DNA of 32,000 nucleotides from Paracoccus suum (GTDB lineage Bacteria > Pseudomonadota > Alphaproteobacteria > Rhodobacterales > Rhodobacteraceae), in contig NZ_CP030918.1 in assembly GCF_003324675.1 (NCBI RefSeq), positions 1,140,001 through 1,172,000 of the forward strand, read 5' to 3'. The notes below the pieces were generated by a model that did not search any database, had not been told where the DNA came from, and was given only the letters and a program-made list of their open reading frames with translations. Shown here piece after piece: positions 1 to 32,000 of this stretch; within the stretch, counting starts at the first letter, position 1; every line of letters begins with the position of its first letter. Made by a program: the position numbers and the translations under genes.

Positions 1-1238
1 TGCCCGAGGCGAGCGTCAGCACCCATGCCGGCAAATGGGAAAAGAACCGCTTCATGGGTGTCGAGCTGTTTAACAAGACGCTCGGCGTGATCGGCGCAGG
101 CAATATCGGCGGAATCGTCATCGACCGGGCGCTGGGCCTGCACATGAAGGTGCTGGCCTATGACCCTTTCCTGTCCGAGGAACGCGCGGCCGAGATCGGC
201 GCCAAGAAGGTCGAACTGGACGAGTTGCTGGCCAAGTCCGATTTCATCACCCTGCACGTCCCGCTGACCGACAAAACCCGCAATATCCTGTCGGCCGAGG
301 CGATTGCGGGGACAAAACCCGGCGTGCGCATCATCAACTGCGCTCGCGGCGGGTTGGTGGACGAGGCCGCCTTGGCCGAGGCGCTGAAAAGCGGCCAGGT
401 CGCCGGTGCCGCCTTTGACGTGTTCGCGACAGAGCCTGCGACAGAAAGCCCACTGTTCGGCCTGTCTAATGTCGTCGTGACCCCGCATCTTGGCGCCAGC
501 ACCACCGAGGCGCAGGAGAATGTTGCCCTGCAAGTCGCCGAGCAGATGGCCGACTATCTGCTGACCGGGGCCGTCGCCAATGCCCTGAACATGCCCAGCG
601 TCACCGCCGAAGAGGCCGCGGTCATGGGACCGTGGATCAAGCTGGCCGGGCATCTGGGCGGCTTTGTCGGGCAGATGACGGACGAGCCGATCAAGGCAAT
701 CAACATCCTTTACGACGGGGTCGCCGCGGGGATGAACCTGCAGGCGCTGAACGCGGCGGTGATCGCGGGCGTCATGAAGGCCGCGAATCCGGATGTGAAC
801 ATGGTCTCGGCCCCTGTCATCGCGAAGGAGCGCGGCATCCAGATCGCGACCACGACCCAGGACAAATCGGGCGTCTATGACGGCTACATCAAGGTGACGA
901 TGGTGACCGGCGATCGCGAGCGCTCGATCGGCGGGACCGTCTTCAGCGACGGCAAGCCGCGTTTTGTGCAGATTCGCGGAATCAATGTGGACGCCGAAAT
1001 CGGCGCGCATATGATGTATACCAGAAACAAGGACTTGCCGGGTGTTATCGGCACGCTTGGCATGACCTTGGGGCGTCTGGGGGTGAACATGGCAAACTTC
1101 ACGCTGGGCCGCGCGGCAGCGGGCGGGGACGCGATCGCGATCACCTATCTGGATGAGCCCTTGCCCGAAGAGGTCCGCCAGGCGCTGCTCGAGACCGGCA
1201 AGTTCGAGCAGGTTCGTCCGTTGGCCTTCGAGGTGTGA
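1..1238 (+). CDS. serA: D-3-phosphoglycerate dehydrogenase, 5'-partial (frame opens at base 3; N-terminus lies upstream of the window)
   Basis: Upstream of the listed Met the frame reads PEASVSTHAGKWEKNRFMGVEL. It contains the GVIGAGNIG Rossmann motif, the CARGG..DE and PHLGAST catalytic region, and a C-terminal ACT-like domain. Stop TGA at 1236-1238. Confidence 0.95.
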   Translation, partial: PEASVSTHAGKWEKNRFMGVELFNKTLGVIGAGNIGGIVIDRALGLHMKVLAYDPFLSEERAAEIGAKKVELDELLAKSDFITLHVPLTDKTRNILSAEAIAGTKPGVRIINCARGGLVDEAALAEALKSGQVAGAAFDVFATEPATESPLFGLSNVVVTPHLGASTTEAQENVALQVAEQMADYLLTGAVANALNMPSVTAEEAAVMGPWIKLAGHLGGFVGQMTDEPIKAINILYDGVAAGMNLQALNAAVIAGVMKAANPDVNMVSAPVIAKERGIQIATTTQDKSGVYDGYIKVTMVTGDRERSIGGTVFSDGKPRFVQIRGINVDAEIGAHMMYTRNKDLPGVIGTLGMTLGRLGVNMANFTLGRAAAGGDAIAITYLDEPLPEEVRQALLETGKFEQVRPLAFEV

Positions 1239-1249
1239 CGGCAGGCCAG

Positions 1250-2119
1250 ATGCGGATCTATGCGCTCGGGGATATTCACGGCCAGGCGGAAGGCCTGGCC
1301 GTGGCCCATGCCCGGATCGCTGCGGACCGCGCCCGCTGCGGCGATACGGCAGCGCCGGTGGTCCATGTTGGCGATCTGATCGCAAAGGGGCCGGCCTCGC
1401 GCGAGGTGGTGCAGTTTCTGATGGACGGTCAGGCGCAAGGCCAGCCCTGGATCGTTCTGAAGGGCAATCACGAGCGCATGTTCAGCATCTTCCTCGACGA
1501 CCCCGAGGCGTGCGATCCGGGCAAGCGCAGCGCTGGCCGGTGGATCGATCCCGCCGGGGGAGGCGACGTCGTACTCGCCTCGTTCGGTGTCCCCGATGCC
1601 TCGACCCGCCCGTTGGCCGAGGTTCATACCGAGGCGCTGGCGCGCGTACCGCAAGCCACCCGCGACTGGCTGGCCCGCCTGCCGACCAGTTGGCTGTCAC
1701 CGCTGGCGCTATTCGTTCATGCCGGCATTCGCCCGGCGCTCGACCTGCAGGCGCAGGCCGAAACAGACATGCTGTGGATTCGCAAGCCGTTTCAAAGCGA
1801 TCTGCGCGACCATGGGGTGCTGGTCGTGCATGGTCATACGCCCGGCCGCCGAGTGCGGCACTTTGGCAATCGCGTCAATCTCGACACCGGGGCGGCCACC
1901 GGCGGACCGGTCTCGGCGGTACGAATCGATGCGGAGGGGGTCTGGCTGCTGACGGATGACGCACCACAGTGGCTCGGCCCGTCGCAGTCGCAGCGCCGTA
2001 TCCCGGTTGATCCGATGGGCGGCGGTGTGGCAGGCAGCGCGGTGGACAGAACGGAGGGCGGCCATGGGACGGGTGATTGCGGCGCTGCTGGCGTTGGCGG
2101 CGACGCAGGCCGCGGCTGA
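1250..2119 (+). CDS. Metallophosphoesterase (Ser/Thr phosphatase 1 / ApaH-like family)
   Basis: MRIYALGDIHGQ, GDLIAKGP, GNHE and VHGHTP metallophosphatase motifs. ATG at 1250 preferred over GTG at 1235. The low-complexity C-terminal tail overlaps the creA start, so the true end is uncertain. Confidence 0.8.
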   Translation: MRIYALGDIHGQAEGLAVAHARIAADRARCGDTAAPVVHVGDLIAKGPASREVVQFLMDGQAQGQPWIVLKGNHERMFSIFLDDPEACDPGKRSAGRWIDPAGGGDVVLASFGVPDASTRPLAEVHTEALARVPQATRDWLARLPTSWLSPLALFVHAGIRPALDLQAQAETDMLWIRKPFQSDLRDHGVLVVHGHTPGRRVRHFGNRVNLDTGAATGGPVSAVRIDAEGVWLLTDDAPQWLGPSQSQRRIPVDPMGGGVAGSAVDRTEGGHGTGDCGAAGVGGDAGRG

Positions 2120-2513
2120 CCAGGTCGGCAAGGTCGGTGTCGACTGGGTCGGCAACGACATCGTGGTCGAGGCGTTTCATGACCCCAAGGTGCCGGGCGT
2201 GACCTGCCATCTGGCCTATTTCGAGCGCTCTACCATCGATCGGCTGCGCAACGGCAACTGGTTCGAGGACCCATCGAACAGCGCCATCGAATGCTCGCGC
2301 ACCGGACCGGTGGTGCCCGGCGACATTGCGCGTGGCCCGAAGGGCGAGGCGGTGTTCAGCGAAGGCAGATCGCTGATCTTCAAGTCGCTGCGGGTGACCC
2401 GGATCTATGACGAGCCGAACGGCGTGCTTGTCTATCTCGTCCATGCCAGCCAAGTGGCCGAAGGGTCGGCCAAGATGTCCATTTCCACGGTGCCGGTCGA
2501 CCGCGCGCCTTGA
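2064..2513 (+). CDS. creA: CreA family protein (periplasmic, signal peptide)
   Basis: MGRVIAALLALAATQAAA signal peptide. The blocks IVVEAFHDPKVPGVTCH, IECSRTGP and SLIFKSLRVTRIYD match the recalled E. coli CreA pattern (VVEAFDDPDVKNVTCY, SLVFKSLQVVRFYD). Confidence 0.85.
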   Translation: MGRVIAALLALAATQAAADQVGKVGVDWVGNDIVVEAFHDPKVPGVTCHLAYFERSTIDRLRNGNWFEDPSNSAIECSRTGPVVPGDIARGPKGEAVFSEGRSLIFKSLRVTRIYDEPNGVLVYLVHASQVAEGSAKMSISTVPVDRAP

Positions 2514-2620
2514 TCGCGCGCATATCCGCAGCGGGCTGGGCGCGTGTCCGCCAGATGCGACGGGGGCTTGCATGGACAGCGGCGAGGCTGCGCCCTATAT
2601 CGCGGCTCACGAGGCCATGC

Positions 2621-2947
2621 ATGAATTCCAAAACCGCAAAATTTGCCCTCGGACAAGTGGTCCGACATCGCAACCACCCGTTTCGCGGGGTGGTCTTTGA
2701 CGTCGATCCGGAGTTCGCCAATACCGAGGAATGGTACGAGGCGATCCCCGAAGAGGTCCGCCCGGCACGCGACCAACCCTACTACCACCTGTTCGCCGAG
2801 AACGAGGCGAGCTTTTATGTCGCGTATGTCTCTGAACAGAACCTCGTCCCCGACAAGTCGGGCGAGCCGGTCGAACATCCCGAGGTCGCCAGTTTGTTCG
2901 GCGAGTTTGAGGACGGCCGCTATCCGCTGGATGGACTGCTGAACTGA
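2621..2947 (+). CDS. hspQ: Heat shock protein HspQ / hemimethylated-DNA-binding (YccV) domain protein
   Basis: From the internal ATG at 2621: MNSKTAKFALGQVVRHRNHPFRGVVFDVDPEF...PYYHLFAENE...YVSEQNL, typical of the HspQ family. Confidence 0.85.
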   Translation: MNSKTAKFALGQVVRHRNHPFRGVVFDVDPEFANTEEWYEAIPEEVRPARDQPYYHLFAENEASFYVAYVSEQNLVPDKSGEPVEHPEVASLFGEFEDGRYPLDGLLN

Positions 2948-3135
2948 GGCTTGGCTACCGCCGTGGTCGCGGCGCTCTGTTCAGGGCGCGGGCTTCTGAT
3001 GGGACGCGCACTCAGCTTTGCGCTGGTTGGGCGGCCGTTGGCGACCAGCCATTCGTTGCCCTTCTCATCTCTTTAGAGAGCGCCACGACTTCAAGCTGCC
3101 GCTGCCCGGCGTGACCTGCGCAGGCAGTTGCTGGA

Positions 3136-3702
3136 TCAAGCTGCTGCCGGTGGGCCGACTTTCGGCACCAGGAACGCCAGCACATTGTGGCCGGCATCGG
3201 GTCGGTAATAGAGTTGCTCGGTGATCTCGCAGATCAGCGGCCAGCCAAACCCGCCTTCCGGCAGCGTCTCGACGGGGCCGTGGGCGCTGCGCGGCAGTGT
3301 GCCAGGGATGAAGCAGTTGCCGGGAACTGCGTCGCCGTCGTCGCAGACGATGCAGAACAGGCCGCCCTCGGCATGCGCGATACTCAAGTGGACGCGCCCC
3401 GCGGCACCGGGATTTTCACTGCCGGCTTCGCGCGCGATCACCTCGACGCCATGCTCGGCGATGTTGTTCAGTATCTCTGCGATGACCAGTTCCAGCTTGC
3501 CGACCAGATCCTCGCCGTAGGGATCGGCGAAACGCGAGCGCATTTCGATCAGGGTGCTGCGGATTTCCAGCGGCTCGGGGCGTAGCGCGCGGCAGAAGGG
3601 ACCGCCCCCACTGCCAGGCGCCAGCAATTCGGACGGGACTTCGTGAAGCGGCGGAAAGGGGACCCGGGGCGGGCGCCGGTATCCGGTGGAGCGCGAGCGC
3701 AT
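3136..3702 (-). CDS. RsbW/SpoIIAB-like ATP-binding protein (anti-sigma-type serine kinase, HATPase_c_2-like)
   Basis: N-box-like ELVIAEILNNIAEHG and G-box-like LPEGGFGWPLI. Starts 1 nt after the stop of the upstream STAS gene. Has an N-terminal Pro/Arg-rich extension. Confidence 0.7.
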   Translation of the reverse strand: MRSRSTGYRRPPRVPFPPLHEVPSELLAPGSGGGPFCRALRPEPLEIRSTLIEMRSRFADPYGEDLVGKLELVIAEILNNIAEHGVEVIAREAGSENPGAAGRVHLSIAHAEGGLFCIVCDDGDAVPGNCFIPGTLPRSAHGPVETLPEGGFGWPLICEITEQLYYRPDAGHNVLAFLVPKVGPPAAA

Positions 3703-3703
3703 C

Positions 3704-4039
3704 TCAGGCGGCCCCGGCGGTCGGCAGGGAATGGTTATCTCTGATGGTGAATACGCTGTCCATGCGCGTCAGCCGGAACACACGTTGGACATTGGGCTGC
3801 AGCCCCTTCAGCTCCAGCGGCCGTTCGCGCGGCATCGATTTTAGGACCGCAATCAGGGCCCCGAGGCCGGAGCTGTCCATGAAGTCTACCTGGCCAAGGT
3901 CGAGCAGCACGGTCCTGCCGCCAAGCTCCATGACCCGGCGCATCTCGTCCTTGAAAAAGGTCGCCACGGCTGCATCGAGGCGCGCCTCGTCCAACCTGAC
4001 GGCCAGCACGTCGCCCTGAAGTTCGGCCACCAGTTTCAT
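3704..4039 (-). CDS. STAS-domain anti-sigma-factor antagonist (RsbV/SpoIIAA-like)
   Basis: LDLGQVDFMDSSGLGALI with the conserved phosphorylatable Ser context. About 110 aa, the typical length. Confidence 0.85.
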   Translation of the reverse strand: MKLVAELQGDVLAVRLDEARLDAAVATFFKDEMRRVMELGGRTVLLDLGQVDFMDSSGLGALIAVLKSMPRERPLELKGLQPNVQRVFRLTRMDSVFTIRDNHSLPTAGAA

Positions 4040-4137
4040 CGCGCACCTCGGAATTTGTCGATTTCCTCTACTGCCGGCCTAAGGCACAAAGGTTTAGATC
4101 CGGTTACCGCCCTCGCCAATCCAGGAGGTACTTAAAA

Positions 4138-5319
4138 TTGTCCGGAAATGACGTCTTCATCCTCGGGTCCGCGCGCACGCCGATGGGCGGGTTGCAAGGC
4201 GCGCTGGGCACGGTCGCGGCGCCCGCGTTGGGCGGCGTTGCAATCGCGGGGGCGCTTGCGCAGACCGGCCTGGCGACTACGGATGTCGAGGCAGTGCTGA
4301 TGGGGTGCGTGCTGCCGGCGGGGCTGGGGCAAGCGCCCGCGCGTCAGGCGGGCTTTGCCGCCGGTCTCGCGCAAGATGTGCCGGCCGTCACTCTGAACAA
4401 GATGTGCGGCAGCGGCATGCAGGCGGTCATGACCGGCGCTGACATGATCCGCGCAGGTTCGGCGGCCGCCGTGGTCGCCGGCGGTATGGAGAGCATGACC
4501 GGCGCGCCCTACCTGCTGCCGAAGATGCGTGGCGGTGCGCGGATTGGGCATACCCAAGCGTTCGATTCGATGTTCCTTGACGGGCTGGAGGATGCCTATG
4601 TCCGCGGCCCGGACGGGCAGGGGCGGTTGATGGGCACCTTCGCCGAGGATTGCGCCGCGGCCTTTGCCTTTACCCGCGAGGCGCAGGACGCCTATGCGCT
4701 GGAATCGCTGGCGCGTGCGCAGGGCGCCATCGCCTCGGGCGCGTTCGCGGCCGAGATCGTACCGGTCGCAGTGCCCGGCCGCGACGGTGAGACGCTGGTC
4801 GACACGGACGAGCAGCCCGGCAATGCCCGGCCCGAAAAGATCCCGACCCTGAGACCAGCCTTCCGCAAGGACGGGACGGTGACGGCGGCCAACAGCAGTT
4901 CGATCAGCGACGGCGCGGCGGCGCTGGTACTGTCGGGCCAAGGCGATCATGCCGTGGCCCGGATCGTGGGATATGCCGGGCACGCCCAGGCGCCGGCGGA
5001 TTTCCCGACCGCGCCCATGCCGGCCACGGAAAAGCTGCTCGCACAGATCGGCTGGGACGTCGACGATGTCGACCTGTGGGAAGTCAACGAAGCCTTCGCC
5101 GTCGTGCCGATGGCCTTCATGGCGCGGCTGGGCGTTCCGCATGCGCGTCTCAACGTGAACGGCGGGGCCTGCGCGCTGGGCCACCCGATCGGCGCGTCGG
5201 GCGCCCGGATCATGGTCACCTTGCTGCATGCCCTGCAAGCGCGTCGCCTGCGCCGGGGTATCGCCGCGATCTGCATCGGCGGCGGCGAGGGCACCGCTAT
5301 CGCCATCGAGCGCCTTTGA
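4138..5319 (+). CDS. Acetyl-CoA C-acetyltransferase (thiolase II)
   Basis: LNKMCGSGMQAV active-site Cys region, NVNGGACALGHPIGASGARI and CIGGGEG C-terminal thiolase signatures. AGGAGG Shine-Dalgarno 7-12 nt upstream of the TTG start. Confidence 0.95.
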   Translation: MSGNDVFILGSARTPMGGLQGALGTVAAPALGGVAIAGALAQTGLATTDVEAVLMGCVLPAGLGQAPARQAGFAAGLAQDVPAVTLNKMCGSGMQAVMTGADMIRAGSAAAVVAGGMESMTGAPYLLPKMRGGARIGHTQAFDSMFLDGLEDAYVRGPDGQGRLMGTFAEDCAAAFAFTREAQDAYALESLARAQGAIASGAFAAEIVPVAVPGRDGETLVDTDEQPGNARPEKIPTLRPAFRKDGTVTAANSSSISDGAAALVLSGQGDHAVARIVGYAGHAQAPADFPTAPMPATEKLLAQIGWDVDDVDLWEVNEAFAVVPMAFMARLGVPHARLNVNGGACALGHPIGASGARIMVTLLHALQARRLRRGIAAICIGGGEGTAIAIERL

Positions 5320-5693
5320 TGTCGAAAAGCGTGGCCCGCGTGCAGGCGGCACTGCGCGATGCAGGCTTGGACGTTCGCATCCACGAGTTGGGCGATTGCC
5401 GCACGGCGGCAGATGCCGCTGCCAGTTGCGGCTGCAGCCTCGATCAGATCGTCAAGTCCATCCTGTTCCGGGGTGAGGCCAGCGGCGCCTGCCGCCTGTT
5501 TCTGACCGCCGGTGGCAACCGGGTCGATCCCGCCAAGGCGGCGTTGCTGGCGGGCGAGGGGCTGGGCAAGGCGGACGCGGATCTGGTGCGGGCGGAAACC
5601 GGATTTGCCATCGGCGGCGTCGCCCCGATCGGCCATCTGAGTCGCGTTCCGGTCTATTGGGACCCGCGGCTGTCGGATTTCGACGAGGTCTGA
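5319..5693 (+). CDS. YbaK/EbsC (aminoacyl-tRNA deacylase) family protein, ended prematurely by an in-frame TGA; the frame continues to 5786
   Basis: MSKSVARVQAALRDAGL...IVKSILF...GFAIGGVAPIGH. The ATG overlaps the thiolase stop (TGATG). After TGA 5691-5693 the same frame reads AAAGTPRHVLAIAPVELLRITGAQSADFVI*, the family-typical C-terminus. Confidence 0.8.
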   Translation: MSKSVARVQAALRDAGLDVRIHELGDCRTAADAAASCGCSLDQIVKSILFRGEASGACRLFLTAGGNRVDPAKAALLAGEGLGKADADLVRAETGFAIGGVAPIGHLSRVPVYWDPRLSDFDEV

Positions 5694-5789
5694 GCCGCTG
5701 CGGGCACGCCCCGCCATGTCCTCGCCATCGCGCCGGTCGAGCTGCTGCGCATCACCGGCGCGCAATCCGCCGATTTCGTGATCTGACGC

Positions 5790-6182
5790 TCACGGCTTTG
5801 CAGCGGCCTTGCTGCCGCCCATCGCCTTGAGGCGGTCGATCAGGCCGGCGGCCTTTGGCCCGATCCGGTCGCAGGCGCCGGGATCGTCCAGCAGCGCGAA
5901 GGCCGGCCCGTAGTAACGCGAATCGTAGGTCGACGGATCGAGGCCTAGCTGGCTCGCAAGCTTTTCACCGGTGCCTGTGATCAGCGCCCATGCGCTGTCA
6001 TCAACCTGCCAGTCGGGGCAGTTCGAGGTGATGACGTTGACCTCGGCCAGTTCTGTGATCAGCGCCTCGGCCTCGCGCCGGTCAAGGCCCGACACATCCG
6101 GCAGTTGCACGCTGAGGCGGTCGTTGGCGAGCGTGGCGCCCGCTGGCATGAGCAGGGCGAAAAGCAACCACGAGATGCGCAT
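5790..6182 (-). CDS. Hypothetical secreted protein
   Basis: N-terminal signal peptide MRISWLLFALLMPAGATLA. Coding-like composition. No recognised family. Confidence 0.55.
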   Translation of the reverse strand: MRISWLLFALLMPAGATLANDRLSVQLPDVSGLDRREAEALITELAEVNVITSNCPDWQVDDSAWALITGTGEKLASQLGLDPSTYDSRYYGPAFALLDDPGACDRIGPKAAGLIDRLKAMGGSKAAAKP

Positions 6183-6369
6183 TCCCAGCCCCTTTGACGC
6201 CGCCTAACAGGCGCCATCGGGCCTGAGACGCGCCGCCGGTGCAAGGCAAAACGGCGTGACTTGACGGTAAGGAAAGCCCCGGATACGCGAAACCGTCTGC
6301 CGGGTGCCGCCGCGAAAGCGGCCGCAGCCCCGTGCCGGCATCCTTTCCAGTCTGCTTGCGAGGCCCGAG

Positions 6370-7494
6370 ATGTCCGACAGCTATTCCCTCCTGATCCTGC
6401 CCGGCGACGGTATCGGCCGCGAGGTCATGGCCGAGGTCCGCAAGGTGATCGACTGGCTCGGCGCCAATCGCGGCCTGACGTTCCGCGTCGAGGAGGGGCT
6501 GGTTGGCGGCGCCAGCTATGACGCCCACGGCACCCCCCTGACCGACGAGGTCATGGCGCGCGCGCAGGCCGTCGACGCGGTGCTGCTCGGGGCCGTGGGC
6601 GGGCCGGCCTATGACGATCTCGACTTCAGCGTGAAGCCCGAGCGTGGGCTGCTGCGCCTGCGCAAGGAGATGGACCTGTTCGCCAACCTGCGCCCGGCGC
6701 AATGCTTTGACGCGCTGGCCGATTTCAGCAGCCTCAAGCGCGAGGTGGTGGCCGGCCTCGACATCCTGATCGTGCGCGAGCTGACAAGCGGCGTCTATTT
6801 TGGCGAGCCGCGCGGCATCCATGCGGATGACAACAACCCCGACAATGAAGGTGGCCGTGTCGGCGTCAACACCCAGCGCTATACCAGCGGAGAGATCCGC
6901 CGCGTCGCTCGCGCCGCCTTTGAGCTGGCGAAAAAGCGCGGCAACCGCGTCTGCTCGATGGAAAAGGCCAACGTCATGGAATCGGGGATTTTGTGGCGCG
7001 AAGAGGTGCAGTGGGTCCACGACAACGAATATCCCGAGGTCGAGCTGTCGCACATGTATGCAGACAACGGCGCCATGCAGCTGGTTCGCAGACCGCAGCA
7101 GTTCGACGTGATCGTGACCGACAACCTGTTCGGCGACATCCTGTCGGACGCTGCGGCGATGCTGACCGGTAGCCTCGGGATGCTGCCCTCGGCCAGCCTC
7201 GGCGCGCCGATGGCGAACGGCCGGCCCAAGGCCCTTTACGAGCCCGTGCACGGCAGCGCCCCCGACATCGCGGGGCAGGGCAAGGCCAACCCGATCGCCT
7301 GCATCCTCAGCTTTGCGATGTGCCTGCGCTATTCGTTTGACCGCGCCGCAGAGGCAGACGCCATCGAGGCCGCGGTCGAGCGGGTGCTGGCCGACGGCGT
7401 GCGCACTGCGGACCTGATGGGACCAGATGGCGGCACCGCCGTCACCACCGGCCAGATGGGTGACCGGATCGTGGCCGCGCTGGCCGCGGCCTGA
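6370..7494 (+). CDS. leuB: 3-isopropylmalate dehydrogenase
   Basis: From the internal ATG: [20 protein letters not shown]. Also contains [33 protein letters not shown] and [15 protein letters not shown] motifs. Confidence 0.95.
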
Positions 7495-7497
7495 TCC

Positions 7498-8400
7498 GTG
7501 ACGGGCGGCGGCAACCTGCGTGCGGCCGCCCTTGCCCTGCTGGCCATGGCGATCCTGGCCACGCATGACGTCATCATCAAATCGCTCGGCAGCCGGTTCT
7601 CCCCCCTGCAGATCCTGTTCTTTGTCGCGCTGTTCAGCCTGCCGCTGGTGACCCTCGCCCTGGCACATGAGCGCGCGCCTGCCTTGCTGCGCCCGGTCGC
7701 GCCCCGCTGGGTGATGCTGCGAACCATCGCCATGGTCATCGCCGCCGGATCGTCCATGTATGCTTTCGCGGTGCTGCCACTGGCCGAGACCTATGCCCTG
7801 CTCTTCACCATGCCGCTGTGGGTCACCGTCATGGCGATTCCCCTGCTGGGCGAGCGGGTCGGCCTGCATCGGTGGCTCGCGATCCTGGTCGGCCTCGCGG
7901 GTGTGCTGGTCGTCCTGCGCCCGGGCAGCGCGCCACTGACTGCCGGCCATGCCGCAGCTCTGGTCGGGGCATTCTGCTCTGCGCTGACCGGCGTCATCGC
8001 CCGCCGCCTCGGCGGGATCGAGCGGAGCGTCGTCATGCTCTACTGGCCAGTTATGGGAATGCTGGCCACCGCCGGCTTGGCAATGCCCCTGGTCTATCGC
8101 CCGCCCGCCGGGCTGGACTTGGGGCTGATGGCCGTGATCGCGGTGCTGAACCTGCTCGGCAACGCCGTCATGCTCGCTGCATATCGGGCCGGCGAGGCGG
8201 CGATCGTGGCGCCGATGCAGTACAGCCAGATCATCTGGGCGGTGATGTTCGGCTGGCTGCTGTTTGCCGAACACCCGGACGCAGTGACCCTCGCAGGGGT
8301 CACCATGATCGTGGCCGCCGGCCTCTACATCGTCGCGCGTGAGCGCCGCGGGTCTGACAACCGCCCCGTCACGACCACGCGCACGCGCCCCCTTCGTTAG
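7498..8400 (+). CDS. DMT (EamA-type) family transporter
   Basis: About 10 predicted hydrophobic helices in two EamA-like halves. The start codon (GTG 7498) is uncertain. Confidence 0.8.
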   Translation: MTGGGNLRAAALALLAMAILATHDVIIKSLGSRFSPLQILFFVALFSLPLVTLALAHERAPALLRPVAPRWVMLRTIAMVIAAGSSMYAFAVLPLAETYALLFTMPLWVTVMAIPLLGERVGLHRWLAILVGLAGVLVVLRPGSAPLTAGHAAALVGAFCSALTGVIARRLGGIERSVVMLYWPVMGMLATAGLAMPLVYRPPAGLDLGLMAVIAVLNLLGNAVMLAAYRAGEAAIVAPMQYSQIIWAVMFGWLLFAEHPDAVTLAGVTMIVAAGLYIVARERRGSDNRPVTTTRTRPLR

Positions 8401-8463
8401 GCATCCGGCGGCGCAAATCCACTTGCAATCCCCCTGCGCGCGGTCTACCTGCCGCCCCACGGT

Positions 8464-8540
8464 CGGAGCGTAGCGCAGCCTGGTAGCGCACCTGCTTCGG
8501 GAGCAGGGGGTCGGAGGTTCGAATCCTCTCGCTCCGACCA
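8464..8540 (+). tRNA. tRNA-Pro (anticodon CGG)
   Basis: Cloverleaf read by hand: acceptor CGGAGCG/CGCTCCG, D arm GCGC-AGCCTGGTA-GCGC, anticodon stem CCTGC/GCAGG with loop TTCGGGA, T loop TTCGAAT, encoded CCA. Confidence 0.95.
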
Positions 8541-8544
8541 TTTC

Positions 8545-8658
8545 CCGGTTGTTTGGTGGCAGATAGTTCTGCCTTTCTGATCAGTTAGCTTGCCTCTGGG
8601 CTGCGATTGTTCGAGCGAGTCCCGGAAGTGAGGGGCGTTCGGCTTGCCCGAATCTCCC
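8545..8658. repeat. Repeat copy 1 (attL-like, B-O-P'): 36-nt core plus right-hand arm, starting 4 nt after the tRNA CCA
   Basis: 8545-8599 matches 11115-11169 at 53 of 55 positions. 8630-8658 matches 11198-11226 at 27 of 29. Contains the palindrome GGCAGAtagtTCTGCC at 8558-8573. Confidence 0.85.
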
Positions 8659-8744
8659 GAACAGTTGCGCACTGGCGGCTCGCTCGGAGATCCGAACGAG
8701 TGCGAGGGTCGGCGGATCGTTGCCTCTGATCGAGCCTGAGCGCC

Positions 8745-8918
8745 TTAAACACCGATCAACCAGAAGCCCCACAGGATTGCTGCGATTCCGATAATGAACA
8801 GGGGCCATGAGTTCATCTCAACCGCACCCCCAAGCGCCAAGCCCCCAATTGCGAAAAGTACAACCCCCAGCCAATATCCAAGCAGCATGTGGACGATATA
8901 CTTGACTGTCTTCCACAT
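8745..8918 (-). CDS. Small two-helix membrane protein (57 aa), absent from the ORF track
   Basis: Hand translation gives MWKTVKYIVHMLLGYWLGVVLFAIGGLALGGAVEMNSWPLFIIGIAAILWGFWLIGV*. A GGAGG Shine-Dalgarno lies 6 nt upstream of the ATG (minus strand GGAGACGGAGGACCAGATG). Confidence 0.6.
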   Translation of the reverse strand: MWKTVKYIVHMLLGYWLGVVLFAIGGLALGGAVEMNSWPLFIIGIAAILWGFWLIGV

Positions 8919-9121
8919 CTGGTCCTCCGTCTCCTGCCATTTTTGTACTTGTCAGGGTGTTGCGGGCATGGACAATCCGCACCCGCGCCGTTTCCCCTGA
9001 TGAAACCAGTGCAACGATATTACGCGCATTCATTCCGGATGCGCACTTGCCCAACCTTCGTGGGCCTAATCTCGATAACCTAGGGAGTTGGCACCTGCCC
9101 CCAGTTCGCCGCGATGCGAGA

Positions 9122-9886
9122 TCATTCCTCGATCTGCGCCTCGAAACCACCCGGGGCCAGCAGGGTGAGGAAGGCGACGACCCAGGACGGCTCGGCCGTG
9201 ATACGATCGATCACCAGATCGGATCCACTCGCAAAGATTTCGGGGTCGGTATCTTCGTCTGCGATCTCGGGCGGGTTGAAGACGCCGAGGACGCTGAAGC
9301 TCAACCACGCATCCTCTGTCTCGACGTCGGGCACCGCCACCTTCTTGGCGCGCACGGTATCGCCGCGAAGCTGGTCCAGCCCATTGGTTGGCCCGGCGGG
9401 TCGCAAGGGATCGAAGGCGCGCGGCTTGCCGCCGGCGCCCTCGGCGGTGACGCGGACGGCGGCGATGGCATCGACGAAATCACCGCCTGCATAAACCTCG
9501 CGCGCAGCCGCCTCGTCGCCGTCGAAGGCATTGAGCACCATTTCCCACGAGCGCGGCGGTGTTTGGTTGAGCGTATGCACGAACCGAAGCAGCAGCACGA
9601 TCAGGTCGGGATGGCGTGGCCCACCGTCATAGCTGATCAGGAAATGGCCGCGCTCAGGCTCCGAAAACTTCAGCGTGGCAGCGCCCGCAGGCCCGAGGAA
9701 GCCCTGCCGCAGCAGTTGCGCGACGTCGGAAAGCGAGTCGGGCATTTCCTCGCGGTTGTGGGTGATGTCCTTCCCGTCCGCGGCCTGATCGACCATTGCG
9801 ACGTCGATCCGCGCCGCCACGATCATCGGCGGGATGGCGGCGGGTGCCGTCAACCGCGGCGGCAAGACGTCGAGAATGCTCATCAT
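9122..9886 (-). CDS. Hypothetical acidic protein (254 aa), no recognised family
   Basis: ATG overlaps the stop of the upstream gene (ATGATGA), which suggests translational coupling. Asp/Glu-rich with no catalytic motif recognised. Confidence 0.65.
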   Translation of the reverse strand: MMSILDVLPPRLTAPAAIPPMIVAARIDVAMVDQAADGKDITHNREEMPDSLSDVAQLLRQGFLGPAGAATLKFSEPERGHFLISYDGGPRHPDLIVLLLRFVHTLNQTPPRSWEMVLNAFDGDEAAAREVYAGGDFVDAIAAVRVTAEGAGGKPRAFDPLRPAGPTNGLDQLRGDTVRAKKVAVPDVETEDAWLSFSVLGVFNPPEIADEDTDPEIFASGSDLVIDRITAEPSWVVAFLTLLAPGGFEAQIEE

Positions 9887-10830
9887 GGTTCCTTATTGAA
9901 ACGGGTGAGATAGGCCGCGACCCGGTCGAGATACTCAGCATCGCCAATGGCATCACCAAACAGACTGCCGCGCGCCACCTCGAAGGGATACCGGACATCG
10001 GCCAGAACCCGCGCGATCTCGCGATAGGCCGAAATATCCTCGCCGCGTTTCACGTCGCCCCAGATCGGCGCCGGGCCAGCCTTGATGATGACGGTGTTGC
10101 CGCGTTTTTCGACCGTCACCCCAGGGACCTCGGCCAGGTCACCAAGATCCGGGATCCGGTCGAGGAACGACGGACCAATCAGCGTCTGCCAGCCGATATC
10201 GGCAATCCCCGATTCGACATTCGGATAGCGATCGAAGGGAAAGAACGACCGTTCCTTGCGAATTCCCCCGTCGGGACCGGACAGCTGGATTTCGATGGCG
10301 CAGCGATAGCGTGCGGTCGTTTGCGGCAGGTTGAAGATCAGGCTGTCGAGGTTCTCGGGCAGGTAGAAGCCGTAGCCGACGACGCCGCAGATCATCGGCA
10401 AGACCGAAAGCATCTCGACCACCTGGTCGGCCAGAGCGAGGTCGGGACCTTCCGGTCCTTGATCGAACTCGACCATCACCATCCCGACGCCTTCCTCAAG
10501 GCAGAAATGCGGAGCAATCGTCAGGTCCTGGTCTTCGTCATAGGTTAACATCCGCAGGGTGGTCGGAAAGCTGTGCGGCGGCGTCAGCAACCACTCGCGC
10601 GCAGCAGCGAGAGCCTTTGCCGTCGCCTTCGTAGGCCTGCCCTTTTTGCCGCGTCCGCCCTGCATGAGGTAAAGCGACACCTCCCCAAAACGTTCGACAT
10701 AGAGGTCGAAGAGCGGGACCAGACGCTCGACCATCGAAGGGTCCGCGAGCGAGCCTTCGATCCAGGCCAGGGTCTTGAAGGCCGGTCCCGCAAACGGCTC
10801 ACCCTCGTAGTTCAGTGGTTTCGGCGTCAT
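9883..10830 (-). CDS. DUF3396-like protein ('type VI immunity family', Imm52-like); the family call is tentative
   Basis: The C-terminal block IGWQTLIGPSFLDRI...VIIKAGPAPIWGDVKRGEDISAYREIARVLADVRY matches my recollection of the DUF3396 pattern (W.TLLG ... AGE.P..GD.N.G ... Y..VA..L.P.R). GAGGTG Shine-Dalgarno 8 nt upstream. Confidence 0.6.
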   Translation of the reverse strand: MTPKPLNYEGEPFAGPAFKTLAWIEGSLADPSMVERLVPLFDLYVERFGEVSLYLMQGGRGKKGRPTKATAKALAAAREWLLTPPHSFPTTLRMLTYDEDQDLTIAPHFCLEEGVGMVMVEFDQGPEGPDLALADQVVEMLSVLPMICGVVGYGFYLPENLDSLIFNLPQTTARYRCAIEIQLSGPDGGIRKERSFFPFDRYPNVESGIADIGWQTLIGPSFLDRIPDLGDLAEVPGVTVEKRGNTVIIKAGPAPIWGDVKRGEDISAYREIARVLADVRYPFEVARGSLFGDAIGDAEYLDRVAAYLTRFNKEP

Positions 10831-10996
10831 GATCGCTCACCTCTGAGGGCTCTGCGGCGTCCTTATTCGTCGCAGTTGCAGGTCGCGTTGTCGACCTTCT
10901 CGGGCACACGGCGCGAGGCGCACGGATCTGCCAAGGAGTATCTCGCGCTTTGATCTCGGCGATTGTTTGCGCCTATGTGCGCAGGTTAAAGGCTTA

Positions 10997-11226
10997 TGAG
11001 AGGCAAACGCATCTGAGAAAAAAGGCAGAATCCGCTCCGCATCGCGGTTTTTGGCCTCTTTGTTTCGAAAAGGTATTTTCGCGTCGTGAAGGCAAAACTA
11101 TTTGACTGCACCCACCGGTTGTTTGGTGGCAGATAGTTCTGCCTTTTTGATCAGTTAACTTGCCTCTGGCATGCGATGGGCGAAGCCGTGTGCAGCGGAG
11201 GGGCGTTCGGCTCGCCCGAATCCCCC
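10997..11226. repeat. Repeat copy 2 (P-O-P', attP-like junction between the two cassettes)
   Basis: Left arm 10997-11114 is homologous to 13011-13126 in conserved blocks (TGAGAGGCAAAC identical, CTTTGTTT, AGGCA blocks). Core and right arm 11115-11226 are homologous to 8545-8658. Confidence 0.85.
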
Positions 11227-11498
11227 GGCCTGAGTGCTAATCTTTGACGGTCAGTGCCGCGACAATTAGATCGGCGAGCGCATCGGGTGCTTCGGTCTCT
11301 CGAAGCGCACCGTGCCAGATGACAGCGCCTCGGCGGCGCCTATCAACCCAACACAAAGAGGCCGAACCATGTGCGGTGGGCGGTCATTCGTTGGTCGACA
11401 TATCGCAATGGTCCCGCAATCTGGCCAGGCGGGCCGTTAAGCGTCGCGTGCTTCACAGCTCTGAGGACATGCTGCTCCCATCGAGGAACACTGCTGGT

Positions 11499-12146
11499 TC
11501 AACGAAGGTTCGTGGCATGGTCCTGAAGAGCCTGAGCCAAAGCCTCGTCTGTTTGATTGGTCGAGATCGGAGCGCTTGGTCCTTGGGCGCCATCGCGAAC
11601 CAGAGTTGGTACGCCTTTTACGCCTTGGGTCCGTGCGGTTTTCTGATCGTCCTCGACCTCTCCGACCCCTTCGCCGCTTCGCAAGAACAGTTCCGTCAGG
11701 CGAGGGTCAATCCCCACCGACTGTGCTATCCTCACCAGCACCTCAGGATCGGCAATGTTCGAACCTTCGAGGTGATACGCACGGAAGACAGCCTCGTTGA
11801 GCGGAGAAGCAAGCCCGAGGTGCCGCGCGAGCTTGGCAAGGCAATGAGCATCCCTTGTGTTGACGGGACGTGCGAGGTCCAGGCGCAGGACCAGGCCTTC
11901 CTTCCGCCCGGCCGACCTGATCCGCGACATGCGAGCGTTGGCCTGGGCAGTGTCTGGGTACCATGTCCGCATGGCCTGCTCGACTGTCGGCCCGGGAATC
12001 TGGCCGGCGTCGGGATCGAGTTGAAAAGCCCGCCAGATGATTTCTGGGCAGCGGCCCATTGGGATATGCGCAAGGGTTCGGTCGATTTTCCGGAGGGCAA
12101 TGTAGCACCAAGGGCAGACGTAGTCCGAGAACACCGAGATGGTCAT
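11499..12146 (-). CDS. DsbA-family thiol oxidoreductase (FrnE / 2-hydroxychromene-2-carboxylate isomerase-like)
   Basis: N-terminal SDYVCPWCY (CPWC redox motif) and GVKGVPTLV cis-Pro region. About 215 aa. Confidence 0.85.
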   Translation of the reverse strand: MTISVFSDYVCPWCYIALRKIDRTLAHIPMGRCPEIIWRAFQLDPDAGQIPGPTVEQAMRTWYPDTAQANARMSRIRSAGRKEGLVLRLDLARPVNTRDAHCLAKLARHLGLASPLNEAVFRAYHLEGSNIADPEVLVRIAQSVGIDPRLTELFLRSGEGVGEVEDDQKTARTQGVKGVPTLVRDGAQGPSAPISTNQTDEALAQALQDHATNLR

Positions 12147-12481
12147 GCCGAGGTCTCTCGGGGCCAGACAGTTGACAACTCTCTAAACGTCTGCCGGCTG
12201 CCTTGCGTGTCATGAAGCCGGAAGGCCGCATCGAGCGCAGCGAGACGCCCTGCAGTGTCGGAAACCTGCTCAAACTCGCGCATTGCCGCCTCGCTCTCCC
12301 ACTCCACGATCACCCGCACAAGTCGTCCATCGGTGCTCGCAAGGAAACGTGCGGACCGAAAACCAGCGTAGGGTGCCACCCAATCCTCTTGGATGCGTTG
12401 GAAGGCCCCGGCGATCTCGGCCTGCCGCTCGGGGGAAGGAACTGTGTAGTCGATCATGGAAACGAAGGGGGGAGGCGGCAT
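12143..12481 (-). CDS. ABM (antibiotic-biosynthesis-monooxygenase-like) domain protein
   Basis: About 100-aa ferredoxin-like domain pattern (...RFLASTDGRLVRVIVEWESEAAMREF...). 4-nt overlap with the dsbA-like start. The start could also be the ATG at 12457. Confidence 0.6.
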   Translation of the reverse strand: MPPPPFVSMIDYTVPSPERQAEIAGAFQRIQEDWVAPYAGFRSARFLASTDGRLVRVIVEWESEAAMREFEQVSDTAGRLAALDAAFRLHDTQGSRQTFRELSTVWPRETSA

Positions 12482-12504
12482 GGATCATTTTCCTGTGCAG
12501 TGAT

Positions 12505-12521
12505 GCTGTCAGGCTGACAGC
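12505..12521. promoter_or_regulatory. Candidate HxlR operator: 17-bp palindrome GCTGTCAG-G-CTGACAGC in the divergent promoter region
   Basis: Perfect 8-bp inverted repeat with 1-nt spacer, between the ABM/DsbA operon start (12481) and the hxlR-type start (12589). A second small palindrome CTTTCaGAAAG lies at 12533-12543. Confidence 0.4.
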
Positions 12522-12588
12522 TGGTAGGCTTACTTTCAGAAAGCTTGTAGAGAAGCGCAAGAACGCACCTTTTCGTACGGGCCCCAGC

Positions 12589-12954
12589 ATGACCGACATG
12601 AGCGAGCGACAGGGACCCCTGAAGAGTGGATGCGTCTGGAGAGAGGCCTTTGCTCTCGTCACCAGCCGCTGGGGCATCCTCATCCTGATCGCACTTGGCC
12701 AGCGTCCTCTGCGTTTCTATCTCCTGCGCGACTCTGTAGAGGGCATCAGCGAAAAGATGCTGTCGCAGACACTGAAACTCTTGGTGCGAGACGGGTTCGT
12801 CGCGCGACATGCAGACGGCTCGGCTCCCCCCCAGGTCACATATAGCCTGACACCCTTGGGGAAAGGTTTAGCTGAGCGCCTCAATGCTGTCTCGGAGTGG
12901 CTGGGGGCACACCTCGACGAAGTAAATGCAGTCAGGCAGCGCCAGAAGCTCTGA
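12589..12954 (+). CDS. HxlR-family winged-helix transcriptional regulator
   Basis: From the internal ATG: ...CVWREAFALVTSRWGILILIALGQRPLRFYLLRDSVEGISEKMLSQTLKLLVRDGFV...YSLTPLG, typical of the HxlR family. Confidence 0.85.
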   Translation: MTDMSERQGPLKSGCVWREAFALVTSRWGILILIALGQRPLRFYLLRDSVEGISEKMLSQTLKLLVRDGFVARHADGSAPPQVTYSLTPLGKGLAERLNAVSEWLGAHLDEVNAVRQRQKL

Positions 12955-13010
12955 CATTCTCCAAGCGGTATGAGCGACCGTGAGCGCAGTTAGGAGGGAG
13001 GTTTGGCCCC

Positions 13011-13162
13011 TGAGAGGCAAACCTTTCTGACTAAAGAGGCAGTCTCGAGTCCGTACCGGGATTTCCCAGCTTTGTTTTCACTGGATCGGTTCTGGACATA
13101 GAGGCAGGTCTTTGTGACCACCTTCACCGGTTGTTTGGTGGCAGATAGTTTTGCCGTTTTGG
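13011..13162. repeat. Repeat copy 3 (attR-like, P-O-B'): left arm plus core; homology ends after the core
   Basis: Core 13127-13162 matches 8545-8580 at about 32 of 36 positions. Left arm matches 10997-11114. Downstream sequence is unrelated to the right arm of copies 1 and 2. Confidence 0.8.
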
Positions 13163-13251
13163 CCTATCTATCTGCCTTCGAGGACAAAACCGCTTCCTGC
13201 CAACTACCTTGAAGCGCGGATTCAGGTGGGATCGCGTTCAGCCCGCGAAGC

Positions 13252-14079
13252 TCAGTTGCGGGCACCCATGATGCGCGCAATTTCCGCGCCCGGCAGGGCG
13301 GCATCAGCATAGCTGAATGTCCCGAGATCCCGGACTTCTGCCGCCGCACGGTAGAGCGCACCAAGAGCTGCACGCGCGAATGATCCGCCAACACTGATCC
13401 GGCGGACGCCCGCGGCCGACAGTTCGTCTACCGACCAGTTTGGTCCGCGAAGGCCCATGACCACGTTGACAGGTTTGTCGAGCGCGTCGCAGACCGTGCG
13501 GATCGCCCTCAGGTCCGGCAGGCCGGGTGCATAGAGGACATCTGCCCCGGCCTCCGAAAATGCTTGGAGGCGGTTGATAGTGTCGTCCAGATCGGGGTTT
13601 CCGCACAGGAAGTTCTCGGCGCGCGCTGTCAACAGAAACGACCTGTCTCGCGCTGTCTCGGCCGCCGCCCGCACGCGTTCGACCGCGAGTTCGAACGTGT
13701 AGATAGGCATGTCGGGATTGCCTGTCGCATCCTCGATCGAGCCACCAATCAAGCCTATCTCGGCCGCCTCCCGTATCGTTCGAGCACAATCCTCCGGTGC
13801 GCCGCCAAATCCATCTACCAGATCGGCGGAGACGGGCAGGTCGGTTGCGGCCACAATTTCGGCGGCGTTCGCCAGAATTTCCTCACGGCCAAAGCTGCTC
13901 GAGGAGTCGAGTTTACCCTCGAAAAAGGCATAGCCAGCACTGGTCGTAGCCAAGGCCTCGAACCCAAGATGTGCTAGGAGTCGCGCTGTACCGGCGTCCC
14001 AGGGGTTGGGAACAACAAACGCGCGGTCTTGTGCATGCAGCGCGCGGAAACGTTCGAACTTTTCGGTCCGCTCGGCCAT
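13252..14079 (-). CDS. Isocitrate lyase / PEP mutase family protein (2-methylisocitrate lyase or carboxyvinyl-carboxyphosphonate phosphorylmutase-like)
   Basis: FVVPNPWDAGTARLL, ATTSAGYA, PVSADLVDGFG, GGSIED and LLTARAE motifs. GGAGA Shine-Dalgarno upstream. Confidence 0.9.
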   Translation of the reverse strand: MAERTEKFERFRALHAQDRAFVVPNPWDAGTARLLAHLGFEALATTSAGYAFFEGKLDSSSSFGREEILANAAEIVAATDLPVSADLVDGFGGAPEDCARTIREAAEIGLIGGSIEDATGNPDMPIYTFELAVERVRAAAETARDRSFLLTARAENFLCGNPDLDDTINRLQAFSEAGADVLYAPGLPDLRAIRTVCDALDKPVNVVMGLRGPNWSVDELSAAGVRRISVGGSFARAALGALYRAAAEVRDLGTFSYADAALPGAEIARIMGARN

Positions 14080-14369
14080 CGGTCTCTCCTCAAGCGCCGC
14101 GTGGCTCAGATGCCAGCTCTAGGAACCTTGTCGACCAAGGGGGATGATCCGCTCGAATGTCAACTAAGACGCCCCCGCATCGCACCGGCAGCGGCGGGAA
14201 ACCCTTCTCTGAACTCGCGACTCGCGCCGGCGATGCTCCGGGCCTCTGGTTATGGTATGGCATGCGTGGAAACCATTAATTTTTCCCACTCATTTATTAC
14301 CTGGCCCGAAAGGTGATAAAACCCAGGCGTGTTGTTTCGACATTCAAAGCCAAGATATTCTAGATTTCG

Positions 14370-16207
14370 CTAGCCGTCCGTCGACCGCACTGTGGGTCCG
14401 GAAGCTTGCCATTGCCTGGACCTGCGCCAGTCTTGCCCTTCAAGATACCCTTTGAGAAACGGCCCCGTGATCGACTGCTTTGACCTCAGCATTTCTTTCG
14501 GCGAGCCTTTGAAAATTACACGGCCTCCGCGCTTACCCGGACCCGGGCCCATCTCGACAATCCAGTCTGCTTTCGAAATAACCTGGAGATTGTGCTCCAC
14601 AACGATCAACGATTTTCCGCTCTCGATCAGTTGATCAAACAGCCCAAGCAGGTGGTCGACGTCAGCCATGTGCAACCCCGAGGTTGGCTCATCGAGCAGA
14701 TAAGTCGAGCTCTCTCGCCCCAGTTCATCGGCGAGACGCAAGCGCTGACGCTCGCCACCGGACAGCGAGTTCAATTGCTGACCTAATCGCATATAGGCGA
14801 GCCCGACGTCGCGCATGCGCTCCAACGGCGCGGCGATGGCGCTATCATCCGAAAAGGCCTTAAGCGCCTCAACCACAGGCAACGTTGCGATATCGGCGAT
14901 CGTGCGTCCGGCGATCTTAACTGCCAATGCAGCGTCAGAATACCCCGAGCCGCCGCAGCTTCTACAGGGCACCTCAGCGGTATCCATGAACGCCAAATCT
15001 GTGCGGATGACTCCGAGGCCGCGACAGACCGGGCATGCTCCCGCAGAGTTGCTGCTGAACAGGCCTGCGGCTTCGCCGCTGGCTTTGGCAAACAGGGCGC
15101 GGATACGGTCCTGAATGCCGATGTAGGTCGCGGGTGTCGAACGGCGAGATCCCCCCCAGTGCGCTTTGGTCGATACAAACAATCTCCGGATAGCGCCGCG
15201 CCAGTATCGAGTTCGTCAGCGTGCTCTTGCCGGAGCCTGCAACCCCGACGATGACCGCCAGGACCCCGAGCGGCATATCGGCGCTGACTTCGTGAAGATT
15301 ATGCAGCGATGCATTGCGTATCTGTAGCTGACCCTTGGGTTCGCGAATTTTCGCTCGAAGTGAGCGAGGCTGGGTAAAGGCTTTGGCGGTTCTTGTTTCA
15401 GATCGCCGAAGTTCGTCTAGTGTGCCTTGGAAAACAATCTGCCCACCATCAGGTCCTGCACCCGGGCCTACATCGATTACCTCGTCGGCAATCGCAACCA
15501 CGTCCGGATCGTGCTCAACAATCAGGACACTGTTGCCCCTGCCGCGCAGACGATTCATCAGTTCCGTAACCTGGTGAACGTCGCGGGGATGCAGGCCGGT
15601 GCTCGGCTCATCGAATATGTAGGCGATGTCGGACAGGCTGCTGCCAAGATAGCGAACCATCTTGATCCGCTGTGACTCGCCACCAGAGAGCGATGGCGTT
15701 TCACGGTCAAGTGTCAAGTAATCCAGCCCGAGGTCGATCAGAGCCTGCAAACGATCGATCAGCGTATCGATAACGGAAACCGCCTCCTGGGCATCAATCT
15801 CGCGCAGAAAGGCGATCAAATCGCCCGGCTCCATGGCTCCGCAATCGGCGATGTTGCGACCCTCGATCTGGCACGCCAAGACTTCAGCCTTAAGCCTGCC
15901 ACCATGACAGGTGGGGCAAGCCTTGCGGGTCAGAATTTTTGCCAACGCCCCGCGTTCCGGTTCCGTCAAGGCATCCAGATCGCGGCGAAGGTAGGTGCGC
16001 CTGATGCGCTTCGTATGTGGTGCTCGTCATCCATCCCGGGAGTGGATTGGCGACCGGGGTTCCCTCCGCGTCGATCAACTGCCGCCGTTCCGCCTTCGTG
16101 TATTTTGCCAAGGGCTTGTCATTGTCGAAAAAACCGGTCAGCGCGTAGCGTTTCCAGCGGTAGGAGCCCACGTCCCAGCCCGGGAAGAGAAAACGGTCCC
16201 TGATTTA
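14370..16207 (-). pseudogene. UvrA-paralogue (excinuclease ABC subunit A-like ATPase), 5'-truncated with at least two frameshifts
   Basis: Three consecutive minus-strand ORFs in different frames carry UvrA blocks: zinc finger CPTCHGGRL, signature LSGGESQRI, IFDEPSTGLHPRD, Walker A GVAGSGKSTL, RSTPATY, CPVCRGLG, LSGGERQRL and LLDEPTSGLH. One shift falls in a 7-nt G run (coding strand) at 15151-15157. The frame opens only at about 16207, with no N-terminal ATPase half. Confidence 0.85.
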
Positions 16208-16226
16208 TCGAGCGGGATGGATCTAA

Positions 16227-17320
16227 CATAGCATCAACGTCGACGTCATCGATGCCGCCCAGCCCCTCATGGACCAGTCCGGCGTGCCGGGACGCTATGT
16301 GATCGCCGAGTTCGCCCATGATCCCGACCTCAGCCTCCCCACGACCGACAGCGAGAAAGTGACGCTGACTCAACTGCGCGACATCCGCACCGAGGCAGGT
16401 GCGATCTACCCCTCGAACTCCACCCCCTTCAGTAACGTCGGAGAGCGAGGAACAGCGTTTCCATTCGCGGTGTCGATGCCTGGGAGCAAAACCATTGGTG
16501 GTGGGACGACGACCGCGCCACGTGGCTGGAATGCAGCATCTATCTGCCCAAGTCGTTTCTGGCCGATGGCGGCGAGGACAAGGCCTATGCCCTGCGGCTC
16601 GCGATCACGCATTCGGGCACCAGCTACGACGGAACCTGTGAGGAAACGCTGACCGAGACCTGCATCGCCAGTATCTGGAGCATGCCGGAAGAGCAGGCCC
16701 AGCGCGAATGCGTGGTCATCACTCCTAGGTATGAACGCACCACAATGAATGACTATTGGGAACACACCCATGACGTCGAAAACACATATCGACTGGTCGA
16801 ATCCCTTCTGTCGAATACATGGAATTACGGCAATCCGAACCTGGATGATCGCCGCGACAAGGTGCTGAAGATCGATCCCAAGCGGGTCTATTGCACGGGC
16901 TGGTCGATGGGGGCCATGACTTCGTTGTGGCTGATGGCCAAACACCCCGAGACTTTCGCGGGCGGCCTGATTATCGCGGGCCAGCAGCGCCTCGCCGATG
17001 TCGAAACGCTGGCCACGCAAAACGTGCTGATCATCACCGGGAGCTAGGACAACAAGGCGACCCCCTGGAACGAGCAATGCGTGCCGGTCTGGCGCGATGC
17101 GGGCGCCAAGGTCACGCGCCCGGCCGAGACCTTGGACCCGTCGCTCATCTTCCCGATTCAGGATCAGCAAAATCTGACCAGTCAGGTTGACGGCTACCTG
17201 GAGCAGGGTGGTAACATCACCTTCTTGACCTTCCAGGGGGTCGATCACATGGGCTCGGCGCGCAAGTTTTTCTACATTAAGGCAGCGCGCGAATGGCTCT
17301 TTCGGCAGGCCAAAGCCTGA
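16227..17320 (+). pseudogene. Alpha/beta-hydrolase (esterase-like) gene disrupted by a frameshift (about 16400-16440) and an in-frame TAG (17045-17047)
   Basis: GWSMG nucleophile elbow. ORFs 16682-17047 and 17081-17320 share one frame, separated by TAG inside ITGS*DNKATPW. The upstream part (16269-) is in a different frame. Confidence 0.7.
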
Positions 17321-17443
17321 GGACCGATTGCGACTGCCGTCCGCAGAGCCGGAAGCGCTGCGGCAGTCATGAGCGACGAGCAATAGGCGTGACCTTGTTC
17401 GGCGCGGTGTTGACGGTCAGACAGCGTCCGCCGTTCGCCTGTG

Positions 17444-17469
17444 GATCGCGCCGCCAAAGCGGCGCGATC
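17444..17469. terminator. Hairpin between convergent genes (GATCGCGCCGC-caaa-GCGGCGCGATC), possible bidirectional terminator
   Basis: Perfect 11-bp stem with a 4-nt loop, 14 nt downstream of the PepSY gene stop. No U tract on either strand. Confidence 0.4.
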
Positions 17470-17482
17470 TGTGAAACGCGGA

Positions 17483-18841
17483 TCAGGCCACTGTCTGGCG
17501 GCGCGCGATCACCCACTCGATGGCCGCCATCACCAGCATCGACAGTCCCACCAGCGGGAAGAACAGGCCAGCCGCCGCCCCAAGCAGGATCAGTCCAGTG
17601 GGCACGCGCCAGGCTCCGACGCGTGGCGTCCCGAGGCTACCGGAGGGCCGGCGCTTCCACCACATCGTGACGGCGGCGATGCACATCACGATCATGGCGA
17701 GGCAGGCCAGCAGCAACGCGATCTGGTTCACCACGCCGAAATACTGACCCGTGTGCAGGCTGACGCCCAGCTCTGCGGCAGCACCCAGCGCGCCGAGGTC
17801 GGCCACGCCCATATCGAACAGCACCTTCCCCGAATACTGGTCGAGGTGGATCACCCGCTCGCGCCGGACATCGTCGGGATAGACCGAGGCGGTGAAGACG
17901 CCCTCGGGGTCCGACGGCACGTCCAGCCCATAGCCGGGCGCGATACCCAGCGCCTCAACCGTGGCGACGACCTGGTCGAGACCCGCAGGGGTACCATCGC
18001 TTGCGGTCGACAGCGGCATAGGCTGGCGCTCCATGATCCAGGGGGTCTTGTCCAACACCGCGCCGACCGGGACGGTCGATGTCGGATAGCTGAACCAGTA
18101 GCCGTCCGGCATGCCCAGCCCGACTTGGTAGGCGAGGTCATAGAACTTCGCCCCCCAATAGCCCGACCATGGCAGGCCCGACATGGCGAGAAACAGGATG
18201 AAGCCCGCCGTGTAGATCCCGGTGACGGCGTGGATGTCGCGCCACCAGGGCCGACCGCGTGCTGCCTTGACGGTGAAGGTACCGGCCCGCTTGCCGCGTG
18301 GCCACCAAAGATAGATGCCCGAGGCGGTCAGCAGCACCATCCACCCCGCCGCCAATTCGACAAAGCGCTGGGGCAGCCATCCGAAATAGGCGAGCGAGTG
18401 CAGCTGTCGCACCAACTGCATTTCGGGGCTGCCCGCCGCACCGCCATCACCCAGCGCGCCCAGCACGGTGCCGCGGGTTGGGTCGACATAGACGCTTTGT
18501 GTGATGCCCTCTTCGTTCTCGATCTTGACCTCGGTCGAGCGCCCGGGGGCAGGCGCCGGCAAATAGGATTTGAGGGTCCCGGGGTAGTTCGTCAGCGCCG
18601 CGCTGACGATGGCGGAAGCGGGCAGTTGTGCCGACTGCGTCACCGGAACGATGCGCAGATCGCGATGCAGCAGGTCGTTGATCTCGTCCTTGAACAGGTA
18701 AATGCCACCGGTGGTGGCCAGCAGCAGCACGAAGGGGATCACCAGCAGCCCGGCTATGAAATGCCAGCGCCAGATCGCCCGATAAAGGGCGGATGAGTCC
18801 GCGCGCGCTTTGGCGGCGGCAGACAGGGAAATGTCGGTCAT
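17483..18841 (-). CDS. PepSY-associated transmembrane (PiuB-like) protein
   Basis: N-terminal YRAIWRWHFIAGLLVIPFVLLLATTGGIYLFKDEI is typical of PepSY_TM proteins. Four hydrophobic segments across about 450 aa. Confidence 0.9.
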   Translation of the reverse strand: MTDISLSAAAKARADSSALYRAIWRWHFIAGLLVIPFVLLLATTGGIYLFKDEINDLLHRDLRIVPVTQSAQLPASAIVSAALTNYPGTLKSYLPAPAPGRSTEVKIENEEGITQSVYVDPTRGTVLGALGDGGAAGSPEMQLVRQLHSLAYFGWLPQRFVELAAGWMVLLTASGIYLWWPRGKRAGTFTVKAARGRPWWRDIHAVTGIYTAGFILFLAMSGLPWSGYWGAKFYDLAYQVGLGMPDGYWFSYPTSTVPVGAVLDKTPWIMERQPMPLSTASDGTPAGLDQVVATVEALGIAPGYGLDVPSDPEGVFTASVYPDDVRRERVIHLDQYSGKVLFDMGVADLGALGAAAELGVSLHTGQYFGVVNQIALLLACLAMIVMCIAAVTMWWKRRPSGSLGTPRVGAWRVPTGLILLGAAAGLFFPLVGLSMLVMAAIEWVIARRQTVA

Positions 18842-18899
18842 GTTGATCCTCGGGCGCGGCCCGCGGGCCGCAGATGCGCGAAAGCCCCAATGGGGCGGC

Positions 18900-19292
18900 T
18901 CAGGCAGTCCGAGGGTTGATGGGCGGGGCGCGGGCCGGCGGCATCGGCGGGGCGCGGGTTCGGTGCGCGAAGGGCGGCGGCATTATCGGCGCGCGCCAAG
19001 TCAACTGACGTCGCGCAGGCTCGGCGAGGGCTGCCGGCTTGGGAGGCGTCGGGACGAGGCACAGCGGGCACCCGTGGTCATTATGGCCGGCGCCCTCGCC
19101 ACACAGATCAGCGCTATGGGTCCCCAACGTCAGCATGGCTGCAGCGAGGTCGATCTCGCCCCGCTCTGGCGCCATCCGCGCGGCCGAGCCAACGCCCGTC
19201 AGTATGACGATCAGGATCAGCGCAGCCGAGACCATCCACGCCTTCAGGAAGCGGACGGCCAGGTTTCCGGTGATGGAGCGATCAGCTTGCAA
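18900..19292 (-). CDS. DUF2946-like protein (Cys/His motif)
   Basis: N-terminal membrane anchor and an HNDHGCPLC motif. Sits directly upstream of a PepSY_TM gene, the pairing I recall for this family. Pro-rich tail. Confidence 0.6.
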   Translation of the reverse strand: MQADRSITGNLAVRFLKAWMVSAALILIVILTGVGSAARMAPERGEIDLAAAMLTLGTHSADLCGEGAGHNDHGCPLCLVPTPPKPAALAEPARRQLTWRAPIMPPPFAHRTRAPPMPPARAPPINPRTA

Positions 19293-19677
19293 AGGATCCC
19301 GAGCCGGTTGCCGTTTGGCTGCTGGAACCTATAGCCGCTGGAGCGCTGCTGCCAAGCAGCCGCGCCGGGTTTGATCAAGTGAACAAGATCGGCGTCACGC
19401 GAAGCGCCAGCGGCCAATCTATGAGCGCGTCAGTGGCGGAGTGTTGTGTGCCGAGGCCGGCGTTCACCTGCGGCCGCTTGCACCTGACAAGATTTAAGTC
19501 GGATGTTCCGGGACGCCCTATGCCTTCCGCGTCAACATGCCGCTGAGAGGGCGTGGACGGGAACCCCTCCGGTGCGCAGCGGTTACCCTCCTCGCGACAG
19601 GTCATTCTGTTCGGCCTTTCTGGCACGCTCCGATGCCTGACCAAGGGCCCCCTTGTCCCAGCAAGAAAGTGCAGCCG

Positions 19678-19914
19678 ATGGATTTGTTGAAACGGGCCAG
19701 TATTCCCGTCGCGGCTCTGGCCATCTCGCTGCTCGCGATCCTGTTGGCGCGCGTCCACTCAGCGTGGCTCTGGCTGCTGGTCATCTGCGTTCCGCTGATG
19801 GCGCTGGGGATTTATGATTTCGCCAAGCGCACTTGGGTCATCACCCGCAATTACCCCGGCGCCGGGCAGGTGAAGAAGGTCATTTCCCTGCTTCGGGAAA
19901 ATTTGCTGAAGTAA
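19678..19914 (+). pseudogene. Probable 3'-truncated N-terminal fragment of an FMN-binding glutamate-synthase-family membrane protein
   Basis: From ATG 19678: hydrophobic N-terminus, then WLWLLVICVPLMALGIYDFAKRTWVITRNYP, resembling the recalled family start (..LGLYD..Q..H.ILRNYP). The sequence then diverges and stops after 78 aa, whereas the family is about 500 aa. Confidence 0.45.
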
Positions 19915-20285
19915 GGTGGCGGGCACGTTGCGCAGTGACAGGCCATGTCTTTCCTCTCCGGCGAAGCTGATGGCGACGCAGATAACCCTCGACTAGTTCG
20001 GGCGCTCGAGAGGGTGGGATAATGAAGGATCGCACGAGTTCGCGCAGGATACGAGAGTGGTACAACGACGAGCAGCGCCCGGGTCGTATTGTTTAAGAGC
20101 CATTGGGACGGCGCCTTGGCCTATCTCATCATGTGCGACCCCGCGGGCATCCAAGTCATGTGCGTGACCTATGAGCCGCAGGAGGCAACTGGTCAGCAGG
20201 TTCAGTTTGCCGGCGGCTACAACCGGATGGATGAGCGAAGGATCGTTCTCGATCCTGCCTGACGTTGCCGGTCGAGTGACTTGCT

Positions 20286-21374
20286 TCAGGCGTCCAGCGA
20301 CCGCTCGTCGGCGCCGAACAGGTGAAAACTGCCCGGATCGGCGGTAAGGGCAAGCTCGGCGCCTGACTCCAGCAGCGCACTGCCCGGCAGCTTCGCAACC
20401 AGCGGCTCAATCACGCCGGGGATGTCGAGATAGACAAGCTGCACCTCGCCCAGCTGCTCAACCAGCGTCACGCGGCCGGTCAGCAGCGGCTGGCCCTCTT
20501 CGGCGAGGCGCAGATCCTCGGGCCGGATCCCGAAGCTGACCGGCTCACCGCGCATCGCCGCGTTGGTTGCGAGCGGTATGCCTACATCTCCCCCGGTCGC
20601 CAGCGTTACCTGCGTCTGTGCGCCGCTAGCGGTCACCGTCGCCGGCAGGATATTCATGGCGGGCGAGCCGATGAACTTTGCCACGAACAGGTTTGCCGGC
20701 CGACGGTAGAGGTCGACCGGCGAGCCGACCTGCTCGATGCGGCCACCACGCAGCACGACGATGCGGTCGGCCAGCGTCATCGCCTCGACCTGGTCATGCG
20801 TGACGTAGATCATGGTCGTGTCCGGCATCGCCTGCTTCAGCTTGGCGATCTCGATCCGCGTCGCGACCCGCAGCGCCGCGTCGAGGTTCGACAGCGGCTC
20901 GTCGAACAGGAATACCCGCGGGTCGCGGACGATGGCGCGGCCGATGGCGACACGCTGGCGCTGCCCGCCAGAGAGGGCGCGGGGAAAGCGGTCCAGATAA
21001 GGTGCCAGTTGCAGCGCCTCGGCCGCGCGCGTCACGCGGGCCGCGATCTCGGCTTTTTTCACCCCGGCGATGCGCATGCCGAAGGCCATGTTGTCGAAAA
21101 CCGTCATGTGCGGGTAGAGGGCGTAGGACTGGAACACCATGGCGATGCCGCGGCGCGAGGGCGCAACCTCGTTCATGCGCGCGCCATCGATCAGGAACTC
21201 GCCCGAACTGATATCCTCCAGCCCGGCGATGGCGCGCAGCAGCGTGGACTTGCCGCAGCCCGAGGGGCCGACGAACACCACGAACTCGCCCGAGCGAATG
21301 TCGAGGTCGATCCCCTGCAGAACCTCGACCGCGCCATAGCTCTTGCGGACGTTGCGCAGCGTCAATTCGGCCAT
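20286..21374 (-). CDS. Sugar ABC transporter ATP-binding protein (UgpC/MalK type)
   Basis: Walker A GPSGCGKST, Q-loop, LSGGQRQRVAIGRA, Walker B FLFDEPLSNLD and a C-terminal TOBE-like domain. Confidence 0.95.
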   Translation of the reverse strand: MAELTLRNVRKSYGAVEVLQGIDLDIRSGEFVVFVGPSGCGKSTLLRAIAGLEDISSGEFLIDGARMNEVAPSRRGIAMVFQSYALYPHMTVFDNMAFGMRIAGVKKAEIAARVTRAAEALQLAPYLDRFPRALSGGQRQRVAIGRAIVRDPRVFLFDEPLSNLDAALRVATRIEIAKLKQAMPDTTMIYVTHDQVEAMTLADRIVVLRGGRIEQVGSPVDLYRRPANLFVAKFIGSPAMNILPATVTASGAQTQVTLATGGDVGIPLATNAAMRGEPVSFGIRPEDLRLAEEGQPLLTGRVTLVEQLGEVQLVYLDIPGVIEPLVAKLPGSALLESGAELALTADPGSFHLFGADERSLDA

Positions 21375-21411
21375 GTGGTGCCTCTTTTGTAATTCAGGCG
21401 TGCGGGGCGCA

Positions 21412-22821
21412 TCAGCTTCCGGGGGTCAGGCTGGACAGCCACCGGACCAGGGGGCCGGCGCTCTCGTTGCGAATTTCCCGGTCGTTCCGGGCGCGGATGG
21501 CGCGCCGGACAATGCGGGCGCCCAGATAGCGGATCGGCTCGGGGGGCAGGGTAGAGCGGCGCGAGAGCCCGACGAGGCCGCTGTGCGACCATGCATCGTC
21601 CCGGCCGAGCACAAGGCTCGCGAGGATGCGGCCCGCAACCGGTGTCTGGGCGATGCCGGTGCCGTTGAAGCCGACGCCGAAGAAGATGCCCGGCTGCTTT
21701 TCCAGATGGCCGAACACCGGCAGATGTTCGGGCGTGCAATCGATCGGCCCGGTCCAGTCATATTCGACCCGCGCGCCCCGCAGGGTCGGATAGACGCGAT
21801 GCAACTCGCGAATGTTGTCGATGCGACCGGTCGGACGGCGGTTGTAGGCCGCGGTCGGTCGGCCGAAATAGGCCACGTTCCCACTGCCCCGGCCAAAGAC
21901 CACCCGGCCATCCGGCGTCCGCTGATAGTAGAGGACGTGGGACTGGGCATCGCAGATCGACTCGCCGCCCGTCCAACCAAGGCGGTCGAGCGTCCCGGCC
22001 AGTGGCGCGGTCGCGATGATCTGGCTGTCGACGATGTAGAGGTGACGCCGCAGTTCGGGGATCGCCGAGGCCCAGGCGCTGGTCGCGAGCACGACCTTAG
22101 GCGCGCGCAGCGTCCAGCCGTCACCGTGCAGGGTCGAGGGGCTACCGCTGTCAATCTGCCGCACGGGCGAGCGTTCATGGATGGCAATGCCGCGCGACAT
22201 GGCGAGCGCGCGCAACCCAAGCGCCAGTTTTGCCGGCTGCACCGTGCCGGCACGCGGCTCGACGATGCCCGTATAGGACACGTCCGATCCGGTGCGTTGC
22301 CGGATCTCCTCGGCCGTGAGGGGGCGAAAGCGGTCCTCGCCATTTGCGCGGCACAGGGCGACGGCCTTTTCCCAGGCACCTTCCTGCGCAATGGAGCTGG
22401 CGGTCCACAGCCAGCCGTCGAGACGCAGGCCCATGTCGATGGTGCCCGAGGCCTGCAACGCCGCAAGCTCCTCGATCGCGTCGGCCGTGGCGCGGCAGAG
22501 GCGCAGCGCCTCGTCAATGCCCACCAGCCGTTCCAGCAGGTCGATTTCCGCGAACCAGGTGTGGACCTGTCCGCCGTTACGGCCGGACGCGCCAGAGCCG
22601 CAGAAGTCGGCCTCGACAATGGTGATCCGAAGATCGGGCGCCTGCTCGCGCAGCCGCAGCGCGGTCCAGAGGCCGGTGTAGCCGCCGCCGACAATGGCCA
22701 CGTCGCAGTCCGCATCGCCAGTCGGCGGCCGGGTGACGGGTCCGCCGCCCGCGTCCTGCAGCCAGAAGGACCGGTCGGCGGGGGCGGCGACGGCGGGTTG
22801 CCAAAGGCGATAGGTGGTCAT
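21412..22821 (-). CDS. FAD-dependent oxidoreductase (DAO family, PuuB/amine-oxidase-like)
   Basis: From internal ATG 22821: DVAIVGGGYTGLWTAL dinucleotide-binding motif, GSGASGRNGG. About 470 aa. Confidence 0.85.
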   Translation of the reverse strand: MTTYRLWQPAVAAPADRSFWLQDAGGGPVTRPPTGDADCDVAIVGGGYTGLWTALRLREQAPDLRITIVEADFCGSGASGRNGGQVHTWFAEIDLLERLVGIDEALRLCRATADAIEELAALQASGTIDMGLRLDGWLWTASSIAQEGAWEKAVALCRANGEDRFRPLTAEEIRQRTGSDVSYTGIVEPRAGTVQPAKLALGLRALAMSRGIAIHERSPVRQIDSGSPSTLHGDGWTLRAPKVVLATSAWASAIPELRRHLYIVDSQIIATAPLAGTLDRLGWTGGESICDAQSHVLYYQRTPDGRVVFGRGSGNVAYFGRPTAAYNRRPTGRIDNIRELHRVYPTLRGARVEYDWTGPIDCTPEHLPVFGHLEKQPGIFFGVGFNGTGIAQTPVAGRILASLVLGRDDAWSHSGLVGLSRRSTLPPEPIRYLGARIVRRAIRARNDREIRNESAGPLVRWLSSLTPGS

Positions 22822-22822
22822 G

Positions 22823-23674
22823 TCAGCTCTCCGCCGTGGCGATGACGTCGGCATATTTTCTCGGCAGCCATTCCGGGATGGGGCGCAGGGTCTGGGGAAA
22901 GCCCCCCTGATGCGTGCAGGTCTCAGCCGCGCGGCCGGTGGCAAGACGCAGCGCCTCCGGGACGGGCCGGCCGGCGACAATGGCCTCGGCGATGAACGAG
23001 GCGATGAAGCTGTCCCCGGCGCCGCAGGTGTCCACGACCGTGATCGGCCGCGCTTTGATCTGGTGGGTCGCGGTGCCGTCGCGATAGATCGCGCCACGCT
23101 TGCCGCAGGTCAGCACGACCTTGCGCGCACCGCGCTGCAGGAAGTCCTGCAAGGCGTCGTCGTCGTTTGCCCCGTCGTCCTCGGCGCCCGAGGCGAAGAC
23201 CAAGGGCACACCATCCAGCGGCAACAGGTCATGGGCGGTCGAGACATCCACGCTGAAGCCCGCGCCCTCGGCCACCAGTCGGCGCACGAGGCGCGGATCG
23301 GCGTTGGTCCCGAGATGCACCCAGTCGGCGCCCAGCAGCGCGGCGTGGCGGTCCTCGGAGGGCAGGTAATCGCGCCCGGCGCCCAGATCCTCCAGCAGGA
23401 AGCGGCGGTCGCCGTCATTCTCCAGCAGCAGCGTCACAGCGGTGCTGCCCGGCCGCAACTCCACATCGTCCGGGTCGAGGCCGACGCGCGCGACCTCCGA
23501 CAGGACGATCTCGCCCTCGGGGTCGCGGCCGACCACGCCGAAATAGCGGGCGTCATGCCCCATGCGCCGCCATTGCACACCCACGTTCAGCGCGTTTCCC
23601 CCGACCGCGACCCGGTCTTTCGACAGGTAAACGTCGAGGCAGTTGTCGCCGACGGCGATCAGCTTGATCGTCAT
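22823..23674 (-). CDS. PfkB-family kinase, fructoselysine-6-kinase (FrlD)-like
   Basis: MTIKLIAVGDNCLDVY...GGNALNVGV N-terminus parallels the recalled FrlD sequence (ATIGDNCVDIY..GGNAVNVAV). DTCGAGDSFIASF kinase motif. Confidence 0.8.
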   Translation of the reverse strand: MTIKLIAVGDNCLDVYLSKDRVAVGGNALNVGVQWRRMGHDARYFGVVGRDPEGEIVLSEVARVGLDPDDVELRPGSTAVTLLLENDGDRRFLLEDLGAGRDYLPSEDRHAALLGADWVHLGTNADPRLVRRLVAEGAGFSVDVSTAHDLLPLDGVPLVFASGAEDDGANDDDALQDFLQRGARKVVLTCGKRGAIYRDGTATHQIKARPITVVDTCGAGDSFIASFIAEAIVAGRPVPEALRLATGRAAETCTHQGGFPQTLRPIPEWLPRKYADVIATAES

Positions 23675-24537
23675 GCGGCATTCCCTCGCTGGGTCAGATG
23701 GGGCGCGATGGCCGCCATGTTGCGGGTCCACGCCGCATGCGGATCGAGGGCGTAGGTGCCGTCGCCGAACGGCTCGAACGACAGTGCGCCCTTGTAACCC
23801 GCTGCCGCAAGCTCGGCGAGGTACTGGCCGAGGGGCAGTTCACCGTCGCCCCAGACCAGATGGCCTGCGGGCGTTCCATCCACGACATGCACATGCGCGA
23901 GGCGGTCACCGAACAGCGTGACGTAGTCGCCGACCGTGTCACCTGCGCAGGCCATGGCGACCATGTCCAACACCACGTCCATGCTGTCCGACGCGACCAT
24001 GTCCAGCAGGCGGTGCAGGTCGGCTGCGCTATGGGCGATGTTGCTCTCGCGCCGTTGCAGCGGCTCCAGCAGGCAGCGGACTCCCTGAGCCTGGGCGTGA
24101 TTTGCGATTTCGCACAGGGCCTCGGCCGAACGGTCCCAGGCACGCTCCGCCGGCTCATCCTCGAAACCGCGGCCGGGCGTCAGGAACAGGTAGCGCGCGC
24201 CCAGCGTCGCGCAAATGTCGGCGGCGCGGCGGAAGCGATCGATGCTGGCGCGGCGGTAGGCATCGTCACCCGAGGCGATGTTGATCGGATACATCACTTG
24301 CTCGGGCGTCAGGCAGCGCACGCTCAGGCCGTTATCCGCCAGTGCCTGCTGGACCGAAGCAATGCGGGCTGCATCGGCGTGAAAGAGGTCCAGATGCGGG
24401 GCGATTCCCCACAGCTCGATCTCGGTCACGCCAAAGCCGCGCATGGCCCGGGCGACCTTCTCAAACGGCCAGTGCTGAAAGCTGAAGTTCGCGCCGATCA
24501 ACTGGTCGGCCGACAGCCGGGGAGGGGCGCCGGTCAT
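23671..24537 (-). CDS. Xylose-isomerase-like TIM-barrel sugar phosphate isomerase/epimerase (FrlC-like)
   Basis: From internal ATG 24537: about 289 aa with VTEIELWG, YLFLTPG and CLLEPL motifs typical of AP-endonuclease-2/TIM-barrel epimerases. ATGA overlaps on both sides. Confidence 0.8.
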   Translation of the reverse strand: MTGAPPRLSADQLIGANFSFQHWPFEKVARAMRGFGVTEIELWGIAPHLDLFHADAARIASVQQALADNGLSVRCLTPEQVMYPINIASGDDAYRRASIDRFRRAADICATLGARYLFLTPGRGFEDEPAERAWDRSAEALCEIANHAQAQGVRCLLEPLQRRESNIAHSAADLHRLLDMVASDSMDVVLDMVAMACAGDTVGDYVTLFGDRLAHVHVVDGTPAGHLVWGDGELPLGQYLAELAAAGYKGALSFEPFGDGTYALDPHAAWTRNMAAIAPHLTQRGNAA

Positions 24538-25379
24538 TTGCCGATTCCTTCGGTCAGGCCGCGGATGAAATACCGCTGCGTCAGGAAAAAGATGATGATG
24601 ATGGGCAGCGCCGAAAGCGTCATGGCCGCGAAGACCTGCGCAAAGTTCGTGCCCTGCTTTGACATCAGCGAGGTCAGGCCGACCGGCAGCGTCTGCACCG
24701 TCGGGCTGTTGGTGAAGATCATCGCGAACAGGTATTCGTTCCAGGCGAACAGGATGTGCAGCACCACGCAGCTCATGATGATGGGCCGGCAGAGGGGCAG
24801 GATGATCCGGCGAAAGATCTGGCCGTGGGTCGCCCCGTCCATCATCGCCGCCTCGTCCAGATCGCGCGGCAGATCCAGCATGTAGGCGCGGATCAGGAAC
24901 GTCGTGAACGGCACCCGGAACGCGGTATAGAGGATGATTAGCGCCCAGTGTGTATCGTAAAGGCCCAGCGATTGCATCATGCGCACGAGGGGGACGAGGG
25001 CCACGGTCGGGCTTAGCATCATGCCGCCCAGCACGATGGCCGTGATCAGCGGCTTGGCGGGCATCGGGGTGCGGGTCAGCCCGTATGCCGCCCATGCGCT
25101 GATCAGGACGGTGGTGACGGTGGACACCGCGGTGACGACGAGGCTTGAGATCATGTAGCCCTGAACCCCGGACCAGGCCGCCATGTAGTTGGCTAGCGAC
25201 CAGCGGTCGGGCAGGGCAAAGGGATGGTCAAAGATCTGGCTGTTGGACTTGAAGCCGCCAAAGGCCATCCACAGCAGCGGATAGAGAACGATCACCCCCA
25301 CGGCCAGTAGGAAGGCCCACAGGAACGCCTGCCCCACGCCCTGCCAAAAGGTACGTTGCACGTTGCCGCCCGGGGTCAT
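24534..25379 (-). CDS. Carbohydrate ABC transporter permease
   Basis: Six-helix MalG-type topology. EAA-like loop DEAAMMDGATHGQIFRRIILP. Confidence 0.9.
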   Translation of the reverse strand: MTPGGNVQRTFWQGVGQAFLWAFLLAVGVIVLYPLLWMAFGGFKSNSQIFDHPFALPDRWSLANYMAAWSGVQGYMISSLVVTAVSTVTTVLISAWAAYGLTRTPMPAKPLITAIVLGGMMLSPTVALVPLVRMMQSLGLYDTHWALIILYTAFRVPFTTFLIRAYMLDLPRDLDEAAMMDGATHGQIFRRIILPLCRPIIMSCVVLHILFAWNEYLFAMIFTNSPTVQTLPVGLTSLMSKQGTNFAQVFAAMTLSALPIIIIFFLTQRYFIRGLTEGIGK

Positions 25380-26338
25380 GCCACAACCCTCCGCCGGCGC
25401 GCATACCAGAGCTGGGCAATGCCGGTCAGCATGGTGACCGCGAACACCACCGAGCCGATGGCCGCGGCGTAGCCCATGTCATTCTGGTTAAAGCCCTGCT
25501 CGTAAAGCCAGGTGCCCAAGACCTGGCTGGAGTTGTTCGGGCCGCCGCCGGTCATGACCATGACCTCGTTAAAGACCTGGAACGCGCCGGTGATGGTCAC
25601 GATGATCATCATCGCCGTCATCTCGCGTGTCAGTGGGAAGGTGATGTTCCACAGCTGCCGCAGCGGCCCCGCGCCATCCATTCGCGCGGCGTCGTAAAGC
25701 TCCTGCGGGATTTTCTGGATGGCGAGCGAGAACAGCAGCGTCGAGTAGCCGAAGCCCTGCCACTGGCTCATCGCGATGATGGCGTAGATCGCGGTCCGCG
25801 GATCGCCCAGCCAGACCCGCGACCAATGCTCGAGGCCGGTCATCGTCAGCAGGCCGTCGAGGATGCCGATATTGGGCTGGTAGATGAAATAGAACAGCAG
25901 GCCGGTTACGGTCGTCGAGATGGCCGATGGGATGAAATACACCGCCCGCCAGATCGCCCGCCACTTGGCCGAGCGCAGCCCCTCGATGATCGAGGCGAGG
26001 ACGAAGGCGCCCAACACCTGAAATATGATCGAGATCACCGCATAGGCGGTGTTGTTCCACAGCGCACGGGTGATCACCGGATCGCTCGCCAGCCGCCGGT
26101 AGTTGTCGAGGCCGACCTGCGTGACCTCGCCCGTGAATATGTCCTGGTTGGTGGTGCTGACGATGAAGTTGTCGATGATCGGGTAGTAGACAAACCAGCC
26201 GACGATGATCAGCGCGACCGCCACCCAGCGCAGGCCAAGCGCGCGATCGATCGCCTGCCGCGCAAGCGGGCGGCGGGGTGGGGGCGAAACGGCGCCGACA
26301 GGGGCGCCGCTTCTCGTGGTCATGGAGGGCAATGCCAT
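25376..26338 (-). CDS. Carbohydrate ABC transporter permease (MalF/UgpA type)
   Basis: EAA-like loop YDAARMDGAGPLRQLWNITFP. Start set at ATG 26338 to avoid overlapping the binding-protein gene. The start is uncertain (26323 and 26389 are alternatives). Confidence 0.85.
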   Translation of the reverse strand: MALPSMTTRSGAPVGAVSPPPRRPLARQAIDRALGLRWVAVALIIVGWFVYYPIIDNFIVSTTNQDIFTGEVTQVGLDNYRRLASDPVITRALWNNTAYAVISIIFQVLGAFVLASIIEGLRSAKWRAIWRAVYFIPSAISTTVTGLLFYFIYQPNIGILDGLLTMTGLEHWSRVWLGDPRTAIYAIIAMSQWQGFGYSTLLFSLAIQKIPQELYDAARMDGAGPLRQLWNITFPLTREMTAMMIIVTITGAFQVFNEVMVMTGGGPNNSSQVLGTWLYEQGFNQNDMGYAAAIGSVVFAVTMLTGIAQLWYARRRRVVA

Positions 26339-26345
26339 CAGCGTA

Positions 26346-27659
26346 TCACTTGGCCGAAGCGGCGGCCTTGCGAACCTCGGCCACGACATCCTCGGCGGGT
26401 ATCGAGCCGCCGATGAAGGCCTGCAGGTTCGACAGCCACGCCGCGGCGACCTTGGGATGGTTCACCGTGTCCAGCCATTGCATCAGGTATGAGGCCTGCG
26501 CGATCTTCTCGAGGCCGCCGACGACCGACGGGCTCATCTGCGCGGGATCGCTGCCGCCGATGACCGCGCTCGGCTGGCCATAGGGCGGAGCCGAAAGGAT
26601 CTTGGCGTTCTCGGGGCTGGCGACGAACTTCATGAAGTCGATCGCCAGCGGCACGTTGTCCGATGCTGCGCTGATCATGTAGCCCTCGGGGGCACCCTCC
26701 AGCGCCTTCGGATCGCCCTTGGCATCCTTGGGCGCGGGCAGCGCGAAAAAGCCGAACTCCTCGGGCTTCAGCGTCGTGTCGGCCTTGGCGGAGTTATCGA
26801 ACTCGATGATCTCCTGGTAATACATGGCCGACTTGCCGTCGCTCAGGTCCTGGATCGCGGTCTGGTACGAGATGCCGTTGACGTCCGCGCCGATGGTGCA
26901 GCGATCCACGATCTGCTTCAGTTGGTTCAGCGCCGCGACATAGCCAGGGTCGCTGTATTCCGCCGTCGCCGGATTGAAGTCCTTTTCCAGAACCGCCTGC
27001 GGGACGTTGTAGGCCAGAAGCTGCCCCAGGTAATGGACGCCGGCCCACGGCTCCTTGTTGCCGAACGAGATCGGCGTGATACCCGCGGCCTTGATCTTGT
27101 CGCAGGCTGCCAGCAGCCCGTCGAGGTCGGCCGGCTCGGTCAGGCCTTGGTCAGCGAAGATTTTCTTGCTGTAGCCCATGAACTTGGCATCGAGGTAAAG
27201 CGGGATGCCGTAGCTCTTGCCGTTGTAGACGAAGGCGGACAGCGCGGCGGGGGCGAAGGTCTTGCCCCATTCGGTGTCCGGCCCGATCACCGGCGTGAGG
27301 TCCACAGCGCGCTTGCCGCGCACGAAGTTGCCGCCCCAGGTCCCGGTCCACGAAAAGAACACGTCGGGAATCGAGTTCGAGGCGACCAGCGTCTTGGTCT
27401 TGCCCTTGACGCTGTCGTCATCCTCCTGGATCAGCTCGATCTTCACGCCCGGGTGCTGGGCCTCGTACTGTTTCGCCAGATCGGTGAAATACGGCGCTAG
27501 CCGCTGCATGCCGAACTTGGTCAGCACCGTCAGCGAACCCTTGTAATCGACTGTTGCCGCCGGATCGGCCGTTTCGGTGGCAGCGAAGGCCGCCGCTCCC
27601 CATCCCAGAGCCGAGACCGTGCCGGCGACGGCCGCAATCGTGCGCAGTGACCCCTTCAT
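26346..27659 (-). CDS. ABC transporter extracellular solute-binding protein (family 1)
   Basis: Signal peptide MKGSLRTIAAVAGTVSALGWGAAAFA. About 437 aa SBP_bac_1-like. Confidence 0.9.
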   Translation of the reverse strand: MKGSLRTIAAVAGTVSALGWGAAAFAATETADPAATVDYKGSLTVLTKFGMQRLAPYFTDLAKQYEAQHPGVKIELIQEDDDSVKGKTKTLVASNSIPDVFFSWTGTWGGNFVRGKRAVDLTPVIGPDTEWGKTFAPAALSAFVYNGKSYGIPLYLDAKFMGYSKKIFADQGLTEPADLDGLLAACDKIKAAGITPISFGNKEPWAGVHYLGQLLAYNVPQAVLEKDFNPATAEYSDPGYVAALNQLKQIVDRCTIGADVNGISYQTAIQDLSDGKSAMYYQEIIEFDNSAKADTTLKPEEFGFFALPAPKDAKGDPKALEGAPEGYMISAASDNVPLAIDFMKFVASPENAKILSAPPYGQPSAVIGGSDPAQMSPSVVGGLEKIAQASYLMQWLDTVNHPKVAAAWLSNLQAFIGGSIPAEDVVAEVRKAAASAK

Positions 27660-27702
27660 TCTTCGTCTCCTCCTGCTGTGCTTTTGCTTTGCTTCTGCCG
27701 CG

Positions 27703-28716
27703 TCAGTATTCGACGCGCTTGTAGTAGCGGCGGGTGGTCAGCGGGTGGTCGCGCAGCACCTCCAGATGCGCGCTGACACGCTGCAGCAGCGTGGCGAGGA
27801 CAGCCGGCGAGACGAGGGCGCGCACCCGCGGCGAGATGCCGGGCAACGCCACGCCTGCGGCGTCGAGGACACGGACCTTGTCGGTGTAGCGGTGCGCAAA
27901 GCGCTCGGCCCGCTCGCCCAGCGGGCGCAGCACGTCCTCGCCCTTCAGCAGGAAGACGCTGACCCCCGGCTCGACCAGCTCCAGCGTGCCGTGGAAGAAG
28001 TCCGCGGCGTGGACCGGACGGGTGCGGATCCACTGCATCTCCTCGAGGATGCACATCCCGTAGTAATGCGCCTCGGGCCAGGCAGAGCCGGCGGCTGTGA
28101 AGATGTGGTAGGGCTCGTCCTTGATGGCCTCGGCCAGCTTGGCGGCCTCGGGCTCATAGCTCTCTTTCGCGGCAGCAAGCAGTTCGGGCATGATTTTCAG
28201 CTCTGCCAGAACCGCCTCGTAGTCGCTGATCGCCCCGATCTCGTCCAGCAGCGCAAGCGCGATCACGAGGGTCTGCAGGTAGAAGGATTCGGATGAAGTG
28301 TCGTCCTCGGCAAAGTTCGTGTAGGTGTAGCTTGCCTCGCGGGCCAGCGGCGTTTCGGCGTGCCCGGTCAACGACAGCGTTGTCACGCCCCGCTCGTTCA
28401 GGAACTTCAGCAGTTCGACGCCTTCGCGGGTCGTGCCCGACAGCGACGGAATGACGACAAGCGCTTTGTCATCCAGGCCGGCTGGCGGGTCCAATACCAC
28501 CTGGGCGGGGTAACAGGCGTCGACAGGAAAATTGCTGGCCTGGCGGATCAGGTCGACAGCGGGCAGCGTCAGAAGCTGCACCCCGCCGGTGCCCATGAAG
28601 TATAGCCGCTCGATTCCCTTGCCCAGCAGATCGCGGATCAGGGGACGCACTTCTTCGGCAATCGCAACCGCGCCGCTCTGGATGCGAATGAAACGGTCCT
28701 TGTCGAAATTCAGCAT
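27703..28716 (-). CDS. SIS-domain protein, fructoselysine-6-phosphate deglycase (FrlB)-like
   Basis: Two SIS halves (FMGTGGV, IPSLSGTTRE). HGTLELVEPGVSVFLL parallels the recalled FrlB HGPLEIVEPGVPFLFL. The C-terminal RRYYKRVEY parallels FrlB RRYYGGLVEY. Confidence 0.85.
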   Translation of the reverse strand: MLNFDKDRFIRIQSGAVAIAEEVRPLIRDLLGKGIERLYFMGTGGVQLLTLPAVDLIRQASNFPVDACYPAQVVLDPPAGLDDKALVVIPSLSGTTREGVELLKFLNERGVTTLSLTGHAETPLAREASYTYTNFAEDDTSSESFYLQTLVIALALLDEIGAISDYEAVLAELKIMPELLAAAKESYEPEAAKLAEAIKDEPYHIFTAAGSAWPEAHYYGMCILEEMQWIRTRPVHAADFFHGTLELVEPGVSVFLLKGEDVLRPLGERAERFAHRYTDKVRVLDAAGVALPGISPRVRALVSPAVLATLLQRVSAHLEVLRDHPLTTRRYYKRVEY

Positions 28717-28782
28717 GATTTCCCTCTGAGTGTGGTGCCAGCGGTCATCGGGCCAGCACCCGGCTTGCGCGGAGCGATTGGA

Positions 28783-28798
28783 GTGAGACCGGTCTCAC
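28783..28798. promoter_or_regulatory. Candidate LacI-family operator: perfect 16-bp palindrome GTGAGACC|GGTCTCAC
   Basis: Fits the generic LacI-family pattern (TG..A.CG.T..CA with a central CG). Lies 67-82 nt upstream of the frlB-like start and immediately downstream of the LacI gene. Confidence 0.55.
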
Positions 28799-28872
28799 AT
28801 CCGGAAATTAGTCGCGCGATTAATCCTCTGGCAAGGACTTTTTTTTGCGGCTTTGGAAATCCGCGCTTTCGG

Positions 28873-29904
28873 TCAGCGCCGCGGCTGGCCCCCGGGCTTG
28901 CCGACCGAACCCCGGATGATGAGCCGGGTGGGGAAGCGCGTAGCCTCCGGCTCGCCGGTCCCGGTGATGCGATCCTGCAGCAATTTCACCGCCTGCGCAC
29001 CGATCCGCGCCACCGGTTGCGAAACGACGGTGATCTGCGGATCAGTGAACGTAGCAAGGTCGAAATCGTCAAAGCCGATGAGCGAGACATCGTGCGGGAC
29101 CGACAGGCCCATGGACCGCAAGGCCAGCAGCGCACCGGTCGTCATAAGGCTGTCCACCGTCAATAGCGCGGTCGGCGGCTCTGGCTGGCTGAACAGCCGA
29201 ATCGCCGCCTCAATGGTGGATTCGACAGTAGATTGCGAGACGGCGATCAGCCGCTCCTCGACCGCAAGGCCGTGGCCAGTCAGGGCGTCGACATAGCCGC
29301 CGAGACGCTCGCGGGCCGTCACGATTCGCGAATCGTCATGAATCAGCGCGATCCGCCGGTGGCCATTGCTGACGAAATAGCTGATCGCCTCGCGCGCACC
29401 GCCCTCGTTGTCGACGGTCACGCTGCTGCAGGGCACATCTCGCGCCATTCGGTCGATGATCACCAGTGGCACGCCCTCGTTCACGAGCGCCACCAGATGA
29501 CCGGTATCGTCGGCCGAGGCCGGCGCCACGATCAGCCCGCGGACGTTGAGGCTGCGCAGGCTGTCCACCACCTCTCGCTCCTGCTCGATGCTCTCCTCGC
29601 TGCTGGCGATCATCAGGCTGTGCCGGGTGGGCCGCAGGGCGCCGTCGAGGTCATGGGCGATGCGCGCAAAGAACGGGTTCTGGATGTCGCCGGGCACGAA
29701 GCCGACAATGGGCATCTGCCCCTGACGCAGCGCCTGCGCGACGCGGTTGCCGCGATATCCAAGGCGGGCGGCGGCCTCTTGCACCCGGACTGCGGTGTCG
29801 TCGCCCACATACCCATAACCGTTCAGCGCCCGCGCCGCCGTGGCGCGAGAGACTTTCGCGGCATCGGCAATGTCGCGAACGGTGACGGGCTTTTTCTGGG
29901 ACAT
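28873..29904 (-). CDS. LacI-family transcriptional regulator
   Basis: From internal ATG 29904: VTVRDIADAAKVSRATAARALNG helix-turn-helix, followed by a periplasmic-binding-protein-like sugar-binding fold. Confidence 0.9.
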   Translation of the reverse strand: MSQKKPVTVRDIADAAKVSRATAARALNGYGYVGDDTAVRVQEAAARLGYRGNRVAQALRQGQMPIVGFVPGDIQNPFFARIAHDLDGALRPTRHSLMIASSEESIEQEREVVDSLRSLNVRGLIVAPASADDTGHLVALVNEGVPLVIIDRMARDVPCSSVTVDNEGGAREAISYFVSNGHRRIALIHDDSRIVTARERLGGYVDALTGHGLAVEERLIAVSQSTVESTIEAAIRLFSQPEPPTALLTVDSLMTTGALLALRSMGLSVPHDVSLIGFDDFDLATFTDPQITVVSQPVARIGAQAVKLLQDRITGTGEPEATRFPTRLIIRGSVGKPGGQPRR

Positions 29905-30074
29905 GCCTGCTTTTCGGTCGATGTGGTGCTGGGCGCAAGTCGCGCTTCGGCCTACCAGAGCGAGAAAGGGGCCGAAAGTTTCAAGATGGTGCGGCAACTT
30001 GCATGTTCGGTTCGCCTCGGCGGCAGGGGGGCGAATCTGCTGCGGCGACCTGACCGCGCCGCGGGTGCTATGGG

Positions 30075-30098
30075 GGGGCGCGGCCGAAGCCGCGCCCC
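30075..30098 (-). terminator. GC-rich hairpin after the phytase-like gene (GGGGCGCGGC-TTCG-GCCGCGCCCC on the minus strand)
   Basis: Perfect 10-bp stem with a UUCG tetraloop, 7 nt after the stop codon. No clear U tract. Confidence 0.5.
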
Positions 30099-30104
30099 GC
30101 CAGA

Positions 30105-32000
30105 TTATTTCGGCAGATCGAAGGACCAGAGGAAGGTCTCGCCAGAACTGTCATCGACGCCGTCATTGTCAGTGACGACCCAGGCCTTGCCTTCCGGAGT
30201 GATGGCCAGGCCCTCGACCTTGTCCACCACGTAGCCGCCCCAGGTCTTGAGATCCGGGATCAGGTCGCGCACCACCTCCTTGGTCACGACGGGCAACTCG
30301 CCGCCGAGCGGCGCGGGCTTCAGATCGGCCAGGTTGACCCGCGTGACCTGCTTCAGTGCAGCGGCCTGACCGATCAGGTTGTCCCGCTCGATCAGGTACA
30401 GCGCGCCGTCATGCGCCGTGACTTCGGACAGACCGACCCAACCCTCTCCGCTTTCCAGCGGATAACGGACGCCGGTCCATTCTTCCGTCGCCGGGTCGAG
30501 GTGCAGCAGCTTGACCTGGCCCTTGGGGTCGTCCTTCCATTCCCGCTGAACGGCGAGCCACAGGCCGCCATCCACGACCGTCACGCCTTCGAAACCGAAC
30601 CGGGTGGACTGGGCGTCGAGGTCTTTCGGCAGAGCGATTTCCTGCGTGATGGCGCCCTTGCCATCCACATGCAGCACGGCGTGCGCGACTTCCTTTTCGG
30701 GGTTGCCTTCGCTGGCCAGCCAGAAGCCGCCCTGACCGTCGGCAGCAATGCCCTCGAGGTCCAGTTTTTCAGCCGGCTTGCCGTCACGGGTGACGACCGT
30801 GGCGGCCGTGATCTTTGCGGGCATGGTGGTCGTATCGATTGTGTAGATAGACGGCGCAGCGCTGTAGAAGCTGTCACTGACCGCGTAGAGGATCGAGGAG
30901 TTCGTAGGATCAACGGTCAGTCCCGACAACGCGCCCCAGCCAATCGTCTGACCTTCGGCGGTTTCGATAGTCGGGTAGATCGGCGCGGCGTCCTGACGCT
31001 CGTAGATCATGACATGGGCGCGGGCGGCGCCGTCTTCGCCGAGGTCGGTCTCGTTCGCGGTTGCAAACAGGTTGCGCTGAGGAACAGCGACGAGGCCCTC
31101 CGGTCCGATGCCCGAGGCCATGGCCTGCAGCAGTTTCGGCGCCGCGGGATCGGTCACGTCGAAGGCGAAGGTCACGCTGCCACGCTCGGACGCGACAAAG
31201 ATGGTCGGTGTGCCGTCATAGGTGGCGAAGATCACCGCCTCCGGCTCGCCGCCCTTCTTGCCCGACCGGCCCTCGGGGTAATGGCCGATTTTCATAAGTT
31301 CCCGCTCGAGCAGGTTGCCGCTGTCGTAGACGACGGTGCCGTCCTTTTTCCAGACGGTGAAGCCGCGGCTGCCGCCTTTCCAGTCGCCCTCGTTCGCAGT
31401 GACGAAGTGATCGTTGTCGATCCAAGCGACCGCGTCCGGTTCGCGCGGCACGCCGGTCAGGCTGCCGGTGGGGTCGATCTTGCCGTCTTTCTCGGTATCG
31501 ACGTCTTTCAGGTCAACGCTGCCCGCGCTGAAATGTCCGGCGACCGTGTTGTCAGTGCCGATCACGACGATGTGATTGTTTTCCTGCAGCGTGACGACCA
31601 GTTCACCGGCGGCGTTGTAGTCCAGATATTCCGGCTCCGGATCCACCGGAGCTACTTCGGCAAGGCCTGTCAACTCGATCTTGGTCATCGCAGCGCAGTC
31701 GGCCGAGCCGTCCTTCACGGGGATCACGACGACGTAACCGGCGGGCATCTGGGGCAGGGCGCCGTCATTCACCTCTTCATCGCGCTCGTTCTCGATCGCG
31801 ACGGCGATGCGGCTGCCATCCTTGTTGCGGGCGACCGAGTCTGGCTGGCCGCCGAGGTCGCAACTGGCGACGACCTTGCCGGCGGCGAGGTCGATCTGGC
31901 GAAGCGCGCCGGAGGGGGTGGCGAAACTTTCCGAGGTGTTCACGCCGGCGAAGGCGCTCTGGCCGATCACGACGGTGGTCGTCGGCTCGCCATCCATCGG
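30105..32000 (-). CDS. Phytase-like esterase / beta-propeller family protein, N-terminus outside the window
   Basis: C-terminal half has repeated propeller-like blocks (LEGIAADGQGGFWLASEG, FEGVTVVDGGLWLAV, LSEVTAHDGALYLIERDN, VEGLAITPEGKAWVVTDND) typical of 'esterase-like activity of phytase' proteins. The frame is still open at base 32000. Confidence 0.75.
   Translation of the reverse strand, partial: PMDGEPTTTVVIGQSAFAGVNTSESFATPSGALRQIDLAAGKVVASCDLGGQPDSVARNKDGSRIAVAIENERDEEVNDGALPQMPAGYVVVIPVKDGSADCAAMTKIELTGLAEVAPVDPEPEYLDYNAAGELVVTLQENNHIVVIGTDNTVAGHFSAGSVDLKDVDTEKDGKIDPTGSLTGVPREPDAVAWIDNDHFVTANEGDWKGGSRGFTVWKKDGTVVYDSGNLLERELMKIGHYPEGRSGKKGGEPEAVIFATYDGTPTIFVASERGSVTFAFDVTDPAAPKLLQAMASGIGPEGLVAVPQRNLFATANETDLGEDGAARAHVMIYERQDAAPIYPTIETAEGQTIGWGALSGLTVDPTNSSILYAVSDSFYSAAPSIYTIDTTTMPAKITAATVVTRDGKPAEKLDLEGIAADGQGGFWLASEGNPEKEVAHAVLHVDGKGAITQEIALPKDLDAQSTRFGFEGVTVVDGGLWLAVQREWKDDPKGQVKLLHLDPATEEWTGVRYPLESGEGWVGLSEVTAHDGALYLIERDNLIGQAAALKQVTRVNLADLKPAPLGGELPVVTKEVVRDLIPDLKTWGGYVVDKVEGLAITPEGKAWVVTDNDGVDDSSGETFLWSFDLPK

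Follow-up and report, generated by a model that had tools for sequence, protein, structure and literature searches.

The question raised by this Paracoccus suum locus is how two small gene cassettes, flanked by copies of one repeat and carrying no recombinase gene, came to lie in tandem behind a tRNA gene. The P. suum evidence comes from one genome, in a chromosomal window of 32 kb (the whole stretch of DNA analysed). We consider it probable that the array consists of two tandem CIME-like integrative elements in the 3' flank of tRNA-Pro(CGG), with the recombinase supplied in trans. The array would then be a new example of a known mode of island growth and not a new kind of system.

A pattern match over the 32 kb found three direct copies of a 35-nt repeat on the plus strand (chance expectation 0 in 100 dinucleotide-preserving shuffles); there is no fourth copy in the window. 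The first-pass annotation had placed three direct copies starting 4 nt past the tRNA, which was correct, and had given their length as 36 nt; the pattern as written has 35. Nucleotides 1-24, CCGGTTGTTTGGTGGCAGATAGTT, are invariant in all three copies. The 3' CCA of the tRNA is encoded, and copy 1 begins 4 nt further on. It contains the hairpin GGCAGA-TAGT-TCTGCC followed by a T-run, which is the terminator-like hairpin of the tRNA. The sequence CCGGTTG stands just before the hairpin at each of the three junctions. Coordinates are collected in the table.

Table. Features of the tRNA-Pro(CGG) array and the segment beyond it (window positions; GGCAR offsets are counted from the core GGCAG).
Feature	Position	Strand	Basis or detail
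tRNA-Pro(CGG), array anchor (B side)	8464..8540	+	ARAGORN; Rfam tRNA, 65 bits
Repeat copy 1, attL-type	8545..8579	+	tRNA left, P' arm right
P' arm, cassette 1	8580..8659	+	inverted GGCAR at +32 (TTGCCTCT); hairpin block 8632-8658
57-aa ORF, cassette 1	8745..8918	-	hydrophobic throughout; predicted small membrane protein; no family match
254-aa protein, cassette 1	9122..9886	-	BLASTP to L018, L016
DUF3396/TsiV-type T6SS immunity protein, cassette 1	9883..10830	-	Pfam PF11876; RefSeq 'type VI immunity family protein'
P arm, cassette 1	10997..11114	+	three direct GGCAR at -126, -104, -37
Repeat copy 2, P-O-P'	11115..11149	+	cassette 1/cassette 2 junction
P' arm, cassette 2	11150..11227	+	hairpin block 11200-11226
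DsbA-family oxidoreductase, cassette 2	11499..12146	-	
ABM-domain monooxygenase-like protein, cassette 2	12143..12481	-	
HxlR-family transcription regulator, cassette 2	12589..12954	+	ATG at 12589, ORF 12283-12954
P arm, cassette 2	13011..13126	+	GGCAR at -124, -102, -37
Repeat copy 3	13127..13161	+	P left; right is B' or P' of an eroded third element
Low-GC segment	13162..17400		GC 0.596; one intact gene
PEP-mutase-like gene	13252-14079	-	intact
UvrA paralogue	14370-15969	-	fragments
Esterase-like pseudogene	16269-17320	+	

The homology around the repeats is asymmetric. To the right, copies 1 and 2 are identical at 53 of 55 positions (through 8599/11169) and share a hairpin block (8630-8659 and 11198-11227, 93%). 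To the left, TGAGAGGCAAAC occurs at 10997 and 13011, which is 118 nt and 116 nt upstream of the core in copies 2 and 3. Local alignment scored 70 for the right arms of copies 1 and 2 (shuffle maximum 33) and 35 for the left arms of copies 2 and 3 (shuffle maximum 29), scores reached in 0 of 2000 shuffles. Alignments of the left arm with the tRNA side, and of the copy 3 right arm with those of copies 1 and 2, stayed at shuffle level (2000 shuffles). This is the B-O-P', P-O-P', P-O-B'-type pattern proposed at first reading, with one reservation. The right side of copy 3 does diverge in alignment, but its B' label is doubtful: the flank retains inverted GGCAR at +11 and +32, as in the P' arms. 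With the low GC that extends to about 17.4 kb, these sites suggest that a third element, now eroded, may have contributed this flank as its P' arm, in place of native B'. The low-GC segment, in which no distal repeat was recognisable, is probably what is left of an older island.

The P' arms of the two cassettes are 94% identical over a 63-nt repeat family while the P arms reach only about 72%, and no relative of the P arms was detected outside the window. Despite this divergence the spacing of GGCAR is conserved, with six sites at -126/-104/-37/0/+11/+32 around copy 2 and six at -124/-102/-37/0/+11/+32 around copy 3. The module AGAGGCAA-N14/15-AGGCAG has four occurrences in the window where 0 are expected: two plus-strand ones in the P arms and two minus-strand ones in the P' arms. 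In a lambda-type attP, the core lies between P and P' arms that carry arm-type sites. By analogy, the P. suum junction unit, which spans about 230 nt and has three direct P-arm sites, a central inverted pair, an inverted P'-arm site and conserved spacing, would have arms like those of an attP. Unlike lambda attP, the arm and core motifs are identical (GGCAR) in P. suum, and no integrase, Xis or IHF site was assignable. The occurrence of one motif in both core and arms is atypical of heterobivalent integrases and counts against our best reading.

The two units measure 2570 bp (cassette 1) and 2012 bp (cassette 2), each element comprising about 250 bp of att 'backbone' and 2.0-2.3 kb of cargo. 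Their GC content (0.597-0.609, against 0.657-0.668 in the flanks) shows a foreign composition. Besides a small ORF, cassette 1 carries a pair of orphan T6SS immunity genes. Its DUF3396 gene has no adjacent toxin gene, and DUF3396 homologues elsewhere are located after Tox-PAAR-like/DUF4150 genes. The 254-aa protein matches L018 (36% identity, E 6e-30) and L016 (34%, E 8e-29) in BLASTP, and its homologues are placed after the DUF3396 immunity gene in T6SS effector-immunity loci, as judged from gene contexts. In cassette 2, the closest non-self homologues of the DsbA-family protein are at most 47% identical and mostly actinobacterial. Between cargo and P arm there are 166 nt (10831-10996) in cassette 1 and 56 nt (12955-13010) in cassette 2.

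In a Pfam search of every substantial ORF of the 32-kb window, no domain of a tyrosine or serine recombinase was detected, and tblastn with two P4-type integrases gave no match there, not even an integrase fragment. The first-pass claim that the 32 kb encodes no recombinase was borne out by both searches. No transposase was found in the window. A cognate integrase or an integrase-bearing relative with the same arms, which had been proposed as a check, did not turn up in the fetched loci, PLSDB plasmids or IMG/VR.

The flank itself belongs to a family. Three P. yeei strains have this hairpin flank behind tRNA-Pro(CGG), with different contents downstream, and it is also present in L004 and in P. 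haematequi, again after tRNA-Pro(CGG) in the latter. In two collection scans the repeat, or its hairpin part, was found only behind tRNA genes, chance matches aside, which argues against the dispersed-repeat family that the first reading had named as its possible undoing. An X-type flank is accompanied by the same 52-aa gene both behind tRNA-Arg(CCG), in a metagenomic contig (L007), and behind tRNA-Pro(CGG), in one P. haematequi assembly (L048), so the flank travels with cargo. In P. yeei TT13 no second flank copy was found within 50 kb downstream, which makes many members of the family attL-only. The cassette polymorphism looked for at the outset was found in the congener: P. haematequi L046 and L048 differ by a 1,459-bp insert, present in one assembly and absent from the other, bounded by two copies of the flank and without an integrase. 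Its GC is 0.52 against about 0.69-0.73 in the flanks, its only gene is a truncated PLD-like gene, the surrounding DNA is 96-99% identical and the upstream EamA protein is identical. The spacers beside the junction differ between the two flank copies. By this comparison the crossover falls at the edge of the repeat nearest the tRNA, and the P' arm therefore probably includes much of the 'core' of the first reading, namely the hairpin. Past the array in P. haematequi L046, at a distance of 1-2 kb, there is a lone TniQ gene.

The P. suum array most likely originated when circular P-O-P' molecules integrated site-specifically, twice in succession, at the att site next to the tRNA, which would leave attL, a hybrid P-O-P' junction and attR. 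Two arms make up the element backbone, a P' arm opening with the terminator-like hairpin and a P arm in which GGCAR stands three times in direct orientation, and each incoming element would supply the tRNA with a fresh terminator hairpin. We infer circular intermediates, mobilisation in trans and a mobility that may last to the present day, and an enzyme that would most likely be a tyrosine integrase acting from a related element elsewhere in the cell, or since lost. The crossover presumably falls among the 24 invariant nucleotides, probably close to the tRNA-proximal end. Also counting against this reading are the failure to find a cognate integrase in the fetched loci, PLSDB and IMG/VR, the P arms without relatives outside the window and the lone flank copy of P. 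yeei TT13.

CIMEs and their tandem accretion at att sites were defined for streptococcal elements of the ICESt1/ICESt3 type (PMC5704250). Like CIMEs, the P. suum units keep attL-/attR-type sites and have no integration or transfer genes (PMC5704250), and they follow one another at a site linked to a tRNA, separated by a hybrid att, as successive site-specific integrations would explain. Unlike CIMEs, they reside in an alphaproteobacterium and have the repeat in the tRNA 3' flank and terminator and not within the target gene. They also differ in being very small, at 2.0-2.6 kb, without traces of lost modules, and in that no ICE, IME or prophage sharing their att is known, so that 'cis-mobilizable' would be a putative label for them. 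The leuB-...-EamA-tRNA-Pro locus of another Rhodobacteraceae species is found either empty or filled by integrase-bearing elements, which makes this tRNA a proven integration hotspot. These elements, classical tRNA-targeting islands with P4-type integrases (Arm-DNA-bind_3 plus Phage_integrase; L021, L022), occupy the same tRNA-Pro(CGG) in the same neighbourhood and resemble the P. suum units in being strain-polymorphic insertions with short motifs repeated in the arms and a new tRNA-proximal flank. These islands are about 9 kb, with the integrase beside attR and about 45 nt of the tRNA 3' half duplicated; the P. suum units share none of size, integrase or duplication. In Dehalococcoides, tandem genomic islands are reported at ssrA, the tmRNA gene, among them one for vinyl chloride reductase (PMC3146451); there too a small-RNA gene is the site of site-specific integration, the differences lying in recombinase content and target gene.

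An unlikely alternative is that the units are fossils of larger integrase-bearing islands or prophages that entered at this tRNA, whose integrase and most genes were deleted and whose att scars are now decaying and immobile. The CIME concept itself presupposes ICE or IME decay (PMC5704250), decay is visible past copy 3 in the UvrA fragments and esterase pseudogene, and the P arms have diverged. The 9-kb integrase-bearing elements at the same tRNA in a related species and the truncated gene in the P. haematequi insert point the same way. However, the gaps of 166 and 56 nt leave no space for integrase remnants, and tblastn found none. The deletions would also have had to spare both arms precisely, and to do so three times, in both P. 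suum units and in the one from P. haematequi. The identity of the 24-nt block in all three copies, and GGCAR sites kept in otherwise diverged arms, likewise speak against mere scars.

It is very improbable that the units are non-autonomous transposon-like elements placed at a fixed site behind the tRNA by a remote transposase and target selector (Tn7-/TniQ-like), with the short direct repeat as target duplication and the hairpin region and its inverted copy in the P arm as imperfect terminal inverted repeats. Binding-site modules are indeed inverted between one end of each unit and the other, the hairpin has an inverted copy in GGCAAAACTATTTGAC (11091-11106), with 2 mismatches to the 16-nt motif, and the CCGGTTG at all junctions and the TniQ gene of L046 would fit. 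But the direct repeat of 24-35 nt is far above target-duplication length, the differing spacers in P. haematequi show no duplication there, the window has no transposase and the termini lack clear TGT/ACA ends. Inverted arm sites are equally expected of an attP.

Very improbable, too, is shuffling by homologous recombination, in which flank-like segments of about 60-230 nt serve as portable homology for RecA-dependent gain, loss or swap with no dedicated recombinase, for example from short DNA taken up from gene transfer agents. The small size of the units (1.5-2.6 kb) and the lack of a recombinase near any family member found are consistent with it, and the higher identity of the P' than of the P arms could reflect gene conversion. 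RecA is, however, inefficient for Campbell-type insertion via 24-35 nt of identity, the ordered six-GGCAR array in diverged arms points to a protein-DNA assembly, and the same flank and cargo at two different tRNAs need site recognition and not long homology.

An integron-like reading, with a tRNA-anchored platform, its promoter, attC-like sites and captured ORFs, which takes further the functional analogy drawn at first reading, is largely refuted and has almost no probability left: small cargo blocks are set apart by repeated recombination-site units, and the Bacteroidales rAID-1 arrays, which share orphan immunity genes with cassette 1, are termed integron-like (bioRxiv 10.1101/471110), but there is no IntI, other recombinase or attI, inspection of the junction unit of some 230 nt found no RYYYAAC...GTTRRRY boundary pair, single-stranded folding is only modestly better than in shuffles (copy 2, z -3.0; copy 3, z -1.9), and the cassettes hold three genes each, directed towards the tRNA or both ways, cassette 2 having divergent genes and its own regulator. 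The likeness to integron arrays and CALINs (background in PMC4889954) is in small cargo units between recombination sites with no adjacent integrase, the CALIN situation; the P. suum array differs in its lack of attC features, its multi-gene, self-regulated cassettes of mixed orientation and its tRNA-flank anchor. What defines rAID-1 arrays is that their genes are co-directional and that a conserved XerD-like recombinase stands at the 5' end (bioRxiv 10.1101/471110). The P. suum array, unlike these, has no recombinase and has immunity genes in one of its two cassettes; shared with rAID-1 are orphan T6SS immunity genes of skewed GC beside repeated intergenic sequences, which suggest active acquisition.

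We found three exact matches to the repeat pattern behind tRNA-Pro(CGG), all on the plus strand, with none expected in shuffled sequence. The first-pass annotation had described three direct copies of a 36-nt core, the first one 4 nt past the tRNA end. The copies and their position relative to the tRNA hold, but the pattern as written is 35 nt long; its first 24 nt (CCGGTTGTTTGGTGGCAGATAGTT) are the same in all three copies. The coordinates are collected in the table below. In an Rfam scan the tRNA was the sole match. A fourth repeat copy is absent from the 32-kb window, including the end of the low-GC region, and so is a duplicate of any tRNA segment, the 3' half included. The arms next to the core are shared in pairs. 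Beyond the core, copies 1 and 2 are identical at 53 of 55 positions and have a second block in common which forms a strong hairpin; TGAGAGGCAAAC lies 118 nt upstream of copy 2 and 116 nt upstream of copy 3. Local alignment against 2000 shuffles gave a score of 70 for the right arms of copies 1 and 2 (shuffle maximum 33) and 35 for the left arms of copies 2 and 3 (shuffle maximum 29). The left arms compared with the tRNA side were indistinguishable from shuffles, and the right arm of copy 3 compared with those of copies 1 and 2 stayed at shuffle level. This is the asymmetric pairwise sharing that had been predicted for tandem site-specific integration, and the original observation is confirmed.

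Features of the tRNA-Pro(CGG) array and its surroundings (window positions)
Feature	Position	Strand	GC	Remark
Left flank			0.668	
tRNA-Pro(CGG)	8464-8540			CCA encoded; ARAGORN and Rfam
Repeat copy 1	8545-8579	+		exact pattern match
Hairpin block right of copy 1	8632-8658			
Cassette 1			0.609	2570 bp
Cassette 1 gene		-		57-aa hydrophobic ORF, predicted membrane protein
Cassette 1 gene		-		254-aa protein; homologues paired with DUF3396 gene
Cassette 1 gene		-		DUF3396/TsiV immunity protein
Inverted repeat, P arm half	10999-11030			
Repeat copy 2	11115-11149	+		exact pattern match
Inverted repeat, core/P' half	11137-11168			
Hairpin block right of copy 2	11200-11226			
Cassette 2			0.597	2012 bp
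DsbA-family gene	11499-12146			in cassette 2
Repeat copy 3	13127-13161	+		exact pattern match
Segment from copy 3 on	13127-17400		0.596	
Right flank			0.657	

The core holds GGCAGA-TAGT-TCTGCC followed by a T-run and scores as terminator-like in copies 1 and 2 in a simple scan; each unit therefore supplies the tRNA with such a hairpin. GGCAR sites were mapped on both strands, with offsets counted from the core GGCAG. The left (P) arm carries three direct sites, at -126/-104/-37 in copy 2 and -124/-102/-37 in copy 3; the hairpin is made up of an inverted pair (0 and +11), and the right (P') arm has an inverted site at +32. The sites are conserved, although identity between the P arms is otherwise as low as about 72%. 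The window contains four occurrences of a two-site module, AGAGGCAA-N14/15-AGGCAG, with none expected: two on the plus strand in P arms and two on the minus strand in P' arms. In its arrangement the array matches an attP-like nucleoprotein site, with binding predicted from the sequence. As in a lambda-type attP, repeated motifs stand at fixed positions in both arms; the attP of a tyrosine integrase has its cognate integrase next to it, whereas the P. suum window has none. Such an attP has a core in which two inverted core-type sites flank a 6-8-bp overlap, the place of strand exchange; candidates for it are GGCAG-ATAGTT-CTGCC and CCGGTTG beside the tRNA end. The junction unit is about 230 nt long. 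Part of its P arm and the core/P' region form an imperfect inverted repeat of ~32 nt, 106 nt apart, and the single strand can fold into a long hairpin at copy 2 (z -3.0) and a weaker one at copy 3 (z -1.9). The hairpin block of both P' arms, a 27-nt GC-rich sequence (GGGGCGTTCGGCTYGCCCGAATCYCCC), is also found at 94-97% identity on plasmids of P. aestuarii, P. tegillarcae and Paracoccus sp. AK26. On the two plasmids examined (loci L028 and L029, both at about 3001-3031) DUF3768 or zincin-like metallopeptidase genes are close by.

To the left of the array are housekeeping genes (serA-like, thiolase, leuB, EamA), and to the right, from about 17.5 kb, a PepSY_TM protein gene and a sugar-uptake operon. 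Cassette 1 has three genes, all in the same orientation. In other bacteria, homologues of its DUF3396 and 254-aa proteins are conserved as a gene pair that immediately follows Tox-PAAR-like/DUF4150 effector genes, and the homologue search of the cargo proteins found this pair only inside T6SS effector-immunity loci. The toxin gene is absent from cassette 1 and the two genes are therefore an orphan immunity pair. Cassette 2 also has three genes, for a DsbA-family protein, an ABM-domain protein and a divergent HxlR regulator. For the DsbA-family protein no homologue among 5.8 billion proteins exceeds 47% identity; Actinomycetota supply most of its best matches, and this suggests a distant donor. 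The cargo homologue search did not find either cassette a second time in the databases searched. The segment after copy 3 (13162-17400) is again low in GC (0.596). Its contents are a PEP-mutase-like gene, a UvrA paralogue broken into fragments (best PDB match, 7sh1_A) and an esterase/S9-like pseudogene interrupted by an in-frame stop, and the segment is probably what is left of a third element, eroded and without a distal repeat. The right flank of copy 3 may accordingly be the P' arm of that element rather than native sequence (B'), since it keeps the inverted sites at +11 and +32 and since low GC and pseudogenes continue to about 17.4 kb. The absence of a recombinase from the 32 kb, as first claimed from reading the sequence, was borne out: Pfam scans of all substantial ORFs gave no recombinase or transposase domain, and tblastn with two P4-type integrases from a related locus gave no match.

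The exact 20-nt core had one chance match, in Algoriphagus, among 185,579 species-representative genomes, a collection evidently without P. suum. A degenerate 22-nt hairpin pattern found four loci in metagenome contigs. Two are tRNA-linked: contig L004, where the hairpin flank behind tRNA-Pro is followed by a type I restriction gene, and contig L007, where the hairpin part lies behind tRNA-Arg(CCG). The other two are chance matches, one beside what appears to be a coding region in GC-rich DNA and the other in AT-rich DNA. In blastn searches the junction unit had no match in phages; among plasmids, no part of it except the hairpin matched P. yeei, and matches on other Paracoccus plasmids were to the small hairpin block. 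For the P arm these searches gave no hit anywhere. In IMG/VR the patterns for the hairpin, the P' arm and the P arm yielded either no match or matches at chance level. Among plasmids, phages, IMG/VR sequences and the fetched loci we found no integrase-bearing relative with these att arms.

On the chromids of three P. yeei strains (loci L002/L008, L003 and L019) the hairpin part lies directly behind tRNA-Pro(CGG), downstream of minCDE. The contents past this flank differ among the strains and are IS-rich. TT13 and FDAARGOS_252 have at least ~150 nt of flank in common, and CCUG 32053 departs from both right after the +32 site. No further flank copy was found downstream (50 kb searched in TT13, 20 kb also searched). 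Two closer P. suum relatives (loci L009 and L012) have the hairpin part in degenerate form. Other Rhodobacteraceae have a different native flank at this tRNA, and in a Rhodobacteraceae MAG with EamA P0018 the site is invariant and its native flank is a different one. In Rhodobacteraceae metagenome contigs (L020-L027) the leuB-...-EamA-tRNA-Pro(CGG) locus is empty or contains a ~9-kb element of either of two kinds. The elements encode P4-type integrases next to attR as well as DUF3987 or primase-helicase-like proteins, and with them about 45 nt from the 3' half of the tRNA are duplicated (e.g., L022). With the locus both empty and occupied in one species, tRNA-Pro(CGG) is a proven integration hotspot.

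P. suum is represented by the single genome on record, and the allele comparison was made in its congener P. haematequi, using contigs with an identical EamA protein (three contexts). In L048 the tRNA is followed by GT, TATTGACTGATAAGGGGCGGATAGTTCTGCCTTTTTGATTACGGAAGTTGCCTCGCG... and then a 52-aa gene. In L046 the tRNA is followed by a different version of the flank (AGTTTATTTTTGATAAGAGGCAGATAGTTCTGCCTTTTTGACCACGGGACTTGCCTCTTG...), a PLD-like gene fragment, the L048-type flank and the same 52-aa gene. The two flank copies of L046 lie at a distance of 1,459 bp. GC in the insert is 0.52, compared with about 0.69-0.73 on either side, where identity to L048 is 96-99%. The expected presence/absence of a cassette among relatives is thus seen between two assemblies of a congener, in a comparable 1,459-bp unit present in L046 and absent from L048. 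The insert has no integrase, and no flank copy was found past copy 2. Over the ~290 nt that follow the first flank, L046 shares about 90% identity with the left end in P. yeei CCUG 32053. This shared stretch (L046 11140-11400; L003 8050-8320; L002 8227-8577) encodes, on its minus strand, nothing beyond conserved C-terminal peptide fragments (...SAHYERLIALL...RRQRR* and ...PLSPI*), a gene remnant at the left end of the element. At 12905-14687 of L046, 1-2 kb past the second flank copy, there are a lone TniQ-domain gene and IS66 fragments which are absent from L048. The L048-type flank together with the 52-aa gene is also the segment behind tRNA-Arg(CCG) in L007 (90% identity over 134 nt); its presence at a second tRNA indicates that the flanks travel with the cargo and are element-borne.

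The P. haematequi alleles also bear on the crossover point. Copy 2 of L046 is homologous to L048 from 2-3 nt past the tRNA CCA, and the spacers left of the hairpin differ between the two L046 flank copies. If a single recombination event separates the alleles, the crossover would be outside the hairpin, at the repeat edge nearest the tRNA. Taken by themselves, the P. suum sequences are compatible with a crossover anywhere in the 24 nt, including ATAGTT where the invariant block ends; by analogy, the exchange in P. suum was probably near CCGGTTG, at the start of that block.

The best-supported reading, and in our judgment a fairly probable one, is that two CIME-like elements were accreted in tandem by site-specific recombination, with the enzyme supplied in trans. 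CIMEs retain att sites, lack integration and transfer genes and occur in tandem with a hybrid junction (PMC5704250). The P. suum units likewise have direct repeats of the attL/attR type with element-specific arms and no integration or transfer genes; structurally they are CIMEs, with putative mobilisation. The att sites of a CIME are further expected to be shared with a related autonomous element (ICE, IME or prophage) whose integrase can work on them; the plasmids, phages, IMG/VR sequences and fetched loci searched gave no such element for the P. suum units. They are not classical tRNA-integrating islands, whose repeat includes the 3' part of the tRNA, because no tRNA segment is duplicated and there is no integrase.

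The main rival, unlikely though worth serious consideration, is that the units are immobile fossils, the remains of larger islands; this differs from tandem accretion only in history and present state. The segment next to the array is visibly decayed, as expected of fossils, but there is neither space for nor a trace of lost integrase genes, and the two P. suum units, like the P. haematequi one, have kept both arms precisely. A non-autonomous, transposon-like mechanism (Tn7-like or TIR) had to be weighed since each unit has inverted binding modules at both ends. It is disfavoured: the direct repeat is 24-35 nt, where a short constant target duplication, along with precise inverted termini, would be expected, and the junction-proximal spacers of the two P. 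haematequi copies differ and hence were not duplicated. The integron resemblance that the first-pass annotation had proposed did not survive comparison. Integrons and CALINs have IntI, attI and a platform promoter, while the window has no recombinase and no attI. Their attC sites are imperfect palindromes of ~57-141 nt with RYYYAAC...GTTRRRY boxes; by inspection the units have no such box pair, and the P. suum junction unit is longer and its single-stranded fold only modest. Integron cassettes are mostly promoterless, co-oriented and single-ORF, whereas each P. suum unit has three genes, and cassette 2 has divergent genes with its own regulator; an integron-like platform is disfavoured. Integron, Tn7-like and Xer/dif-like readings were all weighed and set aside. 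Shuffling purely by homologous recombination is disfavoured by the ordered site array and by the move between two tRNA genes.

If tandem accretion is the correct reading, the array is a clean, minimal case of island growth, with two complete att-bounded units and almost no backbone. Mobile-element work in Paracoccus has so far centred on plasmids, insertion sequences and prophages; the mobilome and virome literature checked mentions prophages at tRNA-Pro(TGG) and tRNA-Arg(CCG) and nothing like the hairpin flank family. None of the family members seen (P. suum, the three P. yeei strains and the three P. haematequi contexts) has a recombinase nearby, and for this reason a remote or host-encoded enzyme that services miniature cassettes at tRNA flanks is considered, at low probability. 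Such an enzyme, if found, would be of wider interest. It is a rather improbable extension that Paracoccus has a whole family of 1.5-2.6 kb cassettes (~250 bp of att backbone) behind tRNA Pro-CGG/Arg-CCG, with the recombinase never encoded nearby (host/domesticated or a remote helper), making up a tRNA-anchored gene-capture platform. This platform would resemble integrons in function, not in mechanism, and its cargo would be orphan T6SS immunity, defence and redox genes. Under tandem accretion, cassette 1 would be a route for gaining orphan T6SS immunity genes without the toxin, and the 3' flank of tRNA-Pro(CGG) and tRNA-Arg(CCG) would stand out as a variable hotspot across Paracoccus. An rAID-1 cluster is defined by a 5'-terminal XerD-like recombinase and, after it, co-directional immunity genes of low GC (bioRxiv 10.1101/471110). 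In the P. suum array the recombinase is missing and immunity-type genes are found in cassette 1 only; the orphan-immunity cargo of that cassette is a functional likeness.
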